Origin: Sphaerodactylus townsendi | Taxonomy: Eukaryota | NCBI RefSeq assembly: GCF_021028975.2 | Contig: NC_059438.1 | Location: 35,960,001 to 36,024,000 of the forward strand | DNA: 64,000 nt | Direction: 5' to 3' | In this document: positions 1 through 64,000 of the stretch, one piece after another | Position numbering within the stretch: position 1 is the first letter of the stretch | Layout: each line of letters begins with the position of its first letter | Position numbers and translations under genes: made by a program | The notes under the pieces: generated by a model | Told to the model about the DNA's origin: nothing | Databases searched by the model: none | Seen by the model: the letters and a program-made list of their open reading frames with translations, nothing else

Positions 1-620
1 AGGCGGGCTGACGACTGCCGAGCCCCGCCGCCGCCGCCGCCGCCGCCGCGAAGCCCCTTCCCCGAAACGGCCCCCTCCCTCTCGCGCCCGGCGCGGGGGC
101 GCGCTCGACGGCCCCCCGAGCACCCCCGGGCGCAGCTGCAGCGGCGGGCAAGGGGAGCGCAGCGCAGCGCAGGCACCCTCAACCCCCTCCCTGCAGGGGA
201 GGCCAGGGGGAGGGGCGGGAGCAGAGGGGGGACCCCGGGTGCGGGGGGGGGGAGGCTCACCTTGCCGCAGACGTCCGGCTCGAGCCCGCTGCGCGTCGGC
301 GCTGCGCTCAGGATCAGGCTGGGCTTCAGGAAGACGAACTCGCTGACGTCCGAGACCGGCGACAGGCAGGAGCGGTAGCCCCGGGCTGGGGGTCCCAAGC
401 AGGCCACCTGCACCCCGATGGGCGCCTCGCCCGGGCTCAGCTGGTAGTGGCACTGCTCCAGCATGGGGTCCAGCGGGTCCTGGAGCATGCCGCCTTGGCT
501 CCTGCAGCAGCCGAAGGGGGTTGGGGGTCGGCAGGCCCCCGGGCGGCAGCAGCGCACCCCCAGGGCCACCAGAGCCATCAGCGAGATGGTGGAGATGGCG
601 GCCAAGGAGATGATCAGGTA
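1..620. promoter_or_regulatory. CpG island over the 3' end of the last variable exon and its downstream intron, with a (GCC)n run at about 26-49
   Basis: Very high GC and abundant CpG in 1-620, much higher than the 5' part of the same exon. Confidence 0.7.
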
Positions 621-2699
621 GACAGTCACCATGGGGGGCCCCTCGCTCTCCTCCGACTGGGCAGTCAAGCCCAGGAAGGCTTCCGGGCCGCTCTCCTCCA
701 GGAGCACCACCACAGTGACGGAGGAGGACATGGCAGGCTCTCCAGAGTCTCTGACCACCACCACCAGCTCCTGGGTAGGGTCGTCCAGGTCTTGCAGGCC
801 CCGCGTGGTCCTCACCTCCCCGTTGCGCAGGGCCGTGCTGAAAAGGCTGGGGTCGGTGGCTTGCTCCAAGTGGTAGGAGAGCCAGGCGTTTCTCCCAGAG
901 TCCAAGTCCACGGCCATAATTTTGGTGACTAAGGTGTTGGCGGCGGTCGACCGGGAGATCCTGAACTGCATCGCGGAGTCTTTGGCCATGAAGGGGAATC
1001 GGATCCAGGGCGCATTGTCGTTCTGGTCTAATAAGTAGATGTGCGCCATGATCCGGTTGCACAGAGGGGGAGAGCCTCCGTCGCAGGCCTCCACCTGGAA
1101 CCGGAAATGGTTGAGCTGCTCATAATCGAAGGGGCACTCTGCGTACACTTGCCCGCTTGTGGGGTTGATGGAGATGTAAGAGGTCGGGTCCTCCACTCTC
1201 TGCCGCCCAGGGCTGGCCAAAACCGAGTAAGAGAGGCGGGAGTTTTGGTCTTTGTCGGCATCCGCCGCCGAAACGGTCAGAAGGACGGCCCCGATGGGAT
1301 TGTTCTCCTCCAGGATCACTTCGTAATAAGACCTGTCAAACTGAGGCGGGTTGTCGTTGACGTCGGCGAGGGTGATGGAGAAAGACATGTACTGGGAGAA
1401 GGAGGGGTTTCCCAAGTCAAAGGCGTGAACGGTGACGTTGTAGTGCGCCACGCTCTCCCGGTCTAGCTGTTCGCTGGTCAGCAAGGAATACTGGTGCTCA
1501 AAGTCCTTCCGAAGTTTGAAAGGGAGGTTTCTGGGCAGGTCACACTGAACCTTCCCTTGATCGCCAGAGTCCTGGTCCTTGACGTGGATCACGGCCACCA
1601 CAGTGCCGGGAGGCGCGTCTTCGTTGATGGAGCTGGAAAATGAGGTAAGGACAACTTCGGGGGGGTTGTCGTTCACATCCGTCACTTCCACCACGACGCT
1701 GCAGTGCTCTTCCATTGTGGGGGAGCCCATGTCCGTGGCCTCCACTTCGATCTCATACACGCTGGACTCTTCAAAGTCCAGGTTCCCTTGGACACGGATC
1801 TCTCCTGTGATGCTGTCGATCGCGAAGGTCTTGCGCAGGGTTTCTGAGTTGTGGCTGCTGAGGGAGTAGCGGATTTCCCCATTAGGCCCTTCGTCCCGGT
1901 CTGTTGCGTTCAGCTTGATCACCAGCGTCCCCAGGGGGGAGTTTTCGACCAAGCGGGTGTGGTAAGCGGGCTTGTCAAAAACGGGGTGGTTATCATTGGC
2001 ATCCAGAACTTGGACGGCGATTTGGATTGTGCTCGACTTGGGGGGTGAGCCGCCATCTTCTGCTGTCAGGACTAAACGGTGAACTGCTATGTGCTCTCTG
2101 TCCAACAGGTTCTCCAGGACCAGCTCCGGGAACTTGCTGCCGTCCGTGCGTGCCTTCACGTTGAGGTTGAAGTTCTCGTTGGCGCTGAGGTGGTAAGTCT
2201 GCAGGGTGTTTGTTCCCACGTCCGGGTCCTGCGCGTGCGGGATGGGGAAACGGGCGCCCAGCGCGGCCAGCTCATAGATCTGCAGGGCGATCGCGCTGCT
2301 GGAGAATTCAGGAGCGTTGTCGTTGATGTCCAGGATCTCCACTTCGATGCGATAGAACTCCACGGGGTTTTCGATCGCCAGCTTAAGATGCAGGAAGCAC
2401 CGCAGGTTGGGCCCGCAAAGCTGCTCTCTGTCTATTCTGTCACTGACTATTATGATCCCGGTGTTCACGTTCACAGAGAAGTACTGGGAGTCGGAATCGG
2501 AAAGCACCTGCAGGTTGGCAGCGGCCAGCTTTGCCACATCCATTCCTAAGTCCTTAGCAACATTTCCCACAAAGGATCCCCGAGTGAGCTCCTCTGGGAC
2601 AGAGTAACGGATCTGTGCAGCAGAGCCACTCAGAAGCAGCCAGAGAGAAAAGGCATGCAGGAGTCCCAGACGCCAGGCAGAGTTTTCTGTTCTGAGCAT
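261..2699 (-). CDS. Protocadherin-gamma C-type variable exon, an additional (fourth) C-type exon downstream of gammaC5; 813 codons; signal peptide, EC1-EC6, TM, variable cytoplasmic domain
   Basis: Manual minus-strand translation from ATG 2699: MLRTENSAWRLGLLHAFSLWLLLSGSAAQIRYSVPEELTRGSFVGNVAKDLG...DRIDREQLCGPNLRC...EILDINDNAP...DANDNHP...DVNDNPP...DQNDNAP...AVDLDSGRNAWLSY...TM VTVYLIISLAAISTISLMALVALGV...YRSCLSPVSDVSEFVFLKP...DVCGK. Donor AAG|GTGAG at 261/260; length 2439 nt is divisible by 3. No in-frame stop from 260 to 1, which explains its absence from the ORF track. Confidence 0.93.
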
Positions 2700-2879
2700 C
2701 TTTCTGATATCCACAGCAGGAAGCAATAACACTGCAAACCGGGAGCTATAGATAGCAGACAGTATTTCTTTAAGCCCCTGGAGGATTCACCGCCTATCTG
2801 GAAGAAATGTGAAACAACGGAGAGAACAGGGGGACTGTGATCACTGTTTACCTCTCTCATTCATTGTTTTGGTTTGAGA

Positions 2880-3020
2880 GAGATTGATACAGCTGTAGAG
2901 GGGAGTGGTGCGCGCCGCCCGATCTTCAATGTTAGCCACCCAGCCATTGGCTGAGACGGCCTCCCCCTGCATCCAATCAGGGGCCTCCGTCTCAGGACAG
3001 CAACACACGCACCAATCCAA
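2880..3020 (-). promoter_or_regulatory. Putative CSE-less promoter of the extra C-type exon, with three CCAAT/ATTGG boxes
   Basis: ATTGG 2946-2950, CCAAT 2973-2977 and CCAAT 3012-3016, about 250-320 bp upstream of ATG 2699; no CGCTGTT-type CSE seen. Confidence 0.45.
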
Positions 3021-3488
3021 GTGTGGAAGTTGCTACTGTGCAAAAAAGGACCGCGTAACCTGCTGTTTTTAACCTAGAGACACCAGGCTAAACGGCAGAA
3101 CAATGGGAAACAAAGCCCCCAAACCGACGGGGGGCTTTGATTTCTGCCCCAGCTACAAGACCCTTCTGAAGTAGCGGAAGCGGCAAAAGGCCTCGCTGGC
3201 TTTGTAAGCTCAGCCCGAACCCGCTTCTTCTGTCTGTGAACGGCTGCTTTGGGGGGGAAACAATGGGAGAGAAGCAATTCTGCTATAGTTAGAAAGCCAG
3301 AGAAGCTAGAAAGCTTCCCAGTCAACCAACTCCGCTCGCTTTAGACTTCAAATGCATAACATTCTCAGGAAAAAAATATATAATCTAAGTACATTTTTAG
3401 CAGCAAGGGCTCTTGCTGTCCTAGAAACATTACAGAAGTGTGTGAGAGCTGGATTTGTGACAGGCAGCTTCTGAAGGACAGCCTATTC

Positions 3489-3619
3489 CAGTGGTGGCGA
3501 ACCTTTGGCACTCCAGATGTTATGGACTACAATTCCCATCAGCCGATTGGCCATGCTGGCAGGGGCTGATGGGAATGGTAGTCCATAACATCTGGAGTGC
3601 CAAAGGTTTGCCACCACGG
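3489..3619. mobile_element. hAT (Charlie/Buster-type) palindromic MITE
   Basis: TIRs cagtggtggcgaacc...ggtttgccaccacgg; 8-bp TSD gcctattc at 3481-3488 and 3620-3627. Confidence 0.9.
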
Positions 3620-3870
3620 GCCTATTCACAGTAGCCAAACTTTTGCATCCTCTGAGGGCCTTTGCCAGTTAACAGGCAAGTTTGGTGCACGAAGTAACCC
3701 CAAATAATATTTTGGGACACCCCGACACTCACAGGGAAAAAGCCAGCCATACAGACTGGGCAGTTTGCCCGGCCATCACTACAGTTGCCAGTCCCACGGA
3801 CTAACTCTGGTTGAAGCAGCTCTCTCCCTTTGTGTATTTTGTGGAGGAAGGAGATAGAAATTACACCCTT

Positions 3871-3975
3871 GTATTGTTAAAGGCTCTCACAGCCGGAATC
3901 ACCGGAACATTGTGGGGTTTCTGGGCTGCATGGCCATGTTGATGGCCATGCAGGCCAGAAACCCCACGACACTCC
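3871..3975. mobile_element. Short palindromic Penelope-derived remnant
   Basis: Starts gtattgttaaaggctctcacagccggaatc like the copies at 28312, 29146 and 49280; inverted halves; flanks aattacaccct/aattataccct (TSD-like). Confidence 0.6.
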
Positions 3976-4149
3976 AATTATACCCTCAGTTCACTGACTC
4001 AGCCCCTCATGAATCCCTCCACCAGAACAGTGCTGGATCAGACCACGCAAAAACTGCTCCCACCCCACTCAGGCAACATGTGAACAGTCAGGCTGCAAAG
4101 GCTTTTTGTAGAATTGCTAGGAGAAAAGAAATAGAAAACGGGACCTCAC

Positions 4150-6597
4150 CTGCAAGGAATGGTTCAGTGTATTGGTTCGAGACACGAAAGAATCATAGTC
4201 CCTTGTTAGGGTGCTTGACGGGGGGTAATCCACAGGCCTCATGAAGGTGAAATCGCTCCGGTCAGATCCTGGGGAGTAGCTGGCCCTATAGCCCTGGCTC
4301 TCCGAGTCCGTGGGCCTCAGCGTGACCTCCATGTATTTCAGAGTGCCATCGGAGTTCAGCTGCAGCTTGGGGGTAGACTGTTTGAAAACGTCCCTGGCAG
4401 GAACGTCACCTAGGCTGCAGCAAGAGGCATCTCTGCGCCTTTTACTCCAAAAGCATTTTGCAGACAGGACGATGAAAGTAATGATGGACACGATGCTCAC
4501 AGCCACCAGCGCGATGATCAGGTAGAAGGTGAGGTCCAGTTTTTCTTTGGGTTTGGTCAGGAAATCTTGAAGTTGAGGTCCTTCCTCGAAGACTTCGTCC
4601 TCCAAAGAAACCAAGATGGTGACGGTGGTGGACAAAGAGGGGTCTCCGTTGTCCTTCACCAGGACAAGGATTTTCTGGGCAGTGAGATCTGTTTCCTGGA
4701 AGTCTCGGACAGTCCGGACTTCCCCCGTGTGGGGAGCCACTTGGAACAGGGAAGGGTCTGTGGACTGCGGAAGCAAAGAATAGGACAGCCAGGCGTTATG
4801 GCCGGAGTCTGCATCCACCGCTGTGACTTTGGTTACTATATAGCCTGCCGGGGCAGACTGAGGGATCCTTTGGAGCGCAGACAACTCCTGGCCAATCACT
4901 GGGTGCAAAACAGTGGGGGTGTTGTCATTCTGATCCAGTACGAAGAGATAGACGGTGACGTTGGAGCTCAGCTGGGGTGACCCAGCATCGTGGACAGTGA
5001 CAGGGATTTGAAGCACCTGGAGCGCCTCATAGTCAAAAGTGCGCTGGGCATAAATGTTCCCATTGTCTGGGTTGATGTAGACAAAGGAAGAGACAGGGGC
5101 GTCTTGGATCCAACTCCCTGACACCAGGTAAGTCAGCTGGGAATTGTCGCCCTCATCAAGATCTGAAGCCACTACTGTGCACAACAGGGAGCCAGGTGGG
5201 TTGTTCTCCTTCAGGAAGGAGTTGTAGAAATTCTGGGAGAAGGACGGGGCGTTGTCATTGACGTCTGAAATGTTCAGCACGATAATGACATCTGTGCTTA
5301 GAGGGGGGGACCCCGAGTCTCGGGCGGTCATTTTGATGGTGTATTGAGAAACCAGCTCTCTGTCCAGCTTCTCCCGGGTCATTAAGGAATAGTGGTTTTC
5401 AAAAGATTTAATTTTAAAAGGGAGCTTTGGCGATATTTCTAAAACCACTTCGCCATTGGCCCCCGAATCGTGGTCTCGTACATTGAAAAGCCCCACCACT
5501 GTCTCCAAGGGGGTGTTTTCTGGCACTGGGTTTACTAGGGACGTAAGGAGGAACTCGGGGGCGTTGTCGTTCTCATCCTCGATTTCCACATGGATAACAC
5601 AGTGGCCTTCCATTTGTGGAACACCCTTATCTCGGGCCCTCACATGGAGCTCATAAGAACGGGACTCTTCAAAATCCACGTCTCCTCGGACGTGGATCTC
5701 ACCTGTGTGGGGGTCCAAACCAAACAACTTCTGGATGGAATCCGACGTGTGGATTCCGAAGGAGTACTGTATCTCTCCATTGGACCCTTCGTCCGGGTCG
5801 GTTGCATTGAGCTTGAAAAGCAAAGAACCTACAGGGATATTCTCCGGCAAGGTGACCTTGTACACCGGGAGATCGAACGCCGGCTCATTGTCATTGTTAT
5901 CAAGGACCACGATGGTCAGTTGAGCTGTTCCAGAGAGGACAGGATCCCCCCCGTCGTGAGCAGTCAGTATGAGCTGGTGTTCCGGCTGCTGCTCCCTATC
6001 CAAAGGCTGCTCCAACACCAGCTCGGGCAATAGCTTGCCGTCCTTCACATTCTTCACATTGAGTGAAAAGTGGGGGTTGGGGCTGAGTCGGTAGGCGCTG
6101 ACGGCATTGGACCCCACGTCGGCATCATGCGCGCTCTCCAGTGGGAAACGAGCCCCTATGGGGGCAGACTCGGCTATTTTCAACAAAAGCCGGGGGGTGG
6201 GGAACCGGGGGGCATTGTCATTCAGGTCCAAAATCTCCACTTCCAGGTGAAACAGTTCCAGGGGGTTTTCTATGACCACTTGGACTGGCAAGAGGCACAC
6301 TAAGCTGGCTCCACACAGGCTCTCCCGGTCTATCTTTTCGTTCACCAGAAGGGACCCACTGGCCAGATTCACGGCAAAGTACCTTCTGTTCTCCTCAGCC
6401 AGCCTCAGCCTGCGGCTTGGGAGATCTGCCACCGTCAAGCCCACATCCTGAGCCACCTTCCCCACCGGGGTCCCTGGCTCCGACTCCTCCACCACAGAGT
6501 AGTGGATCTGTCCTGCGACCAACGCCTGGCCAAACAGCAAAAATAAGCCCGGTACTTGCCATTTGGACGAAGGGTGCCAAGACCAGCACAGCTCCAT
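4150..6597 (-). CDS. PCDHGC5: Protocadherin gamma-C5 variable exon (816 codons)
   Basis: The ORF track start at 6642 is TTG; the first ATG is 6597 (MELCWSW...KWQV). C5-diagnostic stretches: YSVVEESEPGT, KIDRESLCGAS, KDGK-PELVLEQ, NAWLSYSLLPQST, DGTLKYMEVTLRPTDS, SDFTFMRP. Donor CAG|GTGAG at 4150/4149, phase 0. Confidence 0.93.
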
Positions 6598-8157
6598 TTC
6601 TGGAAAAGTCTTCTCCCAGAAGGAATCTCGGAGGTATCCCAATGGTCAGGAGGGTACAGGACCAAGATGAGTGCTGGTTCAAAATCCCTTGGTATTCCCT
6701 TCCAATGGAATTAAAGTGGCTTTTAAGCTTGCCTGGCTGCAGCAACAGAGTGTTAGTCAGAGAGCTGAGGGGGTGGATTGGGGGAGGGAAGCTGAGCTAC
6801 AGCCATAGCGACGACGACGGGGGAGGAAAGCCAAGAGCAGAAAGAGCAGATTCTGCCCCCCCCCCCATCAAATTGGGATCAGCACCTGACTGGATGACAG
6901 CTCTGGTCCCTCTCCACCAATGGCAACGCCACCTACACTCTTAAAGCTGCAGTGATGATGGAAGGTGTGGAGATGTCAGAACTGGGCGCTTTTGGTCCTC
7001 CATCTCCAGACATAAGGATTTGGGAGCCTGGGTCGTCACTGGTTTTGGCAGCTAAGTTTAGCTCCTTAGTTTCTTGTTCTCAAGGAAACAGCACGTCCGG
7101 AAAGCCTGAACAGTACAAATCCTCAATTGTTCACATGAGCCAGATTTCTTGTATCTCCTCTTCACGAAAAAAAAAAAGCAACACTCAGCTGTAGGGACTA
7201 CAGAACCATTGCTTCTTTGGCTAATAACTGGACTGATTTTTTCACTTGCTATGAAAAAGGTATCTGTTGAAGAACAACAAAGGGAAGATACGACCCCTTA
7301 CAGAAAGGGCTTTGGCACCCTCTCCCTCCTCTCCATTTAAAACCATAGACGTTACCAAGGCAAAAGCAACCCTTTTAGAATGTTCACTTCCAAGCACAAA
7401 AACATCCACCACTCAGGGCTAGAATGCATAAACTTCAACTCGCTTAAGACCTCCCAGTTCTATTCAGTTGGCGCTCCAAAATTAGAACAACACAGGCAGG
7501 GGAGAAGTCTTTCTGCATAACCAAGAAGCAATGGCATAACTCTGAACTGCAGACGCCTACAAACCAAGGAATTTTTAGGCTGTGCTTAAAAATAAATAAA
7601 AGGCCAGATTACAAAATACCAAAGTCTTTACATTAGTTAGATGGATAGAAAAGCTCCCACTTCCTCCGTGGTTAATGACATCCTAGAGTGGACTGCAATG
7701 AACTCAATGGACGAACCATCTTGCACAACACCCTAGTCTACAACAGAACGTTCTTAAAGCATTTCTGACCTCTTTGCTGCTCCCCCTTCAAAAGCACTCA
7801 AAGGAAGAAGATTCTGCAAACTTCTCAGGCAAATTAATCAAACACTGGACTTCTCTCATATCTAGACAGCTCTTGTTAACATTTAATCTACAACCTGTAT
7901 CGCAGTAATTTAAAGAAACTGCTTTATATACCCTTCTCAGTTCCTCCTTTTGCAAGCATTTGAAGATGGGCAATGTTGAGATTCCTTGAGAGAGCATTGA
8001 AAGTTCCTTGTGGAATCTCAAAACCAAAGGAGTTCCAACTAACAAATCAACCATCCTAATACGAAATCACGGTCATCCAGCCCATCAGAGATTACATCAG
8101 GATCAAAGGGTTCTTACAGATATACTCACAGGGAGGTATCCATGTTAGGTTCTAGGG

Positions 8158-8294
8158 CCGTGGTGGTGAACCTTTGGCACTCCAGATGTTATGGACTACA
8201 ATTCCCATCAGCCCCTGCCAGCATGACCAATTGGCAGGGGCTGATGGGAATTGTAGTCCATAACATCTGGAGTGCCAAAGGTTCGCCACCACGG
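8158..8294. mobile_element. hAT palindromic MITE
   Basis: TIRs ccgtggtggtgaacc...ggttcgccaccacgg; TSD ttctaggg at 8150-8157 and 8295-8302. Confidence 0.9.
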
Positions 8295-8417
8295 TTCTAG
8301 GGGTAGAATGAAAGTCAAGACCAGTAGCACCTTAAAGACACTGGACAATTTTGTGGATCTTTAAAGTGCTACTGGACTGGAAATTTTATGCATAGAGAAT
8401 AGAATTTGTTGTCTCAC

Positions 8418-10871
8418 CTCATTGGGTTCTCGGGAGAGACTTCCAGCCAGAAGAGTATCCGTATTGGTGATATCCCGTTGAGTAAAGGGCTTTGCAATCC
8501 TGAAATTTCCCCCTTCTGGCAAGAGGGTTTGGCCAGATCTTAGGAGAGGAAAGTGAGAAACAGACTCCCTCCCGATGAACGCTGCTGGGAACTCCATTTT
8601 CTCATCTGGGCTCAAGTTCACTGGGAAAGTGTCAAAGTGTCTTGGCACGGGTACAGAGTTCCTTCCCTTCGCGTCTCTGGCCCAAGAAGCATCCAAGGGC
8701 CTCCTCCTCAATCGCTGGAGGCATTTAGTAGCTAAAAACGCAAAAGTCAAAACAGCAAGGACGGAGATTGCTACCACAGCAATAATAAGATGCAAGGTGA
8801 TGCGGGACAGCCCGTCTGGTTCCACAGTGGCCTTCCTGAGGTCCGCCAGGCCGGGCTCATGCCCATGTTCTATATTCAGCAACAGAGTCGCGGTGGCAGT
8901 TAGTGCTGGTTTCCCATTGTCCAGGATCACCACCACAAGCTCCTGGGAAGGGGAGTCTTGTTCCAGAAAAGGGCGGAGCGTTCGGACCTCTCCCGAGTAT
9001 GCCGAGACTTTGAAGAGGCTGGGGTCCGTGGCCTGTTGCAGCTTGTAAGAAATCCACGCATTCAGCCCGGAGTCTGCATCCACAGCTGTCACCTTGGTTA
9101 CTAGGTACCCTTCCTGTGCTGAGAAAGGAACTGGCTGTTGGGCTAGGACACCCTCCCTGGTCACCGGGTACACAATAAGCGGAGCATTATCATTCTGGTC
9201 GACAATGAAAATGGAGATGGTTGCGTTGGTGCTCAAGGGAGGAGAGCCACTGTCTCTTGCTTGTATCTGGAAAACCAGCTGCTGCGTCTGTTCGTAGTCA
9301 AACGAACAGCCGCTGTAGATGGTGCCGTTTTCTGTGACGTGGACACAGGAGGAAATGGGGACTCCATTAACACTATGCTCCACCAATGAGTAGGACAACT
9401 GAGCATTCTGGCCCAGATCGGGGTCAAAGGCAGATACAGTAATGATTGGTACCCCCAAAGCATTGTTCTCGCTCACAAGAGCCTGATAGGCAGGCTGTGA
9501 GAAGGAGGGCGAGTTATCGTTCAGGTCAGAGATGTTTACAAGCAAATGGCGCTGGCTGGAAAGAGGTGGAGAACCAAAATCTGTAGCCATGATTATAACA
9601 TTGTACTGGGATATCTCCTCCCGATCCAGAGGGCCACTGGTGATCAAAGAGTAGTGGTTCTTGAAAGAGGGGACAATTTGGAAGGGGACATCTGCAGGAA
9701 GATGAAGCTGAACTTCCCCATTTTCCCCAGAATCTCCATCACTGACTTTGAGGAGGCCCACTACGGTACCAGGGAGAGCATCTTCTGGTACGGTAGTGGA
9801 GAGAGAAATGAACTCAATCAAAGGCGTATTATCGTTCAAATCTGCTACCTCCACTAAGACATTGCAGTGAGCATCCATGGAAGGTGACCCTTGGTCTTTA
9901 GCCCTTACGTCAATCTCATAAGAAGTGGCCGCCTCACAGTCCACGTTTCCCAGAACTCGTATCTCCCCAGTCTCTTCGTTCAGGCTGAAGATCTTACGGA
10001 TTTTCTGGGAAGTGTGGCTGCTGAAGGAATAGGTCACTTTCCCGTTGGGTCCCTCGTCCTTGTCTACAGCATGCAAATGGACAACCAGGGTTCCCAGTGG
10101 GGCATTTTCTAGCAGGCTAACTTTGTACACTGACTGATTAAACACAGGGGAATTATCATTGGCATCAATAACGGACACCACGATCTCAGCAGTCCCAGAT
10201 CTAGCTGGAGCTCCTCCGTCCAGCGCTGTAAGCACCAATCGATGACTCTGCTCCTCCTCTCTATCCAGCGCCTTCTCCAGAATCAGTTCGGGATGTTTGC
10301 TGCCGCCTTTATGAGACTTAATGCTCAGCGTGAAGTGTCCGTGGGGGCTCAGCTGGTAGGTGCTGACCGAATTCGTGCCGATGTCCAAATCCTCGGCGCT
10401 CTCCAGGGGGAAGCGGGTCCCTGGCTTTGCAGACTCCGCAATCTCCAAACGGGTGAGGCTGTTGAGGAAAATGGGGTCGTTGTCATTCACATCCAGGATC
10501 TCTATTTCCAGTCGGTGGGAGGCTGTGGGGTTTGATAGCAGGAGCTCTAGATACAGCAGGCAGCGCAAGCTGGGCCCACAAAGTTGCTCTCGGTCCAGCC
10601 GTTCCTTGACCACCAAGACCCCGCTCTGAGCCTCGGCTTGGAAGTACTTCTCCGCGGAGCCAGCCACGATCTGCAGCTGTCGGGAGCCCAACCGGGCAGC
10701 GTCCAGACCCAGGTCTTTAGCCATATCCCCAACAAGGGCCCCAGGTGCTAGTTCCTCCAGTATGGAGTAGCGGAGCTGTGTCATCTCTCCAGCGCTCCGG
10801 AGAGAGACAGAAACCAAAAGCCAAACACTTACTTGCCACGGCAGAAATGGTCTTTCTGTGGGAGAGAACAT
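8418..10871 (-). CDS. Protocadherin-gamma C-type variable exon in the C4 position (C4-like, divergent); 818 codons
   Basis: Track start at 10883 is TTG; first ATG is 10871. Six cadherin repeats with DxNDN linkers, TM, cytoplasmic part. SFDYEQTQ, PSLFKVSAYSGEVRT and SRITLHL resemble mammalian C4, and it lies between C3 and C5. Donor GAG|GTGAG at 8418/8417. Confidence 0.9.
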
Positions 10872-11076
10872 GATGCCGACCAAAATGTCTCCTCCCTTCG
10901 CCGGACCTCTGTCTTCTCCGATCCCAACACATCCAAGGAAGCAACAGAAAATTCAATTTTAGATCACACAAGGACTAACAAAGCTGCGCGCCATCTGCAT
11001 CGCTTATCTTGTTTTTCCACGGAGAATGGAACAGCAGCCACGAGTCTGTCCCAGAATCCGGAGAGGAGGGACTTGG

Positions 11077-11086
11077 CTGTCAATCA
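11077..11086 (-). promoter_or_regulatory. PBX-PKNOX/MEIS decamer TGATTGACAG upstream of the C4-like exon
   Basis: ctgtcaatca on the plus strand is a perfect TGATTGACAG on the minus strand, about 205 bp upstream of ATG 10871; no CSE in this promoter. Confidence 0.5.
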
Positions 11087-12983
11087 AAGCAGAGACTGGG
11101 TCTCTACGACCAAGGGAGCTTTCCGATGGACCACCCCATTCTCCACCGGTGTGGGGGAGGTCTTAAAGGGGCAGTACAAACGGTGTAGGCTTGGAAGCCA
11201 ATTTGCCAGCTGTCACTGCCTGATTTTCCCAAGATAATTATCTTAACATTTAATCCCATGTCACTGCAAGCTTTTATATGCATTATTGAACGTTCCGAGC
11301 ATTTCAACTCATTAAGGACCACCTCTTTGTTTTCAAATGGTTACACGGAAAACCAAGGAACGGCATATTTTCCTTGACATTCTAATTTTATCTGAGGCGC
11401 ACACGGCAGAACTCACGCACCATTGCACAATTAAGCGATGCGCTGCTATTTGCTAGGAGCGCTTTAAAGGACACAAGCGGATCGTCAGAAAAGCCTTCAA
11501 AGAAAAAAACAAACATTCGCTAACGAAGATAACAACAGCGCGTCAAAGTTCACTTACGTTGTACCTCTGTCTTTAATCTCCAAATAGAGCCCCCCACCCC
11601 GCAAATCTCAGAAATAGAACATCCAATGCCTGAAGGGGAATGGATCCTAGGAACCCAAAACGTAGTTCCCCCAATTCAAATCTGCATTCAGGAGGGGGTT
11701 ACTGAAGGGATGGGCCCGTTGTGTCTTATCCCTCTGCCTCGGCTATAGATTTTACACTGCAGACAGTGCTTGTCATTTTTAACTTCATATGATTTAATTT
11801 AAAAGTGCTTTATAAATAATAAATGTCACTATTACTATTTCATCAGTAAGAACCTGCTGCTTACTGAGACACAAGAAATGAACGATTCGCTGTTTATGTC
11901 CAGGACATTTCTTTTCCCACCAGGAAGTGCAATGGGAGCTTTCGCTGATTGCGTGGGCTGGAACATCCAGCCTATTCCTGCCGCTTTTCGACTGCCCCAC
12001 GGAAGGCAGAGCTGTCCTAAGGAGAGCTTTTTCAGAGAAATAAATACAGATGTGGAGAAGAACGGTACTGCAGTGGCAACTTCCAGCTGTACATTCACTG
12101 GAAAATGTACATAAGTGCACATGCTCTACTTCTCTTCCCCCCAAACCAAGTCCAGAATCCTGCTTTTCTAGCAAGTGAAACTGCCACATGTTTTTATTTC
12201 ACTCTGCAAGTGCTAAAACAGGTCCTGTCTTTCATAGTATTTCATGGTAGATGCACTAGGAAATACATGAGCGTAATCGCTGCAGATAAAAACATGCAGC
12301 GAACACACAGCAGTTCACAACACAGTCTGTGCACATTGCACACTTCATTTTTTAAAATACATGGGTTGAGCAACTCTCATGTTACATTCGATGCATGTAC
12401 AGCCGAACATGTGATTTAAACCCTACATATATCGAAGGACTGGTCTTCCCATAAAATGAATGTTTGTTGGCTGTGTCTCACAAACAGCTGTACTGCATTT
12501 GCATGCAGGTTGCACATGTGTTCAGTGTGACACGTGAACAGGACTAGTGTATTCATTTGTTCTGGAGCGTGTGGCACAGTCATCACTGTACTGAGATTCT
12601 GTTTTAGCTTTGCGTATTTTACTGTTCCCAAATGTTCCGCTAATGGAACAAATGGTCCCAAAGTCTGTTAATCAAACCTGCGCCATTTGATTCTTCCCAG
12701 TATGTTGCTTGGACAGGGTACCTGGGGCTGCCTGCCCCAGTTGTAGCAGAAGTCCAAGGATTTCTGCACCCAGGGGCAGGATACACCATTCAGCCTGTTC
12801 CTTCCTTGTTTTCTAGCAATGTCATTTTCTCCACAACCTCACATTTTGTAATCGGGAGTGAGAATATAGTTAATAGACAAAAAAGATGGTTTCTCAAGAA
12901 TCACAAGCCTCAGTCACCATTCACTTGAGTTGCTAAAAACTAAAAACCATCCTAATGATCAAAGAAGGAACACAGAAGGAGTG

Positions 12984-13601
12984 GGAAGAGTTTGGATTTA
13001 TAACCTCCTTTCTCTCCTGTAAGGAGACTCAAGGCAGTTTACAACCTCTTCCTCTCCCCACAACAGATACCTTAGGACATAGGTGTCAAATTCACGGCCC
13101 TCCCGATGTTATGGACTACAGTTCCCATCATGCTGGCAGGGATGATGGGAACTGTAGTCCATAACATCTGGAGGGCTACGAGTTTGACACCTGTGCCTTA
13201 GGACAGTGGTGGCGAACGTTTGGCACTCCAGATGTTATGGACTACAGTTCCCATCAGCCCCTGCCAGCATGGCCAATTGGCGAATGTTTGGCACTCCAGA
13301 TGTTATGGACTACAATTCCCATCATCCCTTGCCAGCATGATGCCGCCAGGGGATGATGGGAACTGTAGTCCATATCATCTGGAGTGCCAAACATTCGCCA
13401 CCACGGCCTTAGGAGGTAAGTAAGGCTGAGAGAGTTCTACAAGAACTGTAACTAGCCCCAAATCACCCAGCAGGCTTCACGTGGAGAAGCAGGGAAACAA
13501 ATCCAGTCTACCAGATACGAGTCCGGTGATCATATGGAGGAGTGGGGAATTGAACCTGGTTCTCCAGATTACAATCCACCACTCTCAACCACTACACCAC
13601 A
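12984..13601 (-). mobile_element. Older Squam3-like tRNA/CORE SINE interrupted by two tandem hAT MITEs
   Basis: gaagagtttggattta... tail end and ...aaccactacaccac head end; MITEs inserted at the ccttagga site. Confidence 0.75.
13078..13406. mobile_element. Two different hAT MITEs in tandem (13078-13195 and 13204-13406) sharing one target
   Basis: ccttagga occurs three times (13070-13077, 13196-13203, 13407-13414); TIRs cataggtgtcaaa/tttgacacctgtg and cagtggtggcgaac/ttcgccaccacgg. Confidence 0.9.
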
Positions 13602-14160
13602 ACTACAACAGGGCAGCTACTAAATAAAACCAGCAGGCTGCATGTAGATTACTGAACACTGTGAAATGCAATCTACGTAAAGTACACCTTATCAGAAACC
13701 GAAGATTAAACATACGATTGGATTCCAGGGATCTGTTCTGCAAGAAGGGGCGCTTTAGGGGAAACGAACCATCCCCTGACGCAAGGCATTTGGAGGGATC
13801 CTGCTTCAGGGATGATTCCTTCTGCCAGAAGCAAGTGCCTGTGCTAGCAGAATGGATCCATGCATTTGCTCTCAGATATTATCAAATGCCAGACCAAAGA
13901 CCACCGCGTGCCAAACAGTTGCGCTTTTCAAAAATCAAGGCAAACCTGTACAAAACCTCACACAGTTCATTAAAATGGTGTCCCACAACTTCATTTACTA
14001 CAGAGCCCAGGAGTTGGGAATGTTGAAATCAGGTCCTTCCGGGAACTGTGCCAAAGCCTTGTATGTTCTACCGCCCCCCCCCCCCAAGTCTCTCCCTCTC
14101 CTCCATAACATGCAGCCTTCTTGACCTCCCCAGTCCTATTGCTCACAGACTACCCATGTA

Positions 14161-14393
14161 CCCTGTTTCCCCGAAAATAAGACAGTGTCTTATATTAATT
14201 TTTGCTCCCAAAGATGTGCTATGTCTTAATTTCAGGGGATGTCTTAGTTTTCTGGTGTTCTGTTCGACGGGCATGCTTCCAAATAAAAACTTTGCTACGT
14301 CTTACTTTCGGGGGATGCTTTATATTTAGCACTTCAGCAAAACCTCTACGACGTCTTATTCTCAGGGGATGTCTTATTTTCGGGGAAACAGGG
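14161..14393. mobile_element. Tc1/mariner (pogo/Tigger-like) MITE
   Basis: TIRs ccctgtttccccgaaaataagaca...tgtcttattttcggggaaacaggg; TA on both sides. Confidence 0.85.
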
Positions 14394-14854
14394 TACCAGC
14401 CTGCCTGCAATTGAATGACCAATGGTGTGGCAGAGGATTACACCACAGATTTATACTCGGGTAACTGTAATTTCCCACTGGCAGGAGGCTCCTGGAAATG
14501 TAGGTCAGATGTGATTTTCATTGGAGACAGGCAGCAAACCTACGTCTGGGTTGCAACACTTCAGTTTGGTTAACATGCGCGAATGCGTCTTCTCACAACA
14601 AAAGCATTCCCTGCATGCAGAAAATCAGCATGTCACCTGAAAAGGTTCTAACCTATATTTTTTTCTGACATGCTAATTTTCTATCTATGGGGGGGGGGAG
14701 GTTGGATTTTCAACAGAGCAGCACTCCAGCACACGAGCAGTCAGCTACATTTGCCACCTTAACACAGATTTATCACCCCCCAATGAAGACCAGATAGCTG
14801 CTCGGAAGTCAACAGTTCTCAACACCTGGGAAGAGGCCAGGGCAGCAAAACTGT

Positions 14855-14995
14855 GGCCCCTTCCGCACAGACAGTATAATGCATTTTCAATCCACTTTCA
14901 ATGCACTTTGCAGCTGTGCGGAATAGCAAAATCCACTTTCAAACCATTGTGAAAGTGAATTGAAAGTGCATTATTCTGCACGTGCGGAAGGGGCC
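14855..14995. mobile_element. PIF/Harbinger-like 141-bp MITE
   Basis: TIRs ggccccttccgcac...gtgcggaaggggcc; 3-bp TSD tgt. Confidence 0.85.
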
Positions 14996-15273
14996 TGTTC
15001 TGAAACTGATCTATGCCTGTGATGCAGATATTTCAGAGAATAATCGTAAGAACATTTATCCATCTTCCAAAGCCTTAAACTCCTTGGCAGAACATGGGAT
15101 AGTGGCGGCTCTTATCTTGCAAAGAAGAACTGACCCCAGCTGATACCAGATATATTGGAGTAATTAGTGGAATTGGAGTAATTAGTGTAACTGGGAGATA
15201 CCAGCATTGAAAATGAATTGGTGTACCCGAAAATGGCCAATTATTAAGTTTTATTAATATGTATGAATATATA

Positions 15274-15501
15274 CCCTGTTTCCCTGAATATAAGACATCC
15301 CCTGAAAATAAGACGTAGTAGAGATTTTGCTGAAGTGCGAAATATAAGGCATCCCCCGAAATTAAGACGTAGCAAAGTTTTTGTTTCGAAGCATGCCCGA
15401 CAAACAGAACACAGAAAAATAAGACATCCCCTGAAAATAATAGCTCATTTTTGGGAGCAAAAATTAATATAAGACACTGTCTTATTTTCGGGGAAACACG
15501 G
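15274..15501. mobile_element. Tc1/mariner (pogo/Tigger-like) MITE, inverted copy of 14161-14393
   Basis: Same TIRs and TA flanks; internal sequence is the reverse complement of the first copy. Confidence 0.85.
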
Positions 15502-15745
15502 TAGTATAGTTTAATTACATGAAGAAAGAATATAGGACAATACCATTGCGTATGTATATGTGAATAGAAGTATTGGAGTTTAATCATAAAGAGCGTTTAA
15601 GAAGTTGCCAGCCAGTGTGCTACGCGTTTCTTGTTGTATACATGTCAGTACATAGTACACACACCTTTTTGCGTTGCTATGTTCAGAGGTATGTCATGGC
15701 GAGATGTATTTGTGCCATAGAGAGAAACAGACCTCGCCGTGACAT

Positions 15746-15818
15746 GCCTCTGAAGATGCCAGCAATAGATTCAGGTGAAAACGTTAGGAGCAAACACAGC
15801 CCAGAAAACCCACAACTA
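15746..15818 (+). mobile_element. Degenerate Penelope-derived fragment with a decayed hammerhead core
   Basis: cctctgaagatgccagcaatagattcaggtgaaaacgttaggag, a diverged version of 28644-28686. Confidence 0.55.
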
Positions 15819-15935
15819 ATTCATGTCAAGCTTTGAGGCCTAGAAGCCACAGACCACCAGGAATTTGCAGAGGTTTCCAAGAGAGTTCATACCACACAAG
15901 GCAGGCTTGCGTTTAATTCCTGAAAGGGCTTAAGG

Positions 15936-16007
15936 CAAGGGTGTCTAACTCTGGTGCTTCAGACGTTCATGGACTACAATTCCCATCAGCCCCAGGGGAC
16001 ACCTCTG
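15936..16007. mobile_element. Internally deleted hAT MITE
   Basis: caagggtgtc...gacacctctg; degenerate TSD gcttaagg/gcctaggg. Confidence 0.65.
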
Positions 16008-17050
16008 GCCTAGGGTATCTGCTGGTGTAGGTGTGGTTCCACAGCACCTGGCAAGGAACTGCAGTACAACATCCATATAGATTGATCGGTTTTTACAAGC
16101 CCACACACCGCATCGTTTCTGGATTATCTCATAGTTTCATATAAATGATAAGAAGATACATAAATACCTCACACACCTACTCGTTTCTCTTATAAATATT
16201 AAATGAGTCCACCCGTGAAAGCTGCTAACCAAGCTTCCCTTGAAATTATAACAAAGAGTCCATAATGCCAGGGCCCTAGAATTTCCAGTTTCTCTAGGGT
16301 CTGTAGGTTTAAGCTGCAAAGTGACACAGAAGTGGGGCCCTACATGCTTCGTAGGTTTTAACGTACAGTCATAAGCAGCTTAGACCCTACAGACCTTTAG
16401 GCCCCTCCCTTCAATACAGTTTCCCCCCCTCCGTATGGCCTACTTCTTGTTGGGTTGGTATATCTGCCTCGGGGATATTCCATTTTAGACTGCAGATGGG
16501 TAGATTGCAAAGGGGGAGGGGGGACCCCCGTACATAGAAAACTAGCATGTCAGAAAGCTAGGAGGGAATGCCAAATGAAACAAAAAGGAAGATGCCAACA
16601 GGAGCGCTCTGGAATTCTCTACCCAAGGAAATTCGTCTGTCGCTTTCTGTTGCCGACTTTGGCCAGCGGGTGAATTCTTTTGTGTTTCATTTAGCATTCC
16701 CTCAGTGATTCCCTCTCTAACCAATGCTTTTAAATGTTTTGCATGTGTTTATAACTGTTTTGTATTTACTTCATTTTTAAAAATACTCTTTTCTAATTTG
16801 TTTAAACGAACTACGTCTAAGAGGAGAGGTGATGTTAGTGGCCTTAAACATCATTTTATCGTGTACGTTTTAAATTGTTAGCCACCTTGGCGGATCTTGT
16901 CAGGGCAGGGAAGTGGGATATACCTTCTGTCAATAAAAGAAAATAAACATGCCTTCTGCATAGTTTTCTATGTGAAGGGAATGGGGGGGGGGAGGTGACA
17001 ACACCAGGTGAGCCACTGGCTTGCAATCTGGTGCAACTCAAATACAGATT

Positions 17051-17370
17051 GAAGAAGAAGAAGAAGAAGAAGAGGAGGAGGAGGAGGAGGAGTTTGGATT
17101 TATATCCCCCCTTTCTCTCCTGCAGGAGACTCAAAGGGGCTGACAATCTCCTTGCCCTTCCCCCCTCACAACAAACACCCTGTGAGGTAGGTGGGGCTGA
17201 GAGAGCTCTGAGAAGCTGTGACTAGCCCAAGGTCACCCAGCTGGCACGTGTGGGAGTGTACAGGCTAATCTGAATTCCCCAGATAAGCCTCCACAGCTCA
17301 GGCGGCAGAGCGGAGAATCAAACCCGGTTCCTCCAGATTAGATATACGAGCTCTTAACCTCCTACGCCAC
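17051..17370 (-). mobile_element. Young Squam3-like (MIR/CORE, tRNA-headed) SINE with (CTT)n/(CCT)n tail
   Basis: On its own strand: A box TGGCGTAGGAGG, B box GGTTTGATTC, CORE ctgggtgaccttgggctagtcac...cctacctcacagggtg; near-identical to the copies at 18241, 24562 and 45674. Confidence 0.85.
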
Positions 17371-17640
17371 AGTGGGAACGATGCTCTACCCATGGAGATC
17401 ACAGGCCTCCGTGCATCAGTATATCCGGGGTTGTGGCATACTCAGTGGCTACAGGATGACTCTGGAATTCCCTTTCCCTTTTTAGTCTGACAAAAGGCCA
17501 AACTCTTGACTTTTCAACAAAAGTGTTGCAAAACCTTCAACTTGGTCAACCGCAGAACAGGAGGGAAAATGAAAAAGTTTTACTTTATTTTTTTTCTTTT
17601 GCCATCAAGTCACAGTTGCCTTATGGGAGCCCTGTCGTAA

Positions 17641-18622
17641 GTAGGGCTGCCAAACTCATTTGTTGTGAGGGCCAGATAGGACCTCGGTGTGACTTGGTTG
17701 GGCCAGGGCCGGGCCTCAGGGGCAGCTGACCAGCAAGCTCGCCAGCCCAGATTTGCACTGGGGGGGGGGTGGCTACTTTGACTGTCGGGCCCACAATGGG
17801 CTTGCTGGCCCAAAATTACACTGGAGGAGATTGTCAGTAGTGGGGTGGAAGTTGCCTCAGCTGGTGAGCCCACAGCAGCCTTGCCAGCCTAGATCAGCAG
17901 TGTGTGTGTGAAGGGGAGGGGGGGTACCTCGGCTGGTGAGCCTACAGTGGGACCATCAATTCAGAATGGCACCGGGGGAGGCGATCAGCACTGGAGGAAG
18001 GGGGAGTGGCTGCTTCAGCTGATGACATCACAGTAGGCTTGCCAGCCCGGATCAGCACTAGGCGGGAGGGGGCGGCTGCCTCAATTGGTGAGGTAATCAG
18101 GCCATATTGGCAGTGTGTGTGTGTGTGTGGGGGGGGGGGCTGCTGTGGGCCCGCCAATTCAGAACGGCACTGGGGCAGGTGACAGCACTGGAGAGGGACG
18201 GCTGCCTCAGCTGGCTCATGGGCCTGATAAGCCCTCTTAGGAGGAGCAGCAGTGGCGTAGGAGGCGTAGGAGGAGCAGCAGTGGCGTAGGAGGTTAAGAG
18301 CTCGTGTATCTAATCTGGAGGAACCGGGTTTGATTCCCCGCTCTGCCACCTGAGCTGTGGAGGCTTATCTGGGGAATTCAGATTAGCCTGTACACTCCCA
18401 CACACGCCAGCTGGGTGACCTTGGGCTAGTCACAGCTTCTCGGAGCTCTCTCAGCCCCACCTACCTCACAGGGTGTTTGTTGTGAGGGGGGAAGGGCAAG
18501 GAGTTTGCCAGCCCCTCTGAGTCTCCTGCAGGAGAGAAAGGAGAGATATAAATCCAAGCTCTTCTTCTCTTCTTCTCTCAAAGGGCTGGATTCGGTCCCT
18601 GGGCAGCAAGTTTGATACCCTG
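17641..18622. mobile_element. Larger non-autonomous hAT element with an internal degenerate GC-rich minisatellite; host of a nested SINE
   Basis: Ends tagggctgccaaactcatttg... and ...aagtttgataccctg; repeated units such as gctgcctcagctggtgagcc and gccagccc-gatcagcact in 17730-18235. Confidence 0.55.
18241..18576 (+). mobile_element. Young Squam3-like SINE with duplicated 5' head
   Basis: gaggagcagcagtggcgtaggagg occurs twice at the 5' end; (CTT)-rich tail. Confidence 0.85.
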
Positions 18623-18654
18623 GATGTGGGGATTTCAAGAGACTTTCAGGGTTG

Positions 18655-19342
18655 GTTTTGCCATTGCCTGCCTCTGGGTCACATCCCTGGTATTCCTTGG
18701 AGGTCTCCCATCCAAATACTTGCCAGGGTCGAGGCTGAAAGTGTGTGATGGGTTCGAGGTCACCCAGCAAGTTTCTATGGCCGAGTGGGAATTTGAACCC
18801 GGGTTTCCCGAATTCGACACCTTAACCACCACATCACACTGGTTATCTTTATTTATTTGTTTGTTTGAATACGCCCCAAATTTAATTACACTGGCCCTAG
18901 AGTAACAGCATATTTAGAAATATTTTTACAAAACTAGCCCAGAACTCGCACTGCAGTCCTGAACAGATTCATGCTATTCTAAGCAGGTGGACTTAAATTA
19001 CAGGTGTCCAACTCGGGCGCTTCAGATGTTCATGGACTACAATTCCCATCAACCCTGCTGGCATGGCCAATGGCATGCAAGGGAGGGGAGGAAAGGAAAG
19101 GAAAGGGTTCCCAGCATCTGGACCTGCCCCACTCACCCTAGCAGAGGGAAGGGGAGGGAGTGAGGAGTGGCATGCAAGGGAGGGGAGGGGAGGCCATGCC
19201 AGCAGGGGTTGATGGGAATTGTAGTCCATGAACATCTGAAGCGCCAGAGTTGGACACCCCTGACTTCAATGGTGTAACTTTGATGGGGATGACTGTGTTG
19301 GAGCCCCCCCCCCCCCTCCACAAGCTGAAGACAGCCCACCAG
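18655..19342 (+). repeat. Direct repeat copy A (copy B at 26543-26953): 5S/tRNA-SINE pieces plus non-SINE sequence, with a hAT MITE inserted at 18999-19262
   Basis: Colinear with 26543-26953 through ...ctccacaagctgaagacagcccaccag. MITE TSD acttaaat/acttcaat; copy B has a single acttaaat at 26884-26891. Confidence 0.85.
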
Positions 19343-19954
19343 CCATGTCTGGTTTGCTCACTTATTGGCTTATTTTTTTGCTGCTTATTTGCAATTGCAA
19401 AAAACTGGGGCGGGGGCTGTGAAGCATCTGGCAGGCCGCAGCGCCCAGCGGGTGGGCTGCATTTGTCTCAGTGAGGTGCAAGTGTTGCAGACCTGAAATT
19501 CAATCGAAAACATGGAATAACAGAAGCTCACACCTGCTAAAACAAGATGGCTCACCTGCGAGTGGGTTTTTTTTTGTCCTTAAAGTGTTACTTTCCCCAG
19601 AAAACAAAGTAAAACCACCAACCACAAACACACGCTTGACCGCTGACAATTCAAATAATGTAGAATGCATCAAACTCCAAACTCTGGACCAACATCCTCT
19701 CTAGAAGTCCTTCCATCACCTTTGTTCTCACCTTATTCCACTACAATGATGTCAAAATCAAGATGGACAACCCTGTTGACTGGCCACTGGCCAGAGAAAG
19801 TGCATCAGGTGTGGACAGAGACCTGCACTAGGAGTGGCCGCTCCCAGAGTATGACAGGTGGGTTCCTTCCGCAAGGCAGTATCTAGACTCAGAGAAACCA
19901 TTTTCTGCCCCCCAACTCGTAGGTGATGTAACAGACCACTGACAATCTGAGCTC

Positions 19955-20053
19955 CAGTGGTGGCGAACCTTTGGCACCAATTGGCCATGCTGGCAGGGGC
20001 TGATGGGAATTGTAGTCCTTAACATCTGGAGTGCCAAAGGTTCGCCACCACAA
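19955..20053. mobile_element. Internally deleted hAT MITE
   Basis: cagtggtggcgaacctttggcac...gtgccaaaggttcgccaccac. Confidence 0.75.
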
Positions 20054-20378
20054 GCAGACAATAGCCGACCCTAACGGACCAAGGAGCATCAGCCAACTGT
20101 GAACCAAACACCTTCAAGTTCCATTAAGAATTCTCTTTTTCCTGCCATAATAATTGAAAATGACCTCTTGAAGCAAAATGCCATTAAAGCCCTCTGCCAA
20201 ATTGCCTTCTGTTGCTTTCCTTCTTCTAGTTACACTTGCTTGACTGTATACACAATATAGTTAACTTTACCCCATTCCCTGAGGTTGCAAGTATGCAAAA
20301 TACACCTTGCAGTTAAGTCCCTGTAATACGTAAACAGGCAAAACACATGGGCTAGAGCCTCAAGAAAACGTTATAGGT

Positions 20379-20876
20379 CCGTGGTGGCGAACCTATGGCA
20401 CGGGTGCCAGAGGTGGCACTCAGAGCCCTCTCTGTGGGCACGCACAAACAGAGTCGCCCCCCTCCCCACATCTAGGCTGGCCTGGGCCACTGGGCTCGAT
20501 TATTAGCATTAAACCTAAGACCTAGTTTTGGGGAAGCAGTGTAGGTAACCCTGTTAAGCGCTGTTAAACCCCACTGATTTTCATGAGATGAACTAAAGCA
20601 CAATACTTTACCTGGGAGTAAGCTTGGTTGCTGGCAATGGGGCTTATTTCTGAGTCATTATTCACCTGTTGGAAGAGTTGTATGGTTGCTTCAAAGCAAA
20701 GCCACCGACTACCACTAAGCTTACTCCCGAGTAACGCACGTCTCGGAGCCAACTGTTTTTTTCTAAACTAAAACCTCAGTATTCAGGTTAAATTGCCATG
20801 TTGGCACTTTGTGATAAATAAGTGGGTTTTGGGTTGCAATTTGGACACTCAGTCTCGAAAAGGTTCGCCATCTCTG
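20379..20876. mobile_element. About 500-bp non-autonomous hAT element
   Basis: TIRs ccgtggtggcgaacc/ggttcgccatctctg; TSD ttataggt; relatives at 36546-37008 and 49356-49912. Confidence 0.88.
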
Positions 20877-21364
20877 TTATAGGTTGTTTTGCTTTAGCAG
20901 TCTGGGAAAACCACCCAAGCAACAGGGCACCAAGCATTCTTTCAATATATATTCTTATTAAGAAATCCATTAGATTATATACACAGTTTTTGTCTCTTTA
21001 CAGTCCTCTGGGCCTGTGGAGCCTCCCCTTGATCCCCATTACAAAACCAGAAACATTGAAATTATCCATCAGAGGCGTCAGTGTGTAGCTCAGCCACCGC
21101 AGGCCACGTAATCAGCTCCCACTGATTTAGGAACCGTTACCCAAAGAATTCTGGGAACCAACCAACTTCATCCAAAGGGAATAACACAAGGAAATGAACA
21201 GGGGGGTTAAACAGGGGGCTCTTGATAATAAACGCAAACAACACATCACCTGGGACAAGAGAAACAGGTTTCATGGGAACAGTGGTCTGCCTCCTAGTCA
21301 ATGCACGATCAGAATTGTGTTTTCCAGACTTTGTAGGACAAAAAAAAAGAGGAGAATACGTTAC

Positions 21365-23794
21365 CTCGGAGGGCACCAGATGCCTACTGTTTGTGCCCGT
21401 TATCTGGTTCGCTATTGCAGGATCGCATCTGGCGAGAGTGTTCTGGCAGCTACCCAAGGGACTGGGGGTAAAGGGCATTTTGTACAGAAGTTCGCTCTGA
21501 CGGGAGTCAGTAGTGAGGACCTGCTGGTAGAAGTGCGGAGGAGCAAACCCACTCCGCACGGTGTCTATGTGGTTGAAAGGTCCCGGGGTCCTGTAAAGGG
21601 TGCTTCTGGAGGCCTTGAATATATCCTTGGATCGCCTCCACTTGTAGAATTTGTAAAGGCCCACCCCGAGCACTGTGAGAAAGAAGGCCACCGAGATCAA
21701 GATCACAGCAAGGATTAAATAGAAAGTCAAGTGCTTCTTCGTTTGGGGCGCGAGGGGCATCATCGCCAGGTCTGTAAAGGTCTCCCTAGACGCCTCTGCT
21801 ACCGTTACACTGAGGGTCACGGTGGCGGATAAGGCCGGTTCCCCGTTGTCTTTTATTAAGATGACCAACGTTTGCTGGCGGGAGTCTTCCGCCTGCAACG
21901 AGCGAACTGTGCTGACCTCCCCGGAGTGCAGGCCCACTGCGAAGAGGCCCGGGTCCGTGGCTTGAAGGAGCACATAGGAAAGCCAGGCGTTGTAACCGGC
22001 GTCCGCATCCCACGCCACAATCTTGGTGACCATGTAGCCGGGGCTGACCGTGGGTGAGACGGTCTCTGGAAGCAAAGAACTGCCATTTGCACGCGGGTAT
22101 AAGACTTGGGGCGGATTGTCGTTTTGATCCGTGACAAATACGCTGACCGTGAGGTTAGTGGCGAGGGGCGGGGTGCCCCCGTCACGGACTTGGACCACCA
22201 TCCTGAACTCCATTATATCCTCATGGTCCAGAGGCACTAAGACATAAATAGTACCGTTGTCCCGATTGATGGAGAAGTACCTGCCTGCCAGATCGCTCGA
22301 GGCCTTATTGCTGTCCAGGATGGAGTAGGAAAGGTGGGCGTTCCTGTTCAGGTCTGGGTCAGAAGCACTGACATTAAGAATCAGGCTCCCGGGTGGGTTG
22401 TTCTCTTCCACATACAGGTCGTAGGAGGGCTGCGGGAATTGGGGCGGGTTGTCGTTGATATCGGCCACTTTCACCAGCACCTGCTTTTCCTCCACGAGAG
22501 GAGGCGAACCCCCATCCCGGGCCGTGATGGTGATGTTGTACTCCGAGACAAGCTCCCTATCCAAGGGTTCTTTGGTTTGCAAGGTGTAGTAGTTTTTAAG
22601 CGAGGAGCTAAGGGCAAAGGGGATGCCGGACGGTATAAAGCAGTGGACCAGTCCGTTGTCACCGGAGTCCTGGTCGGTGACGCTCAGCAAGGCGATGACG
22701 GTCCCCGGCGCCGCATCCTCGGGTACCGGACTGTACACCGAAGTGACCGTGATTTCTGGGGTGTTGTCGTTCGCATCCAGGATCTCCACCTGCACTTTGC
22801 AGTGCGCCACGGCGGGATTGGCCCCCTTGTCTTTGGCCTGGATGTAAATCTCGTAGGCCTTGGCCTCCTCGAAATCCAGGGAGCCCTTGAGCCGCAGCTC
22901 CCCGGTGGCCGGGTCCAGGCCGAAGAGCTGGCGGACCCGAGCCGGGGTGTGGCTGCTGAAGGAGTACAGGATCTCGCCGTTGGGGCCCTCGTCCAGGTCG
23001 ACGGCGCGGGGCTGGGCCACCAGGGAGCCCACGGGGGTGTCCTCGGGCAGGCGGGCGCTGTAGACGGAGCGGTTGAAGACGGGCGCGTTGTCGTTGGCGT
23101 CCAGCACGTCGACCAGCACCTGCAGGTCGGCGGAGCGCGGGGGGCTGCCGCCGTCGAGGGCGGTGAGGGTCAGGCGCAGCTGGGGCTGCCGCTCGCGGTC
23201 CAGCGCCTGGCGCAGCACCAGCTCGGCGTACTTGGTGCCGTCGCCGCGGGCCTGCACCTGCAGGGCGAAGTGGGGCTCGGCATTGCTGAGCAGGTAGGTC
23301 TGCACCGCGTTGGCCCCGACGTCGGGGTCGTGCGCGCTCTCCAGCGGGAAGCGCGCGCCCGGCGCCACCGCCTCGCTGACCTCCAGGCGCGCCTGGCGGG
23401 CGGGGAAGGCCGGCGCGTGGTCGTTCACGTCGCGCACCTCCACGGCCACGCCGAACAGCTCCAGCGGGCTCTCGGCCACCAGCTGCAGGCTCAGCACGCA
23501 CGGCCACAGCGCCCCGCACAGCGCCTCCCGGTCCAGCCGCTCGCGCACCGCCAGCCGCCCGCTGCCCAGCTCCGCCGCGAACAGCCCGCGCCCGCCGGCC
23601 TCCACCAGGCGCAGGTTGCGGCCCGGCGGCGCCGGCACGGGCAGGCCCAGGTCAGCCAGCAGGTCGCCCACCGGCGAGCCCGGCGGCAGCTCCTCCGGCA
23701 CGGCGTAGCGCAGCGAGGCCCTCGCCAGCCCCAGCGCCAGCCACGCCGCCGCCGCCGCCGCCAGCAGCAGCCGCCGCGCCGCCCCGCCGCTCAT
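21365..23794 (-). CDS. PCDHGC3: Protocadherin gamma-C3 variable exon (810 codons)
   Basis: ATG 23794. C3-diagnostic stretches: EVSEAVAPGARFPLESAHDPDVG, EIYIQAKDKGANP, EITVTSVYSPVPEDA, SSLKNYY, RYFSINRDNG, LYRTPGP, LTTDSR, QNTLARCDP. Donor GAG|GTAAC at 21365/21364. Confidence 0.95.
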
Positions 23795-24200
23795 CGCCTC
23801 GCCCGGCCGCCGGGCAAAGTTGCGCGCGGCCCGCTACAAGTTCCCCGCCGGCCCGACCGGCCGCCGCTGCTCCTCCGGGCCGCGCCTCCCCGGCTGGCCG
23901 CTCCGCGCGCGCATGGCTCTCCGCGCCGGCCCCTCCGACCGACCCGCCGAGGCGCTCCACGCCGTCTGCCGCTCGCCCGCCGCTCGGCGCCGGCCCACTC
24001 GGCGCGCCGGCCCCCGCCGGCATCCCTGGGTCAACAGCGGCGCGTAGAGTCCCGCCCGATAACTGCAGCGGGCCGGCCGGCCGGGGGTGCGCCAGAGGGC
24101 CCGCCGGAGCCCCGGAGCGCGCCCAGCCAGGCGGGACGCGCCCTGCAACCGCGGAAGCAGCCGAGCCACGCAAGCGGGAGTCGCTATCCAAGAAGGAACA
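22850..24200. promoter_or_regulatory. CpG island over the gammaC3 promoter and EC1-EC3
   Basis: Extreme GC and CpG density, falling sharply in the 3' half of the exon. Confidence 0.85.
24027..24067 (-). promoter_or_regulatory. Pcdh conserved sequence element (CSE; CTCF site) of gammaC3
   Basis: Minus strand TGCAGTTATCGGGCGGGACTCTACGCGCCGCTGTTGACCCA: upstream TGCAG module plus CGCT core, about 235-270 bp upstream of the ATG; aligns with the CSE at 54241-54281. Confidence 0.85.
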
Positions 24201-24561
24201 GCGCCCTGCTCCCTAGCAAGGCAGCCACGCCGCCTCTACCCCCCATCGCTTTCGAGGGTGGGGGTTGGTTGGAGGCAGCTTCCCTGTCTTGCTACCTTTC
24301 TGACTGCAGGGTGATTTGTCCCCCCCCCTCTAAATGGGACCCAACATTGGCCGATTACCAACAGCAAGCTCCTGCCCCTCTCTGGGCAAAAAGTTGCACT
24401 AGAAGTGTTCCCCCTTCAACTCCCAGAGCCTCATCTGTAATCAGCCATTCAGAACCAGAACCCAGCTCCTGTTCTGGCAGAACTCATTTGGCCCTTCATT
24501 TGCCCAGGTGCTCAAAGCACACCGGAGGTCTCCCTCAGGCAAAGAGCCCTGTGCCCAGTAA

Positions 24562-24862
24562 GAGAAGAAGAAGAAGAGTTTGGATTTATAGCCCCCCTTT
24601 CTCTCCTGTAAGGAGACTCAAAGGGGCTTACAATCTCCTTGCCCTTCCCCCCTCACAACAAACACCCTGTGAGGTGGGTGGGGCTGAGAGAGCTCCAAGA
24701 AGCTGTGACTAGCCCAAGGTCACCCAGCTGGCGTGTGTGGGAGTGCACAGGCTAATCTGAATTCCCCAGATAAGCCTCCACAGCTCAGGTGGCAGAGCGG
24801 GGAATCAAACCCGGTTCCTCCAGATTAGATACACGAGCTCTTAACCTCCTACGGCACTGCTG
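24562..24862 (-). mobile_element. Young Squam3-like SINE
   Basis: Near-identical to 17051-17370. Confidence 0.85.
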
Positions 24863-25297
24863 AAGGTGGAAGGCAGACAGAAGACTGGGTTGCAAAGTGA
24901 GCTGGAATCTGCCCCAAAAGGGGAACTGAGTGCAGCCTGTCCGTATTTGGGCCACACTTTCTTGCCGCCCTGGAGAACAGCCCCAGAGCTACACATGCAG
25001 GAGAGCGAGGAGCTGGAACGAAGCGCGCCACTGGAGACTGCAGCTCAGAGTGTACATTTCCTACTTTAATAAAGCCCCGTGAGTGGAAATCTGGCCCCGC
25101 CGGCCAAAGGCTGGGCTAGAACCTGTCTCACCCTGATATGCTTTTTAAAAAAAGCGGGCGGTTTTCAAGTCAGTTTTAGGTAGCCCAGTCAAGGTTGACT
25201 CAGCCCTCCATCTTTCCGAGGTTGGTAAAACAAATACCCACTTTGCTGGCAAACCACTCCATAAACAAAGTCTGCCTAGTAAACATTGTGATGTGAG

Positions 25298-25529
25298 TTG
25301 GGGTGCTGTGTGGTTTCCGGGCTGTATGGCCGTGTTCTAGCAGCATTCTCTCCTGACGTTTCGCCTGCATCTGTGGCTGGCATCTTCAGATCCTCTTATC
25401 AGATCCTCTGAAGATGCCAGCCACAGATGCAGGCGAAACGCCAGGGGAGAATACTGCTAGAACACGGCCATACAGCCCGGAAACCACAAAGCACCCCAGT
25501 ATTCCAGCCGTGAAAGCCTTCGACAATAC
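25298..25529. mobile_element. Palindromic Penelope-like (inverted pLTR) element with two hammerhead cores
   Basis: About 90-bp inverted arms around 25391-25406; ctgaagatgcc...ggcgaaacg on both strands; ends gtgaaagccttcgacaatac. Confidence 0.75.
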
Positions 25530-25544
25530 GTTATGATGTAACAT

Positions 25545-25695
25545 CACCCCTTTCGCACATGCAGAATAATGCACGTTCAGTCGGCTTTCACAATAGTTTG
25601 AAAGTGGATTTTGCTATTCTGCGCAGTAAAATCCAGCTGCAAAGTGCGTTGAAAGTAGATTGAAGGTGCATTATTCTGCATGTGCGGAAAGGGCT
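25545..25695. mobile_element. Harbinger-like MITE
   Basis: cccctttcgcacatgcagaataatgcac...gtgcattattctgcatgtgcggaaagggc. Confidence 0.75.
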
Positions 25696-26542
25696 CTGGT
25701 GCTTGCGTAAGAGACTACCTTTACCTTTTTTTTCACATGGACACCCTTCCACTGCAATCTGAAGTGGCGCAGCCCATTCTACTTCCTCCCCCTCCTCCAA
25801 TTTTACCACCTCACTCCGTGGCCCACATAGACCAAGTGTAACATACTCCCCAGATGTTAAAATCCCTTTTGGCTGTGGAGTGACCACTGAGAAGTGCTCT
25901 GTTCCGCACTGGAAGCCCCAGAGGTCTTTGACATGACCTTTGACATGTGGGGAGTGGAAGGAGGAGCTGTCCTTGGCCTTTCTCCATCTGCGCTAGGGTT
26001 GCGCCTGTGCTCTGGAGGTCATCACAGAAAGTAGGAGGAAGCCAAGGAAAAGTCCCAGTGCAAGAGCAGAACACATTCTGGAGGCTTTTGATATTGCCCC
26101 AAGGCCCTGAGCACAAAGTGTCCTGTTTGCTTTAGGAAATCCTACTCTGTGCTGCAAAGGAATTCCCATGACTGTCTCCGCTTTGCCCTCTTGTGACATC
26201 TCCCCTGATTCCATTCATACTTCTCAGCTTCCTTTTGAGCATTCTTTTAAGACCTAGTACCTTTCTACACGGGCCAATCTGCAGACTGCAACCCAGTGGC
26301 CCTCCCTTGCCTTTTGTAGTCCAGTTCAGTTGTACAGTCCTGGTCACCACACCTGACCTCTGACCCTACAGTCCTTATCACACCAGCGTTCTTGAATGTT
26401 ATGGAGACACTTTGCTGGCGGTGGCTGATTTTGTGCCGGCAGTGATGAATTTAGTCAGATGTCATTTCAGTGGTAGGGTTGGATAGTTTATTCATTTATG
26501 ATGTCAAGTCACAGCTGACTTTCGGTGACCCTGGAGGGGTAG

Positions 26543-26953
26543 TTTGCCATTGCCTGCCTCTGGGTCACACCCCTGGTATTCCTTGGAGGTCTCCCATCCA
26601 AATACTTGCCAGGGTCGAGGCTGAAAGCGTGTGACGGGTTCGAGGTCACTCAGCAAGTTTCCATGGCCGAATGGGAATTCAAAACTGGGCTTCCCAGATC
26701 CTAGCCCTACACCTTAACCACTACACTACGCTGGCTAGCTTTATTTAGAATAAATAATATTTATTTATTTGAATATACCCCACATTTAATGACACTGGCC
26801 CCAGAGTAACAGCATAAACAGAAATTTCTTTACAAAACTTGCACTGCAATCCTAAGCAGATTCATACTATTCTAAACAGATGGACTTAAATGGTGTGACT
26901 TTGTTGGGGATGACTCTCCCCACCTCCTCCACAAGCTGAAGACAGCCCACCAG
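26543..26953 (+). repeat. Direct repeat copy B (see 18655-19342); begins inside a 5S rRNA-derived SINE (about 26502-26735, minus strand)
   Basis: ggtattccttggaggtctcccatccaaatact is the reverse complement of the 5S rRNA segment agtacttggatgggagaccgcctgggaatacc, with a few mismatches. Confidence 0.8.
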
Positions 26954-26980
26954 ACTACCAGAGTAGAAATTTGAATCTGG

Positions 26981-27121
26981 GGCTCCTTCCGCACATGCAG
27001 AATAATGCACTTTCAAACTGCTTTCAATGCTCTTTGAAGCTGTTTAGAATAGCAAAATCCACTTGCAAACAGTTGTGAAAGTGGTTTGAAAACGCATTAT
27101 TTTGCATGTGCGGAAGGGGTC
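26981..27121. mobile_element. Harbinger-like 141-bp MITE
   Basis: TIRs ggctccttccgcaca/tgtgcggaaggggtc; TSD tgg. Confidence 0.85.
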
Positions 27122-28311
27122 TGGGTTTCCTTGTCTGAAATCTTAACCACTACCCCACGCTGGCTCTCTGTGGATAGTTTATACATTGGATATAACGGTC
27201 TTGTGTGTTCCATTCCCACCTTAGATGGCAATGTAGACTTCCAATGCAAAGAAAACCACAGTCTGCTCGGGGAGCCAAGCTGCGGAGCCCATGAGCCCAT
27301 TCCACCTCAAAGGCCAGACCTGAAAGCACCCCCCCCCCCCCAGTGTCCTAGTTCCCACTGTTAGTACAGCTGCACCCATTGCCTCTGGCTGGCACCATCC
27401 AACCCCCCCCCCCCCCCCCGCGTCTCTGAAAGAGCTGCTACTCTAGATATATAGGATGAATGAATTGCTTAGCATACTTGAAGCATACATTCCAAACCAC
27501 CGTGATCAATAATGCCCACAAACTGAGATTTTTCCCCCCATACTCTGTGTTATTTTGGCATAATGTGAAGACTTTGATTTGCATTAATGCGACCGTGGGA
27601 ATTAAATGAATGGATCTGAAATGAAAGGGATCTGGACCTGCATTACGTGTGACATTAAAAAAGCTAAGAACACCATGCTTGGAATGTGGTAGCAGGTGCT
27701 TTATAATTTATTTGCACTGTAATTGTTTGGGAGCAGGAGGGACGGTGAAAGATTCTCATCGGCTGCGGCTACAGCACGGACCCTCGTTTTTATCGTATTT
27801 GCCCCCCCCCCCCGCCACTTCCTTCTCTCTCCTGAAGCATTAATGCTTCCAACAGATTGGTTCAAATCAATCTTCCTTTCCCGTAGGAGTTTCCAGCCAT
27901 TTGGCAGAGAAGACTCAGGCATGTTTGTGATGGCCCCCACACCTCCCCTTCATGCATTTTGGTCGGGTCTCAGTGATTTGAGGAGTCCCCCACCCCCCAC
28001 CCATTGACACTCACCTTCCCTCCACATTCAGACCTCGCGGAGTGCATTTAGTCCATATCAGCCTGGCTTGAAGGGTTCCTTCATCCCTTCCCCTTTTGGT
28101 CAGTTTCCAAAGTCACATTTTTTTTCCCTCCTGCATATCTGAGGAATCTTTGGCTGATTTTTACATGCTGCAAAAGCGCGCGGGGAGAGAGAAGGTGGAT
28201 TCACACCCTCCGATCTGGTTTAGCTCGCTGCTGCCACTGCTCTGCATCCCCAAACATTGCTTTGCCCCTCCCCCAACATGCCTATGGAAAAGCACAAGAA
28301 TAACAGAGATT

Positions 28312-28738
28312 GTATTGTTGAAGGCTTTCACGGCTGGAATGACTGGGGTGCTGGCTAGTAGTTTCGGGCTGTATGTGGCACGTGTTCTGGCAGCATTGAC
28401 TTCCTTGACGTTTACGCCTCGCGATTTGTGGTTGAGTAAATGTCTTCAGAGTGACGTACCAATTGATAGTGCAAAGTCAAGGGGTGTCAGAACTTATATG
28501 CGGCTCCTCTCAGATGTTACATGCGAGCCTGGTTCCCATCACCCCCTGCCAGCATGATGTTGGCAGGGGATGATGGGAACTGTAGTCCATAGCATCTGGA
28601 GGGCCGCGAGTTTGACACCTGTGGTGTAGATCCTCCTATCAGATCCTCTGAAGATGCCAGCCACAGATGCAGGCGAAACGTCAGGAGAGAATGCTGCTAG
28701 AACACGGCCATACAGCCCGGAAACCACACAGCACCCCA
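28312..28738. mobile_element. Palindromic Penelope-derived element with a nested hAT MITE (about 28500-28624)
   Basis: Flanked by direct repeat taacagagatt(g) at 28301 and 28740; inverted arms; left arm is noisy. Confidence 0.75.
28644..28686 (+). ncRNA. Minimal type I hammerhead ribozyme (Penelope-type)
   Basis: Stem I tcct (28644-28647) with agga (28683-28686); CTGAAGA (28648-28654); stem II GCC...GGC; GAAA (28675-28678); palindromic ACGT minimal stem III; GUC triplet with predicted cleavage after 28682. Confidence 0.75.
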
Positions 28739-29145
28739 TTAACAGAGATTGCACAGGTCCCCCACACTACCTGGCACCCCCTTCCCCCTTTCCCACTGAG
28801 CTGCACTGTAATGCTACAGTGTGGCTCAAGAGGGAAAGTTGGGGGGAAACCCTAGAAAAGGAGAGAGGGTTATGGGGCAGAGCAGCGACCTGCCCTGTGC
28901 CATTTTGAAAGCAGAGCAATGGAGGGGGTGTCAATGCAGAACCCCCCACCTCTGCAGGCCCTCCAAAGATTCATTTAAGCCTGAGAAAAGCAGGTTTAAT
29001 CCCCCCCCCTCTGGATTAAATGGAACAGCCCCAGGGATCAGTGGTACTCACAATGAGGAAGAAGTTCTTGCTTATTGGGGGGTGGGATGGGCTTTCTTTT
29101 TTCCATGCAAGGAAAAACTGCCACGTGGAAACAGTCTATGACTTT

Positions 29146-29324
29146 GTATTGTCGAAGGCTTTCATGGCCGGAATCACTAGGATGTTGTGGGTTTTCCGGG
29201 CTGTGTGGCCGTGTTCCAGTTGTATTTTCTCCTGACGTTTCACCAGCCACAGATGCAGGCGAAACGTCGGGAGAATATACTACTGGAACACGGGCCACAC
29301 AACCCGGAAAACCCACAACATCCT
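29146..29324. mobile_element. Palindromic Penelope-derived element (hammerhead 5' core deleted)
   Basis: gtattgtcgaaggctttcatggccggaatc...; inverted arms; degenerate TSD agtctatgacttt/agtctctgacgtt. Confidence 0.7.
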
Positions 29325-29792
29325 AGTCTCTGACGTTGTTTCTACTAGGGTTCAGGCAGGGGCCTTTCTCAGATCTGCCATCTGAAACCATTAGCAGGAA
29401 ATTGATGACTTTACATCATGGCAATAAAGATACCCTGCTGATTATTAAATCAAGGTTCATACTGTAGGGAAAAATACAACCAATGAGGTGGATGTTGGAA
29501 AAGAGCCACAGGTATCCACTCCTAGCACTGCCTTTCTGGGATGACGTCATCCCATGAGGAACACACCAGAGCATAAGTAATAAATCTACCCCTGAGGACC
29601 CCGCTCTGCAAGCAAACATCAAAGGATTTACAGCCATCTGGCCCCTGTCACCCATCCCTTCATAATCTTACGGCTAGACTGTTGCTGTGCACTCCACACC
29701 ATCTACCCTTGAAGATGGTTCAGAAGCTGACGTGGTCCATCTCTCCACCATATTTCACTAGCCGTTGCTTCAGAAGGCTTTTAATAATTGTG

Positions 29793-29972
29793 CAGTCAAG
29801 TTGCAACTGATGACGACCACTTAAAGGGGTTTCAAGGCCAGACGTAAGCAGGGGTGGTTTGCCATTGTTTTTCTCCGCCTAGCAACCCTGGTCTTTTTTT
29901 GGTGATCTCCCATCCATGTATTAACTAAGCTTCCAAGCTCCAACAAGCACAGGCTAGTTTGGGCTATTCAGG
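29793..29972 (-). mobile_element. Degenerate 5S rRNA-derived SINE
   Basis: ggtttgccattg...tctcccatccatgta...aagcttccaag...gggctattcagg; similar to 38510-38697. Confidence 0.6.
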
Positions 29973-31660
29973 CTGCTAAAAGGCATCTGACAGCTGCTAA
30001 TACTTCCGGTTTTGTGCCTTCCTGTGCTCCTGTGCATACACCCTGCTTTTCCTGCCTGCTGCTCTTACAAACACATTGTTCTTGGCAGCAGTTTTAATCA
30101 CTAACGGCCAGCCCAATCCAACAAGGGTGGGCATTGCAGCAGCAGCGGGGGGCAACACCACCGCACTGCAGAGGCGTAACAAGGGGGGAAAGCACCGGGT
30201 GCACCGGAGTGTTCTCCGCCCCTTCCCCGGAATGCACCTGCCACACCCCCACAGGGGCGCGTGCCCAGTGAGTCGTACACCCCCTGTCCCCTTGGAGCTA
30301 CGCCTCTGCTGCGCTGCCTCCAAAGAGGCAATTGGTGGCGTGAGTGCCCAGGGAGAAGTGGAAACTTCTTTTCCCCTGGGAAGCCCATAGGTACACAAGA
30401 CTTACGCCATCCCTTTTTGGTGGAGTAAGTCTGCACCACTCATAGAGGGGCTCCTGGGCCAAAAGTCCCCCCCCCCGACACATTAGTGTGGCTTCTTGCG
30501 GCACAGGAACAAGGGCATGGAGGAAAACTTCCAGCTTCCTGCTCCCCAGAGTCACACAGAGCCCTGCTGTCAAGATAAGACCCTCTGTGTTGGCGTGTGT
30601 GCCACTCTGCGTGTGTTGGTGGCATGGGTACCAGCACAGCCCCCCCACCTCTTACAATGTGATTTCAGTGCCCCCGCTTTGGATGGTAGCCTTAAAGATT
30701 TGCCTGTGCACATAATGATACTTATTTTACTGTGCTGTGTTAAAATAGTGGAAATTAAATGTACTGTAGCAGTAGTAGTTGTTGTTGTGAAGCAAGCTGC
30801 CTGGAACCAAAAAAAGAATGGAAAAAAATGTATGCATGGAATGGACAATGAGATCTGAAGTCTCCGGCAGAATCTCAGGCAAGCCAGTCCATTAGAACGC
30901 ATTTCAAAGAGCCAGTAAAATAAAAAATTAATTGGAAACACAATACCTAATGAAAGTAGCCAGTGTTTTTGAAAGAGTATGAAAGCTTTGGATTTGAACA
31001 GAATCCCTCCTTGGGGCATATTTGTTCTTTTTTAAAAAAAGACTGCCTGAACAGGGTGTTAAGCTGTGCCCGTAGTTTGTTTGAGTCTTAATATGGGCAC
31101 AGAGGAAATGCTGCCGCTCCATATGCCACGTGCGAAGGGATCAAGTTGCACAGAGGCTCGTCGAGACAAAGGAATCATGGAGGAGCTTCCTTTGTAATAT
31201 AAACATCTGCGAGCCAGGCCCAGATCTTGCCCAGATCAGAGCTCACGGAAGACTCACATCAGAAGCAAAACGAAAATAAGAGTCCTTACGCAGCAAAACG
31301 GGAGATTGAGTTGTGAAAGTGCATCAGAGTCAACCGAAACCAAATTGGATGTTGTTGTAATTAGTATAGTTCTCAAATGCATTGTATAATAAGTACAGCA
31401 ATGAGGGAAATTTCAATTTTAAAATGAGGGGAGAATCTGGATTTAAAGCCCTCCGTAATTTTCCTTGCATCGAGTGCATAAATAAATGGCACAAAACCGG
31501 CAAGCCCAAGTTCCTTCAGATTTTGTAAAACTTGAATGGGGAGGGGGGAATGTTGAAGGGTGAAATCCCCTCTTCCTCTCCTGGGCAGCCCTGGATGGAA
31601 TTGTGACTGTATCAGGGTACGATGGATTTTTGACAGACTGACAGGTGTCTCCCACTCAAG

Positions 31661-31799
31661 GGCCCCTTCCGCACATGCAAAATAATGCGTTTTCAAGCCA
31701 CTTTCACAACTGTTTGCAAGTGGATTTTGCCATTCCACAGCTTCAAAGAGCACTGAAAGCAGTTTCAAAGTGCATTATTCTGCATGTGCGGAATGAGCC
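31661..31799. mobile_element. Harbinger-like MITE
   Basis: ggccccttccgcaca...tgtgcggaatgagcc; TSD aag. Confidence 0.85.
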
Positions 31800-32523
31800 A
31801 AGGATAGGAATTTGAGGTTTCTCCACTGCTGGTACAGTTCCAGATAACATACAGCAGTAACAGAATTTCCTCTGCCCCAATCTGCCATTAGTAGCCATCT
31901 CCCTCTCACGGACCAACAGGGTTTTGGCAGTTTTTAAAAATTGGCACTAGAATATTAATATTCCTTTGAAACCATATTCGTATTAATATTCCCTTGAAAC
32001 CATGGGTGTTACTACGATACGCCTTTTCCCTTATATCTCTACAATGGAAGGGACTAGAGACTTGCTTGTTTATAAAAATGAAAACCTTTTTATAAAAACG
32101 GAAGCCGAGAAGCTTTAAACCTATTGGCACTGCAGTACAGTGATATAATTATATTCTAGTACTGATTTTTTTTTAAAAAAGATAAAGTCTCCCAGCAGCT
32201 TCTCTCAGGCAAAATGGTTTTCACATGGGAATTCAAACTTTCCTACCTATCCAGTAGCCATCTCAGCTTTACTGCGACTTTCCCAAAATGCCGGGGCAAA
32301 AGGTTGGAGAAAGACTGGAGAAAAGCTGGGGAATCCCGTGAAAGCCCATGAATGCCTCTTGGTGCTGTGGGGAAACGAGGAAAAAGGACACACTTCTCCA
32401 AAGGACCAAACTCAGGGTGGACAACCAGTGTGGAAGACACCAGAGAACTGTGAGTTTTTTCATGTTTGATTTGGCCCCTGGGGCAACCAGAGAGATGGCC
32501 TCCAGAACTTTAGGGGGTGGAAG

Positions 32524-32915
32524 CAGAGGTGGGATCCAGCAGGTTCTCACAGGTTCCCGAGAGTAGGTTACTAATTATTTGTGTGTGCCGAGAGGGGGTT
32601 ACTAATTGGTGATTTTGCCACGTGATTTTTGCCTTCGTTATGCCCCTCCTCTCAGCAGTAGCGCGCAGAACTTGAAGCAGTCTAACAGGAGGTGCACCGG
32701 CGTGCGTGGCAGCCTGCGCCTGCGTGCATTCGTTTCCTGCCCAAGGACCAGCGCAGCAGCTGCGTCCTTGCCACAGCCCCGCCCAGGAATGCCCGGCCCC
32801 CGAAATGCCTGGCCACGCCCCCGTCGTGCCCCACTCAGCCCCATTGGCACTACGCCACAGTTTGAATCCCACCACCATGGGAACCTGTTACTAAAATTTT
32901 TGGATTTCACCACTG
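32524..32915. mobile_element. hAT non-autonomous element (cagaggtgggatcc TIR family)
   Basis: 8-bp TSD ggtggaag at 32516-32523 and 32916-32923; CpG-rich interior. Confidence 0.88.
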
Positions 32916-33006
32916 GGTGGAAGATCTGAAAGATAGAGGACTGGACATCTTATATTCCACAAACTCCCCACTTGGACTTCTGGGCTACCTGGAGGGGGTG
33001 GGTGGT

Positions 33007-33216
33007 AGGGGTGCCAAATTCAGTCTGGGAAACTTCTAGCAGTTTAGGAATAGAGTCCAGGGAGAATAGGTACCTCAGTAGGGTATGATGCCTCAGAGCC
33101 CACCTTCCAAAGCATCCATTTTCTCCAGGGGAACTAATCTCTGTTTTGAGATAAGTTTTGAAATAAGCTATAAATTGAGAGGAACCCCATGTCCCAATGA
33201 GAGGCTGGCATCCCTA
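33007..33216. mobile_element. Old MITE of the tagggttgcca...tggcaacccta type (relative at about 50038-50207)
   Basis: taggggtgcca ... ttttctccaggggaact ... ggctggcatcccta. Confidence 0.55.
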
Positions 33217-35344
33217 TCAACGTGTGAATCCATTATTCTCCAGAGATCAGGAACTAGTAATTTTATTTGCTGAAACAACAAAACTGACTGTATCTATTAG
33301 TACATATTTATTTCACCCTTCCTCAAAGGATTCAGGGCAGCCTACACGGACGGGCTTTCCTATTTTATGCTCATAACAACCGTGTGAGGTACGTTAGGCT
33401 TCAAAAGAGATCCACGACCACCCTGCAAGCTTCATAGTAGACTGGAAATTATGAACTGGGGGCCTCTCTGCTGCAAGTTTGATACTGGTACTAATTGGGC
33501 TTTCTTTCATGCCGAAGATGTTGTTCAAAATGGCCCTGCTAATTGAGATAAACTATAATTCCTCAGTGCGTTCTGCTGTCATTTCTCAGCGTCTTCTCAC
33601 TAAGTTATATCATTCATCTGGAGTTTTATTTGTCTAAAATATGTTGCAGCTGTCTGAATACTCAGAAGTCACTGCTTCCTGCTTCAGTGCAGTCTTAATA
33701 TACAGCCACTGCTATGAATCTACTGCTAACGCGTGGCTGTTACTGTATCTGGCAGCGGGGACTTTGACTCTCGCACGCTCACACTGGAAATCTTGTTGGT
33801 CTCAAGGTGCTACTGGGCTGAAATTCAGCCACTACTACAGAGGTCTCCAATCTTTATGAGCCCGTGGGCGCATTTGGAATTCTGACTCAGCATGGTGGGT
33901 GCCGCAACAAAATGGCTGCCGCAGGAGGTGGGCCAGCCACAAAATGATTGCCACCGCTTAACTTCAGCAACACAGTGCAGATCATTGTGCTGTGGTGGTG
34001 TAACCCCCATGCTCAGAATGGGTTGACCCAGTAAGGGGTGGAGACTCAAAGCAGCAAGAGGCTGCAGACCTCATGTAGTTTGGAGGAGACAAGGCTATCA
34101 GACTGGGACCTTGATTGAGCAATTTATATTAGCCCTCAACACTCTCATTAAAGGTAGCACTTCTGCAATGCTAGTTGTTGGGAGACTGCCAACTGAGGAA
34201 GGTAAGTTGTTTATTTTTGCTATGTTGTAAATGTTGGAGTTTATTGTTTCAGGGTTTTTTATGTTTGTAACGGGTGAGAGTTCTCCTGGAAACCTTCATC
34301 ATGTTGTAAGATCCTGTTCATCGAAATGCCCTTGAGTCTTCAGGAGCCAACCCACTTGCAAAGAAGAATTGGACTTGGCAGTATCAGTAGACTGTAAATA
34401 TAAGGACTTGAAAATGCAACCTGAACAGGACCTTGAAGTGTGATGTTAAATGTTGATGTTTGATGTTATATGTTAAGAAAGTAAACCATTTTGTTTTTAA
34501 AATTTGTTGTTGCAAACTCATTCCAAGTTCTGCCCCACAGAACCCACAGATAGAGGTTACAGTGGCAGCTGTTGCCGAAGCAACATTTTTTAAAAATGCG
34601 CACATTTAATCAAATTTCCAAAAGTCAAACAGAAGCCTTGGCCAGTTCCTTAAAACATTCCGTGAGTGCCAGAAAAGGTGTTTGTGGGCAGCAAAGGAAA
34701 CTGTGGGCATCACATTATTATTTACAACTGGACATTTGCCTCAAATGTCTTCTATATCCCCTCTCAGATGCTTGGGGCACGGCTGTTCTCATTATCTTTG
34801 GCCATCCCTTTCAAAGAATGTAGCCATCTTAAGTCTATTTTAGCCAAATAAAACAGGAGTCAGTGGTAACTTAAAGACTAACCGATGTTGCCAGTTTTTA
34901 AGGTGCCCCGGCATTCTTGTTTTACTTTGTTCCTTTCAGATCAACCCATAACCCTGTTGACATAAATGATAAACATCCGTGGGGTTTCAGCTGAAATACT
35001 GTGGCTTGTACTGCCTAGTTTTTGTCACCTTTTACATGCTAATTTCTTCTTTGCAAGCAAGGAAGTGAGGGGAAAATATAAATCCAGCAGAACCGTCTTC
35101 TGATTTATATCTCCACCCTAGCCATACATCAAAGAACAATCTGTTGATTAAAGCAAAAAGTCTAATAATGCGCCTCAAGTATTTTAAATTCTTTCTTTTA
35201 AGGGATCACGATTTAATAGAAGGAGCCTTATTGTACAGAGTGGTAAACTTGCAGTACTGTAGTCAAAGCTCTGCTCGCTGCCTGAAGCTGATCCTGACAA
35301 AAGGAAATCAGTTTCAGGTAGCCGGCTCAAGGTTGACTCAGCCT

Positions 35345-35814
35345 TAAGAACATAAGAACTAGCCTGCTGGATCAGACCAGAGTCCATCTAGTCCAGCACT
35401 CTGCTACTCACAGTGGCCCACCAGGTGCCTTCGGGAGCTCATGTGCAGGATGTGAAAGCAATGGCCTTCTGCTGCTGCTGCTGCTGCTGCTCCCAAGCAC
35501 CTGGTCTGCTAAGGCATTTGCAATCTCAGATCAAGGAGGATCAAGATTGGTAGCCATAGACCGACTTCTCCTCCATAAATCTGTCCAAGCCCCTTTTAAA
35601 GCTATCCAGGTGAGTGGTCATCACCACCTCCTGAGGCAGCATATTCCAAACACCAATCACACGTTGCGTGAAGAAGTGTTTCCTTTTATTAGTCCTAATT
35701 CTTCCCCCCAGCATTTTCAATGAATGCCCCCTGGTTCTAGTATTGTGAGAAAGAGAGAAAAATTTCTCTGTGTCGACATTTTCTACCCCATGCATAATTT
35801 TATAGACTTCAATC
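35345..35814 (-). mobile_element. 5'-truncated CR1 LINE (end of ORF2 plus 3' UTR)
   Basis: IEVYKIMHGVENVDTEKFFSLSHNTRTRGHSLK...FFTQRVIGVWN; 3' (TTCTTATG)n tail. Confidence 0.92.
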
Positions 35815-36545
35815 CTGTACTGCACTCTTGCAGGCAAAATATTGCCTCGTGTTTACATCACCATACCATGACCCACTCTCCCCTCAGGGTGGACATTTTG
35901 GGAAAGGCAAAAACCCAATTCCATGTTCTTTTTCGGTTGATTGTGCAAAACACACGGATAAGAGGATGCACTTTTTATAGAAAGCCTTTTACACTTTCAT
36001 TATAAACAACAATAGTTCCTGCCACACGAATAGTTAAAGAATAAAACATCACAGAAAAAGAAGCACATTTTCCAAGTGCCAAGTTGGAGATACTGAAGGA
36101 GGCACACATACAGTCCCTTACGGAATCTGGTCAGCTCACATAAAGAAAGGAAGAAAAAATAATGTACAGGAAATAGTTTTCCCACTGCAGGAGTACGGTG
36201 ATGGATTCTTCTACTTATTTCATTACCTGAGTGGGAATTTTATAACCCATTAGCTGTTACCAACACTGTGCAACAAAGGAAACTTTCTTCTACACATTTT
36301 TGAGAGCAAATGTAAGTGCCCACTGGATGCTAGCTTAAGATGCTAGCGGCAGAAACGGGAGGGTGGGGGGAAGCATTAAGGGATTTGTAGGGCTTGGCTG
36401 GCAACCCCCCCCCCCTTCCGCTCTTCTCTTAGTACTCACATGGCTTCTACAGCTGAGATGTTCCTTATACCTCCACCTGTTTTCAAATCACTGCTTTAGG
36501 CAGCACCTGTGCAGTTTAAAATCTCATCCACAATCCTGGCTAGAA

Positions 36546-37008
36546 CAGTGATGGCGAACCTTTTCGAGACCGAGTGCCCAAATTGCAACCCAAACCCCAC
36601 TTATTTATCGCAAAGTGCCAACACGGCAATTTAACCTGAATTCTGAGGTTTTCGTTTAGAAAAAAACGGTTGGCTCCCTCTTCCTCCCCGCTCAAGCAGG
36701 GGCCAGCCTGCTGTAGCCTCCAGCAAGTCCCGTGCCTCTCTAGCATCTCTGCCTCCTCTGTGCCCCCCCCCCTCGGGCAGCAGTCACCTGGAGCACAGGC
36801 ACCAGGCCCGCCAGCCAAGTCCTCCCTGCTCACTACGGTGTGCGCACATCATGCTCAGTGGCCCAGGCCAGCCTAGATCAATGTGTGTGTAGTGGTAATG
36901 GGGCAGTGAATTTTCCACCACATGAGCAAACTCTGTGATAGCGGCGTGCCCACAGAGAGGGCTCCGAGTGCCACCTCTGGCACCTGTGCCATAGGTTCGC
37001 TATCACTG
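36546..37008. mobile_element. Non-autonomous hAT element
   Basis: TIRs cagtgatggcgaacc/ggttcgctatcactg; TSD ggctagaa. Confidence 0.88.
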
Positions 37009-38509
37009 GGCTAGAATGACATATGTTTAAATCTCTCTTATCCAAAACATATTTGCTTGGGAACTGGGCACATGGATTTACACAACCTACTTCCAAGTAA
37101 AGCCGCCTGAGATCCCCTCACTTCATAAGGACCTACTCCTCTGGAGCAGCAAAAAGAGACCCCAGTCGAAAATGAATGTTATTAACTATCATGGGGAATC
37201 GTATGCATGCATGGGGAATCGTATACATATAATTTCCTCCTTGGACAAGGAAAGCAAAGCAATGCATACAACATCCTCCAGTGAACGAAGTAGCTTCTTG
37301 CATTGCACGGTCTGTCTGCAAATCTCACTTGGACCCTCCTGACTTGAGGATATACGGAAATGTTCAATGTACTGTAACTGCAGTTAATGTAGTTTCAGAA
37401 GGTGTGACAATTGGCTTTAAGTTCTCCCCATACCAATTTCACATAAATGGGCTGCCTGTTGCCAAACACATTTAATAGACACACGTGACAGGAAAGTAGT
37501 AGCCTTTCATTCATGAAGTATACACGGCTCCTTTAGGTTACTGTTGAAGGACAAGCCCCGCGTGATGTTTTACAAAAGAAATTGCATTTAGAATTTTAGG
37601 TAGATTTTTTAAAATCCTAAATCTCATATCTATTTAATTCTTTCTTATTTATAAATTGCCTTTTTTCCTGCACTGTATATTGAGGTGGCGTTTTTACAGT
37701 CCTAAAATATTACCTGCAACGAAACCATAAACACACATGAATCACGATCAAATTCTAAAAACACTGTAAATGGACACAATCCAGCCCAAATCAAACACTT
37801 CTAAATTCCATTTTTTCAGTGAGAAAGCTAAGCATCTGCCTATTGCAATAAAAAGGTTTTAAAGGTGCTCATGTTCACTGTAACACAACATATAAAACAG
37901 CAGCATAAAACTATAAAACAGCAGCAATAGTTAACGTTCACCAGATTCCAGTTGGAGAAAAGTTTCCCCCCACGGTTTCCCCCTGTTTCTGAAAAGGCAC
38001 TTTCAAGATGGTGCAAACATCACCCAAAGAAAGCTCTGAGAAGAACTTTAGTGGAAGTGCTTTATTTGGAAGGACCAAGCTTTGCTGAATATTTCCCAGT
38101 AGTTTATGAGAACAAATCAGCCCAAGTAAAAATGCTAGATTATTTTAAGTACATTGAATGTAGGTTAAAATGGTTGCTTTCTCTGCTCATACTGAGAGTG
38201 AAACCACTGAACACAGTGGAACTTCCAATCAGGGATATAACTATGTACAGGGGCACCTGGGACTGAGCCATTGATAAACCTGACCTCCATGAAAATATCT
38301 AATTGTTTCAAAGCCATCTCATGGCCCACACTGGAATTCATTTATAAATGTTATATTTAATATTATATTATTATAATATTATAACATGTTATATTTAATG
38401 AGCATCTGTATCCCACCTTTCCTCAGGTCTCAACGCATGTATAATTAAGAACCATAAAAACTAATTTCTCTGTCAACCAAATAAAGCCTAATAACATGCA
38501 TTTTTTTCC

Positions 38510-38697
38510 TGTCAAATCACAGTTGATTTATGGTGATCCCACAGGGTCTTCAACGCAAGATACATTCAGAGGTGGTTTGCCATTGCCTGCCTCCACATCC
38601 CGACCCTGGTATTCCTTGGAGGTGTGTTTCCCATCCAAATATTCACCAGGGCCCACCTTCCTTAGCTTCCAAGATCTGATATTAGGCTCTCTTGGGC
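38510..38697 (-). mobile_element. 5S rRNA-derived SINE with Sauria/RTE-like tail
   Basis: Minus strand atcagatcttggaagctaag...tatttggatggga...ccaaggaataccaggg (5S-like), followed by gcaatggcaaaccacctctgaatg. Confidence 0.7.
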
Positions 38698-39144
38698 AAT
38701 AAAATGCTTGAAATCTACACTTCAATGTAATGCTCAGGCAGAGTTATGCCCTTTAAAACCCATGGACTTCAGGCAGAGGTCTGCCTCTGTTTAGGATTTC
38801 ACTGTTTAGGATTTCACCTGTTCACTGTGTGGAAAAGGGTTTTGGGGTTTTTTGCCAGTTCTGAACCTTGTACAGGTGAGCTTTATTGGGTGATTCCAAG
38901 AGTGGGAGAGAAACATTCTCTCCCAGTTAAGAATATACGTGAATCTCAGCTGCATAAAGGACTGCTCCAGGGCCCCTCCCGACAGGCAGGCTCGACCACC
39001 TATCAGACCAGCTCACATCTTGCATGAGCAAAAGCCTATTCATGGGCTTGCTTTTTGCCTACGCTGATGGTAGTAAACTGTGCACAATAACCCCCACCCA
39101 CGATTGCTAATGCCTCGCTGTAGTTTGCTGTCAATTGTTTAAAT

Positions 39145-39279
39145 CATAGGTGTCAAACTCGCGGCCCTCCAGATGTTATGGACTACAATTCCCAACATCC
39201 CCTGCCAGCATCATGCTGGCAGGGGATGATGGGAACTGTAGTCCATAATATCTGGAGGGCCGCGAGTTCGACACCTATG
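39145..39279. mobile_element. hAT palindromic MITE
   Basis: cataggtgtcaaac...gttcgacacctatg; TSD gtttaaat. Confidence 0.9.
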
Positions 39280-39800
39280 GTTTAAATGAAAATGAGCAAA
39301 TCATATGGAATGAGTCCAAGGTAGTTTCCGCAGTAGAGTGGGCTTGTGTGGTTTTGCAGTTGCTGGTACAGCAGCTAATAAAGTGTAGTGGCAAACAGCC
39401 CCCCCCCCCACACAGTTTCTCTCCCCCAACCCCCTGGAGGGGACACTGGAAGTGACAACACTGTGTTGCCGGTGACATCATCACATCACCAGCAAGGGCA
39501 CCCACCTGATTGGTGGCTCTTTCACTAACGGTTGCCAGTCACGCGCCGGCAACTCTCTGGGGAAGATATTTTTGTGGTGGCACACCCAGAAATCCAAAGG
39601 TGCCTACAGGCTGGAAACGATTGGGAAGCCCAGCTCTAGCCTCTTTCCTTGTGGAGATATTTCTTTAATTCCTGTATCTCCTGAAAAGAAGAGGCTAGAG
39701 ACTTACTAAAAAAACCCCTGAAAACTCAGAAAACTGTTACACCTACTGTTTCAACAGCATATTGACATAAAAATATTGTAGTGACTGAAAAAATAAAATA

Positions 39801-39819
39801 AACGCCCCCTGGTGGCAGG
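39801..39819 (-). promoter_or_regulatory. Consensus CTCF motif in apparently unique spacer DNA
   Basis: cgccccctggtggc (39803-39816) reads GCCACCAGGGGGCG on the minus strand, the same orientation as the CSEs. Confidence 0.65.
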
Positions 39820-40137
39820 GGGATGAAAATGGCTGTTGCAAGGTTAGGGTCAGGGGAATCGGCTGCCTTATGGGAGGAACCGGGGAATCCAAATTTTTCC
39901 ACACACACAGCATCTACTCAGATTTCACCGTGATTTCCCCCCAAACTGTGGAGCAAAGCAGGTTTTGGAAAGAATGGAAACACCAGGGAAAACCTTGAGG
40001 CGCACAAATGTACCATGATGCTGTTGGGAAACAGAGAAAAACCTGCTTCATAATAGCATTGAACCTGGGGCGGATAACTGTTGTGGAAACAGCCATAAAG
40101 AAACAATTGTGATTTGATTTTAAAAAAACATTTGCTA

Positions 40138-40440
40138 GAAGAAGAGGAAGAAGAGTTTGGATTTATACCCACTCAGGACGCCCAGGACACTCAAGGCGGC
40201 TTACAAAAACCTTTCCCTTCCCCTCCCCACAACAGACCCTTGTGAGATAGGTGGGGCTGAGAGAGTTCTGAACAAACTGTGACTAGTCCAAGGTCACCCA
40301 ATAGGCTTCATGTGTAGGAGCGGGGAAACAAACCTGGTGCACCAGATAAGAGGCCATTGTTCATGGGGAGGAGTGGGGAATCAAACTCATTGCTCATGTG
40401 GAGGAGTCGGGAATCAAACCTGCTCCTAACTACAACACCA
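40138..40440 (-). mobile_element. Older Squam3-like SINE
   Basis: gaagaagagtttggatttata...gtgagataggtggggctgagagag...gtcaccca. Confidence 0.75.
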
Positions 40441-40729
40441 TTTGCTGTTTGATTTGGGCTGTCTGATCAACATTAACCATTGCTGATCCACGTGAATTTG
40501 CAGCACTTGCTTGTGGATAGTCCTATGACAGCTATAGTTTTCCATCCCAGCCATGCACATGTTAATTACTTGACCCAACTATCCTTATCCCTGAAGAAAA
40601 ATGGTGTGTTTTTTTTCTATTAGAGGTGGGCAGAATTCTGAAGTGGCAAGATTTTTCTAGCTTGTAGATTGACTGAAGAAATGCAGCAAGAAGTAACACA
40701 GTTAGTGACATCAAATGATTCTTATCCTT

Positions 40730-40870
40730 GGCTCATTCCACACATGCAGAATAATTCACTTTCAAACTGCTTTCAGCGCTCTTTGAAGCTGTGCGGAATA
40801 GCAAAATCCACTTGCAAACAGTTGTGAAAGTGGTTTGAAAACGCATTATTTTGAGTGTGCGGAAGGGGTC
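40730..40870. mobile_element. Harbinger-like 141-bp MITE
   Basis: ggctcattccacaca...tgtgcggaaggggtc; TSD ctt. Confidence 0.85.
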
Positions 40871-41679
40871 CTTCTTTACAGCTTCTGTGCCCTAACACAA
40901 CTGAGATCCCCCATTGGTGGCCAGAAGGGATCTAGCTACTATAGTAACATTTCAGAAAAAGAAGATTCACAGGCTCATGGTCCATCTAGTCCATCATCCT
41001 GTTTCACACAGCAGCTAACCAGTTGCCTCCTTAGTCTTTCCTCATAGAAAAGGTGCTCCAACTCCTCAACTGTCTTGTTCTTTCTCTTCTGCCCTGAAAA
41101 AGAGTAGCCCTGCAGTATCCTTTTCGACATGGCAACCAAAACTACACATAGTATTCCAAATGAGGTGGCACCAAAGATCTGTACAGTGACACTACAATAT
41201 TGGCCATGTTATTTTCAAACCCTTTTCTACCTCATAAGTTGCTCTTGCCATAGATCTACACAGGGCATTACAATTTTGGCCATCTAATTTTCAGCATCAT
41301 TTTCTACTTCTAGGCTTCATTCATGGTTTTTTAAACCCCCTCCCCCCAAACAGCATTATGCTTTAAATTTACAAAACAAAGGCACATACTTGGGATTTCC
41401 TACCAGTTGTGTTATGAACATACACTTTTGCTCAAGAGCAAAATAATGGCTTTGTAGGATCAGATCGGAATGTATCTAGCCTAGCACTTTTTGCAAGAAT
41501 TTGAGAATCATCAGAAGAAGGTAAGGCAATGTTCCAGCAGTCACCCTCAGAAAAGAATTGTGCTGTGGGACCAGGAAAGTTCAGTGAAGGATGAGGTAAA
41601 TAAAATAATGTGATATAGAATCCAAGAAGTGAAATGCTGCGCATTATAGATTATCTACAATGAGATCTACAATAGATTA

Positions 41680-43181
41680 TTTAAATAAAATCTGGGGTCC
41701 CCGGTTAAAACAAAATTGAAAGTGACGCTGTTTGGGGGTGGATTCTCTCCCACCCTGAAACAGCATCACTTTTGAGGGTTGGAGATTCAGCTGAAACAAA
41801 TAGCAGATTCGGCTGGAATCTGGGCAAATTTGGGCACATTCAGACAAAAATTGTCCGATTATGTCCTGCCCAAAAATTAACAAATGCGAATGCAAAGTAT
41901 TTGGGTTTTGGGGGGTATTTTTGGTGTTTTTTTCAGCCTGCAGGGAGCACATTTTTAAAGCTAGCGGCACCATGATTTCAGGGCATCATCCAGAGACTGC
42001 CCTGATGATACCACCCAAGTTTGGCGATGTTTGGTTCAGGGGCAGCAAAGTTATGGACGCCCAAATGGAATGCCCCCATCCCCACTGTTTTCAATGGGAG
42101 CTAACCTGAGATGGGGGCTACCCATTTGAGGGACCATAACTTGGGTTCCTTTGAACATAACTTCACCAAACTTGGGTGGCATCATAAGAATAGTTAACAC
42201 ATGATACCCTGAAATTTTGGTGTCACTAGCTTTAAAAATACATCCCTTCCAGGCACCCCAAGAAATTTGCCCAAGATTCTTTGTTTTGCAGTGACTTTGC
42301 TCCATTGTGGAATTTCTGAGGCAGGCTGCACATTTTTGAAGATAGGGGCACCAGACTTTCAAGGTGGCTCCAATAGGCCTTGAGTAATAGCATCCAATCT
42401 TGGTGAGCTTTGCTTCTGGGTGAAGGGGGGGAGTTGAGAGAGTTCTGAGAGAACTCAGCCCACAGGCTTTCATGTGCAGGAGCGGGGAAACAAAATAAGC
42501 CTTTTGGGGGCCCATAAAATTGAACCCTCAGAAGGTCTCCAAACCTGGATGCTATTACCAGGAGGCCCTCCTAGAGCCACCCTGAAAGTCTGGTGCCTCT
42601 ATCTTCAAAAATGTGCAGCCTGCCTACACACTCAGAAATTCCCCATTGGCTACAATGGAGCAAAGTCACTGCAAAACAAAGAATCTTGGGCAAATTCCTT
42701 GGGGTGCCTGGAAGGGGTGTATTTTTAAAGCTAGTGACACCAAATTTTCAGGGTATCACCTGTTAACTATTCTTATGATGCCACCCAAGTTTGGTGAAGT
42801 TATGTTCAGGGGAACCAAAGTTATGGTCCCTCAAATGGGTAGCCCCCATCTCCTGTTAGCTTCCATTGAAAACAATGGGGATGGGGGCACCCCATTTGGG
42901 GGTCCATAACTTTGCTTCCCCTAAACCAAGCTTTTATCCTGAAATTTGGAGTGGTATCATCAGAGACAATCTCTGGAAGATAGTGGTACATCCTGAAATT
43001 TTGAATTGCCCAATAGCCTTAAAAAGGCGCCCCTACGAGGCCGGTGCAACTGATGAAAAAAACACTTAAAAAATTTAAAAACACACAAACGACCCTGAAA
43101 TGTTGGCGCCCCCCCACGTGACCAAATGGGGGGCGCCCGGGGACAAAGGGTACCCCCTGTCCCTAGGCAGGAACGCCACTG
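41680..43181. mobile_element. Large non-autonomous DNA-transposon-like repeat with an internal fold-back of about 360 bp (about 42050-42410 vs 42535-42912)
   Basis: Opposite-strand ORF-track peptides are nearly identical (MEQSHCKTKNLGQI-WGAWKGCIFKASDTK); right end cctaggcaggaacgccactg looks like a hAT TIR. Confidence 0.6.
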
Positions 43182-43391
43182 CTCACACAGATGGGATGTG
43201 GTGTTACTCATTGCTATCTTCGACTTTGGGAGCAAGAATTCTCAGGGTAAGAGATTCACAAGATGAAGAAGGATACAACACAATATCCTTTTGGGGGGTA
43301 GACTTTCATACAACATCTTCTATCTCGGGGTCCCCAAACCTTTTGAGTGTGCAAGCACCTTTGAATTCTGACACAGCATAGTGGGAACATC

Positions 43392-44204
43392 CAGAGGTGG
43401 GATCCAGCAGGTTCTCACCAGTTCCCGAGAGTGGGTTACTAATTATTTGTGTGTGCTGAGAGGGGGTTACTAATTGGGTCCGCTTTTCCATCTCCCCGCC
43501 CTCACCTCCCCGAGAGGCATCCTGCCTTTGAACGTGAAGGTTCCATATAGCAATTGCGACTAATAATGTAACTCCCTGAACTGGGTTAATCCCTTTCAGG
43601 TACTGCAATTCATGGATTCTCAGCCTTTTGTACCTGTTATTTCACCAGTCTCTATCAAAGAACCTGTGTGTTTCACCATTGCTGTGTTCAGATTTGTGAG
43701 TTGGGGCATTTTCTATAATGTGATGATGATTTAGAAATGACCTGGTGCAAAAAAAAAAATTGGGGGGGGGGTGGAGTGGTGGGGTGGCTGCCCATGGGGG
43801 GGGCATCCAACTCAGGTTTTGCCCAGGGCTCAGGTTTGCCTAGGTACGCCTCTGCCCCCTTAAGAACATAAGAACATAAAAACTAGCCTGCTGGATCAGA
43901 CCAGAGTCCATCTAGTCCAGCACTCTGCTACTCGCAGTGGCCCACCAGGTGCCTTTGGGAGCTCACATGCAGGAGGTGAAAGCAATGGCCTTCTGCTGCT
44001 GCTGCTTCTGAGCACCTGGTCTGCTAAGGCATTTGCAATCTGAGATCAAGGTGGATCAAGATTGATAGCCATAGATCAACTTCTCCTCCATAAATCTGTC
44101 CAAACCCTTTTTAAAGCTAACCAGGTTAGTGGCCATCACCACCCCTTTGCTGAGAGGGGGCTGGCAAGGGAACCTGTTACTAAAATTTTTGGATCCCACC
44201 ACTG
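43392..44204. mobile_element. Composite hAT element carrying a nested CR1 3' end and other captured pieces
   Basis: TIRs cagaggtgggatcc/ggatcccaccactg; TSD ggaacatc at 43384-43391 and 44205-44212; itself inside an older hAT remnant starting at about 43326. Confidence 0.85.
43861..44143 (-). mobile_element. CR1 LINE 3' fragment
   Basis: taagaacataagaacata tail; VVMATNLVSFKKGLDRFMEEK on the minus strand. Confidence 0.88.
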
Positions 44205-44599
44205 GGAACATCCTCTGAACGACTCGCACAAAATAGCCACTGCAGGATGTGGAGCCAGTCACAAAGTGGCGGCTATAGTTTACCTCCAGCCACACAGCAA
44301 AGAACCTTGTGTGTGGTGGGAGCTGATGCCAAAGCAATTGGAAAAAAAAATGTGCACAAGCAATTGAGTCTTCAAGTGCCAATCAGAAAGCCCTCATGGC
44401 TGGGCCCACTTCCCAAAAACACTTGGCTGGCACCAGGAAAGTTGTCAACAGTTGTCTTAGGTAACCACCGGGGCCACGTTGGGCAGCCTCGTCCTACCAT
44501 TTCATAATTCAGCAGAGTCCTTCCAGGTCAGTTGAGAACTCCATGCAAAATCTGTCAGGAAGCATCCTTCCACCAGTAGCTCCCAAACCTATTCAGCCA

Positions 44600-45045
44600 G
44601 CTTGTGACAACTACATTAAAAATTACCCGTCCTCAGTCCCAGAACCTGTCATTGGGGATCTGCTTGGATGTAGCCTGTACTTATCTGACAAAAGATCTCC
44701 TCTTCAAACACAAGGCCTTTTTCATCAAGCAAAATATCACCTGCGTGGCCAGTAATGTAATAATAAATGGTACACGTCAATGTCTTGGATGACAGATCCA
44801 GGATGTTGGGAAAACTCTAGCAGATAATTTGTGCCCATTTCAGAAATCACACGTTAGAAATCGCAGTGAAATAATCTTGAACCGACCGTTGCAAGATATT
44901 TTCGTGAAGGTGGCCACAGTTATTCAGACTTGGAAATATTCCCTGTAGAAACAAACAAAGGAGCTCCAATCTGGGACTCGAGAAGCAAAAGGGAACTTCA
45001 GGATATTCAGACCGAACACCACGTGGTCTCAGACTGGAAGATCAC
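44600..45045 (+). mobile_element. Degenerate Penelope-like GIY-YIG endonuclease remnant
   Basis: Pseudo-translation FFIKQNITCVASNVIINGTRQCLG*QIQDVGKT...FRNH...PTVARYFREGGHSYSDLEIFPVE fits the PLE endonuclease pattern ITCxSxNVIY..C..C..YVGxT..R..H..VAxHF..H. Confidence 0.55.
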
Positions 45046-45673
45046 GTGTGAACTTTTATTAACTTGTTCCTGGTTGGAAGACATTGAACCCACCCCTGTT
45101 TGAAATGAGGCACAAGCGTTTATTGGTGGGACCCAGTTCTAACCAAAAGCAGGTGAAACACACAGCAATGGTGAAACACACAGGTTCTTTGATAGAGACT
45201 GGTGAGATAAACCAGTATTTGGGGTCCTTAGAAGATCCCCTCACCTCCCTCTCATAGGCATCCATCACATGCTTCTGACCCCCACCTCCCCTCCCCCAGT
45301 TGAATGATATGAGATGAACTGGTCACTTTGGCAGGCTGAGGAGGAATTTTTTTTTGGCTCTCTCTCAGATTGGCACAGAAGTGGCCGTTTTGCCTGCTCC
45401 ATATTGTTTATACAGTGTGGGTTAATTAGGACTGGTTTGGGGACTAGACAGAGCATACGCTGGCTGAAATAGTGTGGGTTACCAGAGCATGGATAGGCTG
45501 AGTACCCTGAACCATCTGAGGATACCATTCCCTGTATCGCCCTACACTGAGTTGTGTGGCTGGGTGGATTGGGAAAGGGGCTGTGATGGACAGGAGGCTG
45601 TCCTGCCCCTGAAGGGAAAATCAGCCACTCAGACCAGCCCATAGGAGTGCTGCTCCAGAATCCATTCACCTTT

Positions 45674-45980
45674 GAGCAGCAGTGGCGTAGGAGGTTAAGA
45701 GCTCGTGTATCTAATCTGGAGGAACCGGGTTTGATTCCCAGCTCTGCCGCCTGAGCTGTGGAGGCTTATCTGGGGGATTCAGATTAGCCTGTACACTCCC
45801 ACACACACCAGCTGGGTGACCTTGGGCTAGTCACAGCTTCTCGGAGCTCTCTCAGCCCCACCCACCTCACAGGGTGTTTGTTGTGAGGGGGGGAAGGGCA
45901 AGGAGATTGTCAGCCCCTTTGAGTCTCCTACAGGAGAGAAAGGGGGGATATAAATCCAAACTCTTCTTCTTCTTCTTCTT
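45674..45980 (+). mobile_element. Young Squam3-like SINE
   Basis: Full head, CORE and (CTT)n tail; ctttgag at both ends. Confidence 0.87.
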
Positions 45981-46189
45981 TGAGAGGAGGAGGAGATGTT
46001 GGAGGGAACACAGGAGAAGGAGGGGCTGAACTCTGCCTCAGGGAGAGAGCAGGGAGAGCTCAGGCCAGGCTCAGGAAAAACAGCAGACAGAGCAAAGGGT
46101 AGCGTGGCAGAGTGGTTGAGTTCTATGGGAGAGAAAAGAGTGCTCAATTGTTAACCTGTCTCTGGTAATGAGCTGGTGTTGTGGCCAGG

Positions 46190-48692
46190 TAACATTTAAC
46201 AACTTTGCAAGACACTCTGAGGACAAAGTCACTTAGATCCGCAGGGAATTGGATGCCACGATTGAGAATGGCCCAGAGGAGACATCCAGAGAATCGTTGG
46301 GTCCAGTTATTTTGGATCAGTTTCGATTAATGAGCCTTGATGATGTGGACAAGTTGCTTGCTGGGGTCTGGCAAACAACGTGCCTTTTAGATCCTTGCCC
46401 CTCTTGGCTTATAAAAGCTAACTGCCCGGGTATGACTGACTGGATACAGGGGGTAGTGAATACTTCCTTGAAAGAGGTGGTGGTTCCGCTGGCTCTCAAG
46501 GAGGTGGTGCGCCCTCTTCTTAAGAGAACTTCTTCAGACCCTGAAGATCTAAACAACTGTTGCCCGGTGGCCAATATACTTTTTAAAGGCAAGATATTAG
46601 AGGGCTGCGGCTGCTCAATTGCAACCATGCTCAAAAGAAGCTGATTATCTAGACCCGTGGTGGTGAACCTTTGGCACTCCAGATGTTATGGACTACAATT
46701 CCCATCAGCCCCTGCCAGCATGACCCATTTCAATCTGGATTCAGGCCTGGTCATGGAACTGAAACTACCTTGGTCACCCTCTTCCGGGAAAGGGATAGTG
46801 ATAATGCGACCCTCCTTGATCTCTCAGCAGCTATTGGTACTATTGACCACAGTATCCTCCTGGAAAGGCAATGGAGCTTGGGAGCTGAGGGTACTGCTTT
46901 GCAATGGCCCCAATCCTACCTCCAGTGCCGGCACCGGAGAGTAGTCATGGGAGACTCTTGCTCAACATCATGAGTACTTTCTTGTTGGGTCCCTCAAAGA
47001 TCAATCTGTCTCCCACACTTTTTAACATTTATATTAGGCTGCTGGGGGAGGTTATCAGGAGAACTGAAGTAAGATGCCATCCATATGCTGATGACGCTCA
47101 GTTCCATGTGGGGGGAATTCAAATAATTTAACAACTGGTTGTTTACAAGCACCATTTTAACAACCGGTTCTGCCAAAGCGGTGCGAACCTGCTGAATCCC
47201 ACCACCGGCTCTATCTCTCCGTGCCGTCTGAATCAGGAGCAGCGGCTGACGTTCTTGATGGGTGCTCAGAGGCAGTAATGGGCTGGATGAGGGCCAATAA
47301 ATTGAGGCTGAATCTTGACAAGACAGACGTGTTGTGTATCAGTGGGTCTCATGTCTATGAAGTGGGGAGACATTCTGTCCTTGATGGGGCAGTATTACCG
47401 TGGAAGGTATGAAATTTGGGGGTGCTCCTACACTGTTATGACATTTGAAGCTCAGGTGAACTTTATGCCTATTAAAGGTTAATAAAGAAATAAAGATAAA
47501 GCTCAGGTGAAGACAGTGGCAAGGCGTACCTATTCCCAGTTCTGGCTGGGTTGCCAACTACAGGCTTTTCTGGACAAAGATGATCTGGCTACAATATTCC
47601 ATGCTCTGGTAACCTCTAGATTGGACTATTATCACGCACTTTACGTGGGGCTGCCCTTGAAGACAGTTTGGAAGCTGCAGGTAGGGGCAACAAGACTGCC
47701 AATGGGTGCGACTGGTCAGATGCACATCACACCCACGCTTAAAAGAACTGTATTGGCTGGCCAATTCATTTCCAAGCCCAATTCAAGGGCCCCTTCCGCA
47801 CACGCAAAATAATGCGTTTTCAAACCACTTTCACAACTGTTTGCAAGTGGATTTTGCTATTCCGCACAGCTTCAAAGAGCACTGAAAGCAGTTTGAAAGT
47901 GCATTATTCTGCATGTGCGGAATGAGCCTAGGTGTAATCTTTGATTTATAAATCCCTAAACAGCTTGAGCTGTATCTAAAGCAGTGGTGGCGAACCTTTG
48001 GCACTCCAGATGTTATGGACTACAATTCCCATCAGCCCCTGCCAGCATGGCCAATTGGTGGTAGTTGTTGGCCATGCTGGCAGGGGCTGATGGGAATTGT
48101 AGTCAATTGCCAATTGGTCATGCTGGCAGGGGCTGATGGGAATTGTCATCCATAACATCTGGAATGCCAAAGGTTCACCACCACGGATCTAAAGGAACAT
48201 CTTCTCCCATCTCGACCTGCTCGACCTGTCCGAAGATCAGCAGATGAAGCCCTTCTGGTGGTTCCACCCCCTTCAGTGGTAAGAAAAGGTGGAGACTCGA
48301 GATAGAGCTTTTTCACTAGTGGCCCCAAGACTGTGGAACGATCTACCCCAGAGGGGCATCAAACTTCTTCTTTATACGCATTTAGAAAATTAGTAAAGAT
48401 GCACCTATTTTCTCTGACCTTTAGCTCAAGAGACAGTTTCCTTCTGGTAATATGAATTTTTAAATAGGTTTTATGACATTTAAAAATATATTTTTAATGA
48501 ATCTTGATAAGTTTTATGAATTTTGATAGGTTTTAATAGGTTTTACGGATGTTAAATAAGTTTCAGCATTACCGATTGTAATTGTTTTTAGATTTATCGA
48601 TATTTTATGAGTTTTGTCCTATGTTGGAATCCGCCCTGAGACCTTTGGGTATAAGGTGGACTAAAAATACATACATGAAAATAGATAAATAA
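46190..48692 (+). mobile_element. 5'-truncated, decayed L2-clade LINE (reverse transcriptase) with four nested MITEs (46655-46722, about 47105-47207, 47788-47928, 47982-48186)
   Basis: TTCLLDPCPSWL, RPLLK, DPFQSGFRPGHGTET, LLDLSAA-TIDH, LSPTLFNIY, YADDAQ, WMRANKLRLNLDKT, ALVTSRLDY; A-rich 3' end near 48690. The MITE at 47982-48186 has TSD atctaaag. Confidence 0.88.
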
Positions 48693-49279
48693 TTTAGTTT
48701 GACTCTGGGGAAAGGGATGGATGGTATGGGTGGAATCCCATATATGTGAGAGGACCCAACCTGGCGGCTAGTTAATAAAAGTCCGTTTGTTCCCGAAAAC
48801 TTTGTAGAAAAGTGTAACTATTCTCTGAAGTCATAACCCATTTACATTTTTGTTCCTCCACCAGATTTCTACTTTGCCTACATGGATACCGGTGTTGCTG
48901 GTTTGTTCCTTTAAAACCAACCTGTAAATAAATACATCTTCTGAGTTGTCCTTATATTAATCTGGTCTCAGTGATTTCACGAAACTCCTTGTACACCACA
49001 AATACATACCTCACCAGCAAACCCAAAGCCTATACCCTCACTACCTGTAGAACGTCATGGAACTGAGGGGAAAGTTTGTAGTTCAAAACAAACCTAGATC
49101 CCAAAAATTGTATGAGGCTGCGTGCATCCCGTCAGTAGGGGAAAAAGGCTTGCCAGAGAACACCTTTGGCCATTGAACACCATCAACCAAGCCAATAGCT
49201 GCTTGGCGGAGGGGGTGGGTGGGTTATCACTTCTCAGTGCAATTTTTATGCCCAGAGTAGAAAAAACAAAGCTGGAGAT

Positions 49280-50002
49280 GTATTGTTGAAGGCTTTCTAG
49301 GCCGGAATAACTAGGGTTTTGTGTGGTTTCCGGGCTGTATGGCCATGTTCTATCTCAGTGGTGGCGAACCTATGGCACGGGTGCCAGAGGTGGCACTCAG
49401 AGCCCTCTCTATGGGCACTCACAGAGTGTCTCCCCCACACACACATCTAGGCTGACCTGGGCCGCTGGGCTCGATTATTAGCATTAAACCTAAGACCTAG
49501 TTGTGGGAAAGCAGTGTAGGTAACCCTGTTAAGCACTGCTAGAACCCCACTGATTTTCATGCCACCAAAAGGAACTAAAAGCGAGCTAGGGAAGTAACTT
49601 TCGGTTTAGCTGGCAATGGGGCTTGCTTCTGAGTAAAGCCCTCCTAGTGCATTGTTGACTCACTACCGTGGGAGGAAGGAGTTGCACGGTTGCTTCAAAG
49701 CTCAAAGCCACTGACTACCACTACCAAGCTTACTCCTGAGTAACTTGCATGCCTTGGACCCAACCCGTTTTCTAAACTAAAACCTCCAGTATTATTCAAG
49801 GATTCAAAATTGCTGGTAAATGGGCACTGCGATGATAAATAAAGGGGTTCAAGATCCTCTGAAGGTGTACAGATGCAGAATTGAGAGCACTCGGAAAGGT
49901 TAACCATCACTGAACTAGTAAGCCAGCCACAGATGCAGGTGAAACATCAGGAGAAAATGCTACTAGAACACGGTCGTACAGCCCGATAACCACACAACAC
50001 CC
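49280..50002. mobile_element. Penelope-derived palindromic element with a nested hAT element (49356-49912)
   Basis: 13-bp TSD caaagctggagat at 49267-49279 and 50003-50015. Confidence 0.75.
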
Positions 50003-50310
50003 CAAAGCTGGAGATAAGGTAATGCTTGGATCCAAGACAGAGTTGCCAGCTCTAGGTGGGGAAATACCTAGAGATTTGGGGCACGGTGCCTAGAAATGAC
50101 AACTCTCCAATGCAGCCGTTTTCTCCAGGGGAATTGATCCCTGTTGTCTGGGAGATAAACTGTAAAAACAGGATATCTCCAGCTGCCGCCGGGAGGTTGG
50201 CAACCTCAATGCAAGGTGGGACTGTCCCCAAATTACCCACAATGCATATCAGCCAAACTAGCCAGCACTAAAAGTTTGATGTTGCAGATCAGCCATTAAT
50301 AAATCTAGCT

Positions 50311-50502
50311 CAGTGGTTCCCAAACTTATTTGGCCTACCGCCCCCTTTCCAGAAAAAATATTACTTAGCGCCCCCTGGAAATTTATTTTTTTTAAATTTT
50401 AATAGCAATATGTATTAATGTTTCTACCTGTGGCCATCACCGCCCCCCTGGATCACGGCAGCACCCACCAGGGGGCGGTGGCGCCCACTTTGGGAATCAC
50501 TG
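50311..50502. mobile_element. 192-bp hAT MITE containing CTCF-consensus motifs
   Basis: TIRs cagtggttcccaaa/tttgggaatcactg; TSD atctagct at 50303-50310 and 50503-50510; CCACCAGGGGGCG at 50465-50477 on the plus strand. Confidence 0.88.
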
Positions 50503-50717
50503 ATCTAGCTGAACCCAAAGGCTTGGCATCTTATTCAATTTATGCTGAAGGTAGAAATGCTTTGAACTGTTTAGAACCCATTCTTACACTTCTGTGACAA
50601 ATGTCACTTTACTGAGCACCCTTAGACCAGTCACTCTGGCTTTTAATCGTTTTCAGTTCTACCTGCATTGACAAGTAAGGTGGACACCAAAACATTTAAC
50701 TAAACAAATTGTATAGT

Positions 50718-50812
50718 TGTGTGTGTGTATGTATACATGTGTATACATACATACATGTATATACATACATGTGTATATATAATGGAGATATGAGAGAGAG
50801 AGACAGAGAGAA
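50718..50812. repeat. Compound (TG)n/(TATACA)/(GA)n microsatellite
   Basis: Directly visible. Confidence 0.8.
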
Positions 50813-51562
50813 TGTAACAGTACACAACAACAAGGATATGGTTATGATCCAGAAGAAATTAAATATTTTCACATCCTGCAGATTTTGATAAAGATCCATG
50901 AAAATCTCCCACTGAAATCAAAGGGTATTAACCACGCCATGTGAATGTGCACTACACTATACAAGACACTGACATATCAAACCAACTCATGTGCTGATTT
51001 TGTTAACCAGCGAAATATTGTGAAATTGTTTGCAAAATCTATTGTTCAGATAGAATTTTGTGCGAAATAGGCCTGTAGTATAACATCTCACCAGCAGAGG
51101 GCAGACATAGCCCAACCAATCTATCACAACCAGTTGATCACTTCCTAACAGAAAGGATGCCCTAGGAATCCTGAACAACAGAAACAAATATAGTTAAATG
51201 CTTTCTTGGGCTCAAGGTTCAAGCTTTCCAGTTACCCCTTTCTGGAACCAACCACACCACTTTCTGGAACTCAAATGTGCATACTTTTTAGATGCAGACA
51301 ATGCATATCGGTAGTATATTTCTCTGCCCAGAACACTGGCTTGCATTTAAATCAGTACCAAGCTTCAAAAAGTGACACAGTATATTAGTAGTGTTAACAT
51401 GCAGATACAGTGTCGGCACTGCTACTTCCTTGTCCTTCATTCTAAGCAAGAATAATAGAACAGATAAACATGACTGTGATTTGTGCAGTCTGGACTCTCT
51501 GGATTGAAATGCACAGGGAAAGTTATGCAGGCTTTCTAGAGATATCCCTGGATGTTTCTCAC

Positions 51563-54001
51563 CTGTATGCTGGTACTAGAGCTGAGGTTTTCTCCCTGAG
51601 ACTCAGATTCATTCCCGATTCCAGAATCATCCGTTGTAATAAGACTGTCTGTGATAGCCCCTGAGTTTGGTTTCGGAAGAGCAAATTCCTTCTGCCCTGA
51701 GGCCAGGCATACTTCATAGGAACAAGGCAGCGGCAAAGTCCCTTGGCTGTAATTGCAGGAAAATTTGTGGCCCAAACTAGCATACAGTTCTGGATTGTAG
51801 GACCCAAGCGCAGCTGGGCTTCTTTGTCTTCGGCACTTTAGAATCAAAACCGTCAGCGCCGTGAAAAAAAATATGAACGAGACAAAAACTATGGCGATCA
51901 CCAAAATGGTGTTCATATCGTACTGAGATGCCGAGTCAGTGGGCAGTTTGCTCATTTCCGGAAGCGCCTCTTGAAAGTTCTCAGCAAACACCAAGTTCAA
52001 GGTAACAGTGACGGAAAGCGCAGGACTTCCGCTATCCTTCACTAAAATCGTGAGCTTCTGCTTCACAGAATCTGTTTCCACAAAGGCCCGTGATATCCTG
52101 ACCTCACCGGTGTGCAGCCCAATGGAGAAGAGAGCAGGATCAGTAGCCTGAACCTGGTGATAGGAAATCCAAGCGTTGTGTCCGGAGTCTGCATCTACAG
52201 CCACCACTTTGGTTGCCAAATAGCCTGACTCGGCAGACCGGGGCACCATTTCAAATAAAGCTGAGTCGTCGTCTCTCGGCCGTGGGTACAGGATCCGAGG
52301 GCTATTATCGTTCTGATCCAGAACAAAGACCCACACTGTGACGTTGCTGCTGAGAGAGGGGGACCCTCCGTCTTGGGCCTTTACTTGAATCCGGAACTCA
52401 CGGAATTGCTCGTAGTCGAAGGAACGTTGGGCGTAGAGGGTGCCAGTCTCGGAGTTAATGGACAAGTAAGAGGAGAGAGGCAGATCCTCAATATTGCTGG
52501 TGAGGATGGAGTAAGTGATTTTTGAGTTGAGGTCCAGATCTGGGTCTGAGGCTTTGACTGTGTAAATGGAGGCCCCCGAAGGGTTGTTTTCTGGCACAAA
52601 GAGATTATAGGAAGACTCTTCAAAGACAGGGGAGTTGTCGTTGATGTCTGAAATCTGCAGTGTGATAGTTCTGTATGTGGTAAGGGGAGGGGTGCCTTTG
52701 TCAGTGGCCGTGATTGTGAGGTTGTATTGTGGGCTCTTCTCCCTGTCTAGGGCGCCCTCTGTGAGGAGCTTGTAGTAATTGTTATTTGATGACAACACCT
52801 TGAAAGGAGTATTTCCTTGAATGGAACAGTCAGTCTTCCCATTATCTCCTTCGTCTCTGTCCTCCACTTTGATCAAAGCAATCACGGTGCCTGGCAGAGA
52901 GTCTTCAGAAATTGGGTTAAAGATGGACATGAGCTCAACCTCTGGTGGATTGTCGTTTTCGTCGAGAACCACCACCTCCACCTTGCTATGGGTCAGCAGT
53001 CCACCGCCATCCTTGGCTTCCACTAACATCATGTAGCTTGTCGACTCTTCAAAGTCCAAAGTTTCCTTAAGTGCAATTACCCCGCTTTCTGGATCCAGGC
53101 TAAATTTCTGTCTGGCTTTAGCTGGGATGTTGCTGAAACTGTAACTTATTTGGGCATTGGAACCGTCATCTCTGTCAGAGGCTTTCACCTGGATTACTGA
53201 AAAACCTTTTGGGGCGCTCTCCTTTATGCTGGCTTTATAGATTTCTTGAGTGAAGATTGGTGGATTATCATTAACATCAGTGACATTGATCCATATATGG
53301 GCTGTCCCACTTTTGGGTGGCTCTCCCCCATCTAGGCCCGTAAGGATCAAGTGGAGATTATGTTCACTTTCCCAATCCAGTGGTTTGCTCTGCACTAATA
53401 GTGCATATTTATTTCCATCTGGGCTTCCTTTAACATCCAAGGTAAAGTACTGGTTAGGACTCAGCTGGTAATTCTGGAGAGCATTTATCCCCACATCAGA
53501 ATCCTCAGCATTTCCAAGAGCAAAGATGGATCCAGGCAAGCTGGATTCGCTTATTTCCAGCTTAATGTCGTCTTTTAAAAACCAGGGCGCATTGTCATTA
53601 ATGTCCTCTATGGTGACACTGACATGGAAGACGTTCAAAGGGTTTTCAACCACAATTTCAAAGTTGAGGACGCAACGTGGGAGCTTCCCGCAAATTCCCT
53701 CCCGATCGATTCGGTCCCTGACATAGAAGTCTCCACGTTCCCCATTCACTGTAAAGAACTGGGCATTAGCCGGAGAGAGGATGCGGAGCTTTCTATTCAC
53801 CAGGTCTTTCTTGTTCAGACCCAAATCCTTGGCCAGATTCCCCACCAGGGAGCCCTTCTCCATTTCCTCGGGAATCGAATAATAAGCCTCTTCAGACAAT
53901 GCCCGGCAGCACAAAGACACTAACAAGAGAAGCTGTACTTGCCGCTCGCTGCTCCAACTCCCACGGATTCCCATCCATTTCCTCAGCTGCCTCGTTTGCA
54001 T
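51563..54001 (-). CDS. Protocadherin-gamma B-like alternate variable exon (813 codons); last intact non-C exon before the spacer
   Basis: Track start at 54097 is TTG; first ATG is 54001 (alternative 53974). [45 protein letters not shown] and NYSQGTLP are gammaB-type motifs. Donor CAG|GTGAG at 51563/51562. Confidence 0.92.
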
Positions 54002-54240
54002 CTTTTCTTCTCTTCTCTTCTGGCTGCCGTTGTCAAGTTTATTCCAAGCTGTAGAAATGGCTGTCAGAAAGAGGCCTGAATCCCTGAAGTTGCCCAAATG
54101 GGAAGGATTCTTCCTTGGGGAGGAGGCTGTGTTGCCCCTTGGCTCAGTCTTCTCCCAGGTTTGCAGAGCGTTAATTCACAATTCGTTGCACAAACAGAAA
54201 AGTGGCTGGAAGTGACTTTACTTCCATCCTGTGCCGGCTC

Positions 54241-54281
54241 TGGCCAACAGCGGCACTTAGAGTCTCAACTGGAAAACTGCA
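54241..54281 (-). promoter_or_regulatory. CSE (CTCF site) of the gammaB-like exon
   Basis: Minus strand TGCAGTTTTCCAGTTGAGACTCTAAGTGCCGCTGTTGGCCA, about 240-280 bp upstream of the ATG. Confidence 0.88.
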
Positions 54282-55245
54282 AGAGCGTCGACTGGATGAA
54301 ACAGCGCCAGCGGCTTGGCTAAGAAGAACTCCTCTCAGGAGGAGTGTTGATTTTTGCATTTATTGTGTGTACGTTTCATTTCTGGCCTTTGTCAATAAAG
54401 ACAATATTTACAGAAATAAGCAGGCACGATGATTTAGGGAATGCTCTCAAATGCCACTGAAGTCAAACTAATTACTGGCTACGAACAAAGACCCTGAGGT
54501 ATGTTTGAAGTATACAGCTCTAGAAGGTTTCTTTTGGAGCAATTCCTGCAGGAGAAACCTGCAACTGCTTGGGAGCTTTGGCACAAAAGAGGATGGGAGG
54601 GAAAGTCACAGATCAAACCGTGCCTGCCACCTCTTAAAAGAGACAGTTTCTCAGCTCTTGTGTCAACTGCCCAGACATTTTTTCAAAGAGGGGGGAGCGG
54701 CTATGTGTGTGCTGGGGGGTGTCATGAAGAGCTGCTAACCATAAGTGTGAGGGGCACGTGCATGTTTTCACTTGGGAATCTAGAAGTCACATGACTTGCC
54801 TTGGATTCCACGCAAGAGCCTCTTCTCGCAACAGATGTTAGACTTGCACACCCACTTCCGAAGGAGTTGGAGAGGAGGCAGCATAAAAATGAAATAGCCA
54901 CAGACAGTTAATCATACCTAGTGTGAAAAGAACAATGGAATGATACTTGGGTACTCCTGGCCAGCAAAAAGTGTCACCAAAACAGAACTGTCTTGCAGTG
55001 TCTCCAGGAAACAGTTCAGGCTTGGAATTTGGAAACCCTCATTTAGCTGGAAGAATTGCTTCAGACTCAGCACTTGTGGAGGGGTGATGGTGTCAGGTGG
55101 AGGACATGACAGAGTTCTGTTAGATAATTTCTCGAGCAGGTTTTCCCCCCTCAGTTTATCCCAGCGAACCAGCTTCAGATTAAGACAGTATATTTTAGAT
55201 GCTTCAAATGTGCAGCATCTACCAATTTGTCAAATTATTCACTAG

Positions 55246-55386
55246 GGCCCCTTCCGCACATACTGAATAATGCATTTTAAATCCACTTTCAATGCACTTT
55301 GCAGCTGTGTGGAATAGCAAAATCCACTTGCAAACAATTGTGAAAGTGGATTGAAAGTGTATTATTCTGCATGTGTGGAAGGGGCC
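55246..55386. mobile_element. Harbinger-like 141-bp MITE
   Basis: ggccccttccgcaca...tgtgtggaaggggcc; flanks tag/tat. Confidence 0.85.
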
Positions 55387-55632
55387 TATGGCCTCAGTCT
55401 AACTGTGAGTATGCACAACAGAGAAAACTGTTCGCATGTAGCCTGATCAGAACATTTGCCATCGTGCCATTAGCAAGGACCAAATCTTGTTTCCCTTTCC
55501 CAACTGACCTGATAGCAGAGCTGTACCAAGGAGAAATACTGTATTACCCATCTGTCCACATGATCCCTTAACCCACTAGGGATATGTAAACAGAAGCCTG
55601 CTTCACTATGCTTCCTCATGGAAACTTTTAAT

Positions 55633-55965
55633 AGAAGAAGAAGAGTTTGGATTTATACCCCACCTCTCTCTCTCTCTCCCCAAGGATGGAGGACGGGTCA
55701 AGGTGGCTTACAAGCTCCCTTGCCTCTCTCCCACAACATATACATCTGTAGAGATAGGTGGGGCTAGAGGAAGAATTCAAAAGAACTGTGACTAGCTCCA
55801 GGACAAGGTCACCAGCAGGGAATGTAGAAGTGCAGAATCACATCTGGTTCACCTCAGATATGAAGCCCTCTGCCACTCCAGGTGGAGGAATGGAGAGAAC
55901 TCAAACCTCGGGGTTCTCCAGGATTAGAGAATCCATCTGCTCTTAATCACTACACCACGCTGGCT
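55633..55965 (-). mobile_element. Squam3-like SINE (noisy copy)
   Basis: agaagaagaagagtttggatttata...cactacaccacgctggctct. Confidence 0.7.
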
Positions 55966-56522
55966 CTCAGGAAGGGGCCACAGATCAGAAGAACTCATGG
56001 CTGGGAGTCAAAAGATCATATTTGTGGTTCCCACCAGCTCCAGTTAAAAAGGACTTTGGGTGGCAAAACTTGAAGAAGTGTTTCTTACTAGTAGAATAAT
56101 ACCTTCAAAAAGTTGACCTATAGCCTTAAAACCATACATAACATAAATCTGAAAATAGAAAGCTAATTTCAGCTATGCATATTTTATGTGTCTCATGATA
56201 AACTATAAAAAGAGTTCTCCAAATGCCACTAAATAAGTATCAAAGAGCTGTTTTCTCTCAAAACAATTGCCTCACTTGCATTTACTAACAATTTTGCAAC
56301 CATCTCCTCACCTGAACAGAAGATTGCTTCTATACTTAAATCTTCACCAGATTGTATGAGATATTTCCTTGCACATGGTTGCTGAGTGGATGGGAGTACT
56401 GGAAGAGTTTCTTCTTCAGAAGATGGAATTTCTCTTTTTAGTGGTGAGAGAAATTTATTGACACGAAAAGTGAAAAAATGCTTGGGCTCCATTGATCCCC
56501 ATAAATTATGAGGCAGGAAAAG

Positions 56523-57079
56523 CAGAAGATGAGTTTGTTTTTATACCACTTTTTCTCTATCTTAAGGAGTCTCAGAGCTGCTTACAGTTGCCTTCACTTC
56601 CCCTCCCCACAACAGACACCTTGTGAGGTAGCTGGTGGAGGGAGAGTCCAGAGAGAACTGTGACTAGTCCAAGATCACCCAGCAGGCTTCATGTGTAGGA
56701 GTGGGGAAACAAACTTGGTTCTCCAGATTAGAGTCTGCTGCTCATGTGGAAGAGTGGGGAAGAAGAGCTTGACTTTTTTAAAATTTCTCCCCCTTTTTCT
56801 CCTGCAGGAGACTCAGAATGTGCTATGACAATCTCCTTGCCCTTCCCTCAACAAACACCCTGTGAGGTGGTGTGGGCATGAGAGAGCTCCGAGAAGCTGT
56901 GACTAGGCCCAAGGTCACTCCAGCTGGCGTGTGTGGGAGTGCACAGGCTAATCTGCTAATTACCCAGATAAGCTTTCCACAGCTCAGGCGGCAGACCCTG
57001 CCGAGTAGAAGTTCAAACCCCGTTCCTCCAGCCAGTTTCTGTTTCCCCATGTCTTAACCTCCTACGCCACTGCTGCTCC
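56523..57079 (-). mobile_element. Two adjacent Squam3-like SINEs (56523-56760 older, 56761-57079 younger)
   Basis: Two tail-to-head units; the second ends cctacgccactgctgctcc. Confidence 0.75.
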
Positions 57080-57617
57080 TGGTGAATCAAATCTTGTTCT
57101 CCCAATTTCTCTTCTTCTAGAAGAAGAATGTGCTATCGAGACACAACCAACATATGGTGGGCACCCGTAAACATGTGTAGACATTGTACAAGGTCCAAGA
57201 AAGTGAGAACATGTGTGAATTTCTGGTGGGAGAGGTTTAGCCAGTACACTTTCCTCTGCGTAGCAACACCTCTCTTTCTTGGTGGTCTCCCATAGTTGAC
57301 TCAGTTTAGCACCCAAGTTCTGACAAGTTTTTACTAATCTGGGCTACTGAAGCTGTTTGGAAGGTAGACATACAGCTGAAATTCTTATTCCCAGAGTCAT
57401 AAACTGAGAATTTCTCCACCTGGGGAAGAGGCAAGGGTTTGTATTTATATCAAAATTCTGAGATGTTCATAGCATTGTGGCTGTGACAGAGATGTTGCAG
57501 GTAATCACAGGCTTCCTGTCAATCTCTCTGTCCAGCATCAAACTGATTGTAAGATTTCCTTAATTTAAAAAAAAAGGTGGCTAGAGCATGCAGTTTCCTC
57601 ATTGCTCCCTGAATCTT

Positions 57618-58240
57618 AAGAACATAAGAACTAGCCTGCTGGATCAGACCAGAGTCCATCTAGTCCAGCACTCTGCTACTCGCAGTGACCCACCAGGTGC
57701 CTTTGGGAGCTCACGTGCAGGATGTGAAAGCAATGGCCTTCTTCTGCTGCTGCTCCCGAGCACCTGGTCTGCTAAGGCATTTGCAATCTGAGATCAAGGA
57801 GGGTCAAGATTGGTAGCCATAGATCGACTTCTCCTCCAAAAATCTGTCCAAGCCCTTTTTAAAGCTATCCAGGTTAGTGGCCATCACCACCTCCTGTGGC
57901 AGCATATTCTAAACAACTAAATGACACGCTATGAAGAAGTGCGTTTCCTTTTATTAGTCCTAATTCTTCCCCCCAGCATTTTCAATGAATGCCCCCTGGT
58001 TCTAGTATTGTGAGAAAGAGAGAAAAATTTCTCTCTGTCAACATTTTCTACCCCATGCATAATTTTATAGACTTCAATCATATCCCCCCTCAGACGTCTC
58101 CTCTCCAAACTAAAGAGTCCCAAACGCTGCAGCCTCTCCTCATAGGGAAGGTGCTCCAATCCTTCAATCATCCTCGTTGCCCTTCTCTGCACTTTTTCTA
58201 TCTCTTTGATATCCTTTTTGAGATGTGGCGACCAGAACCA
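57618..58240 (-). mobile_element. 5'-truncated CR1 LINE inserted in EC4 of the pseudogene
   Basis: QRRATRMIEGLEHLPYEERLQRLGLFSLERRRLRGDMIEVYKIMHG; direct repeat gaatctt at 57611-57617 and 58241-58247. Confidence 0.93.
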
Positions 58241-58779
58241 GAATCTTGATTTTTCACATTGAAAAGGGCTACCGTTGTTCCCTCTGGAGAGTGTTCGGGC
58301 AGTGATGCAAAATGAGAATGCATTTCTAATTTGGGAATGCGGTCAGCCAAGTCAGTAAGAATTGACACCTCTGCCATCTTGTGCTTGGACCTGAATTTCA
58401 CACTGTGCAAACTTCTCATAGTTCAAGCTTCCTCGAAGTTATTTCTCCTGTGGCTGAATCCAAATGAACTATTTGGGGTGCTTCCTCTGTTATCTTTCTT
58501 AATGAATATATCACTTAGTTGTCGATTCCTCCATCCAGGTCAGTGGCTTTTACTGTAATCACTGGGGAACCAATGGGAACATTTCCCATCATGCAGCATT
58601 GGCTGCTACTTTCACAACCAGAGAGAAAATGACTATTACTGCTGAACTTGTTGTCCTGGAGAGAATTCGTTCCCAAATCAAGACCTTGCGCCTCACTCAT
58701 GGTGAACTGGGATCCTATTGCGTTGACCTCACTGTTTTAGCTACAATTTCCATTTCTACTCCATACATTTTCATCAGTT

Positions 58780-58957
58780 CTAAGAACATAAGAACATAAG
58801 AACCAGCCTGCTGGATCAGACCAGAGTCCATCTAGTCCAGCACTCTGCTACTCGCAGTGGCCCACCAGGTGCCTATGGGAGCTCACATGCAGGATGTGAA
58901 AGCAATGGCCTTCTGCTGCTGCTGCTCCTGAGCACCTGGTCTGCTAAGGCATTTGCA
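58780..58957 (-). mobile_element. CR1 3' UTR fragment inserted in EC1 of the pseudogene
   Basis: taagaacataagaacataagaac tail; cagtt at both junctions. Confidence 0.85.
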
Positions 58958-59024
58958 GTTTTCCATCTGTAATGTCAGCATTCAACTTGCATTTTTCCAT
59001 TTTTTAAAATATATCTCTTCTTCA

Positions 59025-59485
59025 GCATTTTCCGAACAGACCAAATATCCAGAGGAAAATCAGGATCATACATACTGGGATGTTTCGATCTCGGTTTCTC
59101 CCTCCTCACGGCAGCCTGTCAGCGTGTTCAGGCCAGGAAGAAGAACTCCAGATGATTATGCATGGTCCCCGGTTAACTTTCATTTTCCTCGCCAACTTTG
59201 CCTCGTATGCGTGAACCATTCCATCCGACGTTCTGATTGGCTGCAGGCGGCGAGGTGGGCAAAATAAACAGGTCCGTCTCTCATGGTGTTAGCATGGGAG
59301 CAGGAGCGGCACATTTTCCCCAAAGAACCTGCCAATTTATGGAGTTTTTTAAAGAAAGTTTTCATAGTGGATAAGGAAAATCTACTATGGAGACGGCCCG
59401 AAGTTAGACTCTCGAAGCCATCGCGGAAATCAAGGCCGAACTGGGATGTTTCACCTTATCCCAGGATACATGATCTGTGCGGAAA
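59025..59485. mobile_element. Harbinger-like non-autonomous element inside the pseudogene, abutting the gap
   Basis: Ends tttccgaacagacc and gatctgtgcggaaa are imperfect inverted repeats related to the ttccgcaca TIR. Confidence 0.55.
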
Positions 59486-59670
59486 NNNNNNNNNNNNNNN
59501 NNNNNNNNNNNNNNNNNNNNNNNNNNNNNNNNNNNNNNNNNNNNNNNNNNNNNNNNNNNNNNNNNNNNNNNNNNNNNNNNNNNNNNNNNNNNNNNNNNNN
59601 NNNNNNNNNNNNNNNNNNNNNNNNNNNNNNNNNNNNNNNNNNNNNNNNNNNNNNNNNNNNNNNNNNNNNN
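59486..59670. other. Assembly gap (185 N)
   Basis: Run of N. Confidence 1.
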
Positions 59671-60024
59671 TTGGGACCCAAATTGTACTATTTCTGAAAG
59701 ATTGCTGACGTTCAGTTCCATCTCTTTTGCAATGTTTCCCATATCATTAATGGAATACTAAATGTATCCAGAAATATCCTCCCAAACAGTAACCGTCACA
59801 AAGCAAAGAGCCACTCACCCACTGTCATTGTTGTAATGTGAAAATAACTTTGATTTCATTCTGAAGATGATTGCCATGGTGTTTATTACTGAACTGAAAT
59901 GTAGAGCAAAAACTGTACCTTCTCTGAGCTGTGGATCCAGACTGAGTCAGTGTGATCTGATCTATGTTACTGCATCAAGAGCAGGACAATCAGGTAGAAT
60001 AGATCTCTCTGCACATCTCTGCCT

Positions 60025-60068
60025 GATTGGTGAACAGCAGCAGTTGGAATCTCAGTCAACATACCACA
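60025..60068 (-). promoter_or_regulatory. Decayed CSE of the pseudogene with adjacent CCAAT box
   Basis: Minus strand TGTGGTATGTTGACTGAGATTCCAACTGCTGCTGTTCACCAATC, in exact register with the intact CSE at 54281 but with CGCT changed to TGCT. Confidence 0.7.
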
Positions 60069-60820
60069 TTTTAGATCTGTGGTTTCATTTGATGTTGCTC
60101 AATCTATTCATCTACCACACAACATCTGGAATAATATGGATTGATATTTACATAACAAGTGAAACCATAACTATATAGCTAATAAATAATCACAGTGGGT
60201 CTTGAAAATAATTAGATGCAAAAATAGGAAAAGAGTGAAAATACAGATATTATTTGACAAATCTACTTATTTATCGCTAATAAGTTTACGGAAATATTAC
60301 TATCAGTTCAAAATGGATATCTATCACTTGTTTTTCATACAATATATTTCTTCAAAGCATTAGGAGCCTAGAAGGTTTACAGATACATATTATATGATAA
60401 ACGTATTGTGCGGGCATGCTGTGTAAACTAGCAGAATGTATTAACAGTCTGCCGAAAGGCCCGTGTTCATGGAAGCTGTAAAGGAGTTCCAAAACAGCAC
60501 ATGTTAGTGGTGTTTCTATCTGCATGTGGTGGTGGAAAATGCTGTCAAACAGCTGATCTGTGGTGACTCTCTAGGGTTTTCAAGGTACAAGACACTGAGA
60601 GGTGGGTCACCATTGTCTGCAACTGTGTGGACTGCGAAGAGTTCTGAGAGAATTGTGACTGGCCCAAGGTAGTTCAGCAGGCTTTATGTGGTGATGTGGA
60701 GAATCAAACCTAGTTCTCCAGATCAGAATCTGCTGCTCTTAACCACCACACTACATTGGCTCTCTTATCTGCACACCACAATATGTTATGATTCTCTGTA
60801 TATATTGCCAGGCACAGATC

Positions 60821-60957
60821 CAGTGGTCGGATTCAGCAGGTTTGCAAAACTTCAGCTGAACCGGTTGTTAAAATGGTGCTTGTAAAACAACCAGTTGACA
60901 AATTATTTGAATCCCACCACTGGAACCGGTTGTTAAATTATTTGAATCCCACCACTG
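60821..60957. mobile_element. hAT MITE with duplicated 3' terminus
   Basis: TSD cacagatc at 60813-60820 and 60958-60965; aattatttgaatcccaccactg occurs twice. Confidence 0.85.
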
Positions 60958-61686
60958 CACAGATCTATTGCTGCACACTGTGGAATAGTATAACTGCATG
61001 AATTTCCCTTTATTCTACGGGTATATAAAGACACATGGATAGAAACCAGCTGTCCTACAGATTAATACAAGCACTACAGTCCTACAAAGAGTTTCCCCCT
61101 TTGATTTCAATCCATCAATTTCAATGGACTTAGAAAGGTGTAACTTTGCTTCGGATTTAGCATTGCTGTCCCTAGCTGGCACCTAGAGGGAAAATTCAAG
61201 GGTTGGGAACAAACCAACCCATGTTATTGTGTTAACGTGTGATGTCATTTCTGGTGCAAAACCAGAAGTGATGTCATTACACTCTAGGATTCACCCCACA
61301 CTCAATGGTTAATCCAGTTTTGTGCCACATATGATGTTGAGTCGTGGCAAGGGATGTGAGAATTCTGTTAGGATTGCTCTCTAAACTAGGGAAACATACT
61401 ATGTTCTAAAGTATGTTGGATATCGTCAGGCATTTCTAGAGCTACAAAGAAAAAAATTGCTAGCGAGAGACTCAAGAGTCTGTTTTAAAAGCAGGTACAG
61501 GTAGGATATTGTTATTTATGCCATGTACAGAGTCCTTCGTCAAGTAGCTCAGAATCCACGTCTGCAGGAGTCCTGGCACTTTCAATTTAAAATGTGAGGT
61601 CCCTTGGGTTACAAACTATACTTTATTAACAATTGCTCACAATACTGATGAGTAGGAATAATGCAATTTCCAAAATCAAACCTTAC

Positions 61687-64000
61687 CTTCGCACCCACAG
61701 TCATTTCAGAATTAAAAATGGCGCAGTTGCTGTCCGCATTCACCACGTCTGAACTCTCACTGCAAATCAAATTTTCTGTAGCCTGGAAATGAGATTGCTG
61801 GACTGAGACTTGATTTTTCCCCAGCTCTGAGGATATACAGAGTTGGTAGGAATATGGCAAGGTTCCTTCTTCATAGTTTGGGGGAAATATCACACGTGTC
61901 TTTGTCAAAGAATTGGGATCAAAGCACTGGAATAATTTTGGACTCGAAGAATGCCGAACTTTCAAGATAACGGCAAATGTCACAGTCAGAAGGAATAAGA
62001 AGGAGATCACAGCTAAAGCCAGCACCAGATAAAACTGAAGTTCAGACTGATGGTCCAAGTCGTTTGACTGGTTGCTCATTTCTGGAAGTGCTTCCTGAAA
62101 GTTCTCAGCAAACACTAGATTCAGCGTCACAGTGGCCGAGAGTGAGGGGGACCCATTGTCCTTAATTAAGATGACCAGCTTGTGTTTCGTAGCATCTTTC
62201 TCCAGAAGGACTCGAAAAGTTCTGATTTCTCCTGTGTGGGATCCAATGGTGAACAATGCTGGCTCCGAGGCCTGCAGAATGTGGAAGGAGAGCCAAGCGT
62301 TGTGTCCAGAATCAGCATCCACAGCTACTACTTTGGTCACCAGATAACCTGGCTCTGCTGAGCTGGGAACCATCTCAAACAAGGACGAGCCATCAGGTCC
62401 TTTGGAAGGATACAGGATCCGAGGGCTGTTATCATTCTGATCTAGAACAAACACCCACACTGTGACATTGCTGCTGAGAGAGGGGGATCCACCGTCTTGG
62501 GCCTTCACTTGAATCCGGAACTCACGGAATTCCTCATAGTCAAAGGAACGTTGGGCATAGAGTGTTCCAGTCTCAGAGTTAATTGACACGTAAGAGGAGA
62601 GAGGTAGATCCTCAATGTTGCTGGTAAGGATGGAGTAAGTGATTTTTGAGTTGCGGTCTAGATCCGGGTCTGAGGCTTTGACTGTGTAAATGGAGGCCCC
62701 CGAAGGGTTGTTTTCTGCCATGAAGAGATGGTAGGAAGACTCTTCAAAGGCGGGGGAGTTGTCGTTGATGTCTGAAATCTGCAGTGTGATAGTTCTCTGT
62801 GTAGAAAGGGGCGGGGTACCTTTGTCAGTGGCTATGATTGTGAGGTTGTATTGTGGATTTTTCTCTCTGTCTAGGGCACCCTCTGTGAGGAGCTTGTAAT
62901 AGCTGCTCGATGTTGACAGTATTTTAAATGGCAAATCACTTTGCAAATGGCAGTCACATTTTCCATTTTCTCCAGAATCTCTGTCCTTTACACTGATAAG
63001 AGCGGCCACAGTGCCGGATGGAGAGTCTTCAGGGATTGGGCTGAACAAGGAAGCAACGACCACCTCTGGGGCATTATCATTCTCATCTATGACCTTAACT
63101 TCAACTTTACAGTGTGCCACTAAGCCACCCCCATCCTTTGCTTCTACTGACATAGAATATTTGTCTGTCTCCTCAAAATCTAACATCTCCTGAATAGTAA
63201 TTATTCCGTTTTTTGGATCTAACTTGAATTTCTGGTGGGCCCTTTCTGCGATATTACTAAAACTGTAGGTAACGTAAGCATTTGAACCTTCATCGCTATC
63301 AGAAGCTGCAACCTGGAGTAAGGGGGATCCCACAGGGGTATTTTCCTTCATGCTAACCTGATATACCTCTTGAGTGAAGATGGGTGGATTGTCGTTGGCA
63401 TCAGTGACATTAACCCAGATCTGGGCTGTCCCAGTTTTTCTTGGTTCTCCCCCGTCCAAGGCCAGAAGGGTCAAATGAAGAGTTTGGTCCCCTTCCCGAT
63501 CCAAAGGTTTCTGCAGAACCAGTTCTGCATATTTGTTTCCCTCTTGTCCCTCTCTGACTTCCAGAGTGAAATACTGGTTTGGACTGAGGTGGTAATTCTG
63601 GAGAGAATTTATCCCAATATCAGGGTCTTCAGCTTTTTCAAGGTGAAATTTGCTCCCCACTGAAGTGGACTCAATTATCTCAAAGTTGATATTGCTTTTC
63701 ATAAAATGCGGAGCATTATCATTTATATCCTGAACTATCACATCTACATGGAAAATATTTAGAGGATTTTCAACCACAGCCTCAAAATTAATAACACAAG
63801 GTGTGTTTTGCCCACATATTCCCTCACGATCTATCCTGTCATTTACATAGAGGTTTCCATTTTCTGCATTGATAGTGAAATATTGCTTTTTACCTTCAGA
63901 AAGAATGTGCAGGTTCCTGGTCCTCAGCTCTCTGGCATTCAGTCCCACATCCTTGGCAAAATTCCCCACAAGGGTCCCCTTTGCCATCTCTTCAGGGACT
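61687..64000 (-). CDS. Protocadherin-gamma B-type variable exon, 5' end (signal peptide, promoter) beyond the window
   Basis: Frame open at the edge (..[13 protein letters not shown]); [57 protein letters not shown] and [13 protein letters not shown] are gammaB hallmarks. Donor AAG|GTAAG at 61687/61686. Confidence 0.93.

Follow-up and report, generated by a model that had tools for sequence, protein, structure and literature searches.

The closest described system is the protocadherin gamma (Pcdh-gamma) subcluster of the anole Anolis carolinensis. Jiang et al. (2009; PLoS One 4:e7614, PMC2764143) reported five c-type genes there, Ac-gamma-c3 to Ac-gamma-c7, and confirmed the sites at which variable exons and constant exons are spliced, through RT-PCR on anole brain cDNA. 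In the same work c4, c6 and c7 had no direct human orthologues, Ac-gamma-c7 was orthologous to coelacanth Lm-gamma-24, and differential loss was concluded to have shaped the gamma-c subgroup.

We analyzed a 64,000-nucleotide stretch of the genome of the gecko Sphaerodactylus townsendi (hereafter the window), in which a sequence-only reading had proposed an intact C-type Pcdh-gamma exon downstream of gamma-C5. Our data identify this exon, at 2699..261 on the minus strand, as the S. townsendi protocadherin gamma-c6 variable exon, which is orthologous to Anolis Ac-gamma-c6 and stands fourth among the five C-type exons (c3, c4, c5, c6 and c7) that close the Pcdh-gamma cluster at its 3' end; we put the probability of this reading at roughly 0.88. 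The gamma-c6 exon of the gecko is already known, through Jiang et al. (2009) and through the NCBI annotation of the same assembly, in which an 858-residue model starts at the same ATG (position 13899 of the S. townsendi locus L003, window position 2699). The exon is therefore ordinary, being the counterpart of an anole gene described in 2009 and already modelled in its own genome. Our additions to prior work are small: orthologues in salamanders, and a promoter that lacks the local CSE-type motif (CSE, conserved sequence element), carries three CCAAT boxes and is conserved from gecko to rhea.

An intact variable exon with a conserved promoter

The gamma-c6 exon and its surroundings contain these features:

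261..2699, minus strand: coding part of the protocadherin gamma-c6 variable exon, 813 codons without a stop, from the ATG at 2699 to the last codon, AAG, at 261-263
2616..2699, minus strand: predicted signal peptide, aa 1-28, read from the sequence, with putative cleavage before QIRYSVPEE
642..2615, minus strand: ectodomain EC1-EC6, aa 29 to about 686, with Cadherin_2, five Cadherin stretches and five DxNDN linkers
558..632, minus strand: transmembrane helix, about aa 690-714, the sole Kyte-Doolittle window above 1.6 (maximum 2.48)
261..557, minus strand: variable cytoplasmic segment, with a weak Cadherin_C_2 match and the tail motif SPxSDxSxFxF common to gamma-C5
255..260, minus strand: 5' splice site GTGAGC, phase 0, directly after the last codon (GGC AAG/GTGAGC at 261/260)
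1..254, minus strand: GC-rich beginning of the intron, in which the frame happens to remain open as far as the window edge
2700..3150, minus strand: conserved 5' region (promoter and 5' UTR) of gamma-c6, with a mean column identity of 92% across two geckos and Anolis, and a possible small intron in the 5' UTR at about 2796-2870
2946..3018, minus strand: three-CCAAT-box module, with ATTGG at 3012-3016, ATTGG at 2973-2977 and CCAAT at 2946-2950, including the 26-mer GGATTGGTG-N4-TGTTGCTGTCCTG at 2993-3018
4150..6597, minus strand: true gamma-C5 variable exon, immediately upstream of c6 in transcription order, scoring 457 bits against mouse gamma-C5 EC1-3 (4zpn)

The architecture is that of a Pcdh-gamma variable exon, in which a single large exon codes for a signal peptide, six cadherin repeats, one transmembrane helix and a short cytoplasmic segment. 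The sequence-only reading had described the signal peptide, the six repeats and the transmembrane helix, and minus-strand translation, Pfam, the five linkers and the single hydrophobic helix all agree with it. In a Pfam scan the exon protein matched Cadherin_2 at aa 29-111, Cadherin in five stretches (E 3.8e-79) and, weakly, Cadherin_C_2, and the DxNDN linkers at aa 124, 233, 341, 446 and 558 delimit six EC repeats. The mature N-terminus, QIRYSVPEE from aa 29, aligns with residue 1-2 of solved protocadherin ectodomains, and aa 29-670 align to the solved gamma-B4 EC1-6 structure. As had been noticed, the exon is missing from the list of open reading frames. This is because its frame continues without a stop across the GC-rich intron as far as window base 1, and frames that run off the source are not listed; in the S. 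townsendi locus L003 the frame closes only at 16607, giving a 913-aa ORF. The region studied contains no N stretch, and Rfam detected no family at gathering score in window positions 1-4200.

The AAG/GTGAGC donor was found where it had been claimed. The exon also ends in K in Heteronotia and Anolis, showing that the exon end is conserved, and in gene models of four other species (Anolis, Zootoca, Gavialis and Rhea) c6 is joined at the same residue to QAQPNTDWRFSQ of constant exon 1. In S. townsendi, constant exon 1 (L003 23209-23271) starts at a phase-0 acceptor (cag/CAA GCA CAA) at L003 23209, which lies beyond the window, some 6.9 kb downstream; judged from sequence, the c6 donor is in phase with this acceptor and in the same orientation. 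The annotated c6 model contains a constant part of only 45 residues because the assembly is defective just downstream of c6. Within L003 26400-41700, 15 kb of almost pure G interrupts the constant region in this assembly, and gamma-c7, outside the window, is disrupted in it, at about L003 16980-17060.

Upstream of the exon, conservation of the c6 promoter region far exceeds that of synonymous sites within the c6 coding exon, at which gecko and Anolis differ with a dS of 1.33. The CCAAT module is invariant in the squamates compared and in Rhea, and the promoter core is kept in Rhea. The 26-mer occurs exactly once each in the window and in the loci of Heteronotia (L001), Anolis (L002), S. townsendi (L003) and Rhea (L005), and has no match within 3 mismatches in a marsupial locus. 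The CSE is reportedly missing from the promoters of mammalian gamma-C4, gamma-C5 and alpha-C2. We tested for it operationally, with a motif taken from the window's own gamma-C3 and gamma-A/B promoters, which have a CSE-type block in common (24032-24051 and 54245-54264). Allowing 3 mismatches, we found no copy of this block upstream of c4, C5 or c6. The CCAAT-rich upstream region originally described is present (two ATTGG and one CCAAT), and by this test it lacks a CSE-type motif, which fits the C-type subgroup.

Gamma-c6 transcription would start at this promoter, with its three conserved CCAAT boxes and no CSE-type motif, by a mechanism that we infer as for every clustered protocadherin. The transcript would run through the downstream c7 exon and intron, and the donor at window position 260 would be cis-spliced to constant exon 1. 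The predicted product is a type-I membrane protein, probably expressed in neurons, with six cadherin repeats, one transmembrane helix, a juxtamembrane tail specific to the isoform and the constant tail common to gamma isoforms. The EC1-EC4 region of this protein is predicted to confer a homophilic specificity unlike those of C3, c4, C5 and c7. As a subgroup, C-type isoforms are marked by broad, biallelic rather than stochastic expression in neurons.

Orthology, age and selection

In a matrix of pairwise identities, the c6 exon is 80% identical to Anolis c6 and 90% to that of Heteronotia, versus 42-46% to all paralogues and 43% to the adjacent gamma-C5 exon. The Anolis protein (DAA06629.1, 'TPA_inf: protocadherin gamma c6 isoform [Anolis carolinensis]') is among the top named relatives of the exon. 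The matrix is one-to-one for three exons of the window, W_4117 pairing with c5 and W_8361 with c4; the c7 exons of Anolis and Heteronotia match one another, and nothing in the window corresponds to them. Gene order agrees with these assignments. The order c4-c5-c6-c7 is the same in Anolis and Heteronotia, the Rhea models start at C5, c6 and c7, and the S. townsendi order is C3, c4, C5, c6, (c7), constant, placing c6 between c5 and c7 in all four species. The exon had been called the fourth C-type exon, which it is; c6 is not the last variable exon because gamma-c7 lies just beyond the window, about 0.4-0.8 kb downstream. Gamma-c6 lies in the final set of variable exons that precedes the constant exons, and in trees with a gamma-A/B outgroup it groups among c4, C4, C5 and c7.

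A quick mixture-model (PMSF) tree and careful LG+G4 trees agree on all clades cited here. Gamma-c6 forms a clade with 100/100 support that contains salamanders, squamates, a turtle, a crocodilian and birds, and no mammal; the orthologues in salamanders, turtles, crocodilian and birds are 59-72% identical to the gecko exon. The lineage is therefore at least as old as the ancestor shared by salamanders and amniotes, in line with the earlier view of an ancient C-type isoform kept in reptiles. The neighbouring gamma-C5 exon is 62% identical to marsupial gamma-C5 and falls in a C5 clade together with mammals. The C-type clades themselves form a polytomy.

We observed purifying selection on the gamma-c6 exon, with dN/dS of about 0.09 (range 0.086-0.118), equal to that of gamma-C5. 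Against Heteronotia, dN/dS is 0.088 at a dS of 0.56, indicating that constraint persisted after the split of the two geckos.

Separately, we found that many public 'gamma-C5 / PCDGM' protein models of birds, turtles and monitor lizards are c6/c7 (or C5/c6, c4/c6) chimeras, which could mislead automated orthology calls.

Alternative readings and the fate of gamma-c6 in mammals

Two other accounts concern the exon within squamates. It might be a squamate- or gecko-specific duplicate of gamma-C5 or of squamate gamma-c4, as the automatic names in other species ('gamma-C5-like', as had been anticipated) and the cytoplasmic motif SPxSDxSxFxF common to c6 and gamma-C5 could suggest. We give this almost no credence, since the exon is 43-46% identical to the C5 and c4 of its own genome, no closer than to gamma-A/B exons, and has orthologues at 59-72% in salamanders, turtles, a crocodilian and birds. 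Support is 100/100 for both the c6 and the C5 clade, each with an S. townsendi member, and a tree with c6 and C5 forced into one clade is borderline rejected (p 0.043). Duplication of C5 or c4 is contradicted by both the identity matrix and the trees; the description of the exon as distinct from the adjacent C5 and not a recent duplicate withstood this comparison. It is also very unlikely that c6 is intact-looking but unused in S. townsendi, either untranscribed or unspliced to the constant exons. The disruption of the neighbouring gamma-c7 in the assembly could be taken to point that way, but the low dN/dS against Heteronotia at a dS of 0.56 argues against it, as do a donor, an ATG and a promoter module that are all intact and conserved.

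A third account concerns mammals: the c6 lineage may not have been lost at all, with mammalian gamma-C4 as its fast-evolving orthologue and nothing missing. Mammalian gamma-C4 sits on a long stem (0.63) and has no clear non-mammalian orthologue, Jiang et al. (2009) likewise found no direct orthologue for either gene, and in an AU test a clade of c6 with marsupial gamma-C4 is not rejected (delta lnL 15.4, p 0.16). The sequence-only reading had also pointed to mixed motifs, C4-like and C5-like. The motifs are present (MEEHCS at 329, AVDLDSG at 596 and YRSCLSPVSDVSEFVFLKP at 775) and the tail motif is common to c6 and gamma-C5, but of the two called C4-like, MEEHC is absent from marsupial gamma-C4 and AVD.DSG occurs in most paralogues. 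The free tree places gamma-C4 beside the C5 clade (95/94) or in the polytomy. A clade of squamate c4 with gamma-C4 is exactly as acceptable (p 0.16), and agrees better with the gene order, since C5 has gamma-C4 upstream and c6 downstream. In a reciprocal search, marsupial gamma-C4 retrieved its mammalian orthologues and then gamma-C5-type and fish proteins at 50-55% identity; of the c6-clade proteins retrieved with the gecko exon, none was among the best 120. Against the solved gamma-C4 EC1-4 structure c6 scores 427 bits, no better than the C5, c4, c7 and C3 exons (422-464), and the marsupial locus lacks the 26-mer of the c6 promoter. We consider orthology of c6 and mammalian gamma-C4 improbable, though the AU test does not formally reject it.

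Gamma-c6 is absent from the mammalian loci and proteins that we sampled. A search for a relic between gamma-C5 and constant exon 1, as had been suggested, found none of c6 in one marsupial locus, and gamma-c7 is likewise unmatched in that interval. With no mammal in the c6 clade, loss in mammals is the likelier reading of these data; it is not proven, because the C-type clades are polytomous and a clade of c6 with gamma-C4 is not rejected. On this basis we tentatively propose, at somewhat less than even odds, that gamma-c6 is a tetrapod-ancestral C-type protocadherin, found from salamanders to birds, with a promoter of its own that is deeply conserved (lacking a CSE-type motif, with three CCAAT boxes and a 26-mer identical in gecko, anole and rhea), that it was deleted without trace in the mammalian stem, and that in S. 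townsendi it is the last intact variable exon since gamma-c7 is disrupted. Mouse gamma-C4 carries a survival function. If the proposal is true, sauropsids would offer a natural setting in which two additional constitutive-type Pcdh-gamma isoforms exist.

Comparison with known systems

The mammalian C-type genes resemble gamma-c6 in some respects and differ from it in others. Like mammalian PCDHGC5 (mouse EC1-3 structures 4zpn/4zpo), c6 is a C-type gamma exon sited at the cluster's 3' end, without a CSE-type motif and with the SPxSDxSxFxF tail. Unlike a PCDHGC5 orthologue, it is only 43-45% identical to PCDHGC5 (44.6% to marsupial C5), a paralogue-level similarity; it lies outside the C5 clade, the two forming separate 100/100 clades, and it scores 335 bits against 4zpn, versus 457 for the neighbouring exon at 4150-6597. 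Mammalian PCDHGC4 (structure 7jgz) is, like c6, a C-type gene, with a long stem branch and no clear one-to-one orthologue outside its own class. The two are 44.5% identical and differ in position, PCDHGC4 upstream and c6 downstream of C5, and the marsupial locus lacks the promoter module of c6; these data give no support to orthology of the two but do not formally reject it.

Sauropsid gamma-c7 is another C-type exon without a direct human orthologue (Jiang et al., PMC2764143), but it is 43-44% identical to c6 and falls in its own clade. The closest match remains Anolis Ac-gamma-c6 (DAA06629.1 / D0IQ79_ANOCA), which has 80% whole-exon identity to the gecko exon, the same position between c5 and c7, the same exon end (K/GT) and an upstream 450 bp that is about 92% identical. 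Jiang et al. (PMC2764143) compared the anole genes with those of human and coelacanth only, and reported no interspecies orthologue of c6; here, gamma-c6 has orthologues in salamanders, a turtle, a crocodilian and birds.

An intact gamma-c6 exon in a conserved gene order

Translation of the target exon (window 2699..261, minus strand) gives 813 codons without a stop, running from the ATG to a final GGC AAG followed by GTGAGC. Pfam matches comprise Cadherin_2, five Cadherin stretches and a weak Cadherin_C_2, the same architecture as in the two exons upstream. Six EC repeats are bounded by five DxNDN linkers, the only hydrophobic helix lies at about residues 690-714, the mature N-terminus (QIRYSVPEE) starts at residue 29, and the ectodomain can be aligned over its full length with solved structures of clustered-protocadherin ectodomains. 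The three motifs quoted in the sequence-only reading are all present, and its description of an intact C-type exon, with frame, domains, transmembrane segment and donor, is therefore confirmed in every particular. The frame stays open onward through the GC-rich intron up to window base 1; the exon is absent from the ORF list only because an ORF running off the window edge goes unreported.

Word searches with the target returned a Heteronotia binoei 'gamma-C5-like' protein (90% identity) and Anolis DAA06629.1 (80%), which GenBank names 'TPA_inf: protocadherin gamma c6 isoform'. In both the Anolis and the Heteronotia locus, four exons follow one another as c4, c5, c6, c7, and an all-against-all identity comparison pairs the exons cleanly one to one: the target shares 80% identity with Anolis c6, 90% with the exon at the corresponding place in Heteronotia, and 42-46% with every paralogue, the gamma-A/B exons of the window included. 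In Rhea, separate models begin at C5, c6 and c7, in unchanged order. Only 260 bases of the window remain beyond the c6 donor, which leaves gamma-c7 just outside. This makes the target the fourth of five gamma-c exons rather than the last. The earlier inference of an ancient C-type isoform kept in reptiles and lost in mammals is correct in substance, with the loss the likelier reading.

The S. townsendi locus L003 (GCA_021028975.2, CM037627.2, 35923317-35976597, reversed) shares sequence with the window, and coordinates convert as L003 = 10001 + (6597 - window). The protein 'protocadherin gamma-C5-like isoform X4 [Sphaerodactylus townsendi]' matches the neighbouring exon, window 4858-6597, at 100% identity.

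Starts of NCBI gene models in L003
5727, squamate gamma-c4
10001, gamma-C5
13899 (exactly window 2699), the target, with an 858-residue product

Because a model starts at window 2699, the target is already modelled in this assembly.

Constraint, splicing and the downstream region

The target has a dN/dS of 0.088 against Heteronotia (dS 0.56) and 0.086 against Anolis (dS 1.33), compared with 0.10-0.11 for gamma-C5. In all three squamates the c6 exon has K as its last residue, with GT next, and the junction between c6 and QAQPNTDWRFSQ falls at one common residue in the gene models of Anolis, Zootoca, Gavialis and Rhea.

Features downstream of the target in L003
16831-19228, disrupted gamma-c7, ~0.5-2.9 kb past window base 1
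23209-23271, constant exon 1 (QAQPVNTDWRFSQAQRPGTSG), 6.9 kb downstream of the target, cag acceptor, phase 0

In S. townsendi c7, an unrelated 58 nt replaces the 51 nt that encode the conserved EC1 segment VVHERLDREALCRASPT in Heteronotia, which introduces a TGA in frame and changes the reading frame; the remainder is 95% identical to Heteronotia c7, and NCBI has no model here. The cause may be genuine pseudogenization or faulty assembly of very GC-rich DNA. Farther on and outside the window, ~15 kb of almost pure G (L003 26421-41708; 14120 G in 15300 bases) separates gamma constant exon 1 from a truncated constant exon 2, which leaves every Pcdh-gamma model of the assembly with ~45 constant residues, not ~133. 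This G stretch looks like an assembly artefact.

The 972-residue Heteronotia 'gamma-C5-like' model (P0001, XP_060110480.1, L001 10001-12919) is an unspliced c6 read-through rather than a spliced isoform, with a 54-residue upstream extension and ~100 intronic codons. Many public models named 'PCDGM', 'gamma-C5' or 'gamma-C3' fuse neighbouring variable exons into chimeras. We examined proteins from birds (P0053, P0056), Terrapene (P0052), Varanus (P0113), Buteo (P0043), Chelydra (P0047) and Chelonoidis (P0095): some are c6 for their first 330-500 residues and c7 thereafter, the Chelydra chimera is C5 plus c6, and that of Chelonoidis is c4 plus c6. About 45 bird clusters of 909-934 residues among the target's relatives are also adjacent-exon chimeras.

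The c6 promoter region

The 450 bp upstream of the c6 ATG are 92% identical among the two geckos and Anolis, a conservation far beyond that of synonymous sites in the exon. Rhea retains the promoter core, with two ATTGG and one CCAAT in 73 bp, a GC box and AAACAATGAATGAGAGAG. A single copy of the 26-mer GGATTGGTG-N4-TGTTGCTGTCCTG is present in the window (2993-3018), and a single copy in each sauropsid locus; the locus of the marsupial Dromiciops (L004) has none, even with up to 3 mismatches allowed. From the CCAAT boxes, we infer that the c6 promoter may be under NF-Y-type control.

A CSE-type block, GACTCTA-N3-GCCGCTGTTG, has two matches in the window, against 0.18 expected by chance, and was not found upstream of c4, C5 or c6. 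The CSE is reportedly also lacking from the mammalian gamma-C4, gamma-C5 and alpha-C2 promoters.

CSE-type blocks in the window, each ~190-240 bp upstream of its exon
24032-24051, minus strand, upstream of the gamma-C3 exon
54245-54264, minus strand, upstream of one gamma-A/B exon

Within the ultraconserved 5' region (window 2790-2875, minus strand), donor- and acceptor-like GAGAG|GTAAAC and TTCTTCCAG|ATAGG lie ~70 nt apart. They may bound a short 5'-UTR intron that geckos and Anolis have kept; in Rhea, conservation does not extend to the acceptor side. The C5-c6 intergenic DNA carries two palindromic inserts, at window 3488-3620 and 3895-3984 (arms of 57 nt at 95% and 43 nt at 79% complementarity), over which no Rfam family reached the gathering score.

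Relationship of c6 to mammalian C-type exons

Match scores to solved mouse C-type structures
Gamma-C5 EC1-3 (4zpn): best, the neighbouring exon, 457 bits; target, 335 bits
Gamma-C3 EC1-3 (4zi8): best, exon 21140-23794, 387 bits; target, 312 bits
Gamma-C4 EC1-4 (7jgz): all five C-type exons, 422-464 bits; target, 427 bits

In maximum-likelihood trees the target groups, at 100/100 support, with Heteronotia, Anolis, Zootoca, Varanus, Gavialis, Carettochelys, Rhea, Corvus, Brachypteracias, Pleurodeles (two copies) and Ambystoma. The gecko's own C5 falls with four mammals in a distinct tetrapod gamma-C5 clade, and sauropsid c7, squamate c4 and mammalian gamma-C4 likewise fall outside the target's clade. 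With two extra mammalian gamma-C4 sequences and more fish, six clades, each 100/100, join as a polytomy. Forcing c6 and C5 into one clade is borderline rejected by the AU test (p 0.043). We conclude that c6 is an ancient lineage of its own.

The marsupial locus contains gamma-C3, gamma-C4, gamma-C5 and three constant exons. Gecko c6 and lizard c7 match only those three variable exons by tblastn (43.5-46% identity); in this one locus, no c6 or c7 match at E <= 1e-3, and hence no relic of the kind sought, lies in the 12.5-31 kb interval from gamma-C5 to the constant exons. A mammalian counterpart could instead exist as a very diverged gamma-C4: the AU test rejects neither a joint clade of c6 and marsupial gamma-C4 (p 0.16) nor one of squamate c4 and gamma-C4 (p 0.16). 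Gene order and the promoter module missing from the marsupial locus favour absence of c6 from mammals, which is the likelier reading. A reciprocal search with marsupial gamma-C4 recovered mammalian orthologues (88-99% identity), then only gamma-C5-type and fish proteins (50-55%), with none of the c6-clade proteins returned for the target among the best 120 relatives.

Squamate gamma-c4 (window 8361-10883) and mammalian gamma-C4 (L004 5786-8446) share name and position, at 49% identity and in separate 100/100 clades; non-mammalian relatives among the best 120 matches of mammalian gamma-C4 do not exceed 55% identity.

The finding is real but repeats what had been published, and this exon was already known and annotated. 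The anole has seven c-type genes, alpha-c1, alpha-c2 and gamma-c3 to c7, of which gamma-c3 and gamma-c5 have human orthologues and gamma-c4, c6 and c7 have no direct one; RT-PCR on anole brain cDNA confirmed the variable/constant exon splice sites, and the gamma-c group was proposed to be a product of differential loss, not duplication (Jiang et al. 2009, PMC2764143).
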